Part shown: positions 1 through 64,000 of the stretch, piece by piece
How positions within the stretch are numbered: the first letter of the stretch is position 1
How the letters are laid out: every line of letters begins with the position of its first letter
Assembly (NCBI GenBank): GCA_965209095.1
Contig: OZ242381.1
Span: 4,417,784-4,481,783, forward strand
Direction: 5' to 3'
Length of the DNA stretch: 64,000 nt
Origin: Candidatus Poribacteria bacterium
GTDB taxonomy: Bacteria > Poribacteria > WGA-4E > WGA-3G
Program-made: the position numbers and the translations under genes
Notes under the pieces: model-generated
What the model was told of the DNA's origin: nothing
The model's input: the letters and a program-made list of their open reading frames with translations, nothing else
Databases searched by the model: none

Positions 1-19
1 CAAGTTGCTTTCCCTTCCG

Positions 20-207
20 AGGATATGTAAAGTTTTTGGTACTGCACGTAGGGGCGGGGTCTCCCCGCCCGATTACCACTTCTTACCACATTTCCCATCC
101 CAACCACTGCTGATAGATAGGATTTGTTCCAACGAGGGCGAGGAGACCTCGCCCCTACGATGTGCCTGAACGTGAGATAACCTTTGCCAAAGACTTTACA
201 CACCCTC
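20..207. repeat. MITE-like palindromic element, copy A (reverse-complement orientation relative to copy at 33579-33777)
   Basis: Terminal inverted repeats TGTAAAGTTTTTGG...CCAAAGACTTTACACACCC. Internal GC hairpins GTAGGGGCGGGGTCTCCCCGCCC and GGGCGAGGAGACCTCGCCC. The reverse complement aligns over about 190 bp with 33579-33777 at roughly 85% identity by eye. Confidence 0.6.
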
Positions 208-278
208 CTTCCGATGTTTGTAGTATTAAAGAAACCTTCGTTATCAGTGTAACATATCACTGCTATTTTCTCAAGTCA

Positions 279-314
279 AAATAAAAGGCAGATACCGTAA
301 CGATACCTACCTGT
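279..314 (-). terminator. Rho-independent terminator (conserved GGCAGATAC...ATACCTRCC hairpin plus T-run, copy 1 of 3)
   Basis: On the minus strand it reads GGTAGGTATCG-TTAC-GGTATCTGCC-TTTTATTTT, immediately 3' of gene 346..1362. The same motif recurs at 44212-44253 and 51111-51148. Confidence 0.6.
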
Positions 315-345
315 GAATTGAACAATTAATCCAGTGAAGTATGTT

Positions 346-1362
346 TCATCTGACTTGTTTCAAATGCCCCCACTGGGTTGTGAGTTTATCCAATGGAGAC
401 ACCTCAAGCGAACCCTCAATCCAATGTGGAAAGTAAGCGTGTCCTAACGGAAAATCGGTGAGTTTCGTCATTTTGCGACTATTTAGATCATACCGATAAA
501 TATTACGCGCACCCTCCGGTTCTTTATATCCCATCAGCACTGTGGAATCATTTCCCATCCACGCTAAACCGCCCAAATACACCGATGTAAAGGGAAAATT
601 GTGTGCAACACGTCTATCCGTAAAGACATTCTGAATGATAAGTTGGTGCCTAACAGTTTTACCCTCACGTGTATACTCTACTTCAAAATACATAATATAT
701 TTACCGGAAGGGGACCAACGAGGTTGACCACGTGAAAGCATTGTGACACCTTGGTGAATAGGCGCGATTCGTTCTTTTTTGCCTCCATCTGCATCCATCA
801 CCCAGATAGTGGCACCATTTTTATAAATAATCCGTTTGCCATTAGGAGACCAGCTCGGAGTTTGCGACCACCCATGTTCTACTTTGTTATGTGTGAGTTG
901 GTTGAGTTTTTCACGTTCTAAGTCGTAGGTGTAAATATCTAAATCTCCCCCGCGGGTGCTATCAAAGGCGATGTATCTACCATTAGGGGATACAACGGGG
1001 TTGGTATCTCTCCGATCATTGTCCATAAAACTGTGTTCATTCATACCTGTAGCATCAATGATGAAGAACTCTCGGTGCATTGATTTCCCTGTGTTTCGCA
1101 TTCCTTCACCCCAGTCCCTTTCAAACACAATCCGTTTGCCGTCAGGAAACCATTGAGCGAAGTGATCATAACGATTAGGATCTGTTATTCTGCGTAAATT
1201 ACTGCCATCATCCTCCATGGCGTAGATATGATAGCGCGATTCTCCGAGAAGTTTCATTCTCGCTGCGAACACTATTTTGGCATCACTATCCATCGGACAA
1301 AGCAAAAGAATTGCAAGACTGGCAAACACAGGCAAAAGTGTTAGGTAACATTTCGTTCTCAT
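346..1362 (-). CDS. Secreted TolB-like PD40/WD40-like beta-propeller protein
   Basis: N-terminal signal peptide. Repeated SPNG/SPDG-K-I-F/Y motifs (WFPDGKRIVF, VSPNGRYIAFDS, SWSPNGKRIIY, RWSPSGKYIMY) are typical of PD40 repeats. Paralog of 44282..45250. Confidence 0.7.
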   Translation of the reverse strand: MRTKCYLTLLPVFASLAILLLCPMDSDAKIVFAARMKLLGESRYHIYAMEDDGSNLRRITDPNRYDHFAQWFPDGKRIVFERDWGEGMRNTGKSMHREFFIIDATGMNEHSFMDNDRRDTNPVVSPNGRYIAFDSTRGGDLDIYTYDLEREKLNQLTHNKVEHGWSQTPSWSPNGKRIIYKNGATIWVMDADGGKKERIAPIHQGVTMLSRGQPRWSPSGKYIMYFEVEYTREGKTVRHQLIIQNVFTDRRVAHNFPFTSVYLGGLAWMGNDSTVLMGYKEPEGARNIYRYDLNSRKMTKLTDFPLGHAYFPHWIEGSLEVSPLDKLTTQWGHLKQVR

Positions 1363-1436
1363 GGCATATCTCCTTTAGCGTAGAGTCTGCGGGGTTCTTC
1401 TAAGAACCCCGCAGACAGTAGAATAGCAATACGTTG

Positions 1437-2291
1437 TCAATTACGAGGAATGGATATGTCTGCCTGATCTATTACAGGTAACACATCCTGTTCGTTTGGA
1501 TCTCCATCCGGATATTGCGCGGTAATCTCCACCCGTGCTTCAACCCTATATCTTTCTCCTGGTACTCCACCGTTGGGAAGTGTATAGTCATCAGAGTAAT
1601 AATCGTTAGCAGAATCATCATGGTTATCACTGTTTGCCTGAATAAATCCTACCAAAATAGGTTTGTTAGAGCACTCAAGTACGTCTGCTTCATGTCCGAG
1701 TGGTGTTAAGCGGATAACCTTATATCCTATACTCATCCCATACAGGAGTATCCGTCCCATATTGTCCTTGATGGAACCGGACACCTCGGCTTCTGCCCTG
1801 GTCCCGTTCCACGCGATATTTACCGACCCAGACATTGTCGCCATGGTCCAGTTACCATACTTTGTTCTCGTCTTGGGGAAGGTATAGACAGTAAAATCAT
1901 AGTTAGCAGTATTAAACGACATCCAACCATCGATTTCTTTCTGTGCCAATACACTTATCACATACTTTCTACCTGTCGGAGCTCCTGGTAGATAGGAAAT
2001 AGAAAAATAATGATCTTTCCTCACACCATCACCTTCGGTACTGTCAATTCTACGAGTTTCTTCTGTCGCACTATCATAAACGTACCAGATAAGTTTGTCA
2101 TAAGGCTTGTCCGTTCGGACATAAAAGGTAAAATATGGATCACCATCATCGTATCCTACGTGGGTATCATATTCTACGTGGGTAACATTGGATGACCTCA
2201 GTTCTTCAATACTAATTGCATGACCACTATTGATCATTCCTAACAGAAACACAGTAGAAAGTCCTACTATTGTGAGTGCAATTGCTCTCAT
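1437..2291 (-). CDS. Secreted hypothetical protein (WYV...GDG domain family)
   Basis: Signal peptide MRAIALTIVGLSTVFLLGMINSGHA. Internal M at aa 14 of the track ORF chosen as start. Shares the motif IWYVYDS...IDSTEGDG with 45357..46298 and with the giant protein 51169..54795. Confidence 0.45.
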   Translation of the reverse strand: MRAIALTIVGLSTVFLLGMINSGHAISIEELRSSNVTHVEYDTHVGYDDGDPYFTFYVRTDKPYDKLIWYVYDSATEETRRIDSTEGDGVRKDHYFSISYLPGAPTGRKYVISVLAQKEIDGWMSFNTANYDFTVYTFPKTRTKYGNWTMATMSGSVNIAWNGTRAEAEVSGSIKDNMGRILLYGMSIGYKVIRLTPLGHEADVLECSNKPILVGFIQANSDNHDDSANDYYSDDYTLPNGGVPGERYRVEARVEITAQYPDGDPNEQDVLPVIDQADISIPRN

Positions 2292-2407
2292 TTTTATCTC
2301 CTTATATTGCGTAATAGTTTGTAATAACAATGTTCATGACAATAACAGGAGATATAAAAACATTGTAACTTGATCTCGTGTTATTGTCAAACAGAAATTG
2401 CATCAAC

Positions 2408-2590
2408 GGGTGTGTAAAGTTTTTGTACCAATTCAAACTTTTTCATATCAGGTAACGCCTCTCTCTACACCTTGTAGGGGCGGGTCTCTGTGCCCGCCCG
2501 TTACATCCAATTTCTCAGACATGGCGGGGCACAGAGACCCCGCACTACAATGGTTGGTGAGAAGTTAGTGACAAAAACTTTACATACCCT
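2408..2590. repeat. MITE-like palindromic element, copy B
   Basis: TIRs GGGTGTGTAAAGTTTTTGTACC ... GTGACAAAAACTTTACATACCC. Internal hairpins GTAGGGGCGGGTCTCTGTGCCCGCCC and GGCGGGGCACAGAGACCCCGCACTACAATGG. The track ORF 2490..2702 lies inside it and is spurious. Confidence 0.6.
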
Positions 2591-3022
2591 GCATCAACTA
2601 ACAATTAGTGTGATGCAACAAAAAAGCCCGCAACGTGAAACGCCGTGCAGGCACAAAAATATCACAGTTTTCAAAACCTGTGATAAGACCTTTAGAGATT
2701 GATTTAAGGTAACGAATGTTAAATATTGTGCTATATATTTATATATCGAGAGAGTTAATATGTGGCACAAACACGGACTGAACCCTTAGCGCGGACATCT
2801 TTTGGGTATGAATTGAAGTACCTACATTCTGCTTATTAGTCATGATTTGCCCACATTCTATATTATAATTATATATTAACATTAAATCTTTAAGTAACTG
2901 TAATCGAAAATGCACTTAATGTCAAGTGTTTTTTGAAAAAATTGTAAAAAGTGGAGGGATTCAGATCTTTTTCCAGAAATTATGCAATTCAAACATAACC
3001 TATCTATCGCATATCTATAACT

Positions 3023-3745
3023 CTACTCCTCAATAACAGCATCTGCAAGTAGATATGCAGAAGCCAAAAAGACCAGACTTGAACCGATCAACAACCCTAA
3101 CCAGAATCTGTTTTCCAATCCACCTGTTACCAGAATAGAGACGGTACATTTTGTGCCGCCCATAATTATAGGAATCACAAGCGGCAGGAGTATAACGGAT
3201 AATAGGCTTTCACCACCATTTGTACTGGTAGACATTCCCGCTAACAGCACTCCGACAGCACAAAATCCGAGTGTGCCAATACTCAACACACCAAACAATT
3301 TCAACAGGATGACTACTGTAATATCATCAAAAAGATCAAAAAATTGGAGGGCAATAGGCGTAATGACTATTTCCAGTAGTAGTAGGAAAACGAGGTTACT
3401 AATGACTTTGGAGAGGTATACATTGCTTGCATCAACACCTGTAAGTCGTATACCGTGTAATGCTCCGTGCGTGCGTTCAATGACGAAGGAACGATTTAAG
3501 GTGATGATGCCTGCAAAAACAAACGCAGCCCAGAGAACACTTGCGGTTAACTTTCCGCGTTCACTCTTTTCTATTGGGAAATTCGGACCGAACGCAAACG
3601 CAAAAATAAGTACTACGAGGATGCTAAAAACAAATATTAGTGCCAACGTCTCTTTAGAACGGAATTGTAATCCAATGTCTTTGCGAATCAACGCGGCAAT
3701 CTGACGAAGTGCCTTCATGTTTGTCTCAATTTGAAAGAACGACAT
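3023..3745 (-). CDS. ccmB: Heme exporter permease CcmB
   Basis: Six predicted TM segments. N-terminal LRQIAALIRKDIGLQFRSKETL...FAFGP matches the CcmB signature (FxxGP). Lies 10 nt downstream of ccmA. Alternative start at 3718 (MKALRQ). Confidence 0.7.
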   Translation of the reverse strand: MSFFQIETNMKALRQIAALIRKDIGLQFRSKETLALIFVFSILVVLIFAFAFGPNFPIEKSERGKLTASVLWAAFVFAGIITLNRSFVIERTHGALHGIRLTGVDASNVYLSKVISNLVFLLLLEIVITPIALQFFDLFDDITVVILLKLFGVLSIGTLGFCAVGVLLAGMSTSTNGGESLLSVILLPLVIPIIMGGTKCTVSILVTGGLENRFWLGLLIGSSLVFLASAYLLADAVIEE

Positions 3746-3755
3746 ATCACTGCAC

Positions 3756-4520
3756 TCACGCGGTGTCTATTATCCTTTCTTCATACCTCTGCAGTAAATA
3801 CTCTTGGGGTATATCGTCTTTCTGTGCGATCTCTTCCAAATCTCCATTTATCATAAAGAGGAACCTTGTTCCAACCAGATAACCTAATTCTGTATTATGA
3901 GTCGTGATGAGTATACCTTTCCCATTTTCACGTTCTTGTGCAATACGTTTGAGAACAAACTGTTTCGCAGCCGCATCCAGTCCAGAGAAAGGTTCATCAA
4001 GTAACAGAATCGAAGGGTTATGTAGGAGAGCTCTGGCAATCATAAAACGTTGTGTCATGCCGCGTGAAAAGATGTGAAGCGGTTCGTGTACAAAACGTTC
4101 CAATCCTACTTCATTTAGAAGGGCAGGACATCGGATATCTAAATTTTCAACACCATACATCTGTCCGAAAAACTTTAGATTTTCATAAGGAGACAACGCA
4201 GGATATCCCAAGTGTTCATGCACAATGATCCCTAACTTGTGTCGTACTTTGGCATAATCAGAGATTGCGTCTATGTCTTCAATTTTAAGTTCACCAGTTG
4301 TCGGGCGTAGGAGTGTAGCAAGAATCTTTATGAATGTCGTTTTACCTGCGCCGTTGGGACCGAAAATTGCGACCACTTCTCCAGCGTTAATCGTTAGGTT
4401 TGCGTTATTGACAACCTTTCGGTGCCCGAAATGTTTTGTGATTTGGGAAGCACTCAAACGCATAGTGTGTTGTTGTCCGCGTGAATACAAAAAGAAAGGG
4501 CAGGTGTTGGACCTGCCCAT
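3756..4520 (-). CDS. ccmA: Heme exporter ATP-binding protein CcmA
   Basis: Walker A GPNGAGKTT, ABC signature FSRGMTQR, Walker B ILLLDEP. Adjacent to ccmB. Alternative start at 4463 (MRLSASQ). Confidence 0.75.
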   Translation of the reverse strand: MGRSNTCPFFLYSRGQQHTMRLSASQITKHFGHRKVVNNANLTINAGEVVAIFGPNGAGKTTFIKILATLLRPTTGELKIEDIDAISDYAKVRHKLGIIVHEHLGYPALSPYENLKFFGQMYGVENLDIRCPALLNEVGLERFVHEPLHIFSRGMTQRFMIARALLHNPSILLLDEPFSGLDAAAKQFVLKRIAQERENGKGILITTHNTELGYLVGTRFLFMINGDLEEIAQKDDIPQEYLLQRYEERIIDTA

Positions 4521-4531
4521 ATCAATCCGTT

Positions 4532-5425
4532 TTACATCATGCGTTTAATGATTGCAGCTCCCTGTTCTGGTGTAACACCCATCTGTTGATGTGTCATAGG
4601 TCCATTTTCCAAAACAGGTTCCAACTGATCTAATGATTGACTGTTTGTATCGTGATAGAACAACCCGAGCTGAGTGTCATATCCTGTTTTGACAGCTTGT
4701 TCAAGGGCAGCTGCTTTGTCACTTATGTCGTGGTTTTCTAAAAAATTGACCCGTTCCTTCCAATAATCGAAAATTTCATCCTTCCATGTTACACATGGAC
4801 TGATAACATCAATAAATGCAAATCCTTTGTGCTGCATGCCGTTAATCATCAACTCTGTGAGTTGCTTTCTTTCCGAACTAAATGCTCGGGCGACGTAAGT
4901 AGCACCTGAGACGATTGCCATTGCAACGGGATTGAGTGGTGTTTCTATATTGCCGAACGGTGTGCTTTTAGTAGCTTCTCCGACCACAGTGGTAGGTGAG
5001 GCTTGACCGACAGTCAATCCGTATGTCTCGTTGTTCATCACAATGTAAAGGAGATCTATATTCTTGCGCATCGTATGTATGAAATGGTTTCCACCGATTC
5101 CATATCCATCTCCATCACCCCCCGTCACTACGACATTCAATTCATGATTAGCCATTTTAGCTCCCGTTGCTACGGCAAGTGAACGTCCATGCAGGGTATG
5201 CATTCCGTAAGTGCGAATGAAACCAGGTAGATTTGATGAACACCCGATTCCGCTAACGGTGAGATGATCGTGGTTTCCCCGTCCAAGTTCTGCATATGCA
5301 ATTTGTAGGGCACTCAAGACACCAAAATCACCGCAACCGGGACACCAGTCAGGATTTACACTTTTGTAATCTTTCGCTGTAGGAGCACCTTTGATAGGTC
5401 TTTCTTTTTTTGCCATCTGATTCAT
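4532..5425 (-). CDS. korB: 2-oxoacid:ferredoxin oxidoreductase beta subunit (TPP-binding)
   Basis: Motifs DWCPGCGDFGVL and GIGCSS, with a GDG TPP-binding motif. Strong RBS AGGAGG 5 nt upstream. Follows korA. Confidence 0.8.
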   Translation of the reverse strand: MNQMAKKERPIKGAPTAKDYKSVNPDWCPGCGDFGVLSALQIAYAELGRGNHDHLTVSGIGCSSNLPGFIRTYGMHTLHGRSLAVATGAKMANHELNVVVTGGDGDGYGIGGNHFIHTMRKNIDLLYIVMNNETYGLTVGQASPTTVVGEATKSTPFGNIETPLNPVAMAIVSGATYVARAFSSERKQLTELMINGMQHKGFAFIDVISPCVTWKDEIFDYWKERVNFLENHDISDKAAALEQAVKTGYDTQLGLFYHDTNSQSLDQLEPVLENGPMTHQQMGVTPEQGAAIIKRMM

Positions 5426-5431
5426 CCTCCT

Positions 5432-7255
5432 TTACACAACAATTTCTTGGTATGGCACATAAAGCTCTGTCTTACCGATCAATAATTCACGTGTACCATC
5501 AACGATGTGGTGTGGCATAAACGGTTCTCCATCATATTTGCGGATATGTCCGTCTGCCTTAAAACCTGTTTCACCTCGTAAGAACCTTGCGAACTGTCCA
5601 GTGTAGTTACATTCAACAATAATAGATTGACCCGCATTTGCCATTACTTCGTTTACAACATCTTCGTCAATCGGGTAAAGCCATTTGAAATGTATGTGGT
5701 TTGTTACAATACCGTCTTCATTTAACATCTGTGCTGCTTCGCGAATGACTCCGTGTGTAGACCCCCAACCGATTAGAGTGACATCCGCGTCTTCTGGTCC
5801 TTCAAGTGTTGGTGGTGGAAGGAGTTTGACAATGCCTTCCATTTTCCGTTGGCGTTTCTCCATAATGTCACGACGTTTATGTGGATTAGTGAACTCATCA
5901 CTAATTAGGCCACCATCTTCATCATGGTCATCGGTAGCTACGACATGTATGTATCCTGGGACACCGGGAATAGCCCGTGGGGAAATACCGCTGTCCGTAA
6001 TTTGATAGCGTAAATATTCTCCATCCATTTCTCCAAGTTCGCTTATCATCTCGCCACGGTCTATTTCTGGTTGCCAGTTGATAGAATCAGGGTCAAACGT
6101 CGTATAACCCATAGAAAGTGTGAGATCCGAAAGAACCATGCCAGGACATTGGAACTTATCAACGAGGTTGAAGATTTTAGGCATCGTATCAAATCCATCC
6201 ATGATGCTAATAGGAGCCACAATAATCTTCGGGAAGTCTCCTTGACTTGCACCGAGGAGTTGCCACAAGTCACCTTGTTCAGTTTTGGTAGGCAAGCCGG
6301 TAGAGGGTCCTCCGCGCTGGACGTTGATAACAACGATAGGAATTTCCATCATTGCCGCACTACCGATTGCTTCGGACATGAGGGCAAATCCGCCTCCAGA
6401 TGTCGCGCACATTGCGCGGCACCCTGCATGTGCGGCACCGATTACCATATTGATAACACTGATTTCATCTTCACATTGACGCACCATAATATTCAGATTT
6501 CGTGCATTCGCTGCCATCCAGTGAAGAACACCGGTTGAAGGGCTCATCGGATAGGCAGCATAGAATTTAACGCCTGCAGCCGCACCTCCCATAGCCATTG
6601 CACCATTTCCTTCCACAAAGGCAAGCGCGGGTTCCTGTTTCTCAAACTTTGCCTCAAATTGTGTGAAGTTTTCAGCCGCATGTTCGTAACCTGCGGTAGC
6701 AACCATGATGTTCGCGTCCACAACTGCTTGCCCTTTTCGTCTGAGAAGTGCACCGATAATTATATCCTCAAGTACCTTCAAATCTGCACCGACGAGTCTT
6801 AGAGCAGCACCAAGCATACACGTATTCAGAGCTGCCTTTTGGATTTTTCTATATTCAACTACATCGGAAAACTTTTCAGGTTCAATTGTACTGGAAAACT
6901 CTTTGTAAGGTATAGGACACAACTGGATATCATCTCGTTCTGGTGCCTGCTTTTTAGCATCATCTTCGTTATAGATGAATGCACCACCAGGTCTGACGTT
7001 CTCTATGTGTTTTTCTATGCTGTTTTTATCAAGGGCGATAATGAGGTCAATTTCGTCGCCATGATTAGCGACCGGTTCAGAACTGATTCTGATAGTGAGG
7101 AAGGTATGGCCGCCACGGATGAGGGATTGATAGGCACTGTAAGTGAAGACGTGCAACCCGTACCGGGCGCAGATTTGCCCCAGACTTTTTCCAAGTGTTT
7201 CTATACCTTGTCCGGGTGCCCCTCCTACAGCGACTACAAAATCGTACTTTGCCAT
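5432..7255 (-). CDS. korA: 2-oxoacid:ferredoxin oxidoreductase alpha subunit (fused gamma-alpha type)
   Basis: N-terminal gamma-like domain (MAKYDFVVAVGGAPGQGIETLGK), pyruvate flavodoxin/ferredoxin oxidoreductase core and transketolase-C-like domain. Start placed at 7255, with RBS AAGGAG 6 nt upstream. Confidence 0.8.
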   Translation of the reverse strand: MAKYDFVVAVGGAPGQGIETLGKSLGQICARYGLHVFTYSAYQSLIRGGHTFLTIRISSEPVANHGDEIDLIIALDKNSIEKHIENVRPGGAFIYNEDDAKKQAPERDDIQLCPIPYKEFSSTIEPEKFSDVVEYRKIQKAALNTCMLGAALRLVGADLKVLEDIIIGALLRRKGQAVVDANIMVATAGYEHAAENFTQFEAKFEKQEPALAFVEGNGAMAMGGAAAGVKFYAAYPMSPSTGVLHWMAANARNLNIMVRQCEDEISVINMVIGAAHAGCRAMCATSGGGFALMSEAIGSAAMMEIPIVVINVQRGGPSTGLPTKTEQGDLWQLLGASQGDFPKIIVAPISIMDGFDTMPKIFNLVDKFQCPGMVLSDLTLSMGYTTFDPDSINWQPEIDRGEMISELGEMDGEYLRYQITDSGISPRAIPGVPGYIHVVATDDHDEDGGLISDEFTNPHKRRDIMEKRQRKMEGIVKLLPPPTLEGPEDADVTLIGWGSTHGVIREAAQMLNEDGIVTNHIHFKWLYPIDEDVVNEVMANAGQSIIVECNYTGQFARFLRGETGFKADGHIRKYDGEPFMPHHIVDGTRELLIGKTELYVPYQEIVV

Positions 7256-7792
7256 CTTGGCTCCTTTCAAATTGTAGACAATTTGCTCGCTATAAATTAA
7301 TTATTGTATTAATTCGCGCTTTCTTAAAAAAGTTTGTAAAATTTCATTTGTAAACAATCCTAATATTCTTCTTTTTGTAATTATATCATATTTATATCTC
7401 GTTTTCAAGTTTTATTTATAGCAGAGTTTGTTAAGTTATTTGGCATAGTCAAACAAGGTAAAGTCATCCAATAATGTCTTTTTTACTTGTTTTTTGAATT
7501 TTTTCTGTATAGTGATCTTGTTTTTGTAGTGGTGTGGGTTTGTTGCAGTTTTTTGTTTTGATTGAATTTTGAAAAAACAAGTAAATAGGGTGTTTTTGTT
7601 TGTTTATTGTTCATTTTTTGGACAGTTTTGGTGTGATTATATTTATGGATAATATTATAACGAAAGGTGGAGTAGATGGGAAGTGTTATTGGGTATGAGG
7701 ACAATAGATTTAGGGTATAATCTATTGTTCGGATCTCGGATTTCGCAGAATAGTGGATTTTTTCTCAATGTTGTTCATTGGATTTACGGTTG

Positions 7793-8407
7793 TTAAGTTT
7801 CACTCAATGCTTTAAGGGCTTCTTGTGCTTCTGGTATTCCAATTTGGTCTAATGCAAACGCTACATGATGCTTAACACGATCAGATTCATCATCAAGTGC
7901 TTTTATCAATGCAGGTACTGCTTCTGCTGCAGCTTCACCCATTTTAGAAAGTGCATAAGCGGAATAGGTTCGCACCTCAATATCAGGGTCGTTTAAAGCT
8001 TGGATGATTGCTGGTATCGCGCTAACTGCCGTAACCCCCATCCCACTGAATGCACGCACGGCATATTGGCGGAGTTCTTCATCAAGTTTGTTTTCTAATG
8101 CAATAAGCAAAGCAGGTATTGCGGGTTCACCTATACGGGTAAGCGTGCTGGTAATTGCGAGAGCTTGATGTTTAGGGGCAATCTCAATTTCATGCATGAG
8201 CATCGGAATAACCGGCTCGCCGAATGCTGCTAAGACATCAGCTGCTTCATCTGCGACATCTGAAAGATTGTGTGCCAATGCCTCAATCAATTGTGGTATA
8301 GCAGGTTCGCCGATTTCAATCAATTCAGTTCTTGCATTTTCCAGTACATCATCGTCAAAATCTTCTAAATCTTCAATTAATTCTGCAATATACTGTTCAT
8401 CACTCAT
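7793..8407 (-). CDS. HEAT-repeat (PBS-lyase type) protein
   Basis: Tandem roughly 30-aa repeats of the form ...R..A..AL..IG.P.A...LI.AL.D. Confidence 0.6.
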   Translation of the reverse strand: MSDEQYIAELIEDLEDFDDDVLENARTELIEIGEPAIPQLIEALAHNLSDVADEAADVLAAFGEPVIPMLMHEIEIAPKHQALAITSTLTRIGEPAIPALLIALENKLDEELRQYAVRAFSGMGVTAVSAIPAIIQALNDPDIEVRTYSAYALSKMGEAAAEAVPALIKALDDESDRVKHHVAFALDQIGIPEAQEALKALSET

Positions 8408-8441
8408 TCCATGCTATCCTTCTTATAATTTCCAACCTATA

Positions 8442-9761
8442 TTAGTTATCTATCCCACGTTCTTTCCGCTGATCAAGAATCTCCGACAGACGTTCTGTTT
8501 GTTCCTTACGTAATCGGTTATAGACCCGTTCCGATATTTTATTTTTTTCGTGCATCGCATCAAGCATAGTGATTAATTCAAGTCGTGTATTACGTGTATT
8601 TTCCAAATCGGTATCATTAAGTTTACGAAGCCAACCCGCATCCTTATGTGTAGTTTCTGTATTATCAGGATTCTCAGTTGAACGTTGTGTGCCGCGTAGC
8701 GTAAAAATCGCCGCAACAAGAAAACCACCTGCTAAAGCAGCAGCAACTGCGATTAGGACCATCTGTCCAATATTTGATTCTTTCGTTTCGTCTGAACCGA
8801 TTTGTTGTTTCGTAAGTACTAATCTCATATCTGGTGTTTCACCGATTGCGAAACCGTCTTCAGTTGCTGCGGCATATTTAATATATACTGTACCATGAAA
8901 CTGCGTTCGACCACTCATAACAAATCGTTTTGAACGGGGGACGATACTAATACCTTCTGGAACAAGAAATGTAATTTGTTCTGTATGAAAAGACATGGGT
9001 CTGGATAATTGTATGTCACGCCCCTTAGACTGGATACTATATCCAAATCCACCTTCCATTTCGCCGGGAGGTATTGGGTTTGGAAGGATTGCATTGTCAT
9101 TAGAAGAACTCATTGTTAAGGAGGCAGGAGCAAACGGTTTAAAGTTCTCATGATCTTGTGGAAGAGCAAAATAGAAACCTACATCTTTCCCATTGTATTT
9201 CGTCTGAAACGGCAAAGCAGCGTTGTTTTTGACTACAAATACTTCAAAAATTGACAATATACCGTTCTTGATATCGTCTTCAGATGCAAATCCGATAGCA
9301 ATGCTATATGTTTTTATACTGATCTTTGATGGATCATCCGTAATTCCTCCAATATTAATGTCTACGACAAGGTTAGGAACAAACGAAGATAACACCAGAT
9401 CCTTTTCTTCGTGTACTGTGTCATCGTAAGTCGTAGTGACTGAATAATGTGTCTGCATATCAATCGGTAAATTTTCAAAATGATAGTGTCCATCTTCATC
9501 CGTTGTTGTTTCTTGTTGCGATATCTCCTCTCCTCTATGAATATTCAGTGTAACAGGATGATTCGCTATAGGTTCACCTAATTTTCCATCAATTAGTTCA
9601 CCATGAATAACACCGATATCATTTTGAGAATAGGTTGCAGGAAGGAATAGAATACAGGTAAGAATTATTAACAAGAGGCTACCAAAACAATTGATGACAT
9701 CTACATATTCTAAAATGCTGTTTTTCTTTGTAAAAAATAATGAAGGACGAAATATTCTCAT
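8442..9761 (-). CDS. Membrane protein with carboxypeptidase-regulatory-like (CarbReg) beta-sandwich domain
   Basis: N-terminal TM/signal segment. The segment GVIHGELIDGKLGEPIANHPVTLN...DEDGHYHFENLP looks CarbReg-like. A second TM helix is followed by a coiled C-terminus. Co-oriented with the ccm genes. Confidence 0.4.
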   Translation of the reverse strand: MRIFRPSLFFTKKNSILEYVDVINCFGSLLLIILTCILFLPATYSQNDIGVIHGELIDGKLGEPIANHPVTLNIHRGEEISQQETTTDEDGHYHFENLPIDMQTHYSVTTTYDDTVHEEKDLVLSSFVPNLVVDINIGGITDDPSKISIKTYSIAIGFASEDDIKNGILSIFEVFVVKNNAALPFQTKYNGKDVGFYFALPQDHENFKPFAPASLTMSSSNDNAILPNPIPPGEMEGGFGYSIQSKGRDIQLSRPMSFHTEQITFLVPEGISIVPRSKRFVMSGRTQFHGTVYIKYAAATEDGFAIGETPDMRLVLTKQQIGSDETKESNIGQMVLIAVAAALAGGFLVAAIFTLRGTQRSTENPDNTETTHKDAGWLRKLNDTDLENTRNTRLELITMLDAMHEKNKISERVYNRLRKEQTERLSEILDQRKERGIDN

Positions 9762-9763
9762 AG

Positions 9764-10099
9764 TTATTGTCTTTGTTGTTTGTACCTTTCAATCTCAGCT
9801 TCTACATCTGTCTGAGCAGCCGCTTCCAGTTGACTGACAACATGTGCAGTATCCTGCATTAGTGCAGCACGCAATTCCTGATAGTCTTCATCCGATAGTT
9901 TTCCTGTTTCATAATCTTCGTCAAGGTCAGCCAAAGCAGAATAACACTGTTCACGTTCCATATATAGCGTTTGCATACGTGTTTCAGCAGGATCAACGTT
10001 CAGAAACGGATCTACACCTCTAAAAAGCGGGTAGGCGATATAGAGAAAAACAAGAATAACTAACACTAAAATGAGAGACCACAGGAGGACAATAGTCAT
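9764..10099 (-). CDS. Small membrane protein (possible CcmH C-terminal / CcmI-like fragment)
   Basis: One TM helix followed by an acidic helical tail. Lies in the ccm operon directly downstream of the CcmH-like gene. Confidence 0.3.
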   Translation of the reverse strand: MTIVLLWSLILVLVILVFLYIAYPLFRGVDPFLNVDPAETRMQTLYMEREQCYSALADLDEDYETGKLSDEDYQELRAALMQDTAHVVSQLEAAAQTDVEAEIERYKQQRQ

Positions 10100-10110
10100 A
10101 ATAAAATAAC

Positions 10111-10656
10111 CTAATTTTGGTTCTTGTATTTTTCCAGTTCTGATTCAAGGTGCTGCTGCAATTCATCAGAAATCTGCTTTTCATGTGGCATTGAAGCAGC
10201 TTTGTTTACACGTGAACGATGGCGAACCCCAAAGATAACGCCACCAATTGCTATTAGAATCACCGCAGGCATAACATAAGCAAGGATATTAATACCTTCT
10301 GCTTTCATAACTGCATGGAACTGCTTGCCATAAGTGTTAAGGTAATCCTGGCGGATTTCCTCAACAGTTTCACCATCCGATAATCTATTACGAAACATGG
10401 TTTCAATCATCTGTGCTGTTTCACAAACACATTTTTTATTCGTTTCTCGGACACACCCGCACGGACAGTATGTTGTGGTAAGTAGTTCGTCCAATTGCTT
10501 GTCCAAGTACATTCCATCATCAGGTGAAACGGACAACGTTTTATCCGTTTCTTGTGCAATCGGAGCACTTGAAAAAAGAAATAGGACAGTAATCACAAGT
10601 AGAGATGTCCATATCTTTGCCGATTGATGTAAATTCAGGTTTTTCATTATATTCAC
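10111..10656 (-). CDS. CcmH/NrfF-like cytochrome c biogenesis protein (non-canonical Cys motif)
   Basis: Signal peptide, a Cys-rich periplasmic motif YCPCGCVRETNKKCVCE (in place of LRCxxC) and a C-terminal TM helix. Sits immediately downstream of ccmF. Confidence 0.45.
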   Translation of the reverse strand: MNIMKNLNLHQSAKIWTSLLVITVLFLFSSAPIAQETDKTLSVSPDDGMYLDKQLDELLTTTYCPCGCVRETNKKCVCETAQMIETMFRNRLSDGETVEEIRQDYLNTYGKQFHAVMKAEGINILAYVMPAVILIAIGGVIFGVRHRSRVNKAASMPHEKQISDELQQHLESELEKYKNQN

Positions 10657-12840
10657 CTATACTGTTTGAGATTGTGGTGTTGGAGTAGACTTCTCAGCTA
10701 TTGCTACAAGTCCACCAATAACCATTACCGCAACACCGATCCAGACAACACTTATAAGCGGATTATGGTAGATTTGAAGACTCACTTCGGTTTCCGTATC
10801 TATTTTTATAGGCATTAACATATTTGCCCCAACAACCGGTTTAGTTGGTAAAGGTCCAAGTGCAATATAGAGATCGTTCATGCCGTTGTGTCGTATCGCA
10901 GACTCAATAGTATCCTGTTCTCCTTGGCCTGTAGTAAAGTAATAGTTGCGCGAGGGTCGCATCGTTTTCGGTTTCCCACCATTCCTTCTAACTTCAAATT
11001 CAACTCCTGATTGGATAAAATTATCATGTTCTTCCAAAAACGAATCTTTCATCGTAAATTGATAATCACCGACATCCATCGATTCACCGAGTTTGAGTTT
11101 ACCATTTTCGAGCAAGTAATATCCCTTAGACCCCATAATACCTATGTATAGAATTACTATACCGATATGGACAATGTAACCTCCATATCTCCGTTTATTA
11201 CGTTGGATGAGAAGTCCTAATCCGTTTAGGAAAGATGTTGTCTGTCGTTTAGCACGAAGTTTCGCACCACGATAAAATTCACTAAATATAGCAACAAGAA
11301 CAAACGCACTTGCAAAAACACAGAGTATTGAAAAGATAGGTATCGGTTGTCCACTAAATGTAGCGAAGTCCCATACACGCGTTAAGAAATTAGGTGTTGC
11401 GACTTCAGCAGCGTCTACAGATATCTCTGCAGCAGCTTTAGCATGTGCTCTGAAAATGAGAAATAACCACGCAACTGCTCCTCCTATCAATCCGACAGAA
11501 AGTGGGGATTTGAACATACGTTGAAAATTATTTGGTGTAATCTTTTTCCATGAAATAATAGGTCCAGCACCTGTCAAGAAAAGTAGTAGCAATCCTGGAA
11601 TAATTACAACCTGATTGAAAAACGCTTCAGGAACGGCTGCTTTTTCCTTCTGAATTGCTTCAGATATAATAGGCCACAACGTTCCCCATAAAATAATTAG
11701 GGTCAAACCTACAAATAGCCAATTGTTCAAGACAAACGCGCTTTCTTTGGAAAGAAGGGATTCAAGTCGGTTAACACTTTTGAGTCGTTGCCAACGGTAA
11801 GCAACAAGTGCGATAACACCTGTTGTTGAAATGATGATAAAACCCATAAAATACCAACCAATATCGGATTGTGCAAATGCATGCACCGATGTAATAACTC
11901 CACTACGGGTTATAAATGTGCCTAATATGGTAAATTGGAAGGCTAAAGTAATTAGGAGGATATTCCACAGTTTAAGCATGTTCCGCTTTTCTTGAATCAT
12001 CACAGAATGCAGATAAGCGGTGCCGAGGAGCCATGGCATAAAGGATGCGTTTTCAACAGGGTCCCATGCCCAGTACCCGCCCCATCCGAGTTCTCTATAT
12101 GCCCAATTGCCACCCAGGGTGATACCGATGGTTAGGACAATCCAGGAAAACAACGTCCATCGACGAGAACGGTGTATCCAATCGCTGCCAATTCTTCCAG
12201 ATAGGAGTGCAGCTACAGCAAAAGCGAAAGGAATTGTTAAACTTATCCATCCAATGTATAACGTTGGGGGATGGAATGCCATACTGGGAGTCTGCAGAAG
12301 GGCGTTCATTCCTTGACCGTCAACCATGACTCTTCCATCAGGAAATCTGTCAAGGGGATTATAAACACCTTCAATCCATCCGGTAACAACAACAACGAAA
12401 AATAGTTGGACAACAGCAATGGGGATCAGAGCATAGTCAGCAAGGTTGTCAGTCGCTTTTCTGTTCTGCCAAACAACGATAGCACTACAGATAGAAAGCA
12501 ACCAGAGCCAGAATAGGAGCGAGCCAGACATTCGTCCCCACAAGGCGGTTATTTTATAAAGGAGGGGTTGTGCGGCACTGGATACCTCAACGACATATTT
12601 CATTGAGAAATCATCCGTCACAAAACTGAAAATTAATGCCCCAGTGGCGATACTGGTGAGAATGAAAGTGGCAACAACAGCGTTTCGTCCACTCTTGATA
12701 AAATTAGGTTTCCTTCCGCGCAACCCTATATAGAGTGAAACAATTGCCCATAACATAGAGAATAAGGCGAGAAATATCGCTGCTTGACCGAGTTCGGCAG
12801 CCACACTTTGTATGCTTGCCACAAACTTATCTATGAACAT
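10657..12840 (-). CDS. ccmF: Cytochrome c-type biogenesis protein CcmF (heme lyase)
   Basis: 727 aa, polytopic. Carries the WWD signature WAYRELGWGGYWAWDPVENASFMPWL. Confidence 0.85.
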   Translation of the reverse strand: MFIDKFVASIQSVAAELGQAAIFLALFSMLWAIVSLYIGLRGRKPNFIKSGRNAVVATFILTSIATGALIFSFVTDDFSMKYVVEVSSAAQPLLYKITALWGRMSGSLLFWLWLLSICSAIVVWQNRKATDNLADYALIPIAVVQLFFVVVVTGWIEGVYNPLDRFPDGRVMVDGQGMNALLQTPSMAFHPPTLYIGWISLTIPFAFAVAALLSGRIGSDWIHRSRRWTLFSWIVLTIGITLGGNWAYRELGWGGYWAWDPVENASFMPWLLGTAYLHSVMIQEKRNMLKLWNILLITLAFQFTILGTFITRSGVITSVHAFAQSDIGWYFMGFIIISTTGVIALVAYRWQRLKSVNRLESLLSKESAFVLNNWLFVGLTLIILWGTLWPIISEAIQKEKAAVPEAFFNQVVIIPGLLLLFLTGAGPIISWKKITPNNFQRMFKSPLSVGLIGGAVAWLFLIFRAHAKAAAEISVDAAEVATPNFLTRVWDFATFSGQPIPIFSILCVFASAFVLVAIFSEFYRGAKLRAKRQTTSFLNGLGLLIQRNKRRYGGYIVHIGIVILYIGIMGSKGYYLLENGKLKLGESMDVGDYQFTMKDSFLEEHDNFIQSGVEFEVRRNGGKPKTMRPSRNYYFTTGQGEQDTIESAIRHNGMNDLYIALGPLPTKPVVGANMLMPIKIDTETEVSLQIYHNPLISVVWIGVAVMVIGGLVAIAEKSTPTPQSQTV

Positions 12841-12881
12841 TATGATCCTCTAATTCTCAGACTGTTATATGGTAAAATAAC

Positions 12882-13020
12882 CCAAGTTGCCACCTATTAT
12901 TTGTAGGAGGGGTTTCTAACCCCGATTGATAACAAAAGATATAGAAATAACGAATTCTGGTGTCAATTATGGTAAATCGGGGTTAGAAACCCCTCCTACA
13001 AGCCTTAGGTGGCAACTTAG
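12882..13020. repeat. MITE-family hairpin module inserted between ccmE and ccmF
   Basis: Outer inverted repeat CCCAAGTTGCCACC / GGTGGCAACTTAGG. Inner hairpins GTAGGAGGGGTTTCTAACCCCGAT / ATCGGGGTTAGAAACCCCTCCTAC. The same module recurs at 57087-57115. Confidence 0.55.
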
Positions 13021-13023
13021 GAT

Positions 13024-13473
13024 TTAATATGAACTATCAGTAGTTTTGGCACTTTCCGCTTCTTCATATTTGGAAGCACACTTCGTGGTCACCTTATTAG
13101 CGATAATCACGTTCTGTTTTGCATCGTATCTGCCTTCAACAAAAACGTTGCCGCCATCAATGAAGTTATCCGGTTTGAGTTTGTTATAAATCACTTTGAC
13201 AGTCTCAGTTTCTGCATGCTTTGTCTCAGTTTCTTCAAGTTCACGTACGTCAAATGTCAACTTAAATTCGTCCGCATCCCATGTCGTACTCTCCTCAGAG
13301 ATGGCACCAACAAGCTGGACATTCTGATTATCCATTGTCTCAGCATTGGCAAGTAGTTTCACAGGAGTCAACTCCCGCATACTCTCTTTTTTTGTCATTG
13401 CTAACACTAAAATGACGAAACCGCTAAGCAAAATAAGACTTGCAGCGAATACTTTTAGTCTTCTCTGTTGCAT
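13024..13473 (-). CDS. ccmE: Cytochrome c maturation heme chaperone CcmE, CxxxY variant
   Basis: N-terminal TM anchor. OB-fold region LKPDNFIDGGNVFVEGRYD resembles CcmE LPDLFREGQGVVVQG. The heme-binding motif reads KCASKY instead of KHDENY. Start at 13473, with RBS GGAGGA 8 nt upstream. Confidence 0.75.
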   Translation of the reverse strand: MQQRRLKVFAASLILLSGFVILVLAMTKKESMRELTPVKLLANAETMDNQNVQLVGAISEESTTWDADEFKLTFDVRELEETETKHAETETVKVIYNKLKPDNFIDGGNVFVEGRYDAKQNVIIANKVTTKCASKYEEAESAKTTDSSY

Positions 13474-13761
13474 GTGTTCATCCTCCACAATACACGTTTG
13501 ATAACACGATAACGAAGTAAATGATGTATGAGCGTTGGAATTTATCCTATATCAACCATTGTCATTGAAATCTGTAAATCGGATGGGAATAAGTTCATTC
13601 TTCTTAAATAATACTTGACTTTGTATTTAAAATCAAGGTAAAATAGTTTCAAATTGAACTGTATTACGGAATTCCGTGCTTTATCTGATCTGCTATGGAT
13701 AAGGTCTCATTTGGCAATATATTGGTTTCTTATGTGATACAGAAAGGAATTTATCAAATCA

Positions 13762-14709
13762 ATGAATATTAATTGGCAGCACCACCCGTGGGCAGGCGTA
13801 TTCCCCGCAACCCTCTGTCCTTTCCATTCAGATGAATCAATTGACGAAGAAGGATTACGTCAATATATGCAGGAACTCGCAAGTGTAGAAGGCATAAAAG
13901 GCGTTGTCTGTAATGGACACACAGGTGAGATTATGTCCTTGCGTTTGCATGAACGGCAGCGTGTCACACAAATCACAGCAGAAGCTGTCGGTGATATGGT
14001 TAAGGTCGTTTCTGGCGTTAGCGCGGAAGGAAGTCTACCCGCAATTGATGATGCACTTGCAGCAAAGGAAGCAGGTGCAGATGCTATTCTATTGATGCCT
14101 GCACATCATTGGTTACGTTTCGGCAGAACACCTGAAACTGCGGTCGGTTATTTCCAAGATGTGGCTGAAGGTGTGGATATACCTATCATTGTGCATCAGT
14201 ATCCTGCGTGGACAAAGGCGGGATATAGCCTTGAAGAGATGTTGGAGATGGTAAAAATCCCACAAGTTGTTTGTATAAAGATGGGTACCCGTGATATGGC
14301 ACGTTGGCGATGGGATTACGAGCAACTTAAAGAAGCTGCTCCTGATGTGCCTATTTTAACTTGTCATGATGAATACCTACTCGCTTCACTATTAGAAGGC
14401 AGCGATGGCGCACTTATCGGATTTGCTGGGTTTGTTCCCGAATTGATGGTTGCAGTTGTTCACGCTGCACTCAATAACGATCTGATAGGGGCACGTAAAG
14501 CACGTAATCAGGTGGATACATTGGCACGGATTGTCTACAACTTCGGTGAACCGAGCAGCGATGCACATCAGAGAATGAAGTGTGCCAGATGGTTGATGGG
14601 TAGATTCCCTTCTATGACGATGCGTAGACCACTACGCCAATTGTCCACAGCCGAAATCAACAAAATCCGAAATGAACTTGAATCGGTTGGCTATCAATGT
14701 ATTAACTAA
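13762..14709 (+). CDS. Dihydrodipicolinate synthase / N-acetylneuraminate lyase family protein
   Basis: Class I aldolase DHDPS-family pattern (GVFPATLCPF...GVVCNGHTGE). Confidence 0.7.
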   Translation: MNINWQHHPWAGVFPATLCPFHSDESIDEEGLRQYMQELASVEGIKGVVCNGHTGEIMSLRLHERQRVTQITAEAVGDMVKVVSGVSAEGSLPAIDDALAAKEAGADAILLMPAHHWLRFGRTPETAVGYFQDVAEGVDIPIIVHQYPAWTKAGYSLEEMLEMVKIPQVVCIKMGTRDMARWRWDYEQLKEAAPDVPILTCHDEYLLASLLEGSDGALIGFAGFVPELMVAVVHAALNNDLIGARKARNQVDTLARIVYNFGEPSSDAHQRMKCARWLMGRFPSMTMRRPLRQLSTAEINKIRNELESVGYQCIN

Positions 14710-14780
14710 ATATAATAGTTGATTGGAATAAATACACTTCCAATCTTCCACTTATCCAGTCCAGTAGACTATCTCCAAAA

Positions 14781-15245
14781 TTACGATAGACAGTCCGCTA
14801 AGGTTTCTTGGAAGTCGTGAAAAGAGTCCGCGAGTGAAGCGTTAAGACTAACCTGCTTAAGTCGGTCGATGTCAGTGATGGTCTCCAGTCTCTGTCTAAT
14901 GGCGTTGACATCAAAATTAGGGAAACGTGCTTTGAGGACTGCCAATGTATTTTCAATACTCGTTTGGCGCGCCCCTTGTTCAATGCCTTGTTGAATCACA
15001 TGTTCGTAAAAAGGAGATTCTTGCATGATTGCCCCCTCATCAGGTAGGCGGACATGAAACGTCATATCGCTATGATGCATCCGAACCGTGGCGTGCTCTG
15101 TGCTCAACCGCTCTCCGACTTCCACCTCTGATGTCTTCAGTGCTAACACTGCTAAGTCCTTCGGGAACTCACCGGTAACGTGTTTGAAGATTTCATCATA
15201 GTATGGCATATAAGTATTATATCTGCATTTATGGAGAAACGTCAA
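14781..15245 (-). CDS. Rpn/YhgA-like (DUF4351) protein, short or degenerate form
   Basis: N-terminal YDEIFKHVTGEFPKDLAVLAL and C-terminal QQGIEQGARQ...LKARFPNFDV...RLETITDIDRLKQ resemble Rpn-family recombination-promoting nuclease ends. The PD-(D/E)XK core appears to be missing. Confidence 0.35.
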   Translation of the reverse strand: MTFLHKCRYNTYMPYYDEIFKHVTGEFPKDLAVLALKTSEVEVGERLSTEHATVRMHHSDMTFHVRLPDEGAIMQESPFYEHVIQQGIEQGARQTSIENTLAVLKARFPNFDVNAIRQRLETITDIDRLKQVSLNASLADSFHDFQETLADCLS

Positions 15246-15285
15246 GATTTCTACGGTTATCTAAAGTCATTTAGTTTTCACGACC

Positions 15286-17052
15286 CTACGGTGTTGAATT
15301 GTTGAGTTCTTGAAGTTTTTCCTCAATGATAGTTTTGAGTTCTTGTTGTCCCTGCTGTTCAGCAAGTTCTAAGGCAGTTTTGAGATTATTTATAGCTTCT
15401 TCAACGTTTCCTAAATCCGCCATTATAGCAGCAAGATTAGCATGGGCTTCTGTAAAATCAGGTTTTATGCGAATAGCCTCAGTATAATCCGCAAAAGCAT
15501 TTTCATATTGCTTGAGGAAATGTTTCACCATTCCTCGGCTATCGTATGCTTTTGCATAGTCCGGACTGAGGCGGATCGTTTCATCAAAATCGGCAAGAGC
15601 ATCATCAAATTGCTCAAGCATGCCTTTTACCAATCCTCTGTAATAGTATGCTTCAACATGTGTTGAGTTGAGACGAATTGTTTCATCAAAATCGGAAAGA
15701 GCATTTTCGTATTGTTCAAGTTGTGCATATACATATCCTCGTTCATAGAATGCTCCCGCATTATTTTGATCCAAATCAATTGCTTTTCCATAATCTGTTA
15801 AAGCAGCAATATATTTACGAAGATCTTTATTTACTTTCCCACGATAATAAAAACCTTTTGCATTTTCAGGATCCATACGAATCACCTGATTAAAATCTAA
15901 TAATGCATCAGCCAATTGTCCAAGCATACCATGTAAATAACCGCGTGTATTATAGGCGTTGACAAAATACGGATCTAACTCGATCGCTATATCAAAATCA
16001 GCAACTGCAGATTGATGGTCTTTTAATAATATCTTTACAATCCCTCTTAGATGATAAGAATGGACATAATCAGGATACAATTCAATGGCTTTATCAAAAT
16101 CAAGGATTGCGGATTGATATTCACTTAATTGGCACTTTACCAAACCCCTACCGATATAAGCCTCAAAATCATTCGATTTCAACCTGATTGCATCATCAAA
16201 GTCAGAAATTGCGGATTGATGCTCATTAAGTTGAAGTTTCGCCATTCCCCTACAACAATAGGCTTTAGCATAACTCGGATTTAACTCAATCGCATGATCA
16301 AAATCGTTTTTAGCAGATTTAGTTTGACCAGATTTGCCTTTTGCACAACCTCTATTAACGTAAAGTTCGGCAAAATTAGGAGCAAAACTAATTGCTTTTC
16401 CCAAGTCAGAAATTGCTTCATCATATTTGTGAAATTCCTGCAGTAAACCACCTCTGTTGTTATAAGCCACCCAAAAATTATGTTTCAGGACAATTGCCTT
16501 GCTATAAGCAGATAGGGCTTTTTCTGTCTTTTTCGCTTGATAGAGGAGAAAACCAATTGCGAAGAAAGCATGTGCAGCGATCTCATCTTCAGTTCCAGTT
16601 TCAATTGTTTCTTTCTCCACCAATTTTGGAGATTGTTCTGTCAGTTTTGGAACATAAGTGTCCTCATAGCTGCTAATAAGACGAGTAACAAATTCCATCA
16701 ATGATGCTAATATGTGATTTTCATTCTCGCCAACAGAATAGATTAATTCTTCTAATACTTCATCCAGCCACTCATATTCGTCTTCAGTCAAATTGATGAC
16801 ACCGTAATGTCCGTGTTGGTTGCCAAAAGCGATTAATCCATCTAACACCTCTACTAACCATTGATAGGCACTCTCAGAATAGGTTGTGAGCATAACAGGG
16901 GCGGATCGGTGAATGTGTGTCTGAATCGGTATAAGTTCAGCACTTGCGAACAATTGAGAACTACTCGGAATCACATCGGAGGGCACGAAATCTGATCCCA
17001 AATTCGTTAGCAATGATGGTGTGCTGAACGCAGACTGTGTTTCTGTCAACAT
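15286..17052 (-). CDS. TPR-repeat protein with HigA-N-terminal-like leader (putative HigB partner)
   Basis: Residues about 50-140 (YQWLVEVLDGLIAF...EDEYEWLDEVLEELIYSVGENENHILASLMEFVTRLISSYE) resemble the HigA antitoxin N-domain (EEQYtqALELvDhLl..dpENp.L.L...I.awEe). Residues about 170-588 form at least 11 TPR repeats. Starts 4 nt after the higB stop. Confidence 0.55.
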   Translation of the reverse strand: MLTETQSAFSTPSLLTNLGSDFVPSDVIPSSSQLFASAELIPIQTHIHRSAPVMLTTYSESAYQWLVEVLDGLIAFGNQHGHYGVINLTEDEYEWLDEVLEELIYSVGENENHILASLMEFVTRLISSYEDTYVPKLTEQSPKLVEKETIETGTEDEIAAHAFFAIGFLLYQAKKTEKALSAYSKAIVLKHNFWVAYNNRGGLLQEFHKYDEAISDLGKAISFAPNFAELYVNRGCAKGKSGQTKSAKNDFDHAIELNPSYAKAYCCRGMAKLQLNEHQSAISDFDDAIRLKSNDFEAYIGRGLVKCQLSEYQSAILDFDKAIELYPDYVHSYHLRGIVKILLKDHQSAVADFDIAIELDPYFVNAYNTRGYLHGMLGQLADALLDFNQVIRMDPENAKGFYYRGKVNKDLRKYIAALTDYGKAIDLDQNNAGAFYERGYVYAQLEQYENALSDFDETIRLNSTHVEAYYYRGLVKGMLEQFDDALADFDETIRLSPDYAKAYDSRGMVKHFLKQYENAFADYTEAIRIKPDFTEAHANLAAIMADLGNVEEAINNLKTALELAEQQGQQELKTIIEEKLQELNNSTP

Positions 17053-17055
17053 AAT

Positions 17056-17379
17056 TTACCTCTTCCAGTTGCCTCTATCATATTCTTCATGTGTGAGTAT
17101 ATGTCTAATAGAGACTTCCTGCCTTTTGTAATTAATGAATGCAATAAGGCGTACATTCCTGCCGATGTTGAAAACTGTCAATGTCGTCTTCTCTCCTGGA
17201 TGAGAAAACTTTCCCGCCCGGACTGGGGCCGGATCCGCTTGAGGAAACGTATCACGCAAATCTGTAATAGATTCGAATGTGCTCTCCTCCATCAACTCAT
17301 ACCACCGCTCAAGTCCTCGTCTGATTGTCGGATGTCTTTTGGCAAATTTATCCAGTTTTCTTCGTCCAATGATATGCAT
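17056..17379 (-). CDS. higB: Type II toxin HigB (RelE/ParE superfamily, HigB_toxin family)
   Basis: MHIIGRRKLDKF..HP....LERWY.......F....LRDTFPQAD...TVFNIGRNVRLIAFINYKRQEVSIRHILTHEEYDRGNWK matches the HigB consensus throughout, with a 12-aa insertion. Confidence 0.85.
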   Translation of the reverse strand: MHIIGRRKLDKFAKRHPTIRRGLERWYELMEESTFESITDLRDTFPQADPAPVRAGKFSHPGEKTTLTVFNIGRNVRLIAFINYKRQEVSIRHILTHEEYDRGNWKR

Positions 17380-17633
17380 TAGTTGTTTGAGTAGGAACCC
17401 TTTTATATGTAGTTGCGGTGGTTTTTACGAAATTATTATACCATACTAAGACCTAAGTTGTCAAAAATTGGAATAGTGAGAATTCTCAATGTTTGAAAAG
17501 ATTAAAGTTGACTTTTAGATAGAAAATCAAATATAATGGTCAGACGAAAAACAATCTATAATATACCTAATAACCAGGGGATCGTGTATAAAGTCAGTCT
17601 TGTAGCACAAACTATCTGAAACGAAAAGTAAAA

Positions 17634-18848
17634 ATGTCACTTTTAAAATACGCATTAATCGGTCACGGACGACGCGGATCAGCACATCTATCAACTGCTG
17701 CTGCGCTAAAAGACACATATCAAATCGTCGCAGTCTGTGATGCCCACAAAGAATCAGCAGAAGCAGGCGCAGCAAGAGTCAGTGTCAAAGCATACACCGA
17801 TGTTCGTAAGATGATTGACGAAACTTCTCCTGATGTCTGCGATGTAGTCGTTCCTGTCCAACTGCACCATATCGTTTCCTGTTACCTCTCCCGACGCGGT
17901 ATATCACATAACGTAGAAACAGGTCTTTCATCTACGCTCGGTTTGATGGATATGATGATAGCAGATGCTGCTGAAAATAGTGTTAAATTACAGACTTCTG
18001 AGAACTTCCCCTTTGTCCCCGTCGAACAGTTTGTCTGCAAACTAATTCAGGAAGATGTAATCGGCATGGTACACAAGTGCTATCGTCTATTTTCCACAAC
18101 TGGCTACCACGGTCTTGCAGCAATACGTTGCCGAATGAATGCTGTCCCCACATCAGTTAGTAGCATCGGACACTCAATGCCTGTTGTGCCTTATGTTGAC
18201 AGGGCAAAACGCGACTTCAATAGTGAAAGTCTTGAATTCTACGCCATCGATTTTAACAGTGGTGGAATCGGAATAGCAATGGTAGGAAACAAGAACAGTT
18301 GTCTCGGACGAAACAAACTCGTCGGTTTTGAAACTTGCGGTGAACGTGGCACAATTATCACAAATGGCAATCAAGGTGCATCTGGTGGTGAATCTGTTAA
18401 CGTATGTACTAACGAAGATATTAAGCAAAACGCAGGTAGAGCACAAACTTACGAATTTCAGAGAGAATATGATGAGAATAAAGTGCTGCAACGCATTTAT
18501 GTTGAACTCCCCAAATCCCTTGGTGGCACGATTGAGTGGATAAATCCCTACAGGCAAACTCAAATATCAGAGGGTGGCATTTCGCTTGCTACTATGCTTA
18601 ATGGTATTGCAACTGCTGTGAGAGAGGACACACATCCGATCTGGACCGGAGAAATGGGTAGAGCGGATCAGGAGATGGTGATCGCACGACACCGTTCTGT
18701 CCAGTCAAACCGTCAACCGATATCTCTCCCGTTGCAACCAGACCCTGACGAAGAAGCAGCGTTTGACCGTAATTTTGAGGAACAATTTGGGGTTCATCCC
18801 CGTGAAGATATTGAAAAGGCATTACAAGTTAATTTTAAGGCGCGTTAG
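17634..18848 (+). CDS. Gfo/Idh/MocA family oxidoreductase
   Basis: N-terminal Rossmann segment ALIGHGRRGSAHL with a C-terminal alpha/beta domain. Confidence 0.65.
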   Translation: MSLLKYALIGHGRRGSAHLSTAAALKDTYQIVAVCDAHKESAEAGAARVSVKAYTDVRKMIDETSPDVCDVVVPVQLHHIVSCYLSRRGISHNVETGLSSTLGLMDMMIADAAENSVKLQTSENFPFVPVEQFVCKLIQEDVIGMVHKCYRLFSTTGYHGLAAIRCRMNAVPTSVSSIGHSMPVVPYVDRAKRDFNSESLEFYAIDFNSGGIGIAMVGNKNSCLGRNKLVGFETCGERGTIITNGNQGASGGESVNVCTNEDIKQNAGRAQTYEFQREYDENKVLQRIYVELPKSLGGTIEWINPYRQTQISEGGISLATMLNGIATAVREDTHPIWTGEMGRADQEMVIARHRSVQSNRQPISLPLQPDPDEEAAFDRNFEEQFGVHPREDIEKALQVNFKAR

Positions 18849-18927
18849 TAGGTAGCTGCTATATCCAAACATCGGTAATATGCAGCTCTAAATTTGCCTA
18901 TAAACAATAATTACAGAAAGGAAATAT

Positions 18928-19899
18928 ATGAAAGAGATAAAAATCGGTTTTATAGGATCAGGTGGCAACGCAAACGGACACATGAACCGTTTATCAGATA
19001 TGGAAGGTGCGAATGTCGTTGCAGTATGCGATATAATACCGCAAAAGGCACAAAATGCAGCTGAAAAACACAATGCCGACCCCTATACTGATCACCGTGA
19101 AATGCTGGAACGAGACGATTTAGACGCAATATACCTAAGTCTCCCTGTCTTTGTTCACGGTCAACCTGAGTTAGACGTGATTGAACGTGGTTTACCATTC
19201 TTTGTTGAGAAACCTGTAGCAATCAACATGGACATAGCACGGGAAGTAGAAGCCGCGGTGACAAAAGCTGGATTGATTACTTGTGTAGGTTATCAACTCC
19301 GTTATCTCGGTTCAACAAAGATAACCCAAGAAATTCTTTCAGGTAAAACGATCAACATGGTTGTTGGCAAGTACTGGTGCGGTAGTGGTCGTGGCAATCC
19401 AGAAGGTTGGTTGCGGCAGTGGAACAAGTCTGGTGGTCAATTAGTTGAACAGGCAACCCACACAGTAGACATGATGCGTAACTTGCTTGGTGAAGTCGAT
19501 TCGGTTTTTGCCATGCAGGCAAATCGTACACTGAAACAGATTGACTGTCCAGATAGTAATTGTGTGACAATTCAATTTAGCAGCGGTGCTATAGGGACTT
19601 TGACCGCAGCATGGGCTTATGCAGGTGGTTGGGATAATGCCAATGTGTTAGATATTCTTTATGAAGGTGAATTGCTTAACTGGAATCCTGCAAGAGTCCA
19701 TTGCAAAGAAGATGGTGAATGGATAGATAAAACAGAACCTGGTCCCACAATCGATGAAGTTTTTGTGAACGCAGTCCGCAGTGGAGATGCCTCTCAGATA
19801 TTGAGTCCGTATACCGATGCGGTCAAAACGCTTGAGATTTCACTTGCAGCAAATCTCTCTGCAGAAGAAAACAGACTTGTCCAGACTTCTTCATTATAA
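18928..19899 (+). CDS. Gfo/Idh/MocA family oxidoreductase
   Basis: IGFIGSGGNANGHM ... FVEKP motif. Confidence 0.7.
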   Translation: MKEIKIGFIGSGGNANGHMNRLSDMEGANVVAVCDIIPQKAQNAAEKHNADPYTDHREMLERDDLDAIYLSLPVFVHGQPELDVIERGLPFFVEKPVAINMDIAREVEAAVTKAGLITCVGYQLRYLGSTKITQEILSGKTINMVVGKYWCGSGRGNPEGWLRQWNKSGGQLVEQATHTVDMMRNLLGEVDSVFAMQANRTLKQIDCPDSNCVTIQFSSGAIGTLTAAWAYAGGWDNANVLDILYEGELLNWNPARVHCKEDGEWIDKTEPGPTIDEVFVNAVRSGDASQILSPYTDAVKTLEISLAANLSAEENRLVQTSSL

Positions 19900-19909
19900 G
19901 GTGAGAAAT

Positions 19910-20893
19910 ATGGCGACAAAATATCGAGTAGCAATCGTAGGGTGTGGTGGTATTTCGCACGCACATGGTAACGCGTGGCGAAACGTACCAGAAATTGAGA
20001 TTGTTGGTGCATGCGATGAAAAGTTTGAGTCTCTCTCACGTTTTGCCACCGAATATGAAGTTGAAAACACATACAACGATTTGAGACAGATGTTGGAAAA
20101 ACAGAAACCCGATATCCTCGTCGTTGCAACGTGGCCCTCAAGTCATCTCAAAAACGTATTGGAAGCAGTCCGTTGCGAAGTTAAGGGTATCCTCGTTGAA
20201 AAACCAATTGCTGTCAATACATCCCAACTGGAACAGATGATTCAGGTAACAGAACGGGCAAATATCCTCTTGATGGAAGCGTTTATGTATCGACATCATC
20301 CATTAACGTTAGCAGTAAAGGAAAAGGTGGAAGAAGGTGCAATCGGGGAAGTCCGATACGCCCGTTCATCTTTTTCAACCGGCCTCACTGATCGGACAAA
20401 TTGGCGATTAAGAGGTGATCTCGGTGGTGGTGCTGTGATGGATTTAGGATGTTACTGTATCAACATTATTCGCCACCTCATCGGACGCGAACCGCAATCT
20501 GCATGGGCAACAGGTAAGTTTGAGCCAATTAACAATGTCTGGGAAACTTTAATTGGTACAATGGACTTTGGTGATGGTGTCACTGGTCAATTTGATTGTA
20601 GTTTCGGATGGACTTGGCGTGAGTGTTATGAAGTTGCTGGTACAAAGGGAACTCTCTTTGTGCAAAGTGCTTGGGGAAACAGCGAAGGAGAATCGCACTT
20701 CACCGTCAACGGAGAGACTATTAGCGTTACTGGTGTAAACCCTTACGCTGCCGAATTATTGAATCTATGTGAAGCAGTAGATAACGGCACCCCACTTCTC
20801 TTGCCAATATCTGATGCGTTAGGAAACATGCGTGTCATTGACGCGCTACACGAATCCGCACATACAGGACAACGAATATTCATATCCGTTTAA
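19910..20893 (+). CDS. Gfo/Idh/MocA family oxidoreductase
   Basis: VAIVGCGGISHAH ... LVEKP motif. Start reset to ATG 19910, with RBS AAGGTGAGA upstream. Confidence 0.7.
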   Translation: MATKYRVAIVGCGGISHAHGNAWRNVPEIEIVGACDEKFESLSRFATEYEVENTYNDLRQMLEKQKPDILVVATWPSSHLKNVLEAVRCEVKGILVEKPIAVNTSQLEQMIQVTERANILLMEAFMYRHHPLTLAVKEKVEEGAIGEVRYARSSFSTGLTDRTNWRLRGDLGGGAVMDLGCYCINIIRHLIGREPQSAWATGKFEPINNVWETLIGTMDFGDGVTGQFDCSFGWTWRECYEVAGTKGTLFVQSAWGNSEGESHFTVNGETISVTGVNPYAAELLNLCEAVDNGTPLLLPISDALGNMRVIDALHESAHTGQRIFISV

Positions 20894-20964
20894 CCTAACT
20901 TCCTATTGAGGGATCACATAGCTGTCGGTGCGGTTATCTATCCGCACCAGATTTTTGTTAAACT

Positions 20965-21576
20965 ATGGACAATTTAATCTTTGTTTTGCCTATTCTATTC
21001 GTGATTGTACTGGTGCTACTCACACCAACGATCCGAAAAGCTATGGAAGCTGATCGGTTGGCAAAAGCAAAATATCAACTCACCAACCAACTAAAAGATT
21101 TAACAAATACAAATATTGAAATCACCAATCAACTAAAGAAGTTAACAAGAGCAAATAGTAAACTAACAGACGAATTAAATCTATCACAAACGAAACTGTT
21201 AAAAGCTGAAATAGCGGTATTAAAGGCTAAACAAACGAAAAAACCCGTTTTCTCTATACCACCACCAGAAATATGGTACGAGGACGATTATTGGTTAGCA
21301 CTCACTAATTGGTATCGTCAACTACAAAACTGGACATGTGAGTGTTGTGGAATAGATTTGAAGAAGCGGCCCTACTTTCTGGACACACACCATATATTTG
21401 GTAGACGACACAACGATCCAAGGTATCTTAAGGCACTTTGTATCGGCTGCCATGCGGAACAAACTGCGCCGTATAACCACATGTTTATGAAGAAAACTAT
21501 GTTTATGGAAAAAACTTCAAGATATAAACGTTTTAGGAATATCTATCCTGATTGGAAATGTAAGAAATGTAAGTAG
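20965..21576 (+). CDS. Membrane-anchored coiled-coil HNH endonuclease-like protein
   Basis: N-terminal TM helix, a roughly 60-aa coiled coil, and a C-terminal HNH motif CECCGIDL...HHIFGRRHNDPRYLKALCIGCH. Confidence 0.55.
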   Translation: MDNLIFVLPILFVIVLVLLTPTIRKAMEADRLAKAKYQLTNQLKDLTNTNIEITNQLKKLTRANSKLTDELNLSQTKLLKAEIAVLKAKQTKKPVFSIPPPEIWYEDDYWLALTNWYRQLQNWTCECCGIDLKKRPYFLDTHHIFGRRHNDPRYLKALCIGCHAEQTAPYNHMFMKKTMFMEKTSRYKRFRNIYPDWKCKKCK

Positions 21577-21758
21577 GATGGGAAATACTGCAGCCAATCC
21601 CAACAAATTTGAGAAATCCGTGATTCAGAACCCAAATTCAATTTAAGTTGAACAAATCCATCACTTCCATGTATAATACTATAAACAAAAACTAACTTTG
21701 AAGAAATACTACACCAAATAATATCCCAGCCATTTTGTGGTAGAGGTATCGTATCCCT

Positions 21759-24083
21759 ATGTTTGAACAACTCATGAAGTACCCGATAGATGTCTTCCGT
21801 GAAGGAGATTTCTCATTCGGCATCCCAATACCGGGACTTCTTATCTTTGTCTTGATGGTCGGACTTGTCGCAGCAACCATTTGGGCATACAGAAGTGCAA
21901 AAGGTCGTTCAGGACGCGTATTCCGTGGATTTCTTATCGCACTTCGCATTATTGTACTCTGTATTCTTGCCTTCTGCTTACTTAAACCTTTCCTAACAAT
22001 ATACCAAAATAACCCCGACGATTCCTACCTGTTAGTCATGGTTGACCAATCCAAGAGCATGCAAATAACCGATTCGGAAGATGGGAAATCTCGTCTAAAT
22101 AGAGCAAACCAACTGCTTTTCGGTGAAAACAATGAAGATGGTGGAAAACTTATTGAAGAACTGAATGCTAACAAATTCAAGGTCAGATTATTCGGATTTG
22201 ACACAGAAGCGAAACGAATTCCAAGTGAAACCATACAGAGTGCGGGCGGTGAAAATACTAACATCCCGAATGCTGTCAATGAAGCACTCGATGATTTACA
22301 AGGAATTCCATTGTCCGGTATCGTCCTATGCACCGATGGTGTAGACAGAAGCGGGACAGACATACAAAAACTGGTCATGAAAGCACGAGAACGCAAAGTA
22401 CCTATCCACACTGTTGGTATCGGAGATGAAGAAGGTATACCAGACATTGAATTAGTCAAAGTAGATGTCCCACGCACGGCAGAGGAGGATTTTCCTGTAG
22501 AGATCACTGCTACAGTTAAACGTACAGGAAATGCCCAAAAGAAAGCAACGATACAACTCATTGAAAACGGACGAGTGCTTGAATCGTATCCGATTACTTT
22601 GAAGAATGATGTCGCCAGAGTTCCGTTTAAATTTACGCCGCGCCATCCCGGCACCATAAAATATGAGGTGCAGGTGCTTCCTGAAACGAATGAGGCAATT
22701 CCACAAAACAACAATAAGACGTTCATCCTAAAAGTTTTACCCACCAAACGTGTGAAAGTACTTATCGTTTCCGATCCGCATTGGGGGTTTAAGTTTATCA
22801 GACGCGCTTTAGAAGATGATCCCAATATTGTCTTAACTGTTAGATACACAACCAGTGACGAAGGTTATGGCGGTACCTTAAGCAGTTCATCCCAGAACTT
22901 CAAATTATATCCTGATTCAAAGGAGGCCCTCTTCAATTTTGATGCAATCATTTTTGGAAATATTGCGGCTTCAGAGTTTACCCGTACACAACTTGAAAAC
23001 ACATTAGAATTTGTCAGAACACGTGGTGGTGGCTTTTTGATGATTGGAGGAACAAAATCATTAGGTAACTCGGTAATAACCGATTCATATCTCAACACAC
23101 CAATAGCAGAAATACTTCCTGTTGAATTGGAATTAGGTGAAGAACCTAAAACCCCACCAATGCACCTGTCACCTGCCCAAATCCCTCGTCCAAAAGGGTT
23201 TAAGTTGCAACTGACTGCTGAAGGAAAAACGGAACCTTTGATGGAATTAGCAAATTCCCATACTGAAAATCTGAAGAATTGGGATAAAATGCCAGTACTC
23301 TATTACTATAGCAAGGTAAAACGTGCAAAGGCAGGAGCAACGATTCTTGCTGAACATCCTACAGACCGAAATGAACATGGCAAGCGGGTCCTCATCGCAA
23401 CCCATAACTTCAACGCAGGACGAGTCATGGTCTACACACCGAGTAGTTCTGAACGATGGCGGATGCACATGGATAGCAAAGATGATAGCAGTGAGCGGTT
23501 CTGGAGACAGACTGTAAAATGGTTGACTACCGCACCAAAATCCGCAATCAAACTTGATATAGCAAAAACAGAATATACGCTAAAGGAACCTGTTGTGATT
23601 GAAGTGATAGCAACCGATAAGGAATTTACAGTTACAAATAACGCGAAATTACGTGCTATCGTTGTAGATGAGAAAGGTACAAGAAAGGAAATGCAGCTTG
23701 AACAAGTGTTAGGCAAAGACGGGTTATATACTGCGAGATTTATTCCAAGTCAATATGGAGAGTATACTGTCACTGCAACAGGAACGCTTGATGGTGAAGA
23801 CCTCGGTAAACAACAAGCACTATTTGAGGTAAAACCCTCTTTTGAGGAGTTTAGCGACGCAGCACTCAATGTGTCCCTTCTAAAAAACCTTGCAAATATG
23901 AGCGGTGGAAAATACTATCCTATTGAACAAGCTGGACAATTAGTCAATCAGATCACATTAGTAGAAAGTGCTACATCAGAAATAACAGACGTTGACATCT
24001 GGGATCTTCCACTGATTTTCGGTTTGCTCCTACTATTCCTCTGTCTTGAATGGTTCTTACGAAAACGCGCAGGATTGGTGTAA
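21759..24083 (+). CDS. VWA-domain membrane protein (BatA-like), with ThuA/class-I-amidotransferase-like domain
   Basis: Two N-terminal TM helices. VWA MIDAS-like segment LLVMVDQSKSM..TD. Middle region VKVLIVSD...FDAIIFGNI. C-terminal TM helix. Confidence 0.5.
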   Translation: MFEQLMKYPIDVFREGDFSFGIPIPGLLIFVLMVGLVAATIWAYRSAKGRSGRVFRGFLIALRIIVLCILAFCLLKPFLTIYQNNPDDSYLLVMVDQSKSMQITDSEDGKSRLNRANQLLFGENNEDGGKLIEELNANKFKVRLFGFDTEAKRIPSETIQSAGGENTNIPNAVNEALDDLQGIPLSGIVLCTDGVDRSGTDIQKLVMKARERKVPIHTVGIGDEEGIPDIELVKVDVPRTAEEDFPVEITATVKRTGNAQKKATIQLIENGRVLESYPITLKNDVARVPFKFTPRHPGTIKYEVQVLPETNEAIPQNNNKTFILKVLPTKRVKVLIVSDPHWGFKFIRRALEDDPNIVLTVRYTTSDEGYGGTLSSSSQNFKLYPDSKEALFNFDAIIFGNIAASEFTRTQLENTLEFVRTRGGGFLMIGGTKSLGNSVITDSYLNTPIAEILPVELELGEEPKTPPMHLSPAQIPRPKGFKLQLTAEGKTEPLMELANSHTENLKNWDKMPVLYYYSKVKRAKAGATILAEHPTDRNEHGKRVLIATHNFNAGRVMVYTPSSSERWRMHMDSKDDSSERFWRQTVKWLTTAPKSAIKLDIAKTEYTLKEPVVIEVIATDKEFTVTNNAKLRAIVVDEKGTRKEMQLEQVLGKDGLYTARFIPSQYGEYTVTATGTLDGEDLGKQQALFEVKPSFEEFSDAALNVSLLKNLANMSGGKYYPIEQAGQLVNQITLVESATSEITDVDIWDLPLIFGLLLLFLCLEWFLRKRAGLV

Positions 24084-24542
24084 TAACTACGATAAAATTC
24101 GTCAGTATGGCTGCACTACGGTTTACCCGACGAATACCACACCCATATTCCGCTTTGATTTAGACCTATAAAACTTTACACATCCCAACCTAACAAATCT
24201 CAGGGTTATTTAGTTTCGGAATTAGTCTTTTTGGACATGGAAAATTTGACATTTTCTGTCAAAGGACATCGTCTCCTTATTTAGTGAGCATTTAGAACGA
24301 CGAACCAAGTGTCGTCAAAAGAACAACAAATATCATTTGTTGTGAGCATTAAATCAGGTAATATCCTTATATTTACTGGGTTTATACCGAATTTTATGAC
24401 TTGTGCCAGTTAACAAACTGTTTGTTTTTTATTCACATATATTTAATTTAACATATAAACATATCGTCCCTAATGAAGATTAGAAAATACTTCGGGTAGT
24501 TCTAAAAATCTGTTATAGTGTTCATCAAGGAGGATATAATCT

Positions 24543-25690
24543 ATGCCAAGACACACTCTTCACCTCACTGATGAACAAAAAACTGCACTCTGCAAAATGC
24601 GAGATAATGGACAACCGGCTTATTTGCGTGAACGTGCTGCTGCGATATTGAAGATGGGCTCAGGGATGTCTCTCCATAAAGTCGCCTTGAGTGGTCTGTT
24701 GAGAAAACGAAAACCCGATACTGTCTATGACTGGTTGAGCCGGTTTCGCAAGCAAGGCATTCAAGGGCTCTTTCAAAAATCTGGCAGAGGCAGAAAACCT
24801 GCGTTTGCTCCGAAGTCCGAAGAAGACGCAGAGGCAGAGTTACAAAACATTGTGGGCATGTCGCCAGATACCATCTCGGGACATGCGACGCGCTGGACAT
24901 TGCGACAGATCAAGGTAGCAGTGCCGGGGTTGGCTCACATTTCTGTGTCGGGTGTGCATCACATTCTCTCGCGGCTCGGCATTAGTTACAAACGTGGTAG
25001 AACCTACATCCATAGTCCTGATGTTGCGTATAAGGAAAAAATGTTATACGTTTCTCAGGCGTTGGCACGAGCGAAGCAAAACCCGACACCTATGTTGCTC
25101 TATACGAAGATGAGTTTGCTTTTTACCGGCGTCCCACATTAGCTAAAGATTGGACAGAACGTGGCACGAAAAAACCGCTTGCTCATCAGGGACTTGGTTC
25201 ATATCTGACATGCTTTGGGATAGGTTCACTGAACGCACACACAGGTGATGTCGTTTACCATCAAGTAGAGCGTGCCACCGTGTTAGCGACACATGCGTTT
25301 TACACAGCAGTTTGTGAAAGGTATCCCAATGCGAAACACATTTATATGATACAAGACAATCGTCCTATTCACCTCCCTGTCCGGCTCTTAGAAGCACTTT
25401 TGCCACAGAAATCGTCGTTTCATAAACCACTCCCACCGAGTTGGGAGAAAGGTGCTACGAAAATAGGAAAACTACCTCAGTTGCCAATAGAGATAGGACA
25501 ACTACCGACCTATGCGCCGTGGACGAACCCGATTGAAAAACTGTGGCGATGGGTGCGTCAATCCGCTGGACATTTACATCGTCTCACTGATGAATGAGAA
25601 ATCCTTCAACAACGGATGATTGCGTTCATGGAACAGTTCAAAGGGGGTTCACAAAAACTCGAACGATATGTTGGATTATCACCCGATTAA
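24543..25690 (+). mobile_element. IS630-family transposase pseudogene (at least 2 frameshifts)
   Basis: HTH N-terminus. DDE region YEDEFAFYRRPT...IQDNRPIH...WTNPIEKLWRW is split across three frames, with breaks near 25095 and 25595. The C-terminal ...FMEQFKGGSQKLERYVGL lies in a third frame. Confidence 0.7.
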
Positions 25691-25726
25691 GTAATCTTTA
25701 TTAGGAGCGGTATATGGTTTCAGAAC

Positions 25727-25797
25727 ACATAGTACTCCGCTGGAGTGCCAGAACTTGAAATCCGATTTTCTATAAACATAGTACTCCGCTGGAGTGC
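25727..25797. repeat. Two direct copies of CATAGTACTCCGCTGGAGTGC separated by about 27 nt
   Basis: Seen directly at 25727-25749 and 25775-25797, just 3' of the IS630 remnant. Confidence 0.5.
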
Positions 25798-25982
25798 TGC
25801 GATTTATTCAGCATCAAATTTGGATAGGTGCGATATATCGTGTTGGATTCCTCTAAATCATTGTGTCAAACCCACTTTAATATTATTATCAAACTCACGT
25901 TATACATAAATTCATTTGACACTTAAATATAGTTTATGATAATCTTACGTATCAGGATTTAATACTGTTTCAATGCGTCAGA

Positions 25983-26732
25983 ATGAGAAATATCAAACTT
26001 ATACTTGAATATGATGGCACGAATTATCACGGTTGGCAGAAGCAACCCAATCTGCCTACTATTCAGGACACGGTTGAGGATGCCTTGACTCAACTGACTA
26101 AAACCCCGATACAGATAATTGGTGCTGGTAGGACAGATGCTGGAGTGCACGCAGAAGGACAGGTTGCCAACTTTTTTACTGAGTTATCAATTCCAACTAC
26201 TGCATTTCAGAAAGGTCTAAACACATTCTTGCCGCTCGATATTGTTGTATCGGGAGTTGATGAAGTTTCAACAGATTTTCATGCACGGTTCAGTGCCAAG
26301 AGTCGACGCTATAGATATACGATTTTGAACAGAGACTATCCATCAGCACTGAAAAGGAATACATCGTATTTTTACGCTACACTTGTTGATATTGAATCAC
26401 TTGAGGCGATCTGTCGTAGCATTCAAGGTAACCGGGATTTTTCGTCCTTTCAAAAAACTGGGAGTGAAAGATTAAATCCTAATTGTGAGGTATTCAACAC
26501 AAGCTGCTATAAAATAGATGACTATGTCTATCTTGAAATAGAAGCAGATTCGTTTCTTCGAGGAATGGTTCGTGCTTTTGTTGGCACAGCTTTGAAATGC
26601 ACGAAGGATGCAAATGGAAATGTAGATGAAGCGTGTGGATTGTTCCAACAAGTTTTGGATGCAAAGGATAGAGCAATAGCAGGTCCTTCTTCACCTGCTC
26701 ACGGGTTGTCACTTATCAGTGTAAAATATTAA
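25983..26732 (+). CDS. truA: tRNA pseudouridine(38-40) synthase TruA
   Basis: LEYDGTNYHGWQKQ...GAGRTDAGVHAEGQVANF matches the TruA catalytic Asp region. Confidence 0.85.
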   Translation: MRNIKLILEYDGTNYHGWQKQPNLPTIQDTVEDALTQLTKTPIQIIGAGRTDAGVHAEGQVANFFTELSIPTTAFQKGLNTFLPLDIVVSGVDEVSTDFHARFSAKSRRYRYTILNRDYPSALKRNTSYFYATLVDIESLEAICRSIQGNRDFSSFQKTGSERLNPNCEVFNTSCYKIDDYVYLEIEADSFLRGMVRAFVGTALKCTKDANGNVDEACGLFQQVLDAKDRAIAGPSSPAHGLSLISVKY

Positions 26733-26753
26733 GACTATTATAATGAGGTATTT

Positions 26754-27767
26754 ATGAACTACGCCCAAGTCTTGAATGAATTAGAAACACTTGTTAATGA
26801 AACTTTCGGTCTATGGGAACATAATCGGGTTGGATTTCAATGGAGACACTATACATGGAACCACACCTTGCGCGTTCGCTCAATGAGTATGGAGCTTGGC
26901 AGACGCGAAGGGGGTGATGTCAAGCTGCTTGAAGTGGCAGGAACGTTACACGACATAACCAAACGTTACGACGGTGTGATCCTGACTGATGATAACGGAA
27001 AACGCATCCTTGACCACAACGGTTTCTGGCTAAACGAAATGCTTACACCTGCAGGGAAAAACATTGTCACTGAACTTTATGAAAAGCATAATCTACACGG
27101 AAAGGTCCATCATGAATCTGGGGCAGTAATTACTGAAAATATTTTGGCGATGTATGACTTTGAACCAGCGTTTGTGGAAGCAGCAACATCTGTCGTTTTG
27201 GCACACCTGAAACCGATGAATCTCACTGCTGAAGACTTTAAACTGTTGTATGGCAACATTGAAAACCAAATCCTTTATGATGCAGATACCATGGATCCGA
27301 ATGTTGGGTATACTGGATTTTTCCGCAATATTCATATTCATGCTTATTTTGCACTTCAACGTGGGAATTTTAATTTAGAGGAATATGTCAGAAATTTGCC
27401 GCGTTGGATTGATTCCAAGCAGGAATTTGTGGATAAACTGCTAACTGAATCGTCCCGCGAAGTAGGACAAATCAGGCAAGATCGGAATCAACGACTCTTT
27501 GCCCAAATGGTAGATGAATTAGACGATATGGAGATCAATCGCAAATACGGATTACTCGGTATAATTGAGTATTTTGTCAGCGAAACAGAAGACCCGCATT
27601 TTCTAAATCAACTCAATTATCTAAAAGACGAATGGCTCCCACAACGACAGCAGTGGATAGCCGAAGAGGAGAAAAGTGAATCTACACGCGAACGCGCCCA
27701 AGCTGCTGTCAATCGTGTAGATGATTTCTTGACTTTATTTGAACAAGAAAGTCAAGGCGAGATTTAA
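26754..27767 (+). CDS. HD-domain phosphohydrolase family protein
   Basis: HTLRV...H...LHDITK looks like an HD motif. Confidence 0.5.
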   Translation: MNYAQVLNELETLVNETFGLWEHNRVGFQWRHYTWNHTLRVRSMSMELGRREGGDVKLLEVAGTLHDITKRYDGVILTDDNGKRILDHNGFWLNEMLTPAGKNIVTELYEKHNLHGKVHHESGAVITENILAMYDFEPAFVEAATSVVLAHLKPMNLTAEDFKLLYGNIENQILYDADTMDPNVGYTGFFRNIHIHAYFALQRGNFNLEEYVRNLPRWIDSKQEFVDKLLTESSREVGQIRQDRNQRLFAQMVDELDDMEINRKYGLLGIIEYFVSETEDPHFLNQLNYLKDEWLPQRQQWIAEEEKSESTRERAQAAVNRVDDFLTLFEQESQGEI

Positions 27768-27778
27768 GGAGAACTATT

Positions 27779-28654
27779 ATGAATCAATCTGCAACAAGTG
27801 AATCTAAAGACATTACATCTACCACCCGACCAATTCCTTATCCTGACGACCTATATCATTTTGATACAGTAGCAGATAGTATCTCTGGCAGTTTTGCAGC
27901 AGTAACCGATACCGATATCCAATACTTCCATCAGCATGGATATCTTGTTATTGAAGACGCATTTTCTCCTGATGAAATCCAAGAGGCATTAGATGGTATG
28001 GTTTTTCTGATGGATGGAAAAAATCCTGACTTTCGCGCGATCCAATTTGAACCGAAATTGGTAAAACAAAAGGATGAAATGGATGCAGATGAACGGCGCG
28101 ATGCTATTAGGAAAATATTCAATTTTGTAAATTATGAACCTCGTTTGAACGCGTTGGCGGCACATGCAGAACTTCTCGGTGTGTTGGAACGTATAATGGA
28201 CGATATACCCGTACTATTTCAAGATATGGCATTGGTTAAACCAAAGTTGTTCGGTTCTGAAAAACCGTGGCATCAAGATTGTGCATATTTCAACCTTGAA
28301 GAAGGAACAACAGTTGTTGGTGTGTGGATTGCATTGGACGAAGCCACTGCTGAAAATGGATGTATGCATATAATCCCTGGATCGCACAACGAAGGTCCGA
28401 TGATCCATTTCAAGCGGAGAGATTGGCAGATATGTGATACGCACGTTCCGATTGCACGTGATACAATGGTTCCGCTTCAACCTGGAGGATGTCTATTTTG
28501 GCATGGATTAACGCATCACGGAAGTCCGGTAAACCAATCTGAACTGAGACGAAGAGCACTCCAGTTTCATTACAAACCTGCAAGTAGTGAAGATGTTTCA
28601 ACACAAGAACGGATGGAAATATACGGAAGTGAGGGTAAAGATATAGAATGTTAA
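27779..28654 (+). CDS. Phytanoyl-CoA dioxygenase (PhyH) family Fe(II)/2OG oxygenase
   Basis: PWHQDCAYF...IPGSH motif. Confidence 0.65.
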   Translation: MNQSATSESKDITSTTRPIPYPDDLYHFDTVADSISGSFAAVTDTDIQYFHQHGYLVIEDAFSPDEIQEALDGMVFLMDGKNPDFRAIQFEPKLVKQKDEMDADERRDAIRKIFNFVNYEPRLNALAAHAELLGVLERIMDDIPVLFQDMALVKPKLFGSEKPWHQDCAYFNLEEGTTVVGVWIALDEATAENGCMHIIPGSHNEGPMIHFKRRDWQICDTHVPIARDTMVPLQPGGCLFWHGLTHHGSPVNQSELRRRALQFHYKPASSEDVSTQERMEIYGSEGKDIEC

Positions 28655-28713
28655 AAGGGTGGAAGAATCCACCCTTAAAGTGTTATCAGACTATTGACAT
28701 TCCCTTAGATCTA

Positions 28714-29763
28714 TTACTTTTGCTCTGGGAACGGGGCACGAATATCATACCGTCCCTCTTTAAACACAGGTAACTTTCCACCTTCAACCAATAAATCAAG
28801 CGGATTAGGTCGTGTCGTTAAAGGGAATGTGACAACGTCTTGTAAACGCACAGATTCATAAAACGCCATCAGAATTTCAATTGTGCAAAGCCCATGTCTT
28901 CCCGCATTACGGTGCTCATCAACTTCGCCTTCAATCCAAGCTAACATCTCTGAAAATTGATTCGGTTCGCTTTGACGAGGTTTGATTGTCTGCCATCCTG
29001 ATGCTTTACTGTTCAAGAGTTCAATTGTTCCATCACCACCACGACGTAGTTGTCCATCATCACCGTAAACAGCGTCTCCACGTAATCCAGGTCCAGGTAA
29101 ATCACTTTCATAAATCCCACGGATACCACCTTCAAAGCAGATTTCAGCCATACACAGATCTTCAGTTCTAACTCTACGTTCCCATCTGTCTGTTTTGCGC
29201 GCAACTTGTCCGATGAGCCATTGTGGATCTGGATCGCCGAGGATAAATCGCATTTCGTCAATTTCATGTGTGCCGCGATTAAGCAAGCCGTGTCCATCAC
29301 GCCGCAACATTGCTTGCGGTTGTCCGATCGCACCTTCTTGGATAAGTCTGCGTGCTTCACAGTTTTGAGAACTAAAACGTCTTTGGTGTCCAACAACCAA
29401 TTTTGTTCCATTCTTCTCACAAACATCCATCATGTCTTGGGCATCACCTACAGATGCAGCCATCGGTTTTTCGGTTATGACTCCTAAAGCACCGTTTTCT
29501 GCTGCAGCAATCGTAGGTTCTGCCCGGACACTCTGCCAGGTCGTGATACTAACAATATGAAGCTCTTCCTTCTGACACATTTCTTCAAAATCTGTGTAGT
29601 GTGTTTTAAGAGATAACTCATCTGCAAATTTAGCGGCAGATCCCTCATTGATATCAGAAGCGGTGACCACCTCTACATTCTCAAAACCGTTCCAACTTCT
29701 TGCATGTGCCCGACCCATTCCTCCGCAACCGATTACACCTACACGATATGTTTTTTCAGCCAT
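28714..29763 (-). CDS. Gfo/Idh/MocA family oxidoreductase
   Basis: YRVGVIGCGGMGRAHA motif. Start at 29763, with RBS GAGGTAATA upstream. Confidence 0.7.
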   Translation of the reverse strand: MAEKTYRVGVIGCGGMGRAHARSWNGFENVEVVTASDINEGSAAKFADELSLKTHYTDFEEMCQKEELHIVSITTWQSVRAEPTIAAAENGALGVITEKPMAASVGDAQDMMDVCEKNGTKLVVGHQRRFSSQNCEARRLIQEGAIGQPQAMLRRDGHGLLNRGTHEIDEMRFILGDPDPQWLIGQVARKTDRWERRVRTEDLCMAEICFEGGIRGIYESDLPGPGLRGDAVYGDDGQLRRGGDGTIELLNSKASGWQTIKPRQSEPNQFSEMLAWIEGEVDEHRNAGRHGLCTIEILMAFYESVRLQDVVTFPLTTRPNPLDLLVEGGKLPVFKEGRYDIRAPFPEQK

Positions 29764-30031
29764 CTGTATTACCTCAAAATATGAAAAGATGTTAAAACTT
29801 TTATCAAAGTGTATCAAAAATTGAAATGCAATTCAATTCATTTCTTTGGTATAATTAAAATAAAGAAAATTACATGTGTCTATTTTAATACAATCACTAA
29901 CAGGCATTTTTCCCAGTACCATTATATTTGTAACAACCTTATATTTGGCATCGTTTATGCAAGAGAAAAGTAACTTATGCAAAATCTTTACAAAAATTTC
30001 AATATATAAGGACATATAGTAAGGAGAAAAA

Positions 30032-31300
30032 ATGCAAAAATTCATCATCAACGGCGGTACCAAACTTGAAGGAACAGTTCAAATAAGTGGTTCAAAAAAT
30101 GCTGTTCTACCTATTGCAGTTGCCGCAGCAATTCTTGGAGATGGTATCAGTGTACTCCATAATGTACCAAATCTCACAGATGTCCAAACACTCAGTGCTG
30201 TACTTGAAGGACTGGGAGCATCCATTACAAGAAAAAACGGTTCTCTGTATATTGAACCAATAAATCGCATGGAATACGAAGCACCTTACGATTTAGTGCG
30301 GAAGATGCGAGCATCTATCTATGTGTTGGGACCTCTGATTGCAAAGTTGGGAAAAGCAAAAGTTTCTTTTCCAGGAGGTTGTGCTATCGGTTCACGACCT
30401 GTTGATTTACACATCCGTGGCTTAGAGCATTTAGGCGCAGATGTAGATGTAAAAAAGGGCTATATCTATGCACAGTCTGACAAATTGGTCGGTTGTGATA
30501 TGAATCTCACTGGGCAGTATGGTCCAAGTGTTGGTGCTACAGCAAATGTCTTGATGGCAGCAACCTTAGCAGAGGGAACAACGATTATCCGGGGTGCAGC
30601 CCGAGAACCTCATATAACTGATCTTGCAAAATTTTTAAATGCTATGGGGGGAAAAATAAAAGGTATTGGCACATCTAAGTTGACAATTCATGGTGTGAAA
30701 CAATTACACGGAACAGAATATACAGTGATTTCTGATGACATTGAAGCAGGAACCTTTATGGTTGCAGCAGCTATAACAAATGGCGATGTCTTTGTTGAAG
30801 GAATTGCACAAGAACAGATACCTGCAATATCAGAAAAACTGAATGATATCGGTGTGCATTTAGATTGGAGTGAAACTGGTGTACGCGTCACAACGCCAAA
30901 AAAACTCAAAGCCGTAGATGTGAAAACAGTCCCATTTCCAGGATTTCCCACTGATATGCAGGCACAGATTATGGGACTTCTCTGTCTTGCCTCAGGCAAG
31001 AGCACAATTACTGAGAATGTCCACACTGATCGCTTTATACACGCAGCTGAACTCAACAGAATGGGTGCGGATATAAAACTTGACGGTCGTAAAGCAATAA
31101 TTAATGGTGTTTCATATCTTAGTGGAGCACCGGTAATGGCATCTGATCTACGAGCAGGAGCAGTCCTTGTTGTTGCAGGATTGGCAGCCTCAGGAGAAAC
31201 TGTTGTTTCTCGTATCTACCACATAGACAGAGGATATGAAGCGATAGAGAACAAACTGAAGAACCTTGGTGCAGAAATTGTTAGAAAAAATGAAGAGTGA
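30032..31300 (+). CDS. murA: UDP-N-acetylglucosamine 1-carboxyvinyltransferase MurA
   Basis: Full-length EPSP-synthase-fold MurA (GSKNAVLPI..., catalytic Cys region GGCAIGSRPVDLH). Confidence 0.85.
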   Translation: MQKFIINGGTKLEGTVQISGSKNAVLPIAVAAAILGDGISVLHNVPNLTDVQTLSAVLEGLGASITRKNGSLYIEPINRMEYEAPYDLVRKMRASIYVLGPLIAKLGKAKVSFPGGCAIGSRPVDLHIRGLEHLGADVDVKKGYIYAQSDKLVGCDMNLTGQYGPSVGATANVLMAATLAEGTTIIRGAAREPHITDLAKFLNAMGGKIKGIGTSKLTIHGVKQLHGTEYTVISDDIEAGTFMVAAAITNGDVFVEGIAQEQIPAISEKLNDIGVHLDWSETGVRVTTPKKLKAVDVKTVPFPGFPTDMQAQIMGLLCLASGKSTITENVHTDRFIHAAELNRMGADIKLDGRKAIINGVSYLSGAPVMASDLRAGAVLVVAGLAASGETVVSRIYHIDRGYEAIENKLKNLGAEIVRKNEE

Positions 31301-31332
31301 ACTAAACAACATCAACGGGACATTATTCTGAT

Positions 31333-32631
31333 ATGTTACGAATTGTAGATATAGATACATCTGAAAGTGCTTCCTTTCTCTCAAAACTAAATGATCGTGG
31401 AAAGTTGGAAGATGAAAATATCCTGAGAACTGTACGAAGAACTATCAGTGAAGTACAAGATGAAGGGGATAAAGCAGTTGCACGCTATACACGCAAATAT
31501 GATGCACCACGATTATCAACAAAGGGACTCAAGGTGCAGCCACGGGAATTTAAGCAGGCATATTCCGATGTTAAATCGGATTATATAGAGGCTATTCTCC
31601 ATGCCAAAGACAATATTGAAAGTTTCCATCAGAAGCAGCTGCAAACATCATGGGTATCCACTGAGCAAGAAGGGGTTTTGTTAGGGCATCTGATTCATCC
31701 AATAAAACGTGTTGGGGTATGTGTTCCATCTGTGAGTCAACTCTTAGTCTCGTCATTGCTAATGAGTGTTATACCGGCTACTGTAGCAGGTGTAGAAGAA
31801 ATCGTGGTATGTATGGGACCGATGCGTAATCGTCAGATAAATCCGCACATGTTGGTTGCCGCAGCAGAATGCGGTATTAATGAGATCTATAAATGTGGCG
31901 GTGCTCAGGCAGTCGCTGCAATGGCTTATGGCACAGAGACGATTCAATCTGTAGATAAAATTGTCGGTCCTGGGAATTTGTTTGTTCAGATGGCTAAAAA
32001 GGAGGTGTTTGGTCAAGTTGGAATTGACAAATTAGCTGGGCCGAGTGAAATCCTTGTGATAGCCGATAGCACCGCTGATCCTGATTTCGTCGCAGCAGAC
32101 CTTATTTCACAAGCCGAACACGGTGCTGAATGTTCTGCAATACTGATTACAACATCACGCGGATTTGCAGAGCAAGTTAAGGGAGCCATTGAACTACAAG
32201 CTCAGACTCTTCCGAGACAATACGAACTGGTTAAAGCATTTGAAAATTACGGCGTTGCAATAATTGTTAATGATTTAGATGAAGCAATTGATATTGCAAA
32301 CAAGATTGCACCTGAACACGTTGAATTACATATTGAAAGTCCTTTTGAACGGATTGGTGAAATTCGAAATGCAGGTGCTATCTTCATCGGTCCCTACTCA
32401 CCTGAAGCAGTTGGTGATTATATCGCAGGTCCAAATCACATACTCCCAACTGGCACTGCAGCACGTTATGCATCATTATTAAGTGTAGATGACTTCCTGA
32501 AAAAGACCAGTCTTATTTCTTATACAAAAAAAGCATTAAACAAAGTTATTCCAGATGTTGTAAAACTTGCTGAAGTTGAAGGTTTAGACGGTCATGCCGC
32601 TGCTATCAAAATAAGATTTGAAGATGATTAG
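31333..32631 (+). CDS. hisD: Histidinol dehydrogenase HisD
   Basis: 432 aa with HisD-like pattern throughout (GGAQAVAAMAYGTE...GPGN). Confidence 0.8.
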   Translation: MLRIVDIDTSESASFLSKLNDRGKLEDENILRTVRRTISEVQDEGDKAVARYTRKYDAPRLSTKGLKVQPREFKQAYSDVKSDYIEAILHAKDNIESFHQKQLQTSWVSTEQEGVLLGHLIHPIKRVGVCVPSVSQLLVSSLLMSVIPATVAGVEEIVVCMGPMRNRQINPHMLVAAAECGINEIYKCGGAQAVAAMAYGTETIQSVDKIVGPGNLFVQMAKKEVFGQVGIDKLAGPSEILVIADSTADPDFVAADLISQAEHGAECSAILITTSRGFAEQVKGAIELQAQTLPRQYELVKAFENYGVAIIVNDLDEAIDIANKIAPEHVELHIESPFERIGEIRNAGAIFIGPYSPEAVGDYIAGPNHILPTGTAARYASLLSVDDFLKKTSLISYTKKALNKVIPDVVKLAEVEGLDGHAAAIKIRFEDD

Positions 32632-32703
32632 TATATTTCTTTAACAGCAATTTCAATGATTTTCTTTTAAAGTTCATATTTCTTCTTAACAAAACGCAAA
32701 AGT

Positions 32704-33375
32704 ATGTATAATAACCGTTCATTCATCAAAGACACCAAACCCATTTCAACATTCTCCATTGTTGGATTTGATCCTGAAAATGGAGATTTAGGCATTGCTG
32801 TTCAATCAAAGTTCTTTGCTGTCGGTGCAGTTGTGCCTTGGGCGGAAGCGGGGGTAGGTGCAATTGCGACACAATCTTGGGCAAATACAACTTATGGTCC
32901 CAGAGGATTACAGTTGCTCAAGATCGGTCTTTCTGCAGAACAGACTTTAGAACATCTGATTAAAGATGATAATGATAGGGAATCACGTCAAGTTGGCATC
33001 GTAGATGCATCAGGTAATGCTACACACTTCACGGGGAATAAATGCAACAATTGGGCAGGTGCATTTTCTGGTCAACATTACACAGCACAAGGAAATATTC
33101 TTACAGGTGCAGATGTTGTGGAAGCAATGGGAAAAGCCTTTGAAGAGGCAGACGGTGAATTAGCGGACAAACTTTTGGCTGCCCTCATAGCAGGTCAAGA
33201 GAAAGGTGGGGACAAACGTGGACAACAATCCGCTGCACTCCTTGTTGTCCGAAAAAATGGCGGTTACGGTGGTTTCAATGACAGATATATTGACATACGA
33301 GTTGATGATGCAAATAAACCGATACAAGAACTACAACGTCTATTGAAAATACATAGACAGTTTTTCTCACGATAA
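32704..33375 (+). CDS. DUF1028 (Ntn-hydrolase-fold) family protein
   Basis: TFSIVGFDPENGDLGIAVQSKFFAVGAVVPWAEAGVGAIATQS matches the DUF1028 N-terminus. Confidence 0.55.
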   Translation: MYNNRSFIKDTKPISTFSIVGFDPENGDLGIAVQSKFFAVGAVVPWAEAGVGAIATQSWANTTYGPRGLQLLKIGLSAEQTLEHLIKDDNDRESRQVGIVDASGNATHFTGNKCNNWAGAFSGQHYTAQGNILTGADVVEAMGKAFEEADGELADKLLAALIAGQEKGGDKRGQQSAALLVVRKNGGYGGFNDRYIDIRVDDANKPIQELQRLLKIHRQFFSR

Positions 33376-33486
33376 ACCTTTGGTTGGATAGTAAACCTTC
33401 TATTTATTCTTAATATTCGGTTCCAATTTCCTTAGGAATTGGTAAATATCCCTGAATTTATCGATATAAAGAATAAACAGAAAATT

Positions 33487-33522
33487 AAAACCTTGCAAAA
33501 ATGCAAGGTTTTAATTTTTATT
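33487..33522. terminator. Bidirectional rho-independent terminator
   Basis: Perfect palindrome AAAACCTTGCA-AAAA-TGCAAGGTTTT followed by AATTTTTATT. Confidence 0.6.
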
Positions 33523-33578
33523 GGTGTCACACCTCAAAAGCAATTAATAAATCATAGGAGGAAAATCCGAAGCGTGCA

Positions 33579-33777
33579 GGGTGTGTAAAGTTTTTGGCAA
33601 AGGTTATCTCACGTTCAGACACATCGTAGGGGCGAGGTCTCCTCGCCCTCGTTGGAACACATCCTATCCATCAGCAGTAGTTGGGGTGGTAATCAGGCGG
33701 AGAGACCCCGCCCCTACGTGCAGTGCCAAAAACTTTTCACATCCAAGCGTGCATGGGTGTGAAAAGTTTTTGACATG
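33579..33777. repeat. MITE-like palindromic element, copy D (near full-length, with an extra terminal TIR copy)
   Basis: TIR GGGTGTGTAAAGTTTTTGGCA ... TGCCAAAAACTTTTCACATCC, plus a second copy GGGTGTGAAAAGTTTTTGACATG. Internal hairpins GTAGGGGCGAGGTCTCCTCGCCC and GGAGAGACCCCGCCCCTAC. Confidence 0.65.
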
Positions 33778-33951
33778 AACATCATGCTGCTTTTGTGTTT
33801 GGATACCAATATCTTTCCCAAGCCTTGTTTTTTGACAAACATCTCCACTTTAGCACAGCATTGATGCCCGGTTTCTCCCACCTCATAGCTGCTTGTTTGC
33901 ACCTTTCTCCGACAACCTGTTTACACGCACTTTCAATCACGCCACTTCCAA

Positions 33952-34553
33952 TCATATACCCTTTTTCTCTAAATGCTCTATATTACATGCGCTTCGCATG
34001 TTTTTCAAAGTACGCTGATTTTCCTCAAGTTCTTGAGGTGCCACTTGTTCACAAACATTCAAATCTTCTGACCATTTACGCACATTCTGGTGGAGTATCG
34101 TGTGACTTACTTCTATCCCTTGATGAGACAACTCCTCTGATGCTTCCCTATAGTCAAGGCGAAAAGACAAACGACACATCGCTTCAGCGACACGATGCGT
34201 GTATTGATCCAATAACTTCTGCTTCACATCCCACGGGGCATGCCTATGTCCTTGCTCACAACAATACCCCCAACGACTTATACTTATTTTGCCACAAAGG
34301 GTTGTCAAACACCGCTCGCGTTTACGCAATGGACGACAAGGTGCTTTATACTCCGGACATTCAACAGGTTCACTTCTAAAAACTTCTGTTCAAGAGAACG
34401 AAAGGTTTCGGAAACACGAACTTCAACATCATGTAAAGAGAGACGCTCGTCAGAATCAATCTCTCCATAAAGATCGTTTATTTCTTTGACGAACTTTCTA
34501 AAAGGATCTTTGCAATCGTTGCTATCACAAACACTTAATGATATACTTGACAT
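33952..34553 (-). pseudogene. Transposase remnant (zinc-ribbon + HTH region), frameshifted
   Basis: Two overlapping minus-strand ORFs. C..C...CEQGH followed by LSFRLDYREASEELSHQGIEVSHTILHQNVRKW resembles a transposase N-terminal HTH. No catalytic domain. Adjacent to a MITE copy. Confidence 0.3.
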
Positions 34554-34621
34554 AGGTATCTTCTCCTAGATAGTTATATATTTATTAGGATAGGATACCA
34601 TTTGTATACATTTCCATTCAA

Positions 34622-34652
34622 GGCAATTTCATGCCAAAAACTTTACACACCC
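34622..34652. repeat. Solo MITE terminal repeat (CATGCCAAAAACTTTACACACCC)
   Basis: Seen directly. Confidence 0.5.
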
Positions 34653-34778
34653 TTGACATACATCAAATTTGCAATTTAACACATTATAGAGTATAATTAA
34701 AAAGGATTTATACGGTCTTATATTAATATGTGAAGTCTTATATCAGTATAAAGAATAATTTACGGTCTTAATGTTTGA

Positions 34779-35801
<1,023 letters not shown>

Positions 35802-35812
35802 TGGGAAGGACT

Positions 35813-36568
35813 ATGCGAACGCCAATCATTGCTGGAAATTGGAAACTTAACAAGACTGTTTCAGAAGCAGTTGAACTTACTGCACAATTAACGGATTTAG
35901 TTGCTGCAACTAACAGTGTTGAAATAGTAGTCGCGCCACCTTTTACCGCACTCTATGCCGTAAGTAATGTCATTAAGGACAGGAACATAGAACTTGCCGC
36001 GCAAGATGTCTATTGGGAAGACAGTGGGGCATACACCGGTGAAGTGTCAGTACCGATGTTGAAGGATGCTGGATGTGATTACGTCATTATAGGGCATTCA
36101 GAACGACGACAATTCTTTAACGAAACTAATGAAAGTGTAAACCAAAAAGTTAATGCAGTATTATCACACGGTTTGAAACCGATTATATGTGTTGGTGAAC
36201 AACTTGAAGACCGTGAAGCAGGAAACACAGAGCTTGTTATACAAGACCATGTTACCGGAGGAATTGCAAACTTGTCTTCGGATGTGATTTTGTCTTGTAT
36301 AATTGCGTATGAGCCTGTATGGGCAATAGGTACTGGAAAAACTGCGACTCCCGAACAAGCACAAGAAGTACATAATTATATACGGAATTTATTGAAGGAA
36401 ACCTATTCTGATGAGATTGCATCACAAGTCCGCATTCAATATGGTGGAAGTGTTAAACCAGAGAATGCTACTGAACTCCTGACACAACCTGATGTAGATG
36501 GTGCACTTGTTGGAGGGGCAAGCCTTCAAGCAGAATCTTTCGCGCAAATCGTAAAAAGCGCGTTATAG
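35813..36568 (+). CDS. tpiA: Triosephosphate isomerase
   Basis: IIAGNWKLNKT...IIGHSERR...AYEPVWAIGTG. Start at 35813, with RBS GGAAGGA upstream. Confidence 0.9.
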   Translation: MRTPIIAGNWKLNKTVSEAVELTAQLTDLVAATNSVEIVVAPPFTALYAVSNVIKDRNIELAAQDVYWEDSGAYTGEVSVPMLKDAGCDYVIIGHSERRQFFNETNESVNQKVNAVLSHGLKPIICVGEQLEDREAGNTELVIQDHVTGGIANLSSDVILSCIIAYEPVWAIGTGKTATPEQAQEVHNYIRNLLKETYSDEIASQVRIQYGGSVKPENATELLTQPDVDGALVGGASLQAESFAQIVKSAL

Positions 36569-36609
36569 TTAAATCAAATAGCATTTTAGGAATTAGAGAG
36601 GATATTCTA

Positions 36610-37059
36610 ATGGGTGTTTTTGTTACAATAGCAATTATTATTTTCGTTCCAGTCTGTATCGTCCTGACTTTGATTATTCTTTTACAAGACAGCAAAGGTG
36701 AAGGGCTTTCGTCAAGTGCTTTTGGGGGGGCAGAAATTCAGTCTGTCCTTGGTGGACACGGTGCTGCTTCATTTCTGAGTAAACTTACCACTTGGGTCGC
36801 AGTCGGTTTTATGGTCATATCACTTTTCTTAATGAAATTTTATGGTGAATCTGGAACAGATACGCTTACACCACTCAACGAAGAAGCAGAACAGCAACAA
36901 GAAGCTGCGGATACTGGTGACTCCGTAGATATTGAGACAGATGATGACAATCCTAAAGGAACAATTGAAGTAAAACAGGATGACAATGAGCAACCCACAG
37001 AAGATTCTCCTATAGAAGATACAAAAGGCACGATAGAAGATACTGCTGGTGATGAGTAA
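36610..37059 (+). CDS. secG: Preprotein translocase subunit SecG with acidic C-terminal extension
   Basis: Two TM helices with LLQ..KG.GL motif (LLQDSKGEGL). Classic gap-tpi-secG synteny. Confidence 0.75.
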   Translation: MGVFVTIAIIIFVPVCIVLTLIILLQDSKGEGLSSSAFGGAEIQSVLGGHGAASFLSKLTTWVAVGFMVISLFLMKFYGESGTDTLTPLNEEAEQQQEAADTGDSVDIETDDDNPKGTIEVKQDDNEQPTEDSPIEDTKGTIEDTAGDE

Positions 37060-37076
37060 CAAAGGCATGAATACAC

Positions 37077-37553
37077 ATGGTTGTTGATGAAGTTGATTCT
37101 TCCACTTATGTGTCTGAAAGTCCACACCCTGATAAAATCTCGTGGTGTGTGCACCCTTTAGTTGAAAATTGGAAGCGGACGATTTTCTTATTGCTATTTC
37201 TATCTTCAATCCTTGTCATACTCTATATCGGATTCCAGTCAATAGTAATTGTCTTTTTTTCTGCACTACTATTAATAGGTCCTCTCTACAAATACTTCTT
37301 ACCTTTTCATTACCATTGCACTCACGATAGCCTGGTCGTGAAGGCATGCTGCTATAATCTTGAACGGCCGTGGACATCATTCCGCAGCAATTACATAGAC
37401 AAGAATGGTATACTTCTCAGTCCCTTCTCAAAACCGAATCGGCTTGAAAACTTTCGTGGAATTTATATAAGATTCGGAAAACACCCTCCTGAAGAAATCG
37501 TGAACTTTATTCAACATCAACTAAACATGGAGTCTAATGATGAACGCATCTAA
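37077..37553 (+). CDS. Hypothetical membrane protein
   Basis: Two predicted TM helices. No recognisable motif. Confidence 0.3.
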   Translation: MVVDEVDSSTYVSESPHPDKISWCVHPLVENWKRTIFLLLFLSSILVILYIGFQSIVIVFFSALLLIGPLYKYFLPFHYHCTHDSLVVKACCYNLERPWTSFRSNYIDKNGILLSPFSKPNRLENFRGIYIRFGKHPPEEIVNFIQHQLNMESNDERI

Positions 37554-38805
37554 TAACATAGAAACATCAGATCAATTAGCAACTGTCATTTCAGATGTTG
37601 TTGATAATCAAAAAATTCTTGATATACACACACATCTATTCAGTCCTCCCTTTGGAGAACTTTTGTTATGGGGTATTGACGAACTTCTCACCTATCACTA
37701 TCTTATTGCAGAGGTGTTCCGTAAATCAGATGTCTCATATCCAGCATTTTGGGCAATGACAAAGTCTGAACAAGCAGATTTAATTTGGCAAACACTCTTC
37801 ATAGAAAACTCGCCAATCAGTGAAGCATGTCGCGGGGTTGTTACAACATTAGACGCATTAGGTTTAGATGTCAGTTCACGTGCCCTAAAGGAATATCGTA
37901 ACTATTTCGCTGATACGACAGAAACTGATTTCATTGACACAGTATTTGAAAGTTCTAATGTATCTAAAGTCGTTATGACAAATGACCCGTTCGACCCTTT
38001 AGAAGCACCAGTATGGGAATCTGGTGATGTTGGTGATTCACGTTTTGAAGCAGCACTGCGTATGGATGTCCTGATTAACAGCTATGAAGAAACTGCTTAT
38101 GAACACCTCCGGGGCCTCGGTTATGATGTGGATCCGAATCTTTCTACGGAGAAGGGTTATAAAGAAGTCCGACGGTTTTTAGAGATGTGGATTCAGCGGA
38201 TGAATCCAAAATACATGGCTGTTTCACTACCTCCTGAGTTTCAATATCCGGATGATGGTGTGTTGGGTCGTTTGTTTGACAATTGCATTTTACCGATTTC
38301 GCGTGAATTCAATGTGCCATTTGCCTTGATGATTGGTGTCAAACGAGCAGTGAACCCCGAACTCCGAATGGCGGGTGATGGCACGGGGAAAGCAGATTTG
38401 ACGAGTTTGGAAACACTACTCCGAGAGAATCAAGATAATAAATTTCTTGTTACGCTTCTCTCACGAGAAAATCAACATGAATTGTGTGTCATCGGACGAA
38501 AATTCAAAAACTTGATGATATTTGGTTGTTGGTGGTTTATGAACAACCCCAGTATAATTGAAGAGATTACACGAGGAAGGATAGAGTTACTCGGTTTGAG
38601 TGTAATACCACAACATTCGGACGCAAGAATATTGGATCAACTTATCTATAAATGGAAACACTCGCGCAAGATCGTAAAAGATATCTTGATTGAGAAATAT
38701 CAATTTTTAATTGACGTTGGCTGGACTCTTTCAAAATCAGAAATAGAACGCGATGTCCATAACCTATTCGGTGGCAACTTTGAACGGTTTCTGAATGAAG
38801 ATTAA
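37537..38805 (+). CDS. Glucuronate isomerase-like (UxaC family / amidohydrolase superfamily) protein
   Basis: ILDIHTHLFSP...YHYLIAEVFR...KVVMTNDPFDPLE...FEAALRMD parallels UxaC DYHCHL...GDHYKWR...VVCTTDDPIDSLE...FRPD. Confidence 0.45.
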   Translation: MMNASNNIETSDQLATVISDVVDNQKILDIHTHLFSPPFGELLLWGIDELLTYHYLIAEVFRKSDVSYPAFWAMTKSEQADLIWQTLFIENSPISEACRGVVTTLDALGLDVSSRALKEYRNYFADTTETDFIDTVFESSNVSKVVMTNDPFDPLEAPVWESGDVGDSRFEAALRMDVLINSYEETAYEHLRGLGYDVDPNLSTEKGYKEVRRFLEMWIQRMNPKYMAVSLPPEFQYPDDGVLGRLFDNCILPISREFNVPFALMIGVKRAVNPELRMAGDGTGKADLTSLETLLRENQDNKFLVTLLSRENQHELCVIGRKFKNLMIFGCWWFMNNPSIIEEITRGRIELLGLSVIPQHSDARILDQLIYKWKHSRKIVKDILIEKYQFLIDVGWTLSKSEIERDVHNLFGGNFERFLNED

Positions 38806-38817
38806 CGAAGAGGAATC

Positions 38818-39138
38818 ATGCACATTTCTAAACATTTCTTGCTTGATGGAGTTACCTGCATGGATATTGGGTTTATATGGGACGCAGATAAATATCAAGA
38901 GGTGCAAAAGAAACATAAAGTCCAATTTTATGAAGTTGTTTCTGCATTTGATGATAATAATGGATATGATGCCCCTGATCCACAAAGACATCCTGACCGT
39001 TGGATGTTCGTTGGAAAGACTGTAACCAATCGTGTACTAGTTATAATTTATGTTGCAGAAGGTCAAGAAATGCATCGTTTAATTATGGCTTATGAGGCTG
39101 AGGGAGAACTTCTCAATGAATACTACAAAAGAAGTTGA
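38818..39138 (+). CDS. brnT: BrnT-like toxin (DUF497 family)
   Basis: FIWDADKYQEVQKKHKVQFYEVVSAFDD....DRWMFVGKTVTNRVLVIIYVAEGQEMHRLIMAYEAEGELLNEYY matches the BrnT consensus (W-D..K...KHGV.F.E...VF.D...R....G..L.VV.T.R....RIISAR.A...E...Y). Alternative start at 38860. Confidence 0.75.
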   Translation: MHISKHFLLDGVTCMDIGFIWDADKYQEVQKKHKVQFYEVVSAFDDNNGYDAPDPQRHPDRWMFVGKTVTNRVLVIIYVAEGQEMHRLIMAYEAEGELLNEYYKRS

Positions 39139-40477
39139 ATTTGATTATGAGACATACACTCGGGAAAATGCTCCCGATCCGTCACAAATCAGAAGTGGAC
39201 CTGAAGTACATAAAAGACGACGTGAAGCATTCAAAGCACGTTTAATCAATCATAATAACATGGAAATAAAACGTGCAAGAGAGATGCGTCACACTTTTAT
39301 TTCATATTGTCATGAGAATAAATCTCAGGTAGATCGACTTTGTCATGCACTTACTTCAAATGGTGTAACTGTATGGGTCGATTGGAACAATATTACTCCA
39401 GGTATACCTTGGAAGCATGCAATACAACAAGCAATTAATTACGGTGATCTCTTTGTTGCATGCTTCTCAAAAGAATATAACTCTCGTGAAAAGACTTACA
39501 TGAATGAAGAACTTACAATTGCAATTGAGAAGCTTCAACAAAAGCCACATGATAAGATATGGTTCATTCCAGTAAAATTGAACGATTGTGAAATTCCTGC
39601 CATTGATATCGGTGAAGGAGACACTCTAAAAGACCTTGAATATATTAATCTCTATGAAAACTGGGAAACTGGCATTCAACAGATACTTGACATTTTGCCA
39701 ATTAAATCATCGGAAACAACTGAAGATCAGATCATTGTAGATAATGACTGTGTCCTGTTCCGTTCAGTTGACGGGAAGTATTATTTCATACCGTTTCAAG
39801 AGATCCGTTGGGATTCAAAGGAGATTACACTAACACTATCCCCAAATACTGATGAACAAACTGCATTTTTATGTTCTTTGAGAAAAGGAAGGCATGATGT
39901 TCTTGCATTTGCACATTCGGATGATGCAATGTGGGTAAAACCACGGGAAGTAACACAGGTCTCTTGTGAAGGAAAAACTACGTGGGAAGTTATACTCAAT
40001 GAGGATACAACGGGTAAAACATATAAATATAAGCCTGAGAAGTCTTATCTGGATAATATCTCATTAGACCAGATTAGCCTGATGCGGGCAAAACGACTTC
40101 TGCTTGATGAAAAGTTAGAAATAACATCCAAATCATTAGGATACAAAACAGTATTTGATAAAATGTTATTGGAAACACAGATACGTGGTGAACTCTCATC
40201 ACAATATGGAAACAGACTTCAAGCACTCACCTCTCCTATACCAGAAATATATAAACTATACAGAACAAAACCAGAGACATTTATAAAGTTCGCAAGGTTG
40301 ATTTCAATTCTACATTTAAAGTTATCAAATACAATTGAAGATGTAATACAATTAGACTTGAAACTCATAAATCCAATTGAATTACAAGTAAGATTTAAGG
40401 GACGACGATCATGGATTTTTGTAAATGATAACCCTGCTACAATAGAATTTGAAGGTATCTGTTCACTGCCCGATTGA
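39092..40477 (+). CDS. TIR-domain protein with BrnA-like N-terminal leader and unknown C-terminal domain
   Basis: TIR core FISYCHENKSQVDRLCHALTSNGVTVWVDWNNITPGIPW...LFVACFSKEYNSREKTYMNEEL...IWFIPVKL. The N-terminus EFDYETYTRENAPDPSQIRSGPEVHKRRREAFKARL resembles the DUF4415/BrnA leader. The start overlaps the brnT 3' end by 23-47 nt. Confidence 0.7.
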   Translation: MRLRENFSMNTTKEVEFDYETYTRENAPDPSQIRSGPEVHKRRREAFKARLINHNNMEIKRAREMRHTFISYCHENKSQVDRLCHALTSNGVTVWVDWNNITPGIPWKHAIQQAINYGDLFVACFSKEYNSREKTYMNEELTIAIEKLQQKPHDKIWFIPVKLNDCEIPAIDIGEGDTLKDLEYINLYENWETGIQQILDILPIKSSETTEDQIIVDNDCVLFRSVDGKYYFIPFQEIRWDSKEITLTLSPNTDEQTAFLCSLRKGRHDVLAFAHSDDAMWVKPREVTQVSCEGKTTWEVILNEDTTGKTYKYKPEKSYLDNISLDQISLMRAKRLLLDEKLEITSKSLGYKTVFDKMLLETQIRGELSSQYGNRLQALTSPIPEIYKLYRTKPETFIKFARLISILHLKLSNTIEDVIQLDLKLINPIELQVRFKGRRSWIFVNDNPATIEFEGICSLPD

Positions 40478-40500
40478 ATCAAGTCATGCTTTATTTTTGA

Positions 40501-40785
40501 TTAACACCTACATGGTGTTGCATTGCATTTCGGACATCCCTCAACATAAATATTCGCAGCATCTTCAAGTGAAATACCAAGAAGGCTTGCTAAAGTAGAT
40601 AACCAAGCAAACACATCAGCAATCTCTTCCCGCAAACGCTCCTTATCGTGCGGTTCTTTGCGGATCTCCTTTGCTAATTCACCGACCTCTTCAACGAACC
40701 ATGCGAAAGTTAATGGAACACCTCGTTCTGCATCTCTTTTGAAATAGATTGCTTCAATCTGTTGTTGAAATTTTTGAATTGTCAT
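40501..40785 (-). CDS. MazG-like nucleotide pyrophosphohydrolase (small all-alpha NTP-PPase) with C-terminal Cys cluster
   Basis: FAWFVEEVGELAKEIRKEP...REEIADVFAWL is typical of the MazG/HisE-like EExxE/D motif. C-terminal CPKCNATPCRC. RBS GGAGAG upstream. Confidence 0.6.
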   Translation of the reverse strand: MTIQKFQQQIEAIYFKRDAERGVPLTFAWFVEEVGELAKEIRKEPHDKERLREEIADVFAWLSTLASLLGISLEDAANIYVEGCPKCNATPCRC

Positions 40786-40929
40786 ATCTCTCCTTTTCCT
40801 GTATAATAACCCAATCGGTTTTTGAATGTCAATCATAATGTCTACACTATATTCTACCTGAATTGATCATAAAGGTTCATCGGAATTATTCCTATTCATC
40901 TACTATCAGTCTATGTAAAGGAATTACAA

Positions 40930-41325
40930 ATGATGTTGAAACCAACAATAATTAATCAAACAGATCTGGAATGGGAAAGCTGGGAAGACTCAGATGTCGC
41001 TGCAAAAAGTCCTATACGCTGGAAGCTGCTTATCTCAAGTGATCGTTGCCAAAGTGACGGAATCGTCACTGGAATTGCAGAAATACCTCCTAATGCTTCA
41101 CTACTACTGCATCACCATGAACCTGAAGAGACATATTATGTTATCAGTGGTAATGGTTATATGAAGATTGACGATTGCGAAGGACATCTCTGTCCAGGCA
41201 CAGCAGTTTTCATCCCGCCCAATTCAAAGCATACAGTTCGATGCATAGGAGCAGAACCATTGGTCTTCATATTCACTTTTGCTCGCGATTCTTTTGAACA
41301 AATAAACTACATTTTTGACGAATAA
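40930..41325 (+). CDS. Cupin-domain protein
   Basis: HHHEPEETYYVISGNG...GTAVFIPPNSKHTVRC carries the cupin motifs. Confidence 0.6.
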   Translation: MMLKPTIINQTDLEWESWEDSDVAAKSPIRWKLLISSDRCQSDGIVTGIAEIPPNASLLLHHHEPEETYYVISGNGYMKIDDCEGHLCPGTAVFIPPNSKHTVRCIGAEPLVFIFTFARDSFEQINYIFDE

Positions 41326-41370
41326 CCAACACATTATATGTTAATTGGTTTTCATTACTAAGGAAATAGT

Positions 41371-42351
41371 ATGAAGAATTCAGATGGTAAAACTATCGTT
41401 AGCAACGACCAAGCAAGTCTCCACGATATAGGCGATGGTATTACATATTTCGAACTACATGGCAAACTGAACATTATTGAAGATGCAACTTTGGATATTC
41501 TTGATTCTGCATTGGATAAGGTAGAATCTAATTTTTCAGGTATGGTAATAGGCACGAATGCCGCCCATTTTTCTGTCGGACTCAACCTAATACTGTTGTT
41601 GGAACGTGCCAGAAACAACAATTGGGCTGCAATCTCAAAAACTGTTAGAAATCTTCAAAAAGTATATACACGTTTAAGTGCCTCAACAAAACCTGTCGTA
41701 GCAGCAACAAATGGTATGGCTTTAGGAGGTGGATGTGAACTTGCATTTGGAGCAGATGCGGTTTGTGCTTTAAATAACAGTCAGTTTGGGCTTGTTGAAC
41801 AACGCGTGGGACTTATTCCATGTGGTTGTGGTACTACAGAGATGGTATTTCGCAGTTTAGATGGAAAACAGACCTCTACATCAGTTCAGAAGTTAATATC
41901 CCATGTCATTTCTAACTTTGAAACAATTCGTCAAGCAACCGTGTCACAAGATGCAGAAGATGCATTAAAATATGGGTATCTGTGTAGGTCTGACCAGATT
42001 ACCACAAATGCAGACAACCACCACAATGCGGCCAAACAATTAGCACTTTCACTGTGGAACAGTGGTTATCAACCATTGCATCCGCAGCATATATTTGTAT
42101 TAGGTGAGGAAGGATATAGACTAATTGAACTGCACCTTCAACAGATGTATCAAACAGAAACCCTAAACGAATATGAAAAGTATCTTGCTGAGAAATTGGC
42201 GTATGTGTTTTGTGGAGGAATGCTTTCTAAACCCCAGTCCGTTACAAGACAGTATCTACTTGACCTTGAGCACGAGGTATTTCTTGGTCTCTGTGGGGAA
42301 CCAAAAACTCACTCAATGATTGAAACTACACTTAAAAAAGATAAAAAATGA
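41371..42351 (+). CDS. Enoyl-CoA hydratase/isomerase (crotonase) family protein
   Basis: VAATNGMALGGGCELAFGAD matches the oxyanion-hole region. Confidence 0.6.
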   Translation: MKNSDGKTIVSNDQASLHDIGDGITYFELHGKLNIIEDATLDILDSALDKVESNFSGMVIGTNAAHFSVGLNLILLLERARNNNWAAISKTVRNLQKVYTRLSASTKPVVAATNGMALGGGCELAFGADAVCALNNSQFGLVEQRVGLIPCGCGTTEMVFRSLDGKQTSTSVQKLISHVISNFETIRQATVSQDAEDALKYGYLCRSDQITTNADNHHNAAKQLALSLWNSGYQPLHPQHIFVLGEEGYRLIELHLQQMYQTETLNEYEKYLAEKLAYVFCGGMLSKPQSVTRQYLLDLEHEVFLGLCGEPKTHSMIETTLKKDKK

Positions 42352-42374
42352 GAGCAGGAATCCCGTTTACTTAA

Positions 42375-42548
42375 TCTACAGGACTTACGCAGTTTTTCTT
42401 AAAGTCCCACTGATAAGGGGGATTTAGTAAATCAACGCTACAAATGCCATTAAGGCATTTGGCGGGGTTATATCACTAAAATATCATTGAAATAACGACT
42501 TTTAACCCCCCTAATCCCCCTTATCAAGGGGGAATGCGTAAGTCCTGA
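42375..42548. repeat. Nested palindromic intergenic element
   Basis: Outer inverted repeat AGGACTTACGCA/TGCGTAAGTCCT. Middle TGATAAGGGGGATT/AATCCCCCTTATCA. Inner GGGGTTA/TAACCCC. Central palindrome CAAATGCCATTAAGGCATTTG. Confidence 0.5.
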
Positions 42549-42581
42549 TCTATTATGTTTTTTCAATATATGAGGAATGAT

Positions 42582-43643
42582 ATGCAAACACATCTTTATC
42601 TCTCCATTGCAGGAGAAAACAGAATTGCAATTTACACATTTGACATCAACAATGGAGCAATTGAATTACAAGAGAATGTGGAAGTTAGCGGGTCCCCAGG
42701 CCCACTCACACTTTCTCCTTGTAGTAGTTACCTATATGCAGGTCTACGTTCCAGCCGGGAAATCGCCACCTTCAGAATAGATGAGAAAACGAAACAACTG
42801 ACGTTATTACGGACTATCCAACTTGATGCGGATACATGCTACGTCGCAACCGACAACACAGGAAAATACCTGCTGTCTGCATATTATGGTGCAGGGAAAG
42901 TTACCGTTCACACAATTGGTGAAGACAAAACCGTTCGGGGAGAACCGATCCAAACAGTTGAAACTGCACCGCATGCCCACTATATTGAGACAGATGTATC
43001 AAATAGATTTGCCTTTGTGCCACACACCGTGCCACGGAATGCAATCTATCAGTTTCACTTTGATGAATCAACTGGCATGTTGACACAAAATTTCTTCGGT
43101 AATTATAATCCTGACGAACCTGTAGGGCCTCGCCACTATTGCGAACATCCTACCAAACCGATCTTTTACTTCTCAAATGAAAATGGATCAAGTGTATCTG
43201 CCTACAACCTTCAAAAAGGCGGTCCGGATGCCACCATTCCAAAGTCTGGCACACCCGATTATACAGTCCATGATGCTCCCGGTTTACTCTGGGAATTTCA
43301 AACACTTTCCACTCTCCCTGATGATTTTACTGACAACAATACTTGTGCTCAAATACATATTGACCCACATGCCAAGTTTCTATATGTATCAAATCGTGGG
43401 CATGACAGCATAGCGATTTTCTCTATCAATGACGAGAATGGAGAATTGACTGTAGTTGGACATCAACCAACAGAACCCACACCACGTGTTTTCAACATTG
43501 ATGAAACAGGTAACTATCTATTTGTTGGGGGGCAAGGTTCAGGTAAATTGGCTACTTACAGAATCAATCGGGATAGTGGGAAACTTTCTGAAATTGATAC
43601 AATTGAGGTGGGTAAAAATCCTATGTGGGTACTTTTTCTTTAG
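42582..43643 (+). CDS. Lactonase-family 7-bladed beta-propeller protein (6-phosphogluconolactonase-like)
   Basis: Pattern typical of the Lactonase/3-carboxymuconate cyclase family. Start at 42582, with RBS GAGGAA upstream. Confidence 0.55.
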   Translation: MQTHLYLSIAGENRIAIYTFDINNGAIELQENVEVSGSPGPLTLSPCSSYLYAGLRSSREIATFRIDEKTKQLTLLRTIQLDADTCYVATDNTGKYLLSAYYGAGKVTVHTIGEDKTVRGEPIQTVETAPHAHYIETDVSNRFAFVPHTVPRNAIYQFHFDESTGMLTQNFFGNYNPDEPVGPRHYCEHPTKPIFYFSNENGSSVSAYNLQKGGPDATIPKSGTPDYTVHDAPGLLWEFQTLSTLPDDFTDNNTCAQIHIDPHAKFLYVSNRGHDSIAIFSINDENGELTVVGHQPTEPTPRVFNIDETGNYLFVGGQGSGKLATYRINRDSGKLSEIDTIEVGKNPMWVLFL

Positions 43644-43661
43644 TTGTAGGGATATACTATT

Positions 43662-43707
43662 TTGAAATATGAAAATGGGTATGATTATCGGTATCATACC
43701 CATTTCA
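43662..43707. terminator. Bidirectional terminator hairpin
   Basis: AAAATGGGTATGAT-TATCGGT-ATCATACCCATTTT, perfect 14-bp stem. Lies between the convergent lactonase and selW-like genes. Confidence 0.6.
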
Positions 43708-43712
43708 AAAAC

Positions 43713-43943
43713 TTATAACTTATCAATTGCAGTGGAGATCTGGTCTTCAGTAGGGAATTTCCTTTGCTCAAGTTTGGAGAAAAGCAATTCCTCATCAACA
43801 TATACCTCAAATGCTCCACCACTACTTTCCACAAGTTTTACTTTCTTAACCTGACCACTATATTTTTTTTCTAAGGCTTCTGCCAAACTGGCTGCCCGTG
43901 GTTGATAGTTTCAGGATGTGCAATACTCTATTCTAATATCCAT
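43713..43943 (-). CDS. selW: SelW/Rdx-family selenoprotein with in-frame UGA (Sec) in CxxU motif
   Basis: Manual translation gives MDIRIEYCTS-U-NYQPRAASLAEALEKKYSGQVKKVKLVESSGGAFEVYVDEELLFSKLEQRKFPTEDQISTAIDKL*. TGA at 43911-43913. AGGAGG RBS 9 nt upstream of the ATG. A short hairpin GCCAGUUUGGC lies just 3' of the UGA. Not in the ORF track because of the TGA. Confidence 0.75.
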
Positions 43944-44211
43944 CTGGTATTTTTCCTCCTAAATGTACTGAGAATACAACATAATTATACCAGATTCTGT
44001 TGAAATTTGCAAATATCTTGATTTTGTAGGGGTATGTAAGTTTCTGCACAAACTTCCTATTCTCCCTTGTCCTGCTAAATCAACGCCAAATAAGCGTTTG
44101 GCATGCTCCATGATTTATACCGTTGATTTGGATTCCCGACTATCACCGAGTTAAGCCGCGATTCGGAGATCGCTCGGACAGAAGATATGTCTACTTATTT
44201 TCATATTTCAC

Positions 44212-44253
44212 CAAAAATAAAAAGGCAGATACTCATAAAGGATACCTGCATCT
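44212..44253 (-). terminator. Rho-independent terminator (conserved motif, copy 2 of 3)
   Basis: On the minus strand it reads GCAGGTATCC-TTTATGA-GTATCTGCC-TTTTTATTTTT, 3' of 44282..45250. Confidence 0.6.
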
Positions 44254-44281
44254 GCTTACTGTGCTTTTGATTTTGTTTGAT

Positions 44282-45250
44282 CTACTGCTTGAGTGTTCCC
44301 CACACTACTTTTTTTTTGTTTTTGGGGGATACCGGCAACACGTCATTGTCTATCCAATCCGCCATATACTCATTTACAGCAGGTGTGTTTGTCAAGTTCA
44401 CCATTTCACCTGTAACAAGATGATACCGGTAGAGGTCATACTTCACAGCACCCGGATCATCTCTATTCCAACGCTTGCCTGACATCAACAGATATTTTCT
44501 GCCCATAAAACACGCACTATGGATTAGCCAGTCGTCGGGTGTATCTACAACTTTCCGTCTGTTATTTTTTATATTATGAATGACAACTTTTTCTGTATGA
44601 CCATTCCATTCGTCATACAGAACAGATTGGCTATCAACAGACCAGCTCGGAAAATTACGAAAATGTCCACCGACACCTTTGACAAGTTCATGTTGGTTGC
44701 TCCCATCGGCATGCATCAGATGGATTGTGGTATGCCCGTTGATGTTGTCCCGATACGCAATATATTTACCATCAGGTGACCAAGCCACTTCTGCTGTCAA
44801 TGAAACTGTGCGCGTCAGTCGCCGTAACTCCTTTGTTTCGATATTTATCGTCCAGGCATCATTTTGAGCCGTTCCCGGTTTTTTAAGCCGGTCACTTGTG
44901 AATGTGAGGTATTTCCCATCCGGCGACCACGACGGTTTATAATCGCTATGATCTCCCTCGGTAACCTGAAATTCACCAGTGCCATCGCTATTAATAATAT
45001 ATATAGCGAACTTTTGTGGCCACTTCGGTACCCCTGGTGGTCTTCCATAAAAAGCGATCTGCTTCCCGTCCGGAGACCAAACAGGCCACGCGGCACTCCT
45101 CCCGTCTACGCTTTCGACTAACATTTTGACGTTACGCCCGTCATCGTCCATCACATAAATATCTGAGCCAGATTTAAAGACGATCTTTGCGTGCGTGAGT
45201 GTCGGCAACAATAACAACAAGCAACATAAGATGAAACTTTGCGATCGCAT
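44282..45250 (-). CDS. Secreted TolB-like PD40 beta-propeller protein (paralog of 346..1362)
   Basis: Signal peptide. WSPDGKQIAFY, WSPDGKYLTF, WSPDGKYIAY repeats. Confidence 0.7.
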   Translation of the reverse strand: MRSQSFILCCLLLLLPTLTHAKIVFKSGSDIYVMDDDGRNVKMLVESVDGRSAAWPVWSPDGKQIAFYGRPPGVPKWPQKFAIYIINSDGTGEFQVTEGDHSDYKPSWSPDGKYLTFTSDRLKKPGTAQNDAWTINIETKELRRLTRTVSLTAEVAWSPDGKYIAYRDNINGHTTIHLMHADGSNQHELVKGVGGHFRNFPSWSVDSQSVLYDEWNGHTEKVVIHNIKNNRRKVVDTPDDWLIHSACFMGRKYLLMSGKRWNRDDPGAVKYDLYRYHLVTGEMVNLTNTPAVNEYMADWIDNDVLPVSPKNKKKVVWGTLKQ

Positions 45251-45356
45251 GAGTTCCCTCCATTTTTACGGTGTATCCATAGGCACAGTGGGTATACCGT
45301 GCCTATGGTTGTTCTCTATAAAATAAAGCAACACGAACTTCATTACACTTTTATTC

Positions 45357-46298
45357 TTAGTCGTCATACACATCGACAAGGTAGGATATTGTGTAGACAC
45401 TTAAATCCCACCTATAAATATAGGCAGTGATTTTATAGAAAACCCTATCCTGATCCCCTGGATGATTCGGATCATCGACATCATCAGGGAAGCTGGTGGT
45501 CATAGTTGCCTTTCTCGTTACACCATCCCCCCAATCCGCCTCAACGAATGTGCCATAGGCACTTGTATCTCCAGGTGCCTTCACATACCAATAGACTGCA
45601 TGATATAGGATGTCTGTATATACCAGTGACTGCCAACTATCCCGTTCTTCATCGGTTCTTACTGTGCAATCGTCAGAAAAGGTTTCGCCATCCGTTGTCG
45701 GCCCGATACCTTCGAGTTGCTCAACATCATCTTCTGGATCGTGTTCAAATTCAGTTGAGTAAGAAGCCTCCCAAGTTTCTTCCTGATGAAACCCAGTCAC
45801 CCTGAGTGCTATATTAACAGACACCATGTATCTCTCGTTTTTTTCTATAGGTTTTGCATCGCCACTGGGTCTTAGACACTCGACATGTAAGGTAGCGTTT
45901 TTAGAATCGCTGTGGATAACATTCCACCAATTCGTGTCCTCATCATTCTTTTGTACTTGACCATAGATAGGTTCTTCGGTATGAGGAAGATAAGCATTAC
46001 CTTCCAGGTCTAAGATTTCGAGGCGTAACTCACCGTTATAGATTTTCCCTCTCAATTGATCGTAGTTGTGAACATAAAAACTGCCATCAACACTGACAGA
46101 GCCATCACCAGCATTATAATCGAGGCTATCAATAGAAACATAGACCGAAACGCGAGCATTACCATCTTTATCCACTAATTTCGTGGGTGGATGTCCATCT
46201 AAAGCTAACTGAGCGGAAACACAAGGTGTTAGCACCATCCCGAACAGAAGGAAAGATGTTATCGCGAGTGCAATAACTCCCAATTTTATATTATTCAT
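45357..46298 (-). CDS. Secreted hypothetical protein (WYV...GDG domain family)
   Basis: Signal peptide. Carries YWYVKAPGDTSAYGTFVEADWGDG, which is shared with the giant protein (VKWYVKPPADTSDRGSLVETDTGDG). Confidence 0.45.
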   Translation of the reverse strand: MNNIKLGVIALAITSFLLFGMVLTPCVSAQLALDGHPPTKLVDKDGNARVSVYVSIDSLDYNAGDGSVSVDGSFYVHNYDQLRGKIYNGELRLEILDLEGNAYLPHTEEPIYGQVQKNDEDTNWWNVIHSDSKNATLHVECLRPSGDAKPIEKNERYMVSVNIALRVTGFHQEETWEASYSTEFEHDPEDDVEQLEGIGPTTDGETFSDDCTVRTDEERDSWQSLVYTDILYHAVYWYVKAPGDTSAYGTFVEADWGDGVTRKATMTTSFPDDVDDPNHPGDQDRVFYKITAYIYRWDLSVYTISYLVDVYDD

Positions 46299-46530
46299 TT
46301 GAATCTCCTAATATTGACATGCTAAAAGCATATCTAATGATTAATCGGGTTCCCCATCCTTGTTCGGTAGACCTTCCACCAAAGATAATAAAGATTTGGG
46401 GCACCCTGGCGACTAAACCAGAAACTCTCTAAATTAATATTGAGAAGGGGCCCCATCTTGAGGTTTCTGTTTTAGTCGTTAATTATATTGTACACTATAT
46501 TAATTTTTTGTGCAACAACTTTTTTTAGAG

Positions 46531-46786
46531 TTAATCACTTTTATTGTGAATTACTGTTTGGCAGGTTGAAAATAGGTGTGGTAGGGTTGTTATTATTGTG
46601 GAATACGATTTTGATGATTTCTGCTGTAGCGACTTGATGTTTTGTGCGTTCCCCATCTTTGCTCTGCGGGGTTTGAATTGTGAAAGCGCGGACTGATTGA
46701 CACCAAAATGATTTGCGATTTCGGTAATTGTTTCACCGTGATAGTTTCTGTAGACAACTTCTACGAACTCGGATTCAGTTTATACG
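46531..46786 (-). pseudogene. Transposase HTH-domain remnant (no start, no catalytic domain)
   Basis: The reverse complement translates to ESEFVEVVYRNYHGETITEIANHFGVNQSALSQFKPRRAK.... It is preceded by an in-frame stop. Confidence 0.3.
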
Positions 46787-46872
46787 TATTTTCATCACAT
46801 AACGTTATATAGGAAAGTTATTGTTATATGAGGGGTGTTATACCATTTCGCATAAATGAGTGTGTCCAGTTA

Positions 46873-47033
46873 TTGCACAAACTTCCCATTCTCCATTGTA
46901 GTGCAATGTCTCTGTGTCCTGCCATCTCTCAATTCATCTGCTATAGCGGGGCGCAGAGCCCTCGACAAATGCCAAACACGCATTTGGCACTACAATGAGA
47001 AAAGTCCTATCTGTGCAATAACTGGACACACCC
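46873..47033. repeat. Degenerate MITE-family copy F
   Basis: CATTGTAGTGCAATGTCTCTGTGTCCTGCC ... GGCACTACAATG ... ends GGACACACCC. The 5' flank TTGCACAAACTTCCCATTCTCC also occurs at 44055-44080. Confidence 0.45.
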
Positions 47034-47094
47034 ATTTTGTAGCAGGGTTATTTAGTTTTCTGATTTTCTGCTGTATTTGTTACAAATGTTAATG

Positions 47095-47200
47095 AATTTA
47101 GATCGGGTTTCGCTTGTGAAGTCGCCATGGTAGTAGGCATGCTCCGTGTGCTGTCCACACGAAGGATAACGGCACACGGCGTGTGCCTACTACTTTGCAT
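47095..47200. repeat. Long imperfect hairpin
   Basis: GTAGTAGGCATGCTCCGTGTGC ... GCACACGGCGTGTGCCTACTAC. Confidence 0.4.
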
Positions 47201-47340
47201 TGCTACTACATAATCTAATTCATCAATTGACAATTTATAAAACTAAATAACCCTGATTTTGTAGATATCTATACAAATAATGGTGACATTTATATATGTT
47301 TGTGTTATGCTTAACCTAAATTCAAAATTCTAAGGAAATT

Positions 47341-48152
47341 ATGACCGAATTTACAATGGAGGAAATATCAATGAAATTCGTGAGTTATTTTTTCACATTT
47401 ATCCTTTTTGCATTTCTAATGATTGGCTTAACTTTACCAGCATTAAGTCAGGCTGAAAAGGCAGATGATTTGATTGGACATTGGACCTATGAGAAGGGTG
47501 TTGAATTAGAAGACCTTACGGGTCATTTTGGTGATATTGAACTAAAGGGGGCAGAAGTCAAGGATGGAAAACTGCATATTGGGAACAATTTATGGGCATT
47601 AACAACTGGATATAAAGGTCCACAGATTGGACCTGATAAAACTTTAGTTACCTGGCTCTATTGGACGATCTCAACGTCGAAAACGGTGCGACAATCGCAG
47701 TAAATAAGAGTAGCTCGGACACATTTGATGCAATTGTTTATGCTGAAAAGCATGCAAAACATTGGATGGCAGGTAGCAGTTTTTTCAGACGTACACAGGA
47801 CGCACCTCATGGAAAACCTGAGACGGAAACTGGTAAACTGATACAATTGGCAATTTCCTACGAAGATGTCAACAACGAAGCAAAAATCATGATATACCGT
47901 AATGGAGAGATAATTGGAGACTATACAAAAGGTCCAATTAAAACATGGACAGAAGGCGATGTGGAAGCACTCTTCGGACCACGTGCTCTTATTGCTGGAA
48001 CAGCGCACGGTTGGATTGTAGCACGCGTAGAAGATGCACGAATATACAATGCCGTTCTCAGTGAGGATGAGATAAATAGTTTAGAAGCGGATACGCTTGA
48101 TGTTGAAGCCCGTGGTAAACTTGCAACGATCTGGGGAAAGATAAAGAAATAA
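47341..48152 (+). pseudogene. Secreted concanavalin/LamG-like domain protein, interrupted by a 1-nt frameshift near 47655
   Basis: ORF 47341..47703 (signal peptide ...KTLVTWL) continues in the adjacent frame as LDDLNVENGATIAVNK...FDAIVYAEKHAKHWMAGSSFFRRT (ORF 47661..48152). Confidence 0.5.
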
Positions 48153-48169
48153 TTAACGAAATCTCTTAT

Positions 48170-49735
48170 GTGCACATTTATGTGCTCCGATATACTTTAA
48201 GGAATGACTTAATTTTGGACATAGTTGAAACACTCAACTCAGGTAAATACCTTTTCATTAGTGATGAACTAATTGCTTCAAAACAAGGTGTTAAACGAAC
48301 TCTACACCCATGTGTAAAGCATGAAGGACCTGTGCTTGAACCTGACCTAAACAACCCCTGGGAACACGGTGGTCCAGATCAATCCAGACGCGTGCACCTT
48401 TATGGCACTACGATGTTTGATGCAGCCTACGGAAAATACCGCATGTGGTATATGTGTCGTATGGGACCACATTGGCGATTTAAAGCAAATGAGATTCCAT
48501 GTCTATATGTCCCACGCCCTGACAGAAATCCATCAACCTATAGAGGAAAAACACATGACAAATATGGACGCAAGTTTGTTGAGAATGATCGTGGTGACCT
48601 CACATGTTATGCTGAAAGTGTTGATGGACTGACATGGACAAAACCAAATCTCGGTATTTTTGAATTCAACGGTAATTCTAACAATAACATCGTTTGGGAC
48701 TTGCACGGGGCTTGTGTCTTCCGTGATAACGATGAATCGGATTCGCAGAAACGATATAAAATGATCGGTTTCTGCAGACGCTATCGTAATGTGTTCTTTC
48801 TCACATCACCCGATGGCATACGATGGGATGACTCTGAGTATCTTGAACCCGTTGCAGAACGAAACAATGAAGGCTGTTTCAATGTTGTCTATGATAACAA
48901 AACATCTCTGTTCCGAGCTTATGCACTTACTCGTGATACGGATAAAGATGCCCGTCGAATGATAGCATATACAGAAAGTCCTAAGTTAGAAGGACCTTGG
49001 AAACCACTTGAACCGATGTTCAGGGCAACAGAACAGGATGACGAAGTTGGAGCAGAAAGATACGGTGCAGACCGTGCGGAGATACACAACATGTCTGGTT
49101 TCCTTTATGACAACATATATATCGGAATAGCTGGTATATTGTATGTAACAGGTCCAGGTGCAGCGGAGCATGAAATACCTGTTGACGGTCCGATTGATGC
49201 ACAATTGGTCTACAGTCAAGATGGATTCAATTGGGATTATGTGGATTCTGATCGGACACCTATTATCCCGCGTGGCGAAAGCGGTACCTATGACACCGGT
49301 ATGATTATGGGAACAGCTACTCAACCCATCATCAAAGACGATGAAATTCATTGGTATTATACAGGTACAGAACATACACACGGTGCTGCTATGAAGGATA
49401 GACACAAGGCAATTGGTCTTGCAAAATGGCGTTTAGATGGTTTTGCTTCTCTGGATGCAGACGATGGTATAGTTGAAACTGTTCCGCTAAGAATTCCTAA
49501 CGGCAATCTTGAAATCAATGCTGATGCAAGTAAAGGTCAGATTTGTGTTGAGTTGCTGACTACTGATGGGCAAGTTCAACCCAGTTTTTCATTAGATGAC
49601 TGTGTCCCGTTGACAAGTGATGATATTAGACATGCTGTGCAATGGAAATCAGGTAAGTTGGTGAATGCTAAACAACCGCTGCGATTACGTTTCAAATTAA
49701 ATAAGGCACGGTTATATTCCTTCCGTATTCAATAA
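48170..49735 (+). CDS. Beta-propeller glycoside-hydrolase-like protein with Asp-box (BNR) motifs
   Basis: Asp-boxes SVDGLTWTK and SQDGFNWDY. PVLEPDLNNPWEHGG...MWYM resembles five-bladed GH N-terminal regions. C-terminal beta-sandwich. Start uncertain. Confidence 0.4.
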   Translation: MHIYVLRYTLRNDLILDIVETLNSGKYLFISDELIASKQGVKRTLHPCVKHEGPVLEPDLNNPWEHGGPDQSRRVHLYGTTMFDAAYGKYRMWYMCRMGPHWRFKANEIPCLYVPRPDRNPSTYRGKTHDKYGRKFVENDRGDLTCYAESVDGLTWTKPNLGIFEFNGNSNNNIVWDLHGACVFRDNDESDSQKRYKMIGFCRRYRNVFFLTSPDGIRWDDSEYLEPVAERNNEGCFNVVYDNKTSLFRAYALTRDTDKDARRMIAYTESPKLEGPWKPLEPMFRATEQDDEVGAERYGADRAEIHNMSGFLYDNIYIGIAGILYVTGPGAAEHEIPVDGPIDAQLVYSQDGFNWDYVDSDRTPIIPRGESGTYDTGMIMGTATQPIIKDDEIHWYYTGTEHTHGAAMKDRHKAIGLAKWRLDGFASLDADDGIVETVPLRIPNGNLEINADASKGQICVELLTTDGQVQPSFSLDDCVPLTSDDIRHAVQWKSGKLVNAKQPLRLRFKLNKARLYSFRIQ

Positions 49736-49851
49736 TTCCAAAGACTTATCACATATAGTCTATCCATCATTTGTTATAACACCCTATGCCTTTGTTGGAA
49801 AGGTTAGAAACGCTTCCAACAAGACATAGGTAGAAACTTGGTTTATATTCG

Positions 49852-50868
49852 CTATGCCCACGGATCCAAAACAACCTTACCACATTCTCCTGTCGCTTGT
49901 AATTCCCAAGCCTTTTGAACTTCACTCATCGGGAATGTGTGTGTGATGTAGATATCTATTTTATCTTTAGCCTCCTTGATTACCTTCATCAGTTTTGGAT
50001 AAAATCCAAGGTTATAGTGCCAATTTCCACGTAAGACCAGACCTTTGCGAATCATATCCCTGCTCGCTGCAAGCGGGAATTCTCCACCCTCACCGACAAA
50101 GGTAACTTGCCCTTTTCTTCGTGCTGCATCAACCATCAACCGATGTGCTGCAGATGCACCAGAACAATCAACTGCTTTGTCAATTCCAATACCGTTGGTC
50201 AGTTCTCGGATTTGACCAAGGATATCATCATCATTTGGGTTTAGTACTACTTCAGCACCCAATTTCTTTGCAAGTTCTGCCCGATAAGGATGGCTTTCCA
50301 CACCGATAACACGTGCACCGCGATAACTTGCATTGATGATACCACCAAGACCGACAGGTCCTAATCCGGTAACCATCACTGTGTCTAATGCATCCACTTC
50401 CATCTGTTCCATTGCCCCGAATGTTGGTCCGAGTCCACAACATGCCATACCACCGTGAGCAAAACTCATATCATCAGGAATGGGGAACAGAAGGTCCTCC
50501 ATCTTATGCATATATTGTGCATAAGTTGCACCCGCGACATCCGAACCAACCATTTCACGAATGTTACGTCCACCAGTGCAATGTATGTGTTCACCGATAA
50601 CACACATATTACACTTGCCACATGAATTTTGTGGTTGAACGACGACACGATCCCCAACCTTTACGCGACCGGGTTGGGCAACTTCAACAACTTCTCCCGC
50701 TGCTTCGTGTCCGAAATGTTCACCACTATTTCCAGCTTTGAAGCCTTTATATTCAGTGCACATCGGAACAGCACGAATTTTGACAACGACTACATCTCCC
50801 CCTGCCTTCGGGTCAGGTTTATCAACTATACCACCTTTGCCATCTCCAAACATTGCTGCTACTTTCAT
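49852..50868 (-). CDS. Zinc-dependent alcohol/polyol dehydrogenase (MDR family)
   Basis: GHEAAGEVVEV, structural zinc Cys cluster CGKCNMCVIGEHIHC, and Rossmann GLGPVG. Start at 50868, with RBS AAGGA upstream. Confidence 0.75.
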   Translation of the reverse strand: MKVAAMFGDGKGGIVDKPDPKAGGDVVVVKIRAVPMCTEYKGFKAGNSGEHFGHEAAGEVVEVAQPGRVKVGDRVVVQPQNSCGKCNMCVIGEHIHCTGGRNIREMVGSDVAGATYAQYMHKMEDLLFPIPDDMSFAHGGMACCGLGPTFGAMEQMEVDALDTVMVTGLGPVGLGGIINASYRGARVIGVESHPYRAELAKKLGAEVVLNPNDDDILGQIRELTNGIGIDKAVDCSGASAAHRLMVDAARRKGQVTFVGEGGEFPLAASRDMIRKGLVLRGNWHYNLGFYPKLMKVIKEAKDKIDIYITHTFPMSEVQKAWELQATGECGKVVLDPWA

Positions 50869-51110
50869 ATCCTTTTCGTGCCATTCTCTCATTTATCTAA
50901 CAATGGTATATTAGGTGAGAGATTTAGGCAATCCTCCTTCAATAATGTATCAACACCTTACCATAACTCATTAATTTCGTCAATGTATTATTTCATCGCG
51001 ATGAGAGATTCCAAAAATGCTTGGAAGAAGGGATAAACGTACTCTCTTACGTGGAAAGATGTATCAATAGAGGCATGAAAGAAAGTTTAGGTGAGAAATA
51101 ACAGGTAGGA

Positions 51111-51148
51111 AATAAAAAAGGCAGATACCCAAAAAGGATACCTGCCTA
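51111..51148 (-). terminator. Rho-independent terminator (conserved motif, copy 3 of 3)
   Basis: On the minus strand it reads GGCAGGTATCC-TTTTT-GGGTATCTGCC-TTTTTTTATTT (11-bp stem with 2 G.U pairs), 3' of 51169..54795. Confidence 0.65.
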
Positions 51149-51168
51149 TCAATAATAAGTGTGTTAGA

Positions 51169-54100
51169 TTATGGTGCGGTTGTCTGTGCGACTCTTGAAG
51201 TTCTGCTTTCCCCGACACCGTTGACAGCCCGCACTCTAAATCGATAGACTTCTCCGGTTTCTAATCCTGTAACCGTATACGAAGTGCTTGTGCTGCCCGT
51301 AGACGTGTAGTCTGTCCATTTTTTCCATCCGTTATCATATTTGCAATAGGCGACTTTATAGTCTGTAATCGGGCTGCCGTTCGCGTCCGGTGCTGTCCAT
51401 GTGAGGACAATGGAGCCAGTGGTGCTGCCCGCTGCCGCGCTCACGCCTGTGGGTACATCCGGTTTTTTCGCCTTTGGTGTTTCTGAAAGTGTCTCTGTGC
51501 TGGGTCCTGTACCGACAGCGTTTCGTGCTCGGACTTGGAACTGATAAGTGGTGCCATTGGTCAATCCCGTGACAAGATATTCGGGCAATTCTACGTTTGC
51601 GTTTCCCGCCGAAGCCCAATCGTTCCAACTGCCACCGCTTTGCCGATACCGATATTCGTAGTCTGTTATCGGGGTGCCGCCATTATATGCAGGCGGGTCC
51701 CAATAGAGGTCCACCGCCCCATTGTCAGAGGCCGTGCTGAAGTATGCTGGCACGCCCGGCACAGCCGTATTCGTTGGGGTCGCTGATACGGTCGCAGCCG
51801 TTCCCGCTCCGCTCTCGTTTGTGGCGACTACTTCAAAATCATAAGTGGTGCCATTGGTGAGTGAGGTGATGGTCACAGAGGTCTGCCACTGTTCTGTACT
51901 CCAAGAACTCCACGTGCCACTGTTTTGTCTGTATCTATATTGATAGTTGATGGTGCCACCCCCATCATCTGCGGGGTAACTCCAACTGAGGTAGACACTC
52001 GCATTGCCCGCCACTGCCGCCAAGTCTTGCGGGGCGGAAGGAGCTGTGATACTTTGCATGGTGATGACCGCCTTATTTGAAGTCGTGCTTGCACCGATTG
52101 GATTGACAGCACTTATCATAAACGCATACGTCTCCCCCGGTGTAAAGCGATACAGGTTCACTGAAGTGCTTATGCTATTCAGGGTGCCTAACTCCTCCCA
52201 CGATCCATCGTTCTTTGTGTCTATATGATAGCGATAACTTGTGATGGCTCTGCCCCCATCATCTACAGGGGCATCCCAGTCCAGATACACCGTCGTTCGA
52301 TCTACGCCCGACACGGTGAGATTGCGCGGGGCACTCGGCACAGTGGGCGGAGACGGCGCGGTACCCAAAGTCGTAAAAGTAAACGCCGCAGATGGATCGC
52401 TATAACCCACAGCATTCTTGGAACGCACAACGAACTCGTAAGAGGTCCCCGCAGTTAGCCCCGTGATCGTTTCAGACGTGTCCGTACCCGCAGATGTCCA
52501 CGTGCCTTCCTCTGTCGCACCAGAAACCTTATAACGATATTCGTAGTCTAAAATAGCACTCCCACCATCTGATGTAGGTGCACTCCAAGACACAACCACT
52601 GACGTATCCCCTGAAGGCGTTGCACTGCTAATAGAGGGGGAACCAGGCACCGTGGAGAGCGTGACCGTATAACTCACTTCATAAGTGCCTGAACTCGTCG
52701 TCACATACGCAGTGATCACATAAGCCCCAGACACAGCATCCGCAGCAAACGTGTAACTCAAAGATGCCATCGTCGCACTCCCATCCCCCGTATCCGTCTC
52801 CACAAGCGACCCCCTATCAGACGTGTCCGCAGGTGGCTTCACATACCACTTCACTGAGGTATACGCAGCAGGAGCAACGCAATTCGAGGTGTGACTACTA
52901 CCTGCTGTACAGGTGTAGACATCATCTGAGGAGGTCAACGTGCTTTGATTACTTGATGTGCCATCGTCGTCTGGTGGTGACCACTGCGGTTTGGGAAATT
53001 TCTGTAGGTCCGGTTTCGGTGCGTTTTTATGTGCTTCAGCTACGCTTTTACTCACAAACAGATATTCAACATTATGGAGACGCGCAAGATAACTGCTGGA
53101 CTGCTCATACATCGCTAAAATGGATGCCGAAGTTATGTCATAACGATTACCACTACTGCCAAGATACCCGATGATCGCTGTTTCTGAACCGTAATCCATA
53201 ATGGTGCTACCAGAGTCCCAAACGGAAAGAGGTGATGAACCACACCTTGCATGGGGACCATGACGTAACGACGGGGCACGATAGAGATTATGCTCATTCG
53301 GTTTGTCCGGATCCTTTTCATACTGACAGTAAGTGATATTATATCTTACGCGATCATGGTAACGGGGACGCGCAATGTCCGGTCTTTCACTGCTATAGAT
53401 AGGTTCAAACGGATGAAAAAGTCCAACAGCATGCCCAATTTCATGTCCAATCACCAAGCTTATTAGTTTGGAAACGCGATAATTGGTTGTGGATGGAACC
53501 TTTGCAGCATAAGACTCGCCAAGCCGAATTCGCTCACTTTCTGTCGCAGACTCAGCGTCTTGAATAGCTTCTTCGTAAATTTTAATGACTTCCATCGCAT
53601 GGACAGGACCCGGCACCGGCGGTTTAACCTCACCAAAAAGTGTAGGGAGTGTATCAATTTTACTATCTTTATCCACCCACAGGGCATTCTGTTCAAGAAA
53701 TGTTTTCAGTCCCCCACAAGAATTGAAGTTAACCCAGGGATCCTCACTTCCTGGAGCAACAGTAGAAAGAGCCTTCGGATCCGGGTTAGGCAGCCTATAT
53801 GCCTCATTAAAGTTTATTTCGTGCTTTACAATGGGGGCAGGTAACCCACTTGCATCCCCGATACCCTCGTCCATCTCGGAAAAGATAAAGAGGTCCTTAT
53901 CAGTGGGATCGATAGTGGTGTGTTTCCCTTTCACATAGAAACCACGGTATTCTTCAAACACCGTGAACCCATCGCCCGTATAGATATTGTTCCCCGGTCC
54001 CGTTTCCGTATCATCCCACGGTAAGTAATTTGCGTTCTTGTCAAGGGTGCTTGATGTCTCATCGTAAGTCTCTGATTCATCTGATTCAGGATCCCACCCA

Positions 54101-54795
54101 TCCGCAATATCATTACTATTATTGTCCCAAGGAATACTAATCTCGTTATCGGCTGAATCTGACGGTGTAAAACTCCCTGAAAGCGGATCCTTATAGTTAA
54201 AGGTAGCACTCGCAGATAAAATGCCGAATGCACCATAATCGTTCACACGGACAGAGACCAAAACACTACTATTATTGCCATTCGTTTCTGTCAGTCCTAA
54301 GCCTATCTCAACTTCACCGGACCCATTCGGTTTCTCACCCGGAACCGCTATCGGATCCGTCACCGTATACAAATATCCCGAACCACTCGCATTATCCTTT
54401 CTGCGGAAAAACAGATCGGAAGAAGCAGCTGTATCAATATCTTCGTTTGCGGTGCCGTCTCCGTCCGCGTCGCCTTCTTCCTTTCCATTAAAATTCATGC
54501 ACACACCTTTCAATTTAGAAGGGGTGCCAAGATCAAACGTAAACTCTACATTCCGAAATGCCGTAATCGCTTGACCATCCGCTGTCTTGCCTTTGATGAT
54601 GGCAGTAAATAACGCATTCGTTTGATATTCAGGTCGCCACCCCAACCATGCTTGCGGGTCCGCAGGTTCCAGCTCTAACTCAAACGTGGGGTCATTCGAG
54701 TCTCCGTTTGCTTGTGCAAAACAAACATGGAAGTAAAAGGGTGAACATATAAAAAGCACAAAAAGTATCCGTAAAATAATAGTCTGTCTATTCAT
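51169..54795 (-). CDS. Secreted metzincin-type zinc metalloprotease with about 5 tandem fibronectin type III domains
   Basis: Signal peptide. HEIGHAVGLFH matches the metzincin HExxHxxGxxH motif. The C-terminal half holds roughly 90-aa repeats (...VYLDWDAP.DDGG..I..Y.YRY...G.W...) that look like FN3. Also contains the WYVKPPADTS...GDG and GDGFTVFEEYRG motifs. Confidence 0.7.
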   Translation of the reverse strand: MNRQTIILRILFVLFICSPFYFHVCFAQANGDSNDPTFELELEPADPQAWLGWRPEYQTNALFTAIIKGKTADGQAITAFRNVEFTFDLGTPSKLKGVCMNFNGKEEGDADGDGTANEDIDTAASSDLFFRRKDNASGSGYLYTVTDPIAVPGEKPNGSGEVEIGLGLTETNGNNSSVLVSVRVNDYGAFGILSASATFNYKDPLSGSFTPSDSADNEISIPWDNNSNDIADGWDPESDESETYDETSSTLDKNANYLPWDDTETGPGNNIYTGDGFTVFEEYRGFYVKGKHTTIDPTDKDLFIFSEMDEGIGDASGLPAPIVKHEINFNEAYRLPNPDPKALSTVAPGSEDPWVNFNSCGGLKTFLEQNALWVDKDSKIDTLPTLFGEVKPPVPGPVHAMEVIKIYEEAIQDAESATESERIRLGESYAAKVPSTTNYRVSKLISLVIGHEIGHAVGLFHPFEPIYSSERPDIARPRYHDRVRYNITYCQYEKDPDKPNEHNLYRAPSLRHGPHARCGSSPLSVWDSGSTIMDYGSETAIIGYLGSSGNRYDITSASILAMYEQSSSYLARLHNVEYLFVSKSVAEAHKNAPKPDLQKFPKPQWSPPDDDGTSSNQSTLTSSDDVYTCTAGSSHTSNCVAPAAYTSVKWYVKPPADTSDRGSLVETDTGDGSATMASLSYTFAADAVSGAYVITAYVTTSSGTYEVSYTVTLSTVPGSPSISSATPSGDTSVVVSWSAPTSDGGSAILDYEYRYKVSGATEEGTWTSAGTDTSETITGLTAGTSYEFVVRSKNAVGYSDPSAAFTFTTLGTAPSPPTVPSAPRNLTVSGVDRTTVYLDWDAPVDDGGRAITSYRYHIDTKNDGSWEELGTLNSISTSVNLYRFTPGETYAFMISAVNPIGASTTSNKAVITMQSITAPSAPQDLAAVAGNASVYLSWSYPADDGGGTINYQYRYRQNSGTWSSWSTEQWQTSVTITSLTNGTTYDFEVVATNESGAGTAATVSATPTNTAVPGVPAYFSTASDNGAVDLYWDPPAYNGGTPITDYEYRYRQSGGSWNDWASAGNANVELPEYLVTGLTNGTTYQFQVRARNAVGTGPSTETLSETPKAKKPDVPTGVSAAAGSTTGSIVLTWTAPDANGSPITDYKVAYCKYDNGWKKWTDYTSTGSTSTSYTVTGLETGEVYRFRVRAVNGVGESRTSRVAQTTAP

Positions 54796-54914
54796 GAGAG
54801 TCTCCTTCTCCTATTGTGTGATGATGCGTCTCGTAAGACCTATAAAACAATTACACGATTCTTTGTAAAACATATTGCGAATGTATACGCGAAAACAAAC
54901 GTCTTTTTCATCTT

Positions 54915-55943
54915 CTAATGCCTGTGAAACAACCTTGTCGGTAGATCGGGACCGAGGAGGGGGAGTGCCCCTTTCCTTTTCTTTTCTCGCACTGCCTCAC
55001 CTGCACCACTACTGTCTACTACGGATTTCACAGTGGAAATCCAAAAACTGAGAGCATCAATGATGTAATCCGGTTGTGAGGTGTCCATAGCATATCTATA
55101 GGAACGTCTCAGCGAGGCTAATGCTTTGTCGTAATCTCCTAATTGATAGTAACACGCCCCCTCAACGCCCAACCGCAGATACCGCGCATCCCGTGCTTGC
55201 GCCCGTTGCGCATAAACGAGAGCCTCCTTCGGATTCGGACCTAAAAGACATTTCGAAAGGTAGTGCAATACCCACGGATGATCCGGATCCATTTCGGACA
55301 AACGCCGCGCACCCGATGTCTTTGCTGCGCCATAAGAGCGGTCACCCGCATTTCCACCAGCGTATACCCACATCAGCAACGTGTCAAAATCATCCGGATT
55401 CTCCGCATACGCACGGTTTATTATTAGATTGCTCAGTTTGTCGTCAATGGATCCACGCAGTTCAATGTCTAACTGTGCGTATGCGACAAGACCATATTCA
55501 CGAAGACTTTGGAGGACTTTTTCATTAGATTCTTCAACCGTTATCTTATTTTGTCTTGCGGCTATAAACAATTCATCTAATGTTTCCACGTGCCTTATCC
55601 ACCACTCAAGAGGCACAACGAGTGGGGCCCATGGACGCGGGATTCCCCCTATATTTTCGCGTGAGATTTCAATAGCATCGACACCTTTTAACGTCGCGAG
55701 ATACTCAAAATCCTTAAACTGCTCAGCAGATAACGTTGCTGTTTTTCCACGGGGTTTGACACCATCTGTTTGTATCGGCGCGGTTTTATCGCCAGGTATA
55801 GGTGTCTTGTCCAGTGTGGTATCGTCAGGCTGTTGTGCTTGTTCTGTGTGCTGCAGATTTTTCTGAGCACAGCCACTACAGCCTGCAAGTAGTATCACAA
55901 CAAACAGAAGTAAAGTTGTGGTGTGTTCTATCCTAAGTTTCAT
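54915..55943 (-). CDS. Hypothetical lipoprotein
   Basis: Lipobox LLAGCSGC. Stop overlaps the start of the giant gene's upstream neighbour. Weak TPR-like C-terminus. Confidence 0.4.
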   Translation of the reverse strand: MKLRIEHTTTLLLFVVILLAGCSGCAQKNLQHTEQAQQPDDTTLDKTPIPGDKTAPIQTDGVKPRGKTATLSAEQFKDFEYLATLKGVDAIEISRENIGGIPRPWAPLVVPLEWWIRHVETLDELFIAARQNKITVEESNEKVLQSLREYGLVAYAQLDIELRGSIDDKLSNLIINRAYAENPDDFDTLLMWVYAGGNAGDRSYGAAKTSGARRLSEMDPDHPWVLHYLSKCLLGPNPKEALVYAQRAQARDARYLRLGVEGACYYQLGDYDKALASLRRSYRYAMDTSQPDYIIDALSFWISTVKSVVDSSGAGEAVREKKRKGALPLLGPDLPTRLFHRH

Positions 55944-56241
55944 TGATTTTCTCCTTTATGAATGTTCTCAATCGTGAGAGGTTTGCTTTGTAAGGGGGTT
56001 TGTTCTGATGTCGGAATAGATATATGTGCTTGTTTCTTTTTGTCTATATGGATAATCATGCCGCGATATTCTTCGAACAGCGTGAAACCATCTTCGTTTA
56101 CCGATTTGTGTGATTTTTGTTTCTGTTCCTGCGGTGTATTCGGCAGGTTTTCAACAACGTCTCTATTTTTCACCGAGCAGCCAGCGAGTAGAATACCGGC
56201 AAGCAAGAGGAAAGATGTAATTGTTTGTATCTGAAGTTTCA
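55940..56241 (-). CDS. Small lipoprotein sharing a DGFT[LV]FEEYRG motif with the metalloprotease
   Basis: Lipobox LLAGCSV. EDGFTLFEEYRGMIIHI parallels GDGFTVFEEYRGFYVKG in 51169..54795. ATGA overlap with the downstream gene. RBS AAGGAG upstream. Confidence 0.45.
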
Positions 56242-56382
56242 TGCGTATCTCCTTTAGTTTCTGAGTATAGTTTGGCTCTGCATTTTTACGGGTTTGCCAC
56301 CGTCGCGTACTCAACACAGAGAACGGGCTGCATTAGATGTCAAAGATAACACTACTCATTTTGTTGCTGTCGAAGCTTGGAA

Positions 56383-56530
56383 ACTTCCTCTTGAGATCGA
56401 TAGATAATGGTAACAAGCCCACCCATATGACCATAGTTGACTTCAGACATGCCTTGATACACAGCTAGAACTTTTTCATATTCGCCGAATTTATGATAAC
56501 AGCGCGCTAATAATCCATTATTCGGTATGG
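56383..56530 (-). pseudogene. Possible TPR-gene remnant
   Basis: The reverse complement translates to ...ARCYHKFGEYEKVLAVYQGMSEVNYGHMGGLVTIIYRSQEEVSKL..., with no in-frame start. Confidence 0.2.
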
Positions 56531-57086
56531 CATGGACCGATCAACGCAAAAGACGCATTTTACCTTAATCAGTAAATTCTTGTGCAGACAATATAGAGGA
56601 CAACACGTTGCAAATTAACACATTAGGGAACACTAAGATCCCTATAATGTTTATCAAGACTTATTGTCAATATAACATCGATTCTCTGATATTTTTGTAA
56701 TGTTTTTTGGGTTCCCGATTTTTTTCAACTAACTATTAGACCGTTAAATTGTGCGTAACGTGTCTAATACATGAGATTAACACATTTCTCTATTTTTATC
56801 AAGTATTAATCAAACTGACGTTAAAAGTAATATAGTTCGGACAGTTTTTTTGAGTCGTGATGCTTTCATTTTCACTTTTAAATCTCGTGCTAAAACACAT
56901 TTCGCCCCTCTGGGGCTTGGCTTACTATTACCCATAAGTTTTTGAGGGTGGTATATTCAGTTTTTCACCGGTTCTGCTGGGGAAACGGACATGAAAATAG
57001 ACCCAAATTTTGAAATCAGGATGCCTTTATGTGCCTTTTGGATGATTTCGGTCGTTTTTTCGTCTTTATGAGACGTTTTATGTCGG

Positions 57087-57190
57087 AAATCGGGGTTAGA
57101 AACCCCTCCTACAAGAAGTTGAAACCATTCATTCGACTTGTGGGTAATAGTAAGCCCCTACGTGCAGTGCCAAAAACTTTACACACCCTC
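57087..57190. repeat. Chimeric MITE-family copy G
   Basis: Half of the 12882-13020 module (ATCGGGGTTAGAAACCCCTCCTACAAG) joined to a copy-A/D-type end (CCCCTACGTGCAGTGCCAAAAACTTTACACACCCTCC). Confidence 0.55.
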
Positions 57191-57248
57191 CCAACACAAT
57201 TAGAAATGATATGACTTGACATTGTGATTTTTATTGGATAAAATTTGA

Positions 57249-57995
57249 GTGGTTTATTTCTATAAATTGATAGGAATGGTTACTATTAGAATGCATCTAA
57301 ATGGCGAAAAAACACATCAATTGAGAGTTTCAAATCTATCTAAAGACTTTGGAGAAATAGAAGTTTTACGTAATATTTCATTTGTTTTTAATGCAGGGGA
57401 ATCCATTGCAATTACTGGACCATCAGGATCCGGAAAGAGTACTCTCCTTCACATAATCGGCACATTAGAAAAACCAACTAATGGAAATGTTGAAATAAAT
57501 GGAACAGATCCTTTTGAACTTACAGAACCGGAATTAGCTCGCTATAGGAACAGTGTCATTGGTTTTGTATTTCAAGATCATCATCTGCTGCCACAATACT
57601 CAGTTCTTGAAAATGTTCTCATTCCCACCCTTGCCTTCAAACCTGATCCCGATGCTACAAACCAAGCACAAGAACTCATCAGACGTGTTGGTCTAATAGA
57701 TAGGATGTCGCATCGTCCAGGTGAACTTTCTGGTGGTGAACGTCAACGTGTGGCAATTGCACGTGCACTCATTAACCGACCGAGTATTCTTCTATGTGAT
57801 GAACCGACAGGTAATTTGGACAGCGTTACTTCACAGAATATCGCAAATTTGCTTTTTGAAATGCATAAATCAGAAAACAATATACTCATCGTAGTTACAC
57901 ACAATCTTGACCTTGCTTCCCGTTTCCAAAATCACCTTCGACTTGATGACGGTGTGTGTACAGTAGAGCCAGGACATCCAAAAGATAGTTCTTAA
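57249..57995 (+). CDS. ABC transporter ATP-binding protein (MacB/LolD/FtsE-like)
   Basis: Walker A GPSGSGKST, signature LSGGERQR, Walker B ILLCDEPT. Start uncertain (GTG 57249 or ATG 57276/57291). Confidence 0.8.
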   Translation: MVYFYKLIGMVTIRMHLNGEKTHQLRVSNLSKDFGEIEVLRNISFVFNAGESIAITGPSGSGKSTLLHIIGTLEKPTNGNVEINGTDPFELTEPELARYRNSVIGFVFQDHHLLPQYSVLENVLIPTLAFKPDPDATNQAQELIRRVGLIDRMSHRPGELSGGERQRVAIARALINRPSILLCDEPTGNLDSVTSQNIANLLFEMHKSENNILIVVTHNLDLASRFQNHLRLDDGVCTVEPGHPKDSS

Positions 57996-58022
57996 TCGCA
58001 TCGTTCAGACAGGATTTATTCT

Positions 58023-61000
58023 ATGCGTAACATCTTGAAAACAGCAAAATACTATTGGAGAATTCATTTTATTGTTGCGTTATGTACTGCCGTTGCAACT
58101 GGCGTACTTGCTGGTGCATTGATAGTTGGAGATTCCATGCGGGGTAGTTTACGTAATATCACATTAGAACGGTTAGGTAAAATACAACATGCAGTCATCG
58201 CGGATCATTTTTTTCACCCGGAAATAATAATAAAACAACAGAATATGGAAGCAGCTATTCTACTGAATGGTACGGTTGTCGCTGCTGACACTGATGCTCG
58301 GGCATCAAAAGTAAACATTTACGGAGTAGAGGAGTCCTTTTTTGACTTTTGGGATGAAACATCAACCCCAAATTTGAATAATCAAGATAACCTACCTTTC
58401 GCAAGCATTGTAATTAATGATGCACTTCAAAAAGAACTAAATGTTCAGATAGGCGATACAATTCTTGTTAATTTTCCAAAAGCTGCTGAAATACACCCAG
58501 AATTTTTATTGGGAACTCGTGATGCGGACGATGTTATTCAAAGTCTACGCGTGATAGTAAGCGATATTATTTTCACCGAAAATGCTGGCAGATTTAGTAT
58601 ACATCCCCATCAAAATCTGCCTATGAATGCCTATATTTCACTTCCTATCCTGCAGAAAACACTTGGACAAACTGATAAAATTAACGCTATGTTTGCTGCA
58701 GATTCAGAACCGATTTCCTCCAATTCCATTGCTCTCACACTTGACGCACTTGGTTTGAAGATCAAATCAGTCAAAAACCATTTTGATCTACAAAGTGAAA
58801 AGTACCTTATTGAACCTAAACTATCGGAAACAGCACTGACCGTTGCAGCAAAAAATGATATTTCTACAATTCCAACACTTACCTATCTTGCAAATACACT
58901 AACTACTATAGAGAATGATAATGACTCCCGTATAGTGCCATATTCAACAGTATTAGCATTGCCGATTGATAGTAAGAAATTGGATAAGCCTTTTGACATA
59001 TATAATTCCGAGCAGATAGACGATTTTGATATTTTCCTCAATAAATGGACAGCTGACGATCTTAGGGTTAAGATAGGAGATAAAATAGGATTCACATATT
59101 TCAGTGTCAATGCTGAAGAAGGGTACATTACAAAGCGTGTTACATTTACATTGAAAGGGACCGTTCCAATAGATGGAATTGCCGCAGACAGAAACTTAAT
59201 CCCGTCATTTCCAGGAATACATGACACTGCTGGTCTTTCCGATTGGGATCCGCCATTTCCTTTCGATTACAGTCAGGTACGTGATAAAGACGAAGCATAT
59301 TGGGATGAATACAAGGCAACACCAAAGGCATTTATACCATTAAAGACAGGAAAATCTCTTTGGAAAAATCGGTTTGGTGACCTTACCTCAATTCGGATGG
59401 GTACTGCACCGGGCATGGAAATAGACGAAACGAGAGTATTATTTGAGGCAAAATTTCTTGAATTGATAAAGCCAGAAGACATTGGCTTCCAATTCCTGTC
59501 TCTCCAAGAAGAAGGTCTACAGTCGGCCAAAGGTTCAACAGATTTTGGTATGTTATTTAGTAGTCTCAGTTTTTTCATAATTTTTGCTGCTGCAACGCTC
59601 GTCAGTTCTATCTTCGCAATCGGTGTCTCACAACGTTCCCGTGAAATTGGAATACTGCATGCAGTTGGATACAAACTGAAGAAAATTCGGCGACGTTTTC
59701 TATTTGAGGGAATTACAATCGCCTTCATTGGGAGTATATTTGGATGTCTACTTGCAATAGGCTATGCACAATTGATGATATTTGGATTAAAAACTTGGTG
59801 GTTACCCGCTATAGGTACTCCGTTTATTGATCTATATGTTAGCGGATGGAGTTTGCTGATCGGTATTTCTGTAACACTTGTCATCGTTATTTTCTTCATA
59901 CGACATATTGTCAAAAGACTTGGTAAAGTTTCTACTGCAGCACTGCTTGCTGGAGAGACTGATTTTGATGAAGTATCACTAAAAACTAAATCTCAGAAAA
60001 TACAAACCGAAATAGAAAAGAAAACATCATTATATCTTGGTATAGTCTTCGGTATTATTGCTGGGTATTTCTTATGTGCTGAGGGATGGGGTGGTTTCAT
60101 TTTTATCTTATTCGTCAATACCCTACTCTATTTTATTCTCCGCAGTAGGTGGTTATCATTTCTTATGGAAAGACTCGGTCCTACAATTGATTATCATAAT
60201 AACAGACAGTTCAGACTAAACCTAAAAAGTAGAACAGTCTTAATAGGTTTTGTCATTGGAACAATAGTAGGTTTTATTGCTACGATGTTGGTATTTTCTC
60301 TTGATGTTTCACACGTCTATGAAACAATATTAGCTGTGTATAATCACCCCATTGTCAGATTATTGGGTTCAGCGATCACTATTCTTGGTATTGGGACTTT
60401 TCTATTTGATAGATGGTTAGGTTCACAAAGAGTTCCTAAACGTCTGAACCGACTGAGATTTGGACTTAAGAATGCAGCTTGGCAACCGATACACAGTAAT
60501 AGTTCTGTTGTGATTATGAGTTTGGCGTGTTGTATTATTGTTGCAGTGGGTGTGAATAGACATGATGCATTACCAGAAACAGAATATGCTTTCGTTGCAG
60601 ACGCTTCACTACCGGTACACCATAACCTAAATTCACCAGAGGGTAAACTTGAACTGGGTTTCAATGAAGAAGATTCGGCATTGATTGCAAAGTCAGAAAT
60701 ATTTCCATTTCGTGTATTACCGGGTGAGGATGTGAGTTGTCTCAATCTTTATAAGCCTAAAAAACCGCAGATTTTAGGGGCACCTAATAGCATGACAGAC
60801 GAAGAACCTTGGCGACTCTTATTCTTGGAACATCCACAAGCACAGGAAAAAAGAGTACACGCCATTGGTGATGAAAATTCCTTAAGATGGATTTTACATC
60901 ATAATACGAAAGATGATTTCGTTATACAGGATGAGAAAGGGGACTCCTTATATTTACAGCTCAACACAATTAAGAACAGTCTTTTTCAAAGTCAATTGAT

Positions 61001-61562
61001 AATCTCCGAAACCGACTTCCTAAGGTACTTTCCGAGTCAAAGTGGTTTTCAGTTTTTTCTCATCAGAACACCGCCAGAATTGCGAGAACAAACGCAGCAG
61101 ATACTTGAGTCAACATTAGAGGATTTCGGTTTTGATGTTACCTCAGCTGCAGAACGACTTGCAAGTTTTCGGGCAGTCGAAAATACTTATATTTCAACTT
61201 TTCAGAGTCTCGGTGGGTTAGGTGTGCTACTTGGAACTTTAGGAATTGGTCTGGTTTTATTTAGAAATATTATTGAACGGAGCGGACAATTGGCAACGTT
61301 ACGAGCGTTCGGATTCCGTATGAAACTACTATTCAAGATGTTGCTACTCGAAAGTTGCTTTATTCTGACCGTAGGTATGTTAATCGGGATTGCAGCAGGA
61401 CTTGTCGCAATCATTAGTTCACAAGGGCATCTGCCTGCATTCCCATGGATTTCACTGACGATTACCTTGTTATTGATATTCGTATTTGGTATAATTTCAA
61501 ATTGTATTGCCGTTTCAATTGCACTCAGAAGTCCTTTACTATCCACATTGAAGTCGGAGTAG
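58023..61562 (+). CDS. ABC transporter permease with two FtsX-type domains and large extracytoplasmic domains (MacB-like)
   Basis: 1179 aa. Two blocks of 3-4 TM helices (around aa 500-640 and 1060-1179), each preceded by a large soluble domain. Immediately downstream of the ATPase. Confidence 0.7.
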   Translation: MRNILKTAKYYWRIHFIVALCTAVATGVLAGALIVGDSMRGSLRNITLERLGKIQHAVIADHFFHPEIIIKQQNMEAAILLNGTVVAADTDARASKVNIYGVEESFFDFWDETSTPNLNNQDNLPFASIVINDALQKELNVQIGDTILVNFPKAAEIHPEFLLGTRDADDVIQSLRVIVSDIIFTENAGRFSIHPHQNLPMNAYISLPILQKTLGQTDKINAMFAADSEPISSNSIALTLDALGLKIKSVKNHFDLQSEKYLIEPKLSETALTVAAKNDISTIPTLTYLANTLTTIENDNDSRIVPYSTVLALPIDSKKLDKPFDIYNSEQIDDFDIFLNKWTADDLRVKIGDKIGFTYFSVNAEEGYITKRVTFTLKGTVPIDGIAADRNLIPSFPGIHDTAGLSDWDPPFPFDYSQVRDKDEAYWDEYKATPKAFIPLKTGKSLWKNRFGDLTSIRMGTAPGMEIDETRVLFEAKFLELIKPEDIGFQFLSLQEEGLQSAKGSTDFGMLFSSLSFFIIFAAATLVSSIFAIGVSQRSREIGILHAVGYKLKKIRRRFLFEGITIAFIGSIFGCLLAIGYAQLMIFGLKTWWLPAIGTPFIDLYVSGWSLLIGISVTLVIVIFFIRHIVKRLGKVSTAALLAGETDFDEVSLKTKSQKIQTEIEKKTSLYLGIVFGIIAGYFLCAEGWGGFIFILFVNTLLYFILRSRWLSFLMERLGPTIDYHNNRQFRLNLKSRTVLIGFVIGTIVGFIATMLVFSLDVSHVYETILAVYNHPIVRLLGSAITILGIGTFLFDRWLGSQRVPKRLNRLRFGLKNAAWQPIHSNSSVVIMSLACCIIVAVGVNRHDALPETEYAFVADASLPVHHNLNSPEGKLELGFNEEDSALIAKSEIFPFRVLPGEDVSCLNLYKPKKPQILGAPNSMTDEEPWRLLFLEHPQAQEKRVHAIGDENSLRWILHHNTKDDFVIQDEKGDSLYLQLNTIKNSLFQSQLIISETDFLRYFPSQSGFQFFLIRTPPELREQTQQILESTLEDFGFDVTSAAERLASFRAVENTYISTFQSLGGLGVLLGTLGIGLVLFRNIIERSGQLATLRAFGFRMKLLFKMLLLESCFILTVGMLIGIAAGLVAIISSQGHLPAFPWISLTITLLLIFVFGIISNCIAVSIALRSPLLSTLKSE

Positions 61563-61587
61563 AATTGAATTAATCAATATTAATTCT

Positions 61588-62187
61588 GTGTCTAATAATC
61601 AGATGAGACGTTATTATATATATGCTGCAGTAATTATATCTATATTGCCACTATTGACACTGATTGGATGTTCGGATGACCTTGATACCGATACATCATC
61701 GTCCATTCAACATACTGAAAAGGGTTGGATGTCTTACAATTCTGGGGATTGGACACAAGCACTTCTGAATTTTGAAAGGGCATTAAATAGTGATCCAGAA
61801 AATGCTGACGCACATAATGGTGTGGGATGGTGTCAATTGAGTCTTTCACTTACACTTACTTTAGCATTGGAGTCTTTTCAAAATGCAGTTCGCTACGATT
61901 CCTCAAATGCTGATGCTTGGATTGGTCTGGCAAATGTCCTATACCTGCGAAACAAGGATAATTCTGATTTTACATCCGCAATACGGGCAATTGATAATGC
62001 ATTAGATGCAGATGAGGCATTTCTCTATCGGCACGACTATCAATCAATAGTTGATATATATGCACTAAAAGCAGCTTGTTATTTCTATCTCGGTGAAATT
62101 AATCTGGCAAGAGAAGAGATAGATACTGCACAACAAATTGATGCTGAAAACAGAACCGTTATTGCACTTCAAAAGTTATTGGAATAG
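61588..62187 (+). CDS. TPR-repeat lipoprotein
   Basis: Lipobox LTLIGCSD. Four TPR-like repeats. Confidence 0.5.
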   Translation: MSNNQMRRYYIYAAVIISILPLLTLIGCSDDLDTDTSSSIQHTEKGWMSYNSGDWTQALLNFERALNSDPENADAHNGVGWCQLSLSLTLTLALESFQNAVRYDSSNADAWIGLANVLYLRNKDNSDFTSAIRAIDNALDADEAFLYRHDYQSIVDIYALKAACYFYLGEINLAREEIDTAQQIDAENRTVIALQKLLE

Positions 62188-62218
62188 TCTGATAGAAAAT
62201 GACAATTAGGAGAAGAAT

Positions 62219-63121
62219 ATGTCTGATAAAGTTATTACATCAACAGAATTAACTAACTTAACACCTTACCATAGTGGTAAAGTTAGGGATCTGTATGATC
62301 TTGGAGATGAATTTTTAATTGTGTCTACTGACCGGATATCCGCATTTGATGTCGTTTTACCGAATGGGATACCGGATAAGGGAAGGGTCTTGACTGGATT
62401 GTCAGCATTTTGGTTTGACTACACCAAATCTGTTGCTGCTAACCACGTGATTTCAACTGATGTGGAGGATTATCCTGAATCATTACAATTAGATGCGAAA
62501 CTTCTCAATGGACGTTCTATGCTTGTCCGTAAAGCCGATAGAGTCGATGTTGAATGCGTTGTTAGAGGCTATCTCGCTGGTTCCGGATGGTCATCTTATC
62601 AGAAGTCCGGTGAAATCTGTGGACAGAAACTACCATCTGGGTTGCGCGAATCGGATAAGTTACCTGAATTATTATTCACTCCAACGACTAAGGCAGAACA
62701 AGGCGAACATGATGAACCTATAACAATAGATGAAATGCGGAATCAAGTCGGTACTGAACTTACAAATACATTGATTGAAATAAGTTTCGCGCTTTTCAGA
62801 ACCGCAAGTAAGCATGCAGAAGACTCAGGAATAATCCTATGTGATACTAAATTTGAATTCGGACAATGCAATGGAGAGTTGATCCTTATAGACGAGATAT
62901 TCACCCCTGACTCGTCCCGCTTTTGGCCTGCCGATTTATATGAACCCGGCGGACCTCAGCAAAGTTTTGATAAACAATTCGTGCGGGATTATCTGTCAGA
63001 AATTAAATGGAATAAGGAACCACCCGCACCAGGATTGCCTGAAAATGTAATAACCAAAACAAGTGAGAAATATCGTGAAGCATACCGATTAATAGTTGGA
63101 GAAGAATTACCTGAGATCTAA
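62219..63121 (+). CDS. purC: Phosphoribosylaminoimidazole-succinocarboxamide (SAICAR) synthase
   Basis: GKVRDLYDLGDEFLIVSTDRISAFDVVLPNGIPDKGRVLT matches the PurC N-terminus. Confidence 0.85.
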   Translation: MSDKVITSTELTNLTPYHSGKVRDLYDLGDEFLIVSTDRISAFDVVLPNGIPDKGRVLTGLSAFWFDYTKSVAANHVISTDVEDYPESLQLDAKLLNGRSMLVRKADRVDVECVVRGYLAGSGWSSYQKSGEICGQKLPSGLRESDKLPELLFTPTTKAEQGEHDEPITIDEMRNQVGTELTNTLIEISFALFRTASKHAEDSGIILCDTKFEFGQCNGELILIDEIFTPDSSRFWPADLYEPGGPQQSFDKQFVRDYLSEIKWNKEPPAPGLPENVITKTSEKYREAYRLIVGEELPEI

Positions 63122-63392
63122 ACAATGTGTCTAATTTTTCATCATAAGTGTATAAAAATTAGACATAAAATATCTTCATCTCCTAAAATCATTTCCATTT
63201 TGTTGGCATAGAAATTGCTAATAAGAATTTATGCCTCCTTAGGTGAGTCGGAATAGCAGTCAAACATATACACAATCTGTTAGTTGTCATTGTGTGTTAG
63301 GTTAGAAACCCTGAGAATTCTAAACCGATTGCGTTGTTTCCGGCTCTTTTATTTTAAGTGTAGTCCTTGTTGAAAATCCTCTATTCATTGGA

Positions 63393-63509
63393 CATTGTAG
63401 TGCGGGGTCTCCGTGTCCCGCTATTGCCGGTAGATTGAAGGATGGCGGGGCACGGAGACCCCGCACTACAATGGATGGTCAGTAGTTGGTGCCAAAACAT
63501 CACACATCC
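63393..63509. repeat. Partial MITE-family copy E
   Basis: CATTGTAGTGCGGGGTCTCCGTGTCCCGC ... GGCGGGGCACGGAGACCCCGCACTACAATGG ... GGTGCCAAAACATCACACATCC. Internal hairpins as in copy B. Confidence 0.55.
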
Positions 63510-63510
63510 G

Positions 63511-64000
63511 CTATTCAATGCCAACTATTTTCCGTAAAGAATTGACCAATGACCCTTCTGACAACCATTTTGCTGCAACACGCCATACACTTGTGGAATA
63601 CGTCGGATAGACGTGGATCATGCCGCTTAGTTTTCGTAATGGAATTCCTTCCTGCATCGCGAGAACATACTCGTGTATTACTTCTCCAGCATTTGCTCCG
63701 ACAAGGTGTACCCCTACTATTTTTCCACGCCATTTCGTCGTAATTACTTTAGAAAATCCTGATGTTTCTCCTTCCGCAACGGCTCTGTCAACGTCATTTT
63801 GATCTAACTTGAACACGTCAACATCTCCATATTGTGCGCGTGCTTGAACCTCTGTCAATCCACATCTGGCTACTTCAGGATCACAAAACGTTGTCCACGG
63901 AACAACAGAATAATTTACTTTTTTACGAAATGGCAATAGGAAATTCCTAACAAGAAGCTGTGCTTGAAAAGCAGCTACATGAGTAAAAAGATAGTGTCCA
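63511..64000 (-). CDS. Pyridine nucleotide-disulfide oxidoreductase (dihydrolipoamide dehydrogenase / mercuric reductase family), C-terminal part; N-terminus beyond window end
   Basis: Dimerisation domain WTTFCDPEVARCGLTEVQA...HVYPTYS. The reading frame stays open upstream of 63936 (…HVAAFQAQLLVRNFLLP) to the window edge. Confidence 0.65.
   Translation of the reverse strand, partial: GHYLFTHVAAFQAQLLVRNFLLPFRKKVNYSVVPWTTFCDPEVARCGLTEVQARAQYGDVDVFKLDQNDVDRAVAEGETSGFSKVITTKWRGKIVGVHLVGANAGEVIHEYVLAMQEGIPLRKLSGMIHVYPTYSTSVWRVAAKWLSEGSLVNSLRKIVGIE

What the first reader, a model, noticed from the sequence alone, without database searches (positions are those of the whole stretch)
15286..17379. 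HigB toxin paired with a 588-aa protein that keeps a HigA-like N-domain but replaces the HTH with an 11-repeat TPR array
The 107-aa ORF is an unambiguous HigB-family toxin (MHIIGRRKL..F...HP...LERWY...LRDTFPQAD...VFNIG.N.RLIAF..Y.RQEV.IRHILTHEEYD.G.W). Four nt downstream, the next gene starts. It has an internally duplicated helical N-region (YQWLVEVLDGLIAF / EDEYEWLDEVLEELIYSVGENENHILASLMEFVTRLISSYE) that resembles the HigA N-terminal domain (EEQYtQALELVDHLLLNDPENPLLDLV..KITAWEE). In place of the XRE HTH it carries roughly 420 aa of TPR repeats. Inference: an antitoxin whose DNA-binding module has been swapped for a protein-interaction scaffold. Such a product could release HigB on sensing a protein ligand. 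This parallels the BrnA-leader-TIR fusion elsewhere in the window.
Basis: partly seen in the sequence, partly recalled or inferred. Interest (0 to 1): 0.68.

Follow-up and report, generated by a model that had tools for sequence, protein, structure and literature searches.

The report
HigB toxin with TPR-fused antitoxin
A sponge-symbiont (Poribacteria) genome carries a HigB toxin gene whose partner keeps the toxin-binding part of the usual HigA antitoxin but has a highly variable 12-repeat TPR protein-binding array where the DNA-binding domain should be, an undescribed antitoxin architecture that may couple toxin release to protein recognition.

Summary
A 107-aa HigB toxin (Pfam PF09907, E 5.7e-20) is followed after 3 nt by a 588-aa protein. 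That protein has a disordered 51-aa leader, a three-helix N-domain, 12 TPRs (not 11) and a capping helix. It has no HTH.

The N-domain is homologous to the N-terminal domain of canonical HigA. It shares 50% identity over 42 aa with a Leptospira plasmid HigA (hhalign probability 97%, E 3.5e-11). The best of 350,542 PDB chains by fold is E. coli HigA, though that match is not significant.

In 69 loci from genome assemblies, 67 of them Poribacteria, the N-domain gene usually sits directly behind HigB. TPR number ranges from 3 to 18. At orthologous loci the internal repeats are replaced while HigB, the N-domain, TPR1 and the cap stay conserved. One marine lineage encodes HigB, N-domain and TPR as three separate genes. 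Sister loci add a VapB-like tail that overlaps a PIN toxin gene.

Best reading: a non-canonical type II toxin-antitoxin module whose antitoxin carries a variable protein-binding array. Neutralisation of HigB and ligand-triggered release are inferred, not shown. I rate it a new variant of a known kind, interest about 0.7.

The parts
17435..17464 (-). Promoter-like site upstream of higB: TTGACA, 18 nt, TG-TATAAT, 12 of 12 consensus positions.
   Evidence: consensus scan; a pattern match only. An 11-nt inverted repeat lies just upstream at 17472-17493.
17056..17379 (-). higB: 107-aa HigB-family (PF09907) RelE-like mRNA interferase toxin, stop codon included.
   Evidence: dN/dS is 0.30 against ortholog L001. 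The C-terminal IRHILTHEEYD aligns with E. coli HigB IREVMTHKEYD.
17053..17063 (-). Coupling junction: AGAGG (17063-17059), overlapping TAA stop (17058-17056), then ATT spacer (17055-17053) before the ATG at 17052.
   Evidence: The same stop-plus-one-codon-plus-ATG layout is seen in orthologs.
15286..17052 (-). 588-aa antitoxin-like protein: leader, HigA-N-like domain, 12 TPRs and cap, stop codon included.
16891..17052 (-). Leader, residues 1-54. Residues 1-51 are predicted disordered and the region is only moderately conserved.
   Evidence: pLDDT is below 50 for residues 1-51. Identity to L001 is 76% with dN/dS 0.55. It is aligned in relatives.
16633..16890 (-). N-domain, residues 55-140: three-helix domain (helices 60-80, 90-107, 116-133). 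Helices 2 and 3 (residues 89-130) are the part homologous to the HigA N-terminal domain. Helix 1 is a duplicate of helix 2.
   Evidence: pLDDT above 90; homology to HigA; duplication; 90% identity to L001.
16579..16632 (-). Linker, residues 141-158.
   Evidence: Lower pLDDT of 64-72. The separate TPR protein of L071 begins to align at residue 149.
15355..16578 (-). TPR array, residues 159-566, 12 x 34 aa. TPR1 is conserved; TPR2-12 are hypervariable between orthologs.
15289..15354 (-). Conserved C-terminal capping helix (QGQQELKTIIEEKLQELNNSTP).
   Evidence: Part of this region matches NCBIfam TPR_END_plus.

Best explanation
This is a non-canonical type II toxin-antitoxin module of the HigBA kind in a Candidatus Poribacteria chromosome.

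HigB is a ribosome-dependent mRNA endonuclease by family membership. It is co-transcribed and translationally coupled with a 588-aa protein. I propose that this protein's N-terminal three-helix domain binds and neutralises HigB in the way the two N-terminal helices of canonical HigA wrap HigB.

The C-terminal HTH of HigA normally dimerises the antitoxin and represses the operon. Here it is replaced by a 12-repeat TPR solenoid with a conserved first repeat and cap and rapidly replaced internal repeats. I propose that the TPR array is a protein- or peptide-binding module. Its occupancy by an invader or cellular ligand, or the loss of a stabilising ligand, would control the stability or conformation of the antitoxin and so the release of HigB. 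The outcome would be growth arrest or abortive infection.

In sister loci the same scaffold also carries a VapB-type C-terminal tail and neutralises a downstream PIN (VapC) toxin. The TPR protein therefore acts there as a modular antitoxin hub.

Shown here: family memberships, homology of the N-domain to HigA-N, absence of an HTH, conserved synteny, the existence of split and fused forms, and TPR hypervariability.

Inferred: HigB toxicity, neutralisation by the N-domain, ligand binding by the TPR array, and any trigger.
For: 1. HigB identity.

2. N-domain homology to HigA.
- Window residues 89-130 against Leptospira weilii plasmid HigA residues 24-65: 50% identity, BLASTP E 6e-11.
- Poribacteria profile against the same protein: hhalign probability 97.2%, E 3.5e-11.
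- That protein has HTH_3 at residues 80-131 and follows a PF09907 HigB.
- A stand-alone relative (P0092) hits 73 plasmid records, annotated as HTH-domain proteins or as 'higA', at E down to 4e-10.

3. Fold. AF2 models have pLDDT 86 and 85 with three helices. The top Foldseek PDB hit of 350,542 chains is 5ifg_D, E. coli HigA in complex with HigB. E. coli HigA wraps HigB with two helices and has its HTH at the C terminus (PMC7984235).

4. Synteny. Among 77 complete copies of the N-domain gene in Poribacteria loci, 37 have an intact HigB directly upstream, 16 have remnants or interrupted copies, and 22 have none. HigB or its remnants also precede N-domain genes outside Poribacteria (L068, L071, L073, L075).

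5. The link to TPR is not a chance fusion. L071 encodes HigB, an N-domain-only protein and a separate 10-TPR protein. That TPR protein aligns to window residues 149-585, including TPR1 and the cap (38% identity, E 1e-90).

6. Competence as an antitoxin scaffold. The scan of genes just downstream shows 11 loci in which a TPR protein ending in a VapB-like tail overlaps an apparently intact PIN gene by 4 nt. The stricter automatic tally scored 9 of these PIN genes as intact. The tail matches TA_VapB at E 1.3e-5.

7. Variable recognition module. TPR number is 3-18 across copies. Against ortholog L001, the N-domain is 90% identical and TPR1 82%, but TPR2-12 are only 29-50% identical with saturated dS. 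The flanks are syntenic at about 85% nucleotide identity.

8. Purifying selection acts on HigB (dN/dS 0.30) and on the N-domain (0.18).
Against: - There is no experimental or modelled HigB:N-domain complex.
- The structural match to HigA is top-ranked but not significant (E 2.4, TM 0.40).
- The direct profile comparison with E. coli HigA is only moderate (probability 53%).
- Nothing shows that the TPR array binds a ligand. Hypervariable concave-face positions and changes in repeat number are common to TPR proteins generally.
- The locus sits among metabolic genes rather than in a recognisable defence island.
- A lineage of 22 copies keeps a short 3-4-TPR version with no HigB and no PIN. The protein may therefore have a role independent of a linked toxin.
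- Without an HTH, how the near-consensus promoter is controlled is unexplained.
Confidence: 0.7

Rival explanations
1. Passive scaffold. The module is a HigB/antitoxin pair as above, but the TPR array only replaces the structural services of the lost HTH domain: oligomerisation, solubility and protection from proteases. It senses nothing, and repeat turnover is neutral drift of a spacer.
For: Canonical HigA dimerises through its C-terminal part, so some replacement is plausible. TPR1 and the cap, the parts needed to start and end a solenoid, are the conserved ones. dN/dS in the array is 0.36, which is purifying rather than positive, although dS is saturated.
Against: A mere spacer would not need 5-18 repeats, and it would not be kept as a separate gene next to HigB and the N-domain gene in another lineage. 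Copies with an intact HigB have long arrays (median 11), while toxin-less copies have 3-4. That suggests array length matters when a toxin is present.
Confidence: 0.3
2. TAC-like logic. The TPR module acts as a built-in (or, in L071/L072, separate) chaperone that binds and stabilises the otherwise labile antitoxin part. Invader proteins that compete for the TPR groove would expose the antitoxin to proteolysis and free HigB.
For: The three-gene layout toxin / antitoxin / TPR in L071 mirrors toxin-antitoxin-chaperone operons. In HigBAC, a phage tail protein displaces the antitoxin from its SecB-like chaperone (PMC11980606). Relatives such as P0111 carry tandem C-terminal acidic motifs (AAYxxDEPEYT) and are followed by a TPR gene; these motifs could be TPR-binding peptides. 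The window protein has a 51-aa disordered leader. The TPR part has sub-threshold similarity to the LcrH/SycD chaperone family.
Against: There is no SecB-like protein and no recognisable chaperone-addiction motif. P0071 in L071 has no C-terminal extension. The whole idea is an analogy.
Confidence: 0.2
3. The TPR protein's main job lies elsewhere, for example as one of the eukaryote-like repeat proteins typical of sponge symbionts. On this reading the HigB/N-domain part is only an addiction cassette that has fused to it and keeps the gene from being lost.
For: Toxin-less 320-355-aa versions are conserved in 22 copies. TPR proteins are abundant in sponge symbionts (own knowledge).
Against: No signal peptide is evident in the N-terminal sequence. 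The leader is polar and predicted disordered. The TPR part co-occurs with HigB and the N-domain in fused and split forms in different lineages. The VapB tail and PIN additions point to toxin control as the common theme.
Confidence: 0.1
4. It is a decaying, non-functional remnant of a HigBA module that happens to have been joined to a TPR gene.
For: Many relatives are degraded: HigB remnants, insertions, and in-frame deletion chimeras such as P0015 and P0064.
Against: In the window both ORFs are intact and coupled, with a consensus-like promoter. dN/dS is 0.18-0.30. The architecture is kept with an intact HigB in 37 copies.
Confidence: 0.05

Closest known systems
Canonical HigBA of the PF09907 type (E. 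coli K-12 YgjN/YgjM, PDB 5IFG; plasmid HigBA of Leptospira and Acinetobacter)
   Same: The toxin belongs to the same Pfam family. The toxin gene comes first and the antitoxin gene follows within 1-3 nt. The antitoxin N-terminal helices are homologous (50% identity over 42 aa to Leptospira HigA).
   Different: The canonical antitoxin is about 133-138 aa and ends in an XRE-type HTH that dimerises and represses the operon. Here the HTH is absent. It is replaced by a duplicated helix, a linker, 12 TPRs and a cap (588 aa), preceded by a 51-aa disordered leader.
Toxin-antitoxin-chaperone (TAC) systems, e.g. HigBAC / CmdTAC
   Same: A RelE/HigB-type toxin, an antitoxin, and a third protein-binding component that could couple antitoxin stability to invader proteins. 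A three-gene split form exists (L071).
   Different: The third component is a TPR solenoid, not a SecB-like chaperone. It is fused to the antitoxin in Poribacteria. No chaperone-addiction motif was identified. This is an analogy only.
PD-lambda-2 anti-phage system (Vassallo et al. 2022, PMC9519451)
   Same: The window HigB matches the PADLOC PD-Lambda-2_A models (E 8.6e-16). PD-lambda-2 is also a HigB-like protein paired with a non-standard partner.
   Different: PD-lambda-2 has an HTH-peptidase B component, which is the toxic one, and a P4-antitoxin-like C component. Neither is present here.
VapBC modules with Phd/YefM- or DUF2281-type VapB
   Same: In sister loci the TPR protein ends in the VapB-type tail (KPRRGGQWKGKVKIAEDFDELPESF) and overlaps a PIN gene by 4 nt.
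   Different: The window copy has no tail and no PIN gene. In the sister loci the VapB DNA-binding domain has been lost and its tail grafted onto the TPR protein.
Repeat-array immune sensors (TPR sensors of Avs/STAND NTPases) and fused toxin-antitoxin sensors such as CapRel (own knowledge, not tested here)
   Same: A variable repeat or antitoxin domain proposed to recognise invader proteins and unleash an effector.
   Different: There is no NTPase or oligomerisation switch. The effector is a separate small toxin held by a tethered antitoxin domain. No ligand is known.

Membership tests
Type II HigBA toxin-antitoxin (PF09907 HigB / HigA with N-terminal toxin-binding domain and C-terminal HTH) | Toxin belongs to the HigB_toxin family (PF09907). 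| tested here: met
   E 5.7e-20, 71.8 bits against a cut-off of 27. PDB HigB hits at E 5e-5.
Type II HigBA toxin-antitoxin (PF09907 HigB / HigA with N-terminal toxin-binding domain and C-terminal HTH) | Reverse gene order: toxin first, antitoxin immediately downstream in one operon. | tested here: met
   3-nt spacer, a Shine-Dalgarno sequence inside the end of higB, and a single promoter-like site upstream. The layout is conserved in orthologs.
Type II HigBA toxin-antitoxin (PF09907 HigB / HigA with N-terminal toxin-binding domain and C-terminal HTH) | Antitoxin N-terminal helical domain homologous to that of HigA. | tested here: met
   hhalign probability 97.2%, E 3.5e-11. BLASTP E 6e-11 with 50% identity over 42 aa to a plasmid HigA. 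Weaker against E. coli HigA (probability 53%). Top Foldseek hit is 5ifg_D, but not significant.
Type II HigBA toxin-antitoxin (PF09907 HigB / HigA with N-terminal toxin-binding domain and C-terminal HTH) | Antitoxin carries an XRE-type HTH DNA-binding/dimerisation domain that autoregulates the operon. | tested here: not met
   No HTH family hit in Pfam or NCBIfam; TPR families only. No separate HTH gene nearby. It is therefore not a canonical HigA.
Type II HigBA toxin-antitoxin (PF09907 HigB / HigA with N-terminal toxin-binding domain and C-terminal HTH) | Toxin arrests growth and the antitoxin neutralises it by direct binding. | not testable with these tools
   Needs co-expression and binding assays.
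Toxin-antitoxin-chaperone (TAC) | SecB-like chaperone gene and a chaperone-addiction extension on the antitoxin. | tested here: not met
   No SecB-like hit in the operon; the third module is TPR.
PD-lambda-2 defence system | Three components: HigB-like A, HTH-peptidase B, P4-antitoxin-like C. | tested here: not met
   Only the A models match. The partner matches generic TPR models only. The system composition is taken from PMC9519451.
VapBC | PIN-domain toxin adjacent to an antitoxin with a VapB tail. | tested here: not met
   No significant PIN match was found anywhere in the window (tblastn E >= 5), and the window protein ends in the cap without the tail. The feature is met only in sister loci such as L038.
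STAND/Avs-type TPR sensors | NTPase (NACHT/AAA-like) domain coupled to the TPR sensor and an effector domain. | tested here: not met
   No NTPase family hit in Pfam, NCBIfam or PADLOC.

The most novel reading that the evidence does not exclude
The hypervariable TPR array is a direct pattern-recognition sensor for phage or other foreign proteins. It is hard-wired to one or two tethered antitoxin modules: HigA-N at the N terminus and, in sister loci, a VapB tail at the C terminus. Ligand binding would release HigB, and VapC where present. This would be an NTPase-free, NLR-like 'sensor-antitoxin hub', a new way of giving toxin-antitoxin modules a specific trigger.
Probability: 0.3. Interest if true: 0.85.

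Novelty: new variant of a known kind. Interest (0 to 1): 0.7.

Why it matters
What triggers chromosomal toxin-antitoxin modules is a long-standing open question. This module has an antitoxin whose regulatory half is a variable protein-binding array. If that array really controls toxin release, the trigger becomes directly testable, because one can look for what the TPR array binds.

The work also shows three further things.
- The HigB-binding domain of HigA is a portable module. It exists as a small stand-alone protein of roughly 50-110 aa, as a duplicated form of about 145 aa, and fused to TPR arrays. No hit was found in Pfam or NCBIfam for the members scanned.
- One scaffold can carry neutralising modules for two unrelated toxins.
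- The system is conserved at a chromosomal locus in an uncultivated sponge-symbiont phylum known for eukaryote-like repeat proteins.

Public annotation of the cluster members seen calls these proteins only 'tetratricopeptide repeat protein' or 'hypothetical protein'.

Tried and rejected
- Sequence searches of the PDB with the N-region alone, with the Poribacteria profile and with the stand-alone-family profile found no HigA. They returned only chance hits with E of at least 0.1.
- hhalign against E. coli HigA, as a single sequence or as an enterobacterial alignment, was weak to moderate (probability 0.7-53%). The link became convincing only through plasmid HigA proteins found by tblastn.
- A single-chain pseudo-complex of HigB joined to the N-domain was prepared. 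MAFFT first misaligned the two blocks.
- A search of the window for a PIN gene or a second N-domain found nothing. The weak hit at 4673-4900 lies inside a 297-aa ORF (4532..5425) that looks like a metabolic enzyme and is treated as spurious.
- A TPR gene downstream of the Leptospira weilii plasmid HigBA looked like a possible wider link. It is absent from the L. kirschneri plasmid, so I treat it as coincidence.
- My first guess was that some sister ORFs run into an Rpn-like gene. That was wrong: the neighbouring gene is a staphylococcal-nuclease homologue.
- Literature searches for HigB with TPR antitoxins and for Poribacteria toxin-antitoxin systems found no description of this architecture.
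- Tandem Repeats Finder shows only weak 102-nt periodicity, and the repeats are 49% identical on average at the nucleotide level. Recent amplification or assembly collapse is therefore unlikely.
Full report
**Observation.** The two ORFs are exactly where the finding says: a 107-aa ORF at 17379..17056 (-) and a 588-aa ORF at 17052..15286 (-). The junction reads TAA ATT ATG, a 3-nt spacer in the same frame, with AGAGG 6 nt before the ATG. A promoter-like site matching 12 of 12 consensus positions (TTGACA, 18 nt, TG-TATAAT) lies at 17464-17435. The small protein is a HigB_toxin (PF09907, E 5.7e-20). It matches the E. coli HigB structures 5ycl and 5ifg (E 5e-5) and the PADLOC PD-Lambda-2_A models (E 8.6e-16). 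The large protein gives 12 TPR_1 stretches (E 6.6e-69). Phasing by hand gives 12 x 34 aa at residues 159-566 plus a 22-aa cap, so there are 12 repeats rather than 11. No HTH family matches it or the next ORF.

**Where it comes from.** The flanks 11001-14738 and 16491-20877 align at about 85% nucleotide identity with a Candidatus Poribacteria chromosome (L052, OY282386.1). They also align with L001, in the same gene order, among DapA-like and oxidoreductase-like genes. The locus is therefore chromosomal and vertically inherited in a sponge-symbiont lineage. It is not an obvious mobile or defence island.

**Is the N-region HigA-like?** The evidence came in four steps.
- The region has 38 close relatives. 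The few that carry a source name are labelled Poribacteria, and many are gene-call fragments.
- A profile of the core (residues 55-140) searched against 1.84 billion representatives found 314 proteins. Many are small stand-alone proteins of roughly 50-110 aa that match only the second half. Their consensus is TExEYxxLVxxLDxLIDxVGEDExHPLASLMExxGxLIExYEDEHVPEL. No Pfam or NCBIfam family hit was found for the members scanned.
- The decisive link came from plasmids. A stand-alone member hits 73 plasmid records annotated as HTH-domain proteins or as 'higA' (E down to 4e-10). Those genes sit 1-3 nt behind a PF09907 HigB and have HTH_3 at residues 80-131. Window residues 89-130 align to residues 24-65 of the Leptospira HigA at 50% identity (BLASTP E 6e-11). 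The Poribacteria profile gives hhalign probability 97.2%, E 3.5e-11.

**Structure.**
- AlphaFold2 models the domain as three helices (60-80, 90-107, 116-133) with pLDDT 86.
- The best of 350,542 PDB chains is 5ifg_D, E. coli HigA in complex with HigB. The score is not significant, as expected for a small helical domain (E 2.4, TM 0.40).
- Helix 1 is a duplicate of helix 2 (score 50 against 19 +/- 4.2 in shuffles).
- In E. coli, HigA wraps HigB with two helices and its HTH is C-terminal (PMC7984235).
- The full-length model (pLDDT 85) gives a disordered leader (1-51), the N-domain, a softer linker, a TPR solenoid and a cap helix.

**Comparative genomics.** A scan of one genome per species returned 69 loci. 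Of these, 67 are Poribacteria, some with two tandem copies.
- Among 77 complete copies of the N-domain gene, 37 have an intact HigB directly upstream. Sixteen have remnants or interrupted copies, and 22 have none.
- TPR number runs from 3 to 18. Copies with an intact HigB have a median of 11 repeats. Toxin-less copies have only 3-4.
- Against the closest ortholog, L001 (also 588 aa), HigB is 81% identical with dN/dS 0.30. The N-domain is 90% identical (dN/dS 0.18, dS 0.25), TPR1 82% and the cap 73%. TPR2-12 are only 29-50% identical and dS is saturated at 1.38. At nucleotide level the internal array is largely unalignable between syntenic loci.
- The repeats within the window protein are old: 32% amino-acid and 49% nucleotide identity on average. 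This is replacement or shuffling of repeats, not an assembly artefact.

**The TPR link is not a chance fusion.** In L071, a marine metagenome contig of 5.6 Mb, three separate genes occur in a row. They are a PF09907 HigB, a 147-aa N-domain-only protein 3 nt downstream, and a 468-aa 10-TPR protein. That TPR protein aligns to window residues 149-585, from the linker and TPR1 to the cap (38% identity, E 1e-90). A related lineage (P0111, L072) has an N-domain protein with tandem acidic C-terminal motifs, followed by an overlapping TPR gene. Outside Poribacteria, stand-alone N-domain genes sit behind an intact HigB (L068) or behind HigB remnants (L073, L075).

**A second toxin in sister loci.** About 30 Poribacteria copies extend the cap with KPRRGGQWKGKVKIAEDFDELPESF. 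In the scan of genes just downstream, 11 of these loci show the gene overlapping an apparently intact 125-aa PIN gene by 4 nt; the stricter automatic tally scored 9 PIN genes as intact. The L038 PIN gene matches PF01850 at E 1.4e-15. The same tail ends a stand-alone Phd/VapB-like antitoxin in L061. There the N-terminal part matches PhdYeFM (E 9.7e-5) and the tail matches TA_VapB (E 1.3e-5), both below the families' cut-offs. A PIN toxin kept intact next to a protein that retains only the VapB tail implies that the TPR protein is a working antitoxin carrier. The window copy has neither the tail nor a PIN gene.

**Mechanism.** I commit to the following, at confidence 0.7 for the toxin-antitoxin core.
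- HigB and the TPR protein are made from one transcript by coupled translation.
- Helices 2 and 3 of the N-domain wrap HigB and block it.
- The TPR solenoid, in place of the HTH, gives the antitoxin a protein-binding surface that varies between species.
- Whether that surface senses an invader or a cellular ligand (my preferred reading, about 0.3-0.35), acts as a TAC-like stabiliser (about 0.2), or is a passive scaffold (about 0.3) cannot be decided from sequence.

The homology, architecture, synteny, split and fused forms, and variability are shown. Toxicity, neutralisation, ligand binding and any trigger are inferred. Loss of the HTH leaves control of the near-consensus promoter unexplained.

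**Comparison with known systems.**
- The module works like a HigBA pair but fails one defining feature of HigA, the HTH. I therefore file it as a variant and not as a canonical member.
- It is not PD-lambda-2, whose B and C components are absent (PMC9519451).
- It is not a TAC system, because there is no SecB-like protein.
- It is not an Avs-type sensor, because there is no NTPase.
- Searches of the held literature found no description of a HigB partner with a TPR array, and none of Poribacteria toxin-antitoxin modules of this kind.
- The source names seen for cluster members are 'tetratricopeptide repeat protein' or 'hypothetical protein'.

**Dead ends.**
- PDB sequence searches with the N-domain found no HigA.
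- A weak N-domain-like hit at 4673-4900 is spurious.
- A TPR gene near a Leptospira HigBA is not conserved.

**Verdict.** The sensing idea is plausible but untested. I rate this a new variant of a known kind, with interest about 0.7.

Noticed in passing
window 14739-15282 (ORF 15245..14781 or 15207..14781, minus strand): A 544-bp stretch between the TPR gene and the DapA-like gene is absent from the syntenic Poribacteria chromosome L052. It carries a 141-154-aa ORF with its own promoter-like site (TTGACG, 18 nt, TATAAT at 15245-15216). The ORF has no Pfam, NCBIfam or PADLOC match.
   Followed up: partly
L040-L057 and similar loci (e.g. L042 4881-5945): A conserved 'orphan' lineage of 320-355-aa proteins has the N-domain, only 3-4 TPRs and often the VapB-like tail. 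It has no HigB upstream and no PIN downstream, and accounts for 22 copies. Possible readings are a toxin-independent role or protection against incoming toxins.
   Followed up: partly
L038 4527-7744; also L019, L028, L030, L034, L035, L045, L063, L066: Two-toxin arrangement: HigB, then a TPR protein with both the HigA-N domain and a VapB tail, then an overlapping PIN/VapC gene. A staphylococcal-nuclease homologue follows in L038 (7892-8302).
   Followed up: partly
L008, L013, L015, L031, L035 (second copy about 2 kb downstream of the first): Tandem duplicates of the whole HigB/TPR-antitoxin module. The two copies belong to different paralog groups, with N-domains about 50-75% identical.
   Followed up: no
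L002 3515-4829 and L004 3356-4832: HigB is split by an insertion of about 1 kb or more, leaving the N-terminal and C-terminal parts about 1-1.2 kb apart. The inserted DNA was not examined; it could be an IS element.
   Followed up: no
P0015 (160 aa) and P0064 (74 aa): In-frame chimeras that join the first 35-43 residues of HigB directly to the N-domain. They look like deletion products that inactivate the toxin while keeping the antitoxin frame.
   Followed up: no
P0111, P0115, P0155, P0158, P0138, P0166, P0177; L072 2501-3929: N-domain proteins of 155-263 aa that mostly carry two or more tandem acidic C-terminal motifs (such as GLEAAYSDDEPEYTLDMLT). At least one is followed by an overlapping TPR gene. 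These motifs are candidates for TPR-binding peptides.
   Followed up: partly
window 17472-17493: An 11-nt inverted repeat (AATAGTGAGAA / TTCTCAATGTT, 82% complementary) lies just upstream of the -35 element of the higB promoter-like site. It could be an operator for an unlinked regulator now that the HTH is gone.
   Followed up: no
P0128 (1103 aa): A long, proline/glutamine-rich repetitive protein matched the N-domain profile in five stretches (E 2.9e-8). The matching repeat reads YSALDGVLEQVVPS. This is probably a compositional or chance match.
   Followed up: no
I did not look for it or check it.
   Followed up: no

Follow-up and report, generated by a model that had tools for sequence, protein, structure and literature searches.

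The window analysed here, a 64-kb stretch of DNA from Candidatus Poribacteria, holds a repeat at 33579-33777 that raises two questions: what kind of element it is, and what moves it. A sequence-only reading had gathered this repeat and others into one modular, MITE-like family without a transposase, in which GC-rich internal hairpins might act as terminators or mRNA stabilisers. We find that the flagged repeats are, with high probability, promoter-targeting non-autonomous MITEs of an ISKra4-group IS, and that their interiors are made of separate GTAG-tagged, REP-like hairpins.

The 21-bp motif GGGTGTGTAAAGTTTTTGGCA has nine matches in the 64-kb window at three or fewer mismatches, against an expectation from dinucleotide shuffles of a mean 0.01 per window. 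Inverted copies of this motif, with 0-3 mismatches to the consensus, bound three complete elements (21-205, 2408-2589 and 33579-33744), which are 166-185 bp long, have no internal ORF of 80 aa or more, and are each flanked by a 9-bp target-site duplication (matching at 9/9 positions in two of them and at 8/9 in the other). The focal MITE, 166 bp on the plus strand at 33579-33744, belongs to what we call subfamily A; it opens with GGGTGTGTAAAGTTTTTGGCA, closes with the reverse complement GGATGTGAAAAGTTTTTGGCA, encloses GTAG hairpins as an inverted pair, and lies between two 9/9 identical copies of AAGCGTGCA at 33570-33578 and 33745-33753. A second subfamily A element, 185 bp at 21-205, is on the minus strand, the opposite orientation to that of the focal copy, and has a duplication of 9 bp that reads CCCTTCCGA at 12-20 and TCCTTCCGA at 206-214. 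The reverse complement of this element is 84.3% identical to the focal MITE, which bears out the earlier estimate of about 85% for a copy placed at 20-207. Subfamily B has its complete member at 2408-2589 (182 bp, plus strand), with TGCATCAAC as a 9-bp duplication on both sides (2399-2407 and 2590-2598). The empty 2408 site would read CAGAAATTGCATCAAC joined directly to TAACAATTAG. When folded as single-stranded DNA, the focal MITE reaches -37.6 kcal/mol (z = -5.8) and the 2408-2589 MITE -43.5 kcal/mol (z = -7.4); such strong folding is expected of any inverted-repeat element.

The interval originally drawn around the focal copy, 33579-33777, consists of two things. A complete MITE indeed runs to 33744, and the tail is the first ~21-23 nt of a separate IS remnant that begins 10 bp away. 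This remnant, at 33755-34652 on the minus strand, is an internally deleted ISKra4-family IS of 898 bp, compared with about 1459 bp for the intact element, and has the same 21-bp ends as the MITEs. Its other end is 34632-34652, so the supposed solo end at 34622-34652 is the far side of a dead IS, and the statement that the repeats come without a transposase had overlooked a defective parent right beside the focal copy. Alignment to a full-length IS (L033:4555-6013) places deletions of 514, 34 and 12 bp in the remnant. A tblastn search still recovers three stretches of the transposase (residues 1-61, 72-192 and 364-439) on the minus strand between 33785 and 34553; what lay between residues 192 and 364 has been deleted. 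A minus-strand ORF at 33952-34329 matches NF033572 ISKra4 (E = 2e-12) at 46.9 bits, a score well under the cut-off of 205 because the transposase is truncated. The remnant has no target duplication (flanks AGCGTGCAT vs TTGACATAC). Re-use of one 9-bp target by the MITE and the IS was ruled out, the right flank of the IS, TTGACATAC, being unlike AAGCGTGCA. Synteny with the nearest relatives ends at precisely this point, which is possibly the scar of an IS-mediated rearrangement.

The full IS at L033:4555-6013 has perfect 21-bp terminal repeats, a 9-bp duplication (TTCTTCAAA) and a 439-aa ORF that scores 247 bits on the NCBIfam model NF033572 for ISKra4 family transposases (cut-off 205) and 75 bits on the ISLre2 model (cut-off 200). 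The ends of the parent IS read GGGTGTG... and ...CACACCC and its duplications are 9 bp long, as in the inverted and direct repeats of the ISKra4 group, whose transposase is of the Mutator-like DDE type (p-MULT 4). Besides this copy, nine others of 1.43-1.46 kb share its terminal repeats and each have an intact transposase gene, which makes ten intact genes among the listed loci, at 52-100% identity to that of L033. Intact copies with a 439-aa transposase and 9-bp duplications are therefore present in related Candidatus Poribacteria genomes; the 64-kb window has no intact transposase of this family, its own copy being defective. Beyond the 21-bp ends, the window MITEs and the parent IS have nothing in common.

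Across genomes, a scan of one genome per species found at least 114 loci that carry the motif. All but one of the 114 listed loci (113/114) are Candidatus Poribacteria or uncultured-bacterium MAGs, which is only suggestive of a restriction to Poribacteria. GC content and hairpins had first hinted at a cyanobacterial origin, with repeats of the Nostoc SDR or Nezha type, but this idea was dropped once the scan pointed to Poribacteria. In a census sample composed of the window and the 114 listed loci (940 kb), neighbouring plus and minus terminal repeats form 63 pairs: about 37 span 86-460 bp, ten span 1430-1459 bp, and a ladder of sizes occupies 600-1230 bp. Duplications of 9 bp match at 9/9 positions in 15 pairs and at 8/9 in two, against at most 5/9 in a shifted control, in the window and listed loci; several more pairs have the same duplication offset by one base. 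Because the short elements have the same ends as the IS and 9-bp duplications recur across pairs, they are bona fide MITEs of this IS. Terminal inverted repeats in the range of about 15-30 bp, a duplication, small non-coding size and a cognate autonomous element are all found, and copies with conserved terminal repeats and 9-bp duplications lie at unrelated sites in many genomes. The proposal that the repeats are MITEs thus holds; copies elsewhere and conserved termini, whose absence would have counted against it, are both present. Target duplications, suggested as a check, were likewise found, at 9 bp rather than as TA.

Elements placed back to back recur in the listed loci: the gaps between them measure 6, 9 and 16 bp, and one pair abuts. 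Over about 5 kb the window matches locus L067 at 85-87% identity, which marks it as DNA of a related Poribacteria genome; in L067, the syntenic locus has a MITE fragment in place of the window's 203-aa ORF, and the syntenic locus of L043 has a MITE in place of the window's other repeats. Clean pairs of filled and empty sites were not obtained from these two syntenic loci, and a metagenome scan with the flanking DUF1028 protein recovered no empty-site allele of the focal copy. In the nearest metagenome relatives, whose protein is 78-82% identical, synteny ends directly after the DUF1028 gene. An association with phages was rejected, as 2.9 million viral contigs gave a single match.

We then turned to the sites of insertion. 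Insertion upstream of σA promoters has been shown for TnGBS, for ISLre2 and for some of the ISKra4 group (Guerillot et al. 2014, PMC3942029). In general, p-MULT elements have inverted repeats that are 18-39 bp long and end in C, and their direct repeats measure 8-9 bp; in p-MULT 3, the TnGBS/ISLre2 clade, promoter detection peaks 16 bp from the inverted repeat, and 13 ISKra4-group ISs have the same upstream-of-promoter specificity with promoters on both sides, because their two inverted repeats are near-perfect complements (PMC3942029). For the ISKra4 group we used insertion 13-17 bp upstream of σA promoters as the criterion, a property of part of the group. We examined the outward flanks of 196 non-redundant ends from the window and listed loci, taking consensus matches as promoters. 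TTGACA (at least 5/6 positions) stands at an offset of 15-17 nt at 41 of the 196 ends, against 5.8 expected (Poisson P about 1e-21), and is followed by TG and an A/T-rich hexamer at extended -10 spacing. A full predicted σ70-type promoter (at least 9/12 positions, spacer 16-18) lies 15-17 nt from the tip at 54/196 ends; the figure is 0-6 at each of six control offsets and 20 in 2000 at random positions. Among MITE-size pairs with duplications of at least 8/9, the promoter is found at exactly one end in 7 of 10, which argues that it belongs to the target and not to the element.

Within the window, two of four elements have a promoter at the canonical distance. A predicted σ70-type promoter on the minus strand (2362-2390; TTGACA-17-TACAAT, 11/12) is separated by 17 nt from the left tip of the MITE at 2408 and faces the ORF at 2330-1437; another, on the plus strand at 34669-34697 (TTGCAA-17-TATAAT), precedes the GAPDH gene (34797-35801) and is 16 nt away from position 34652, the tip of the IS. 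On neither side of the focal MITE 33579-33744 was a promoter found at this distance. All copies listed earlier do lie between ORFs, as had been said, and targeting of promoters would explain why every copy is intergenic, with a terminator on its upstream side and a promoter on the other.

The GC-rich hairpins inside the elements were found where they had been described. All start with GTAG, usually as inverted pairs, and take four forms: GTAG-GGGCGRGG-TCTC-CYCGCCC, GTAG-GGGCGGG-TCTCTGTG-CCCGCCC, GTAG-TGCGGGG-TCTCYGTG-YCCCGC and GTAG-GA-GGGGTT-TCTA-AACCCC. Type-1a hairpins form an inverted pair at 48-158 (48-70 on the plus strand, 136-158 on the minus strand), with equivalent pairs at 33626-33648/33695-33717, 2474-2499/2521-2548 and 63397-63424/63442-63469. 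Type-2 hairpins, GTAGGAGGGGTTTCTAACCCCGAT, form an inverted pair within the element at 12861-13041 (12903-12926 on the plus strand, 12976-12999 on the minus strand), and a single one on the minus strand at 57089-57112 adjoins the truncated MITE end at 57154-57188. Such a tag is what marks REP elements of the GTAG superfamily (PMC3733652), and inverted pairs of such hairpins are the REPINs of Bertels & Rainey 2011 (PMC3116915).

In the 940-kb sample of the window and listed loci, GTAG is the most frequent 4-mer 5' of perfect GC-rich hairpins (33/386), and the four hairpin types have 8-22 copies each. Of the type-2 hairpins there, 18 of 22 are over 250 bp away from the nearest terminal repeat, and so are 3-6 copies of each type-1 variant; the hairpins are therefore independent repeat families that are nested in the MITEs. 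Away from the terminal repeats they occur as singlets, doublets and tandem mosaics or arrays (L046, L053 and L071). The internal hairpins thus have the features of REPs, short (20-40 bp) GC-rich GTAG-tagged palindromes with many dispersed extragenic copies, doublets and clusters, so the likeness to REP or BIME sequences is apt for them and not for the whole element. They also sit in other MITE backbones (12861-13041 and 46858-47033), and the subfamily A backbone itself encloses three different centres: one GTAG...CTAC palindrome (L110, 103 bp), two full hairpins with a spacer (the window copies and L114, 166-185 bp), or another nested palindromic element (L051, 234 bp). The interiors of the MITEs find matches at dozens of non-coding sites, and next to none in long ORFs. 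The modular appearance therefore reflects nested dispersed repeats rather than captured genes, and Pack-MULE-like capture of gene fragments was ruled out on this ground. A search for a RAYT, by tblastn with an approximate E. coli RayT query and a scan for the motif HxH...YxxxNP, returned only noise in 940 kb, a sample in which a single-copy gene rarely falls.

What had been listed as eight copies of one modular family is accordingly a mix of at least three terminal-repeat families, whose only common feature is the nested GTAG REP-like hairpins. Subfamily A is represented in the window by 21-205, 33579-33744 and a 35-nt fragment, the truncated right end at 57154-57188 (plus strand), which is 94% identical to 33710-33744. 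Subfamily B comprises 2408-2589 and a partial element at 63393-63509 (plus strand), in which an inverted GTAG-hairpin pair is followed by a degenerate right end (reverse complement GGATGTGTGATGTTTTGGCAC) and no left terminal repeat is recognised. The element at 12861-13041 is a member of a different MITE family, with a terminal repeat of about TAACCTAAGTTGCCACCTA, and other members of that family hold different interiors. The degenerate element at 46858-47033 lacks a target duplication; its terminal repeat, GAGTGTGTCCAGTTATTGCACA, is diverged and encloses a type-1c hairpin pair that has decayed. A one-ended composite fragment that was absent from the first list begins at 44030 on the plus strand and extends to an approximate right boundary at ~44190; its end, GGGTATGTAAGTTTCTGCACA, bridges the main terminal repeat and that of the 46858 type, and other dispersed modules then follow.

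Because the interiors are inverted pairs of GTAG palindromes and each unit folds as one long hairpin (z = -5.8 and -7.4), the whole 160-190-bp units might themselves be REPINs, with the outer repeats as the REPIN stem, moved as single-stranded DNA by a RAYT, that is, an IS200/IS605-type Y1 transposase; GTAG tags and inverted dimers are what define REPs and REPINs (PMC3733652, PMC3116915). However, the outermost 21 bp match exactly those at either end of an IS with a DDE transposase, and the same outer repeats bound many unrelated interiors. Y1 transposases of the IS200/IS605 family are not known to make a target duplication, whereas 9-bp duplications flank the outer repeats of the 166-185-bp units. 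The 940 kb sampled held no RAYT-like ORF, which is a weak test, and taken together these points make REPIN units highly unlikely. We also judge it very unlikely that the short elements are random decay products of the IS, left by internal deletions or as solo ends, with no propagating MITE family. Such decay does occur: the 600-1230-bp ladder contains deletion derivatives, the window's 898-bp copy included, and some short elements have IS-internal sequence beside their ends (for example L011:4948-5262 and L038:384-657). Subfamilies A and B, by contrast, have no IS-internal sequence, and their backbones turn up at separate sites and in more than one genome, where every copy has a 9-bp duplication of its own. 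As for the suggestion that an IS630-type element mobilises the MITEs, a remnant with HTH_32 and DDE_3 domains is indeed present near 24.5 kb (24543-25597). IS630/Tc1-mariner elements typically make a TA duplication, whereas the duplications here are 9 bp of arbitrary sequence and the terminal repeats match the ISKra4-type IS perfectly; we regard a role for IS630 as negligible.

Strong GC-rich hairpins in intergenic DNA could instead be conserved for function, as host-selected cis-elements such as terminators, mRNA stabilisers or small-RNA genes, and for REPs of other bacteria, transcription and a stabilising effect on mRNA have been reported (PMC3733652). Yet no T run follows the hairpins, and there is no terminator-like site inside 21-205, 2408-2589 or 33579-33744; the neighbouring genes have intrinsic-terminator-like sites of their own, between gene and MITE, at 312-286, 2645-2631 and 33518-33481. 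Further, the whole window has no Rfam 15 match at the gathering score, and the interiors vary greatly among copies. Selection for such a function is thus unlikely, and the terminator or stabiliser role put forward for the hairpins is not supported. The most economical reading is that these are selfish elements homing to sites immediately upstream of promoters, where insertion is 'safe'; that insertions affect promoter insulation or upstream operator sites is speculation.

To the observed identity of terminal repeats between MITE and IS, the duplications, the proximity to promoters and the independent hairpins, we add a proposed mechanism for the ISKra4-type MITEs. An intact copy of the IS would supply transposase in trans, the window copy being dead. 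The transposase would recognise the 21-bp terminal inverted repeats and move the element, perhaps through a circular intermediate by analogy with IS256 and TnGBS, and integration, which duplicates 9 bp of target, would take place in either orientation at a distance of 15-17 bp upstream of the -35 box of a σ70/σA promoter. The manner in which the promoter is recognised, and that in which hairpins enter the MITEs, we infer as parts of this scheme. Current mobility in the source genome is unproven, as the window lacks an intact transposase.

A bolder extension, which we consider doubtful, is that the GTAG hairpins of Poribacteria may spread mainly as passengers in promoter-homing DDE MITEs, possibly without a RAYT. 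Repeated homing to one site 16 bp upstream of promoters would stack elements back to back, 6-16 bp apart, and use of the outer ends of a stack would in turn mobilise new chimeric, modular MITEs. This would amount to a parasite on a parasite, a REP inside a MITE that depends on an IS. If true, it would parallel, in prokaryotes, the Mutator-like elements that carry cargo, and hairpins would systematically be placed just upstream of promoters.

The closest known relatives are the ISs of the ISKra4 group (p-MULT 4; ISKra2/4/5/6, ISCasp2/3; PMC3942029), which are alike in transposase family, in 21-bp inverted repeats that end in C and are near-perfect complements, in 9-bp direct repeats, and in insertion about 16 bp upstream of σA promoters on either side. 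The Poribacteria family differs from them in its host and in its many short non-coding derivatives with non-IS interiors; MITEs are not mentioned in Guerillot et al. 2014 (PMC3942029). TnGBS ICEs and ISLre2 (p-MULT 3) share the target 15-17 bp upstream of the -35 box and duplications of 8-9 bp, but their transposases are of a different clade and they insert in one orientation, whereas the Poribacteria family has promoters at either end. The internal hairpins resemble REP, REPIN and BIME sequences (Di Nocera 2013, PMC3733652; PMC3116915) in their GTAG (or GTTG/GTGG) tag, GC-rich stems of 6-9 bp and short loops, as well as in inverted doublets, tandem mosaics and extragenic location; Poribacteria do not occur among the phyla of the PMC3733652 survey. 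They differ in being very often embedded in DDE-type MITEs with target duplications.

Short hairpin repeats nested in larger MITE-like repeats, with a modular look, reportedly also occur in Nostoc (said to be the work of Elhai et al. 2008) and in cyanobacterial Nezha MITEs. Those repeats, likened here by description only, are of a different phylum and differ in sequence and in parent transposase. Eukaryotic Pack-MULEs are alike in transposase superfamily, 9-bp duplications and variable cargo between conserved ends, and they prefer the 5' ends of genes (PMC3942029); they carry gene fragments, whereas the cargo of the Poribacteria MITEs is dispersed non-coding repeats. In the literature searched we found no description of MITE derivatives of the ISKra4 group or of Poribacteria repeats. 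The family combines known kinds: ISKra4-group elements, with a published promoter-homing rule, and GTAG REP hairpins.

These results bear first on annotation, where several 'solo ends' and 'modules' are to be merged into one IS remnant and the other copies split by family. Poribacteria are a dominant uncultured phylum of sponge symbionts. Their abundant and hitherto unexplained intergenic repeats are now tied to a specific parent transposon and target rule, which extends the promoter homing of ISKra4, TnGBS and ISLre2 to miniature derivatives. The insertions could be used as promoter markers in genomes that lack transcriptomic annotation, and the family provides natural examples from which to study the nesting of small palindromic repeats in MITEs that gives rise to mosaic elements.

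The ISKra4-family IS remnant at 33755-34652, which lies without a target duplication between the DUF1028 side and the GAPDH gene, coincides with a change in gene order. The window is syntenic over 30020-33355 with its nearest metagenome relatives (L115, from position 4669 onward, and L117), and this synteny stops directly past the DUF1028 gene, in the region 33375-34797; unlike in the window, the GAPDH gene is absent downstream in these relatives. The remnant may mark a rearrangement breakpoint. At another intergenic site, between genes orthologous to those of a related Poribacteria genome (L067), the window carries a 203-amino-acid open reading frame with a CxxC...HH motif (20965-21576), for which a Pfam search returned no match, and the equivalent place in L067 (5020-5190) holds a partial subfamily-B MITE. 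At this one site between genes, the two genomes show a presence/absence difference.

A remnant of an IS630-type element at 24543-25597, broken into an HTH_32 and a DDE_3 open reading frame, is 80% identical in DNA to L043:1-662. A CATAG-tagged hairpin, CATAGTACTCCGCTGGAGTGC, stands in two direct copies at 25728-25748 and 25777-25797; this module also lies nested within MITEs of the ISKra4 type in other Poribacteria (L009, L025, L030 and L064) and occurs 20 times in the 940 kb of sampled sequence. A hairpin that resembles a terminator and has a T/A run, AAAAGGCAGATAC...GTATCTGCC, recurs downstream of three different genes (286-312, 44214-44249 and 51110-51145), and may represent one more family of dispersed repeats or a preferred way of building terminators. 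Other small dispersed modules common to Poribacteria loci, found at 42420-42470, 44076-44140 and 56895-56920 (AAATCAACGCC...GGCATTTGGCG, CGCGATTCGGAGATCGC and TTTCGCCCCTCTGGGGCTT), show a rich repertoire of short palindromic repeats besides those first flagged. In L046 (1740-2159), two adjoining GTAG/CTAC-tagged palindromes, GTAGGGGTTAGGTTACCTAACCCCTAC then GGGCGAGAAGACCTCGCCCCTAC, form the unit of a tandem array (units of ~130 bp) that resembles a BIME-like mosaic.

Among the matches listed, a sole locus with the terminal motif, L100 (CAZBWJ010000011.1), is labelled Acidobacteriota rather than Poribacteria in its record; the match may have arisen by chance, by transfer or through a binning error.

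Family elements frequently lie back to back, separated by 10 bp in the window (33744/33755), 9 bp at L027:2304/2314, 6 bp at L040:878/885, 16 bp at L075:209/226 and 0 bp at L098:7962. This placement suggests that one target is used repeatedly or that existing ends attract newcomers, and it offers a possible route to chimeric MITEs.

Follow-up and report, generated by a model that had tools for sequence, protein, structure and literature searches.

The window, the whole stretch of 64,000 nucleotides analysed here, originates from a Candidatus Poribacteria bacterium, a representative of an uncultured phylum of sponge symbionts, and carries on its forward strand (38860–40477) two overlapping genes that encode a BrnT-family protein and a TIR domain protein referred to here as TIR-X (Table 1). 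The start codons of both genes were set from orthologues and Shine-Dalgarno motifs, including a GGAG located 10 nt upstream of the brnT ATG. A preceding sequence-only reading of this DNA had proposed a 106-aa BrnT gene overlapping a 461-aa partner. The toxin family, the existence of the partner on the forward strand and the overlap all stand, but the dimensions do not: the ATG at 38818 is unused by orthologues and the real toxin product has 92 aa, orthologues and the Shine-Dalgarno motif give 453 aa for TIR-X, and with start codons at 38860 and 39116 the overlap is reduced from 47 to 23 nt.

The MazG-like gene named in the same reading is confirmed by its Pfam match; it is convergent with TIR-X and adjoins it in 10 of 10 orthologous loci, even where the genes farther out differ. 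Cupin and crotonase genes are further neighbours in the window. On the other side of the pair, the 422-aa protein is 81–91% identical between loci with or without brnT, is missing from the loci of the paralogous BrnT modules considered below, and is probably a syntenic anchor outside the module. A scan for promoters and terminators returned counts not above those of shuffled sequence. The neighbourhoods of relatives were obtained mostly from exact-protein look-ups, and scans of genome and metagenome contig collections gave few loci.

Table 1. Genes and features at the brnT and TIR-X locus; positions are those of the window.
Feature	Positions	Strand	Remarks
422-aa conserved protein	37537..38805	+	Directly 5' of brnT; family unassigned, no Pfam match
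brnT	38860..39138	+	92 aa, MDIGF...; BrnT/DUF497-family, RelE-superfamily RNase toxin gene
Shine-Dalgarno-like GAGGGAG	39100..39106	+	Within brnT, 9 nt before the TIR-X start codon; read from the sequence
Overlap of brnT 3' end and TIR-X 5' end	39116..39138	+	23 nt, different frames
TIR-X	39116..40477	+	453 aa, MNTTKE...; mosaic of leader, linker helix, TIR domain and C-domain
Leader module, TIR-X residues 1–38	39116..39229	+	MNTTKEVEFDYETYTRENAPDPSQIRSGPEVHKRRREA; portable N-terminal tag associated with BrnT
Linker, TIR-X residues 39–58	39230..39289	+	FKARLINHNNMEIKRAREMR; basic, TIR-X-specific (alignments, AF2)
TIR domain, TIR-X residues 59–195	39290..39700	+	Pfam TIR_2
Glu132 codon, in YMNEEL	39509..39511	+	Putative catalytic glutamate of NADase TIR
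C-domain, TIR-X residues 205–453	39728..40474	+	Effector-associated, without Pfam family
MazG-like NTP pyrophosphohydrolase	40501..40785	-	94 aa from conserved start; longest ORF reaches 40836; Pfam MazG E=3.5e-10

The BrnT identity proposed for the upstream gene was borne out by a Pfam match to BrnT_toxin (PF04365) of 51 bits against a gathering score of 34.5 (E=1.8e-13), spanning model positions 1–74 of 77, and a profile of the orthologues matches a PDB entry described as 'toxin' (7vd7, E=2.5e-6). The toxicity residues of Brucella BrnT are K16, H17 and R72 (PMC13284704). In an alignment of 58 BrnT sequences H19 is invariant and R73 (in 'HRLI'), which corresponds to R72 of a Klebsiella plasmid BrnT numbered K16/H17, is nearly so; K18–H19 are kept in the window protein, with the K18 position varying between K, R and E among orthologues. 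The 'ISAR' arginine of canonical BrnT is replaced by Tyr or Phe in this BrnT clade and the window protein is acidic (pI 5.1), and for these reasons its activity is not assured. The gene is under purifying selection (dN/dS 0.13–0.29). No near canonical relatives of this BrnT were found on plasmids by tblastn, and a BrnA-like gene adjoins brnT in none of the loci read (at least 12).

The clear TIR domain recognised earlier in the partner protein is matched by Pfam TIR_2 at 87.7 bits, where the cut-off is 28 (E=1.1e-24), over residues 69–199 in the 461-aa numbering. Pfam TIR matches as well and SEFIR does not, and the TIR profile matches in the PDB are the Cat1, AbTIR, PdTIR and Roq1 TIRs. The Glu of the NEEL stretch that had been placed at the catalytic position (Glu132 in the 453-aa numbering) is invariant in an alignment of 16 sequences, conserved at 90% or more in an alignment of 49, and aligned with the Glu of D-E-L in the Cat1 TIR NADase; from knowledge of the motif (plant TIR 'WCLxEL') we take this to be the catalytic residue. 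More than 300 full-length homologues of TIR-X exist at 56–100% identity, and the AF2 model of the full-length protein has a pLDDT of 67.6. The same TIR subtype occurs fused to TPR repeats (L002, 58% identical) and to HEAT repeats in Streptomyces (L003, 49% identical). In brnT, leader, TIR and C-domain alike, dN/dS stays well under 1. Judged by its residues and domains, TIR-X would be a self-contained, single-protein effector of immune type with the catalytic-type Glu of NAD+-cleaving TIRs, and thus a putative NADase.

The C-terminal part of TIR-X (~250 aa), in which the sequence-only reading had recognised no motif, has no Pfam family. Its homologues comprise 397 cluster representatives (50% identity clusters, E<=1e-3), and its fusions are found across many phyla, including free-living Cyanobacteria and Bacteroidota, with some on plasmids. 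The N-terminal partners in 93 members were TIR_2 (62), SEFIR (32), DUF4062 (6), PNP (5), CHAT (5), caspase (3) and cyclase (3), along with deaminases and NTase-conflict domains. Other C-domain proteins for which contexts were read are stand-alone genes of defence-island type, and the neighbours of relatives are restriction-modification, FRG, NACHT, helicase/AAA and PDDEXK genes. The C-domain alone was modelled by AF2 with a pLDDT of 86.7 and a pTM of 0.86, and Foldseek comparison of the structure with the PDB and BFVD gave TM-scores of 0.29 or less (query-normalised). A mimic of the phage tail tube was rejected on the basis of these scores, the term being kept solely for the fold of the beta-subdomain. 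By analogy with such fusions, including the single-protein, NAD+-depleting SEFIR system, the C-domain most likely acts as an infection sensor or as a control on oligomerisation; as a widespread domain without a Pfam family, it may well be the as yet undescribed sensor of single-protein defences of the SEFIR type.

TIR-X begins with a leader that, as far as sequence comparison indicates, is specifically associated with this BrnT clade. Residues 1–38 share 55% identity (E=7e-12) with the N-terminal ends of TPR proteins whose genes follow BrnT paralogues, and beyond the leader no similarity was found between TIR-X and those TPR proteins. The leader is missing from all 10 non-poribacterial C-domain relatives whose sequences were read and from five of five aligned poribacterial TIR + C-domain paralogues of ~400 aa. 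Within the TIR-X family it is nearly invariant (dN/dS 0.06–0.13 for residues 9–58), and residues 9–38, although outside the gene overlap, are kept in two partner proteins that are otherwise unrelated. Acidic and aromatic residues characterise the N-terminal half, for which the model has low confidence; residues 28–56 are predicted as one helix running into TIR strand A (AF2 secondary structure), and the charge over residues 28–58 is +5.9.

The resemblance of this leader to BrnA/DUF4415, which the sequence-only reading had proposed, could not be upheld. The 67-residue leader has no Pfam match to BrnA/DUF4415 (PF14384) at a reporting limit of E<=10, a leader profile of 21 sequences aligned by hhalign with five canonical BrnA proteins gave a probability of 0.13% and one aligned column, and a tblastn search of 72,556 PLSDB plasmids returned a single match at chance level. 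Homology with BrnA is not supported by these negatives, and the sole resemblance is a short acidic-aromatic motif (F-D-Y-E vs I-D-Y/F-S-D). The stretch EAFKARL, which that reading had aligned with BrnA, is likewise not supported as a remnant of the ribbon-helix-helix, since FKARL falls beyond the end of the shared module (...RREA). The absence of the ribbon-helix-helix DNA-binding part was correctly noted: nothing like the C-terminal BrnA motif …RIDADVLxWFKAxGKGYQTRMN… is visible in the sequence, and neither TIR-X nor the TPR partners gave a match to a domain of the HTH, RHH or AbrB type.

The BrnT paralogues that supply the comparison are 58–65% identical to the window BrnT, are located elsewhere in Poribacteria and are followed by overlapping, leader-headed TPR genes (251–312 aa), the overlap with the upstream brnT being 29–32 nt. 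These BrnT-TPR modules were read on six contigs (L024–L030), one of which carries a tandem pair, and they adjoin restriction-modification, PIN and FRG genes. TPR arrays, like the combination of TIR and C-domain, are parts typical of immune sensors or effectors.

The gene order gap-tpiA-secG-158aa-422aa-[brnT]-TIR-MazG is conserved in Poribacteria, and the syntenic site is common to genomes with saturated synonymous sites. The islet-like context suggested earlier does not agree with this distribution, as the same housekeeping-flanked site recurs across Poribacteria and points to vertical inheritance; horizontal transfer was rejected, with GC content dipping only mildly (0.33–0.38 vs 0.39–0.44) and the synteny standing against recent acquisition. 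Vertical inheritance at such a site, and not in a mobile defence island, is an observation that counts against the reading put forward below.

The pairing read from one genome recurs in others: brnT and TIR-X are found together in further Poribacteria loci, with the 23-nt overlap identical in L004, L005-7 and L013/14, and both deep TIR-X subfamilies have members with brnT and this same overlap. A further 15 TIR-X and BrnT clusters have longest contigs of equal size. TIR-X is retained with its leader in at least five lineages that lack brnT or have it deleted, three of these losses being in-frame deletions that leave the brnT start codon in place. TIR-X is not dependent on BrnT. A partner that neutralises the toxin would be expected to give this one-sided pattern, with brnT alone lost and TIR-X kept. 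In the lineages without brnT the leader is still nearly invariant, and it therefore has either a function independent of a cis-encoded BrnT or an action in trans on paralogous BrnTs.

At this locus the place of the antitoxin seems to have passed to an immune protein. The reading that we put forward, with chances that we judge to be evenly balanced, is a putative TIR NADase sensor of bSEFIR-like architecture to which an acquired BrnT is docked via an antitoxin-like leader, giving dual effectors. We infer that the leader binds BrnT, that BrnT is toxic, that TIR-X has NADase activity, that the two activities are coupled and that their role is anti-phage. In the ancestor of the poribacterial family, TIR-X would have gained the upstream BrnT gene and the 38-residue leader, the cognate element of the BrnT clade, and the translation of brnT and TIR-X would be coupled. 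The leader, an acidic-aromatic half followed by a basic helix, would bind and neutralise BrnT and would replace BrnA without a DNA-binding domain. A trigger acting on the sensor part (the C-domain here, the TPR repeats in the paralogues) might then lead to TIR assembly, NAD+ depletion and the release of BrnT, such that the cell would take two growth-arresting hits through NAD+ loss and RNA cleavage. More tentatively, the 38-residue leader may be a portable docking or neutralising peptide that arms different immune sensors with a BrnT released on triggering.

The same genes could also represent a plain toxin-antitoxin pair, serving addiction or stress, that was fused to its neighbour. The leader would then be the antitoxin peptide, the TIR and C-domain would function independently with no signal passing between the parts, and the toxin-antitoxin part would stabilise the locus or ride on it. 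The overlap and gene order are like those of brnTA, different cargos carry the leader alongside BrnT, TIR-X persists under purifying selection without BrnT, and the other C-domain proteins with contexts read stand alone, all of which such a pair would accommodate. We nevertheless consider it unlikely, as both cargos are typical immune sensor or effector parts and not random neighbours, a stable fusion of 400 aa is an unexpected form for a labile antitoxin to take, and the leader is conserved even where brnT has been lost.

This conservation in the absence of brnT would also follow if the leader did not bind BrnT and were instead an element for expression or assembly, for example a leader for translational coupling or a helix by which the cargo inhibits itself or oligomerises; this element would have been copied with brnT when the cassette was duplicated, and BrnT would be an orphan, inactive, or neutralised in trans. 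The single long helix predicted to enter the TIR domain, the lack of similarity between leader and BrnA, and an acidic BrnT that departs from the consensus at the ISAR arginine are compatible with such an element, and the start codon kept in the in-frame deletions of brnT suggests that the initiation region matters. An inactive BrnT is difficult to reconcile with purifying selection and an invariant catalytic His, however, and an active one needs a neutraliser, yet no adjoining BrnA-like gene occurs in the loci read (at least 12). Combined with the conservation of residues 9–38, outside the overlap, between unrelated partners, these observations make the element improbable.

Eukaryote-like TIR and TPR proteins are abundant in sponge symbionts, and the strict vertical inheritance at one chromosomal site beside housekeeping genes across Poribacteria, along with TIR and TPR as classic 'eukaryotic-like' domains, could indicate symbiosis factors that interfere with host signalling and not phage defence, the core-genome position reflecting a role in host interaction, but this seems very improbable for proteins with no secretion signal evident on inspection of the acidic N-terminus, with a C-domain common to caspase, CHAT, PNP, deaminase and SEFIR fusions in free-living bacteria (including on plasmids), with paralogous modules beside restriction-modification, PIN and FRG genes, and with a conserved catalytic-type Glu.

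The proposed sensor with a docked BrnT bears on the routes by which toxin-antitoxin modules turn into phage defence and on the coupling of sensing with toxin release. The locus and its relatives constitute a natural experiment, in which a partner element of ~38 residues from one toxin clade is combined with two immune-type cargos and with repeated natural 'knock-outs' of the toxin. Should the leader neutralise BrnT, it would be a new minimal antitoxin of the BrnT family without a DNA-binding domain, and a TIR NADase and an RNase would be the dual effectors of one sensor. Should the leader prove to be portable in the sense proposed, it would represent a plug-in route by which toxins of toxin-antitoxin systems are recruited into innate-immunity proteins, with the sensor replacing the DNA-binding antitoxin and gating toxin release.

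The pairing of BrnT with a TIR protein had been put forward as undescribed, and no report of it was found in the searchable literature. By architecture TIR-X compares with SEFIR, a single-protein, NAD+-depleting anti-phage defence (Osterman et al., preprint 10.1101/2024.02.11.579819; Millman et al. 2022, preprint 10.1101/2022.05.11.491447). Like bSEFIR, TIR-X combines an N-terminal TIR-superfamily domain and a C-terminal domain of ~250 aa in one protein of ~400 aa; unlike bSEFIR, which has neither leader nor toxin partner, its effector is TIR_2 and not SEFIR. PADLOC calls the SEFIR + C-domain relatives (closest 47% identical to the window C-domain) bSEFIR at E of 1e-50 to 1e-79, with the full-length proteins aligned to model positions 35 to 348–367 of 412, whereas TIR-X matches the model locally (27 bits, residues 58–132, the TIR region) and the C-domains alone have no match at E<=10. 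The long PADLOC alignments had implied that the C-domain is the bSEFIR C-terminus; as the C-domains alone are unmatched, identity with the C-terminus of the experimentally tested Bacillus protein is kept as a possibility, and TIR-X is tied to a defence protein of proven function only indirectly.

TIR-TPR, TIR-HEAT, DSR1/DSR2 and Avs proteins likewise have an N-terminal NAD+-depleting effector and a presumed C-terminal sensor, both putative in TIR-X, but the C-domain does not consist of repeats and is not a STAND NTPase, and a leader with an overlapping toxin gene is not theirs. Thoeris differs in that TIR-X matches the ThsB models weakly (E of 7e-6 or worse), and no ThsA-like effector gene (SIR2/SLOG or Macro) is present among the neighbours (BrnT, MazG-like, 422-aa protein, cupin, crotonase). 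Membership of SAVED, APAZ or Thoeris systems was rejected, as the PADLOC matches are confined to the TIR part.

With type II toxin-antitoxin systems in general the locus shares coupled, co-directional genes, and it departs from them in a partner with no detected DNA-binding domain. Relative to BrnT/BrnA of Brucella abortus (PF04365/PF14384), the toxin belongs to the same family and keeps the catalytic His, and the toxin gene comes first with the partner overlapping its 3' end (23 nt here; 8–41 nt in five canonical plasmid brnT-brnA pairs), in agreement with the earlier proposal that a TIR protein occupies the BrnA position. The differences are the Tyr/Phe at the 'ISAR' arginine and the partner itself, a TIR protein of 453 aa (a TPR protein in the paralogues), for which the 38-residue leader is the only common part and which has neither a DUF4415 match nor a ribbon-helix-helix domain, making autoregulation of the BrnA type impossible. 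A precedent is the BrnT-like RNases described directly 5' of the type IV restriction-like CoCoNuT systems that are associated with RtcR (eLife 2024, PMC11090510). The downstream partners there are McrBC-like or HEPN complexes, as opposed to TIR and C-domain, and no shared leader is described, but both arrangements place a BrnT-family RNase without BrnA, co-directionally, directly 5' of a predicted immune system, and in both the canonical toxicity residues seem to be incompletely conserved.

The ORF listing for the window gives two overlapping reading frames on the forward strand (38818-39138 and 39092-40477), as an earlier sequence-only reading had stated, but the lengths of 106 and 461 aa given there do not hold, the starts used by orthologues yielding 92 and 453 aa. 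Because these starts and the Shine-Dalgarno-like motifs ahead of them fix both initiation sites, the true overlap of brnT with TIR-X, the gene of the leader, TIR and C-domain protein, is 23 nt. The smaller protein exceeds the gathering score of Pfam BrnT_toxin (E=1.8e-13) and the larger matches TIR_2 (E=1.1e-24) in the profile search, bearing out the BrnT/DUF497 and TIR assignments of that reading. The glutamate it had picked out in the NEEL stretch is Glu132 of YMNEEL; it lies in the TIR domain, which spans residues 59-195, is invariant and aligns with the D-E-L of the Cat1 NADase TIR. The C-terminal domain in which that reading recognised no motif likewise gave no Pfam match over the last 258 residues with reporting extended to E<=10. 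BrnT H19 is invariant across 58 sequences of the clade and canonical proteins, and its Brucella equivalent, H17, is required for toxicity (PMC13284704). R73 is nearly invariant, K18 is present in the window and variable among orthologues, and the arginine of the canonical 'ISAR' motif is Tyr or Phe in this BrnT clade; the window protein is acidic (pI 5.1). Judged from sequence, toxin activity is likely but not assured.

Features of the brnT/TIR-X locus in the window and of other loci (L) and TIR-X homologue proteins (P) read for comparison
Feature	Location	Strand	Details
158-aa and 422-aa protein genes	37077-38805	+	mutually overlapping; upstream of brnT
Shine-Dalgarno-like GGAG	upstream of 38860	+	spacing to start 9-10 nt
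brnT start, MDIGF	38860	+	92 aa; start used by orthologues in other genomes
Shine-Dalgarno-like GAGGGAG	39100-39106	+	9-10 nt ahead of TIR-X start
TIR-X start, MNTTKE	39116	+	453 aa; start used by orthologues in other genomes
MazG-like gene	40501-40836	-	convergent, downstream of TIR-X; profile search
IS605-family OrfB/TnpB (Cas12f-like) gene	L005-L007 8849-9685		few kb past MazG
IS605-family OrfB/TnpB + Y1 transposase	L013/L014 9053-10705		few kb past MazG
BrnT genes compared	L001 4745-5020; L007 5745-6020		against L024 3001-3285
Spacer motif TTCGTTTTAAT	L008 5975-5990; L009 5957-5972		upstream of TIR-X
In-frame deletion scar	P0022		MDSGFVWDEEKYRMDTTKESEFDYE
In-frame deletion scar	P0024		MDIGFVLKEVEFDYE
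In-frame deletion scar	P0045		MDIGVEFDYE
BrnT + leader-TPR pair	L024 3001-4078		Poribacteria
Leader-TPR gene	L024 3257-4078		tail …FHNDYASVPAFERRHGVKLPADLAAMLTP
BrnT + leader-TPR pairs	L025 3001-5282		Poribacteria; two in tandem
BrnT + leader-TPR pairs	L026, L028, L029, L030		Poribacteria
987-aa TIR-TIR-TPR protein	L002 4422-7385		tail …FHKVYASITDFEQKTSIQLPADITAMLTPLQV
Divergent gene pair	L023 3005-4650	-	beside cyclase + C-domain gene; one a weak DUF1488

TIR-X has more than 300 full-length homologues (56-100% identity), and every locus read has the order gap-tpiA-secG-(158 aa)-(422 aa)-brnT, where present,-TIR-X-MazG(-), the site being unchanged where genes past MazG differ or a GFO_IDH_MocA gene is inserted upstream. 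This single syntenic site, together with the saturation of synonymous sites in the deeper lineages, indicates that the pair is old and vertically inherited; the islet-like context first proposed is thus not borne out, and the conserved gene neighbourhood suggested as a check is seen in other poribacterial loci, where the pair recurs at the syntenic site. Identity to the window is 77-91% for flanking genes, 56-78% for TIR-X and 60-86% for BrnT, and dN/dS (brnT 0.13-0.29, leader 0.06-0.13, TIR 0.07-0.18, C-domain 0.09-0.27) points to purifying selection on all four. Neither upstream protein has a Pfam family in the profile search; the 158-aa protein is a predicted membrane protein, and the 422-aa protein, with a weak glucuronate-isomerase-like NCBIfam match (E=0.004), is 81-91% conserved over Poribacteria, its gene being placed after secG and before the brnT/TIR-X site in every case. 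The MazG-like pyrophosphohydrolase gene is the convergent neighbour of TIR-X in 10/10 orthologous loci despite differing genes beyond (cupin, transglutaminase, thiolase or lactonase); this constancy may reflect a functional link or mere synteny. In some lineages the synteny break downstream of MazG coincides with the IS605-family genes.

The nearest BrnT relatives (94-95 aa, 58-65% identity) are encoded at other sites in Poribacteria genomes, adjoin Eco57I-type restriction-modification, FRG, PIN and TIR-TPR genes, and overlap by 29-32 nt with a downstream gene whose product, of 251-312 aa, is not BrnA. These downstream products are TPR-repeat proteins with the N-terminus MNTTEEEEFDYQAYMKDYVPDPDKIHRGPEARQKRREA. 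When TIR-X is compared with one of them by BLASTP, the alignment is confined to residues 1-38, the leader (55% identity, E=7e-12); the gene overlap constrains only the first eight leader codons. The leader is absent from 10/10 non-poribacterial C-domain homologues read, in which the effector domain starts directly, and from 5/5 aligned ~400-aa poribacterial TIR + C-domain paralogues, whose TIR subtype differs from that of TIR-X; no brnT was present near C-domain relatives in the contexts read. Being carried on two unrelated cargos and absent from these relatives, the leader is a portable module that co-occurs with the BrnT clade. The leader-TPR pairs had 0 PADLOC model matches. A leaderless 402-aa TIR + C-domain gene (L020) sits in a similar neighbourhood, with an Eco57I-type restriction-modification gene upstream and FRG-domain and 265-aa genes downstream. 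The C-terminal tail of the leader-TPR proteins is found again at the terminus of a TIR-TIR-TPR protein of 987 aa, and would seem to be a motif conserved at the C-terminus of immune-type TPR proteins in Poribacteria.

The likeness to BrnA/DUF4415 antitoxins first read into the leader was not sustained. The first 67 residues of TIR-X have no Pfam match even among hits reported up to E<=10, and homology to BrnA was rejected after five canonical BrnA had been compared by hhalign with a leader profile built from 21 sequences (probability 0.13%). These five BrnA, from plasmid brnTA pairs with gene overlaps of 8-41 nt, have in common a C-terminal ribbon-helix-helix and the acidic motif IDYSDIPE; tblastn of all plasmids with the leader and the window BrnT gave no useful match. 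In the AF2 model, residues 1-27 are acidic/aromatic and of low confidence, and residues 28-56 form a basic helix running into the TIR domain. No relationship to BrnA can be detected in the leader sequence, but its association with BrnT is specific.

Both deep TIR-X subfamilies carry brnT with the identical 23-nt overlap (the window, L001, L004, L005-7, L011 and L013/14), and 15 further TIR-X clusters are presumably paired with BrnT clusters, judging from the equal size of the longest contig; brnT is ancestral at this site, yet dispensable. In L008 and L009 a spacer of ~90-110 nt stands in its stead, and three TIR-X proteins bear distinct in-frame deletion scars joining the first 4-12 BrnT codons to the leader, which makes at least five losses in all. 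No observed locus retained brnT without TIR-X, and such one-sided loss would be expected of a toxin neutralised by the product of the downstream gene. TIR-X persists after these losses and therefore has a function of its own; that brnT belongs to an independent toxin-antitoxin pair, fused to TIR-X by accident, is conceivable but rather unlikely. The leader is almost unchanged after brnT loss, which may reflect cross-talk with paralogous BrnTs or a second leader role, and a leader acting purely in expression or assembly is a doubtful proposition. The spacer motif common to L008 and L009 may serve as a substitute promoter or regulatory element. The trees of brnT and TIR-X are in conflict: against the window, L014 is 78% identical in BrnT and only 59% in TIR-X, and L001 60% and 74%. 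The C-terminal half of L001/L007 BrnT (…SDEDAP..RLITA[YF]DA…) resembles TPR-linked paralogues and suggests gene conversion between modules.

A search with the C-domain, which spans residues 205-453 of TIR-X, among 1.84 billion proteins returned 397 cluster representatives at E<=1e-3. N-terminal partners, counted by Pfam scan in 93 of them, were TIR_2 (62), SEFIR (32), TIR (15), DUF4062 (6), PNP_UDP_1 (5), CHAT (5), Pycsar-type TIR (4), caspase (3) and guanylate cyclase (3), with NTase-conflict and deaminases as single members. Such a pattern marks what would be a common sensor or regulatory domain whose conflict-system effectors can be exchanged. The TIR subtype of TIR-X is also fused to HEAT repeats (Streptomyces) and TPR repeats (Poribacteria). 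Relatives of the C-domain are stand-alone genes in 3/3 metagenomic contexts read, and on annotated plasmids adjoin NACHT NTPases, or helicase, AAA and PDDEXK genes. Its AF2 model is confident (pLDDT 86.7, pTM 0.86) and has no solved full-length homologue; Foldseek support was weak. DUF1488, seen beside the L023 gene, also occurs in one member of the family as a fusion with the C-domain, which hints at a further accessory partner.

Candidatus Poribacteria are sponge symbionts, and that the locus is a symbiosis factor is very improbable. The best-supported reading, to which we give an even chance, is a composite in which a bSEFIR-like single-protein TIR NADase sensor has acquired a BrnT docked via an antitoxin-like leader. 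The clade-specific leader would neutralise BrnT, sensing by the C-domain would lead to TIR assembly, and NAD+ loss and BrnT release would follow.

Among known systems, SEFIR is a single-protein defence whose N-terminal domain depletes NAD+ (10.1101/2022.05.11.491447; 10.1101/2024.02.11.579819). PADLOC assigns SEFIR + C-domain relatives to bSEFIR (E of 1e-50 to 1e-79), the closest aligning up to model position 348-367 of 412; C-domains alone do not match the PADLOC bSEFIR model, so that the C-domain is at most a putative counterpart of the C-terminus of the experimentally validated SEFIR protein. Full-text literature searches found no paper in which a TIR or TPR protein is the partner of BrnT or DUF497, in keeping with the sequence-only reading, which knew of no description of the pairing. 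A 2025 survey of RelE/ParE-superfamily toxins has, for BrnT, only BrnT-BrnA pairs and fusions (PMC11980606), and the nearest precedent is the BrnT-like RNases upstream of RtcR-associated CoCoNuTs (PMC11090510). We rate the locus as joining features of known kinds, a type II toxin-antitoxin system and a single-protein TIR/SEFIR defence, rather than as categorically new.

Follow-up and report, generated by a model that had tools for sequence, protein, structure and literature searches.

The minus strand of the 64-kb window, by which we mean the whole stretch of Candidatus Poribacteria sponge-symbiont chromosome that was analysed, most probably carries the gene for a 76-residue SelW-like (Rdx) selenoprotein, in which a UGA codon is read as selenocysteine (Sec); we assign a probability of about 0.9 to this reading. 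The original prediction had called the locus an unannotated SelW/Rdx selenoprotein gene with a CxxU motif, a call that we judge correct, as the reading frame, the protein family, the conservation of the TGA and the constraint on a downstream hairpin all agree. Translation of the minus strand from 43943 to 43713 gives MDIRIEYCTS*NYQPRAASLAEALEKKYSGQVKKVKLVESSGGAFEVYVDEELLFSKLEQRKFPTEDQISTAIDKL*, i.e., 76 codons with the TGA as the single internal stop, exactly as had been proposed. The coding sequence and the signals around its start are as follows.

43713..43943, minus strand: predicted coding sequence of the selW-like (Rdx family) selenoprotein, 76 codons plus TAA, with Sec predicted at codon 11
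43911..43913, minus strand: in-frame UGA, predicted selenocysteine codon U11 of the C8-T-S-U11 motif, TGA in 81/81 sequences
43920..43922, minus strand: TGC codon of Cys8, the presumed resolving Cys of the CxxU motif, conserved in each of the 79 distinct sequences
43955..43960, minus strand: Shine-Dalgarno sequence AGGAGG, 11 nt 5' of the ATG, read directly from the sequence
43984..44012, minus strand: sigma-70-like promoter candidate TTGCAA-17 nt-TATAAT with a TG extension, matching 10/12 positions in a consensus scan

The consensus ribosome-binding site AGGAGG that had been noticed upstream was found at 43960-43955. We call the TTGCAA-17-TATAAT site promoter-like on its consensus match only, and the gene appears to be monocistronic. 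The mechanical list of open reading frames (ORFs) holds in this region just a 57-aa ORF (43713..43886) with a TTG start at 43886, a stump that begins beyond the TGA, so that the omission of the gene from the list had been rightly observed.

For the profile searches, we used the query with Cys written for Sec. The protein matches the Pfam family Rdx (PF10262) with an E-value of 8.8e-25 and a score of 87.2 bits (cutoff, 22.6), and the alignment extends over positions 2-73 of the 74-position profile. It also exceeds the cutoffs of the NCBIfam models TIGR02174 (CXXU_selWTH, 78.2 bits against 34.2) and NF041051 (SelTWH_Campy, 90.4 bits against 88), the latter being an equivalog model named “SelT/SelW/SelH family (seleno)protein”. 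The seven sequence matches in the PDB, 3dex, 2fa8, 2ljk (MIEN1), 2obk, 2p0g, 2ojl, and 2oka, all belong to the Rdx family, and in 3dex, 2fa8, and 2ljk the second Cys of CxxC (CTQC, CEPC) stands opposite the TGA at codon 11. We modeled the three-dimensional structure with AlphaFold2, using the Poribacteria alignment as input and, following the database entry, placing Trp at residue 11. The model has a pLDDT of 92.1 and a pTM of 0.81 and consists of a strand (residues 3-8), a helix (14-27), three further strands (36-40, 45-49, and 52-56) and a second helix (66-75), a β-α-β-β-β-α arrangement in which C8-T-S-U11 is located between the first strand and the first helix. Foldseek aligned the model with the bacterial SelW-related structures 2fa8, 2obk, 2ojl, 2p0g, and 3dex with TM-scores of 0.89-0.92 and an r.m.s.d. 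of about 1.1 Å; its top 23 PDB matches are all members of the Rdx family, including mouse SelW (2npb), followed by thioredoxins. The membership of the 76-residue protein in the Rdx family, as originally claimed, is therefore secure, with all three profiles above their curated cutoffs and the predicted fold in agreement.

A protein search returned 22 relatives, each of which is either a 57-aa truncation beyond the TGA or a full-length protein with W at the Sec position (CTSWNY). The full-length relatives comprise 76 aa, except for one with 86 aa, and Cys occupies the Sec position in none of the 22. A scan with one genome per GTDB species gave 406 relatives, of which we took the best 80 loci; all but three are titled Poribacteria MAGs, the three being titled “uncultured bacterium”, and their proteins share 58-96% identity with that of the window gene. 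Orthologues also occur on complete Poribacteria chromosomes such as OY282386.1, OZ243938.1, and OY763324.1. The original prediction had reckoned with homologues bearing Cys at this position as evidence against it. The DNA at codon 11 is instead TGA in all 81 sequences, i.e., the window and its 80 orthologues, and TGY in none of them.

The codons preceding the TGA are also conserved as protein. Among the 79 distinct sequences, I5, E6, Y7, and C8 never vary, and T/S9 and S/A10 hardly ever do. The synonymous choice at these positions varies between ATT (60), ATA (15), and ATC (4) at codon 5, GAA (42) and GAG (37) at codon 6, TAC (46) and TAT (33) at codon 7, and ACC (37), ACA (18), ACT (18), and ACG (2) at codon 9, while Cys8 is encoded by TGC in 78 sequences and by TGT in one. 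Because the amino acids are kept and the codons vary synonymously, codons 1-10 are most likely translated in frame with codons 12-76. The start codon is kept, too, and a GGAGG core precedes it in nearly all 80 orthologous loci. At the level of sequence comparison, these patterns demonstrate selection for read-through of the UGA at codon 11.

Downstream of the UGA, within the coding sequence, we identified a candidate for the bacterial SECIS element.

43874..43897, minus strand: predicted bacterial SECIS hairpin GGGC-A-GCCA-GUU-UGGC-AGAA-GCCU, from RNAfold, RNAalifold and codon entropy
43882..43892, minus strand: apical stem-loop GCCA-GUU-UGGC (GCCAGUUUGGC), the top of the two-stem hairpin at 43897-43874

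The hairpin overlaps codons 16-24. Its lower stem begins 14 nt 3' of the UGA; above a bulge and an internal loop comes the upper stem, closed by an apical loop of 3 nt that starts with G. This G at 43888, 23 nt 3' of the UGA, is the presumed SelB contact. Bacterial SECIS elements have been described as two stems, lower and upper, with an internal loop between them and a small apical loop whose first or second base is G (PMC1088965, PMC13582414). The small hairpin that the original prediction had placed at the SECIS site turned out to be the top of this longer two-stem structure, which is marked by strongly suppressed synonymous variation and, in distant Sec-type relatives, by some compensatory changes. 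Folding of the RNA beyond the UGA, which had been proposed as a check, did form the hairpin, but its energy in the single-sequence fold is not exceptional (−8.0 kcal/mol, z = −0.98). The apical stem-loop occurs once in the window against a chance expectation of 0.64, so this count carries no weight. The scan of the window at the Rfam gathering thresholds returned no matches, and hence no curated SECIS family.

The comparative evidence is more telling. RNAalifold with 81 sequences predicted the same structure as the single-sequence fold, and all 512 pair cells of the hairpin in the Poribacteria alignment form standard pairs. The freely varying bases are the unpaired ones, namely the bulged A, the internal loop and the third loop base, and the rare changes at paired bases (pairs 26-49 and 28-47) keep the pairing, with G-U replaced by A-U or G-C and G-C by G-U. 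The mean normalised codon entropy of codons 16-23 (R-A-A-S-L-A-D/E-A) is 0.06 versus 0.63 for the 54 other codons (Mann-Whitney p = 1.7e-5), and the hairpin codons are not the preferred ones: CGG accounts for 12.5% of the Arg codons and GCC for 11% of the Ala codons in the genes of the window. No helix pair changes on both sides within Poribacteria, which makes covariation there uninformative. We therefore turned to six distant Sec-type SelW-like metagenome genes (loci L081-L086) with 35-54% identity. All six have TGA at the motif, and five have a helix of different sequence in the same register, e.g., CCGUCA/UGGCGG, CCCUUA/UAAGGG, and UGCUGUCA/UGGCGGCA; L083, the remaining one, has its predicted hairpin displaced by a few nucleotides. 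In an alignment of 13 sequences that includes these six relatives, the six-pair helix is 83% paired, compared with at most 40% in any slid register, compensatory changes occur in three of the six pairs, and the first loop base is an invariant G. The covariation score in this alignment is 0.267 compared with 0.147 for shuffled controls, 2 of 500 of which reached the observed value; the set is small and chosen by us, and the alignment is registered by codons, so that conservation of the A-x-S-L-A peptide is a partial confounder. The Cys-type relative L088 and the Gly-type relative L089 also have a weak hairpin at the SECIS position. As judged from these comparisons, the hairpin at 43897-43874 is under constraint at the RNA level, is SECIS-like, and resides at the expected place.

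The conservation of the UGA, the SECIS-type hairpin and the selection on the flanking codons would fit recoding of the UGA as Cys equally well, in which case a SelC-like tRNA(ReC) would act with the same hairpin to yield an Rdx protein with CxxC. Bacterial tRNA(ReC)-like tRNAs decode UGA as Cys with a downstream SECIS, according to work cited in PMC13582414. We consider Cys recoding very unlikely because the change from TGA to TGY, which would then be near-neutral, never appears in the 80 species; moreover, the Sec biosynthesis genes SelA and SelD are listed in published tables for Poribacteria genomes (PMC5649159). More improbable still is that the TGA is a true stop, be it that the 57-aa ORF from the TTG at 43886 is functional, that the locus is a pseudogene, or that the TGA is a sequencing error. 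NCBI and JGI records do contain precisely this product of 57 aa as called by gene finders, but it would have neither strand 1 nor any part of the CxxU redox motif. It would also be hard to explain why 80 species keep the Shine-Dalgarno sequence, the start codon and the ten codons ahead of the TGA, with synonymous variation, and the TGA in 81 of 81 independent assemblies excludes both a sequencing error and a recent pseudogene.

The least probable explanation, to which we give almost no weight, is that UGA is a sense codon in the genetic code of the organism, specifying Trp (table 4) or Gly (table 25). It derives its appeal from the databases, where W occupies the Sec position in many entries (P0001-P0005, P0007, and others) and CxxW is found in 84 of the best 150 cluster representatives. 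However, the W arises from gene callers picking table 4 on short contigs, and the underlying DNA is TGA; seven W-type products that we checked, including P0049, P0025, P0027, P0030, P0029, and P0026, did not translate to the query under table 11. Within the window, TGA terminates 6 of the 39 ORFs of at least 200 aa and is thus an ordinary stop there, ORFs of at least 150 aa under table 11 span about 80% of the sequence with the longest, of 1208 aa, being intact, and GAPDH, TIM, HisD, and similar genes are all intact with no in-frame TGA seen at a conserved Trp or Gly. The position in question, furthermore, aligns with a catalytic Cys.

Under the favored reading of the UGA as Sec, translation would begin at the ATG at 43943 and meet the UGA at codon 11. 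Serving as the bacterial SECIS, the hairpin at 43897-43874 would recruit SelB-GTP-Sec-tRNA(Sec) via its apical loop, so that selenocysteine would go in at codon 11 in place of termination. The ribosome would then read on through the hairpin, which would also encode R-A-A-S-L-A-E-A, where helix 1 begins. A minimal thioredoxin-like protein would result, with C8-x-x-U11 between strand 1 and helix 1, at the N-terminus of the helix. C8 and U11 presumably cycle between the selenol/thiol and the selenenylsulfide, as expected for a thiol-dependent oxidoreductase. We infer Sec insertion, SelB binding and the redox role of the product, and the SelB and Sec-tRNA steps are assumed for this gene because the established bacterial Sec pathway works in this way.

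Such a mechanism requires Sec-decoding machinery, for which the published tables are the main source. Most sponge-symbiont bins are reported to contain both SelA and SelB (Slaby et al., 2017, PMC5649159). For the three Ca. Poribacteria entries WGA-3G, bin70, and bin44, respectively, Table S4 of that study counts 2, 2, and 4 genes of COG1921 (SelA), 1, 1, and 1 of COG3276 (SelB), and 1, 1, and 2 of COG0709 (SelD) (PMC5649159). Poribacteria are also among the phyla with Sec-containing group 4 hydrogenases in a 2026 survey (PMC13582414). In our own data, a tRNA scan of the 64-kb window and of loci L001-L060 found no tRNA of any kind, tRNA-Sec included, and tblastn with E. coli SelD and SelA gave no match in the window and the 80 loci. 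The published tables support the Sec machinery at the level of the phylum Poribacteria, and for the source genome itself it is a prediction. Further TGA-interrupted selenoprotein genes were sought in the window and in 1.6 Mb of loci, and none were found. Other recurrent TGA contexts across the loci look like off-frame translations of conserved genes.

A wider claim can be put forward tentatively, although we are inclined to doubt it: across the entire phylum Poribacteria, the selW-like gene might belong to the core genome and be strictly Sec-type, with an almost invariant SECIS and a loop G at +23 that is fixed throughout the family. A variant of this claim, in which the UGA is decoded as Cys by a tRNA(ReC)-type system, is less likely. 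If the gene were strictly Sec-type across the phylum, the RNA element would in part determine the conserved A-x-S-L-A peptide with which helix 1 begins, the sponge symbionts would depend on selenium, and the family would be a clean case from nature of one sequence serving as both protein code and RNA element.

The selW-like gene converges with a gene for a lactonase, and a hairpin lies between the two.

43672..43706, minus strand: 14-bp hairpin between the convergent selW-like and lactonase genes, likely terminator, from folding energies of both strands

The folding energy is −17.6 kcal/mol (z = −3.84) on the minus strand and −19.2 kcal/mol (z = −3.2) on the plus strand, and the hairpin is likely a terminator shared by the two genes. 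The bidirectional terminator of the original prediction is hence plausible as far as the strong hairpin is concerned, but the U-tract is imperfect, and a rule-based terminator scan made no call on this hairpin. The convergent gene, encoding a seven-bladed lactonase, is the sole conserved neighbor of the selW-like gene (36 of 80 loci); as a clue to function, the gene neighborhood across the 80 loci gave no evident functional link through the lactonase. The 64-kb window is otherwise ordinary chromosome, with genes for Ccm cytochrome c maturation, 2-oxoacid:ferredoxin oxidoreductase, GAPDH, TIM, HisD, an EPSP-synthase-family enzyme, TruA, SAICAR synthase, GFO/IDH/MocA oxidoreductases, and TPR and fn3 proteins.

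Public records list the gene either under the name “selenoprotein W-related protein” or, in truncated form, as a “hypothetical protein” (RKU08796.1). The error is systematic, as standard gene callers shorten or mistranslate the gene in each of the Poribacteria genomes examined: the NCBI and JGI annotations hold a 57-residue stump without the active site, and metagenome pipelines “rescue” the gene via genetic code 4, thereby writing Trp where Sec belongs. This artefact matters for counts of selenoproteins or of alternative genetic codes in metagenomes. As the selW-like locus belongs to a well-known family, the biology is already known and our contribution is modest. The locus adds sequence evidence for a Sec-type SelW-like gene, with a very conserved SECIS, in every Poribacteria genome that we fetched, in line with published indications of selenocysteine use by sponge symbionts.

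The relatives of the protein are numerous. A search of 1.84 billion cluster representatives yielded 283 relatives with E-values up to 0.001, and the best 150 of these include 84 with CxxW (TGA under table 4), 39 with CxxC, 9 with CxxG, and 2 with WxxW. We considered whether CxxG might be a table-25 artefact, which was ruled out for P0047 by its genuine GGT codon. SelW-like proteins with CxxU constitute the most abundant prokaryotic selenoprotein family both in the Sargasso Sea, with 48 Sec versus 7 Cys forms (PMC1088965), and in the GOS metagenomes, with 427 Sec versus 56 Cys forms (PMC2398784). The Poribacteria protein resembles the known bacterial SelW-like selenoproteins in consisting of one Rdx domain (about 75 residues) whose CxxU is close to the N-terminus and in the small stem-loop with an apical-loop G within the coding sequence 3' of the UGA. 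It differs from them in its host, Candidatus Poribacteria, and in a SECIS that is almost invariant over 80 species-level genomes; we found no description of a SelW-like selenoprotein from Poribacteria in the literature searched. The Cys-type bacterial Rdx structures (2fa8 of Atu0228, 2obk, 2ojl, 2oka, 2p0g, and 3dex) share the fold (TM-scores of 0.89-0.92), and their I-x-Y-C-x-x-C aligns with IEYCTSU, whereas they bear CxxC, are about 25-30 residues longer and are only about 26-32% identical. Mammalian SelW (2npb) and MIEN1/C17orf37 (2ljk) are likewise thioredoxin-like Rdx proteins with the motif in the loop between strand 1 and helix 1, CxxU in mammalian SelW and CxxC in MIEN1, but their structural match is weaker, with a TM-score of about 0.65.

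The manner of decoding separates the Poribacteria gene from eukaryotic SelW, which relies on a SECIS in the 3'-UTR together with SBP2/eEFSec, while the predicted element of the Poribacteria gene is inside the coding sequence in the bacterial fashion. The paradigm of a SelB-binding element is the SECIS of E. coli fdhF, in which a stem-loop inside the coding sequence follows the UGA immediately on its 3' side; the small apical loop contains a G (and a U) that is essential, and a base beneath the upper stem is left unpaired. The Poribacteria hairpin presumably shares this layout, including the stem-loop 3' of the UGA, the apical-loop G and the unpaired base. We take it to be shorter than the fdhF element, with 8 bp in two 4-bp stems and the loop GUU in place of GGUC, and its loop G is presumably about one codon further from the UGA than that of fdhF.

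Public protein sets systematically misrepresent Sec-type SelW-like genes. Proteins P0001-P0005 and P0007-P0012, encoded on short metagenome contigs, are stored with Trp at the Sec position, and the same substitution occurs in 84 of the 150 cluster representatives (the best 150 of 283 relatives); this Trp results from a gene-caller switch to genetic code 4. Where the contig is long, the Sec-type gene is cut to a 57-aa product starting after the TGA. The Trp entries and these stumps are a systematic annotation artefact. Three relatives are of note:

L081:58-279, SelW-like gene with two TGAs, TARA Oceans contig ERZ2774818 scaffold_244800
L088:301-534, Cys-type SelW-like relative P0082
L089:301-618, Gly-type SelW-like relative P0047 (motif C-S-V-G, codon GGT)

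The L081 gene reads TAT TGA GGA ATG TGA with both TGAs in frame, and U-G-M-U replaces CxxU, as it likewise does in the SelW-like proteins P0049 and P0057. A six-pair hairpin lies 3' of this motif, bearing the GUU loop also found in selW of the window. In the GOS data, UxxU has been described in a Prx-like family, not in a SelW-like one (PMC2398784). At the place of the SECIS, both the Gly-type and the Cys-type relative keep a hairpin of four pairs, which may be a relic of a Sec-type ancestor.

The surroundings of selW in the window contain the following features:

17056-17424 (-), HigB-family toxin ORF (Pfam E 8.7e-20)
24543-25690 (+), HTH ORF (HTH_32, HTH_29), then a DDE-transposase-like stretch
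39092-40477 (+), TIR-domain protein, 461 aa (TIR_2, E 1e-24)
40501-40785 (-), small MazG-like pyrophosphohydrolase
44282-47660, PD40 (TolB-like) gene, 313-aa gene and repeat-bearing spacer
51169-54795 (-), fibronectin type III protein, 1208 aa, with at least five such domains
44214-44249 and 51110-51145, 36-nt repeat, 89% identity
19-206, 2460-2576, 33578-33744, 46854-47037, 57154-57190 and 63393-63506, GC-rich palindromic intergenic repeats

The PD40 gene, the 313-aa gene (no Pfam match) and the spacer of about 1.3 kb are missing in most of the syntenic Poribacteria loci checked, and in loci without this segment a LamG-like gene lies about 500 nt upstream of selW. The segment appears to be a genome-specific insertion. 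Together, the HTH ORF and the DDE-transposase-like stretch, which is in a different frame and has a TGA inside, look like a frameshifted or decayed IS630-type transposase. The HigB, TIR and MazG-like genes belong to the defence and toxin-antitoxin class, which is reported to be enriched in sponge symbionts, of which eukaryote-like repeat proteins, such as the 1208-aa protein, are also typical.

The 36-nt repeat copies lie directly 3' of the PD40 and fibronectin type III protein genes, both on the minus strand, and may represent a terminator-type motif common to the two. A partial copy of the palindromic repeat (44039-44075) sits immediately upstream of the predicted selW promoter. With their cores ATGGCGGGGCACAGAGACCCCGCACTACAATGG and GCCCCTACGTGCAGTGCCAAAAACTTT, these palindromic repeats resemble REP or MITE elements.
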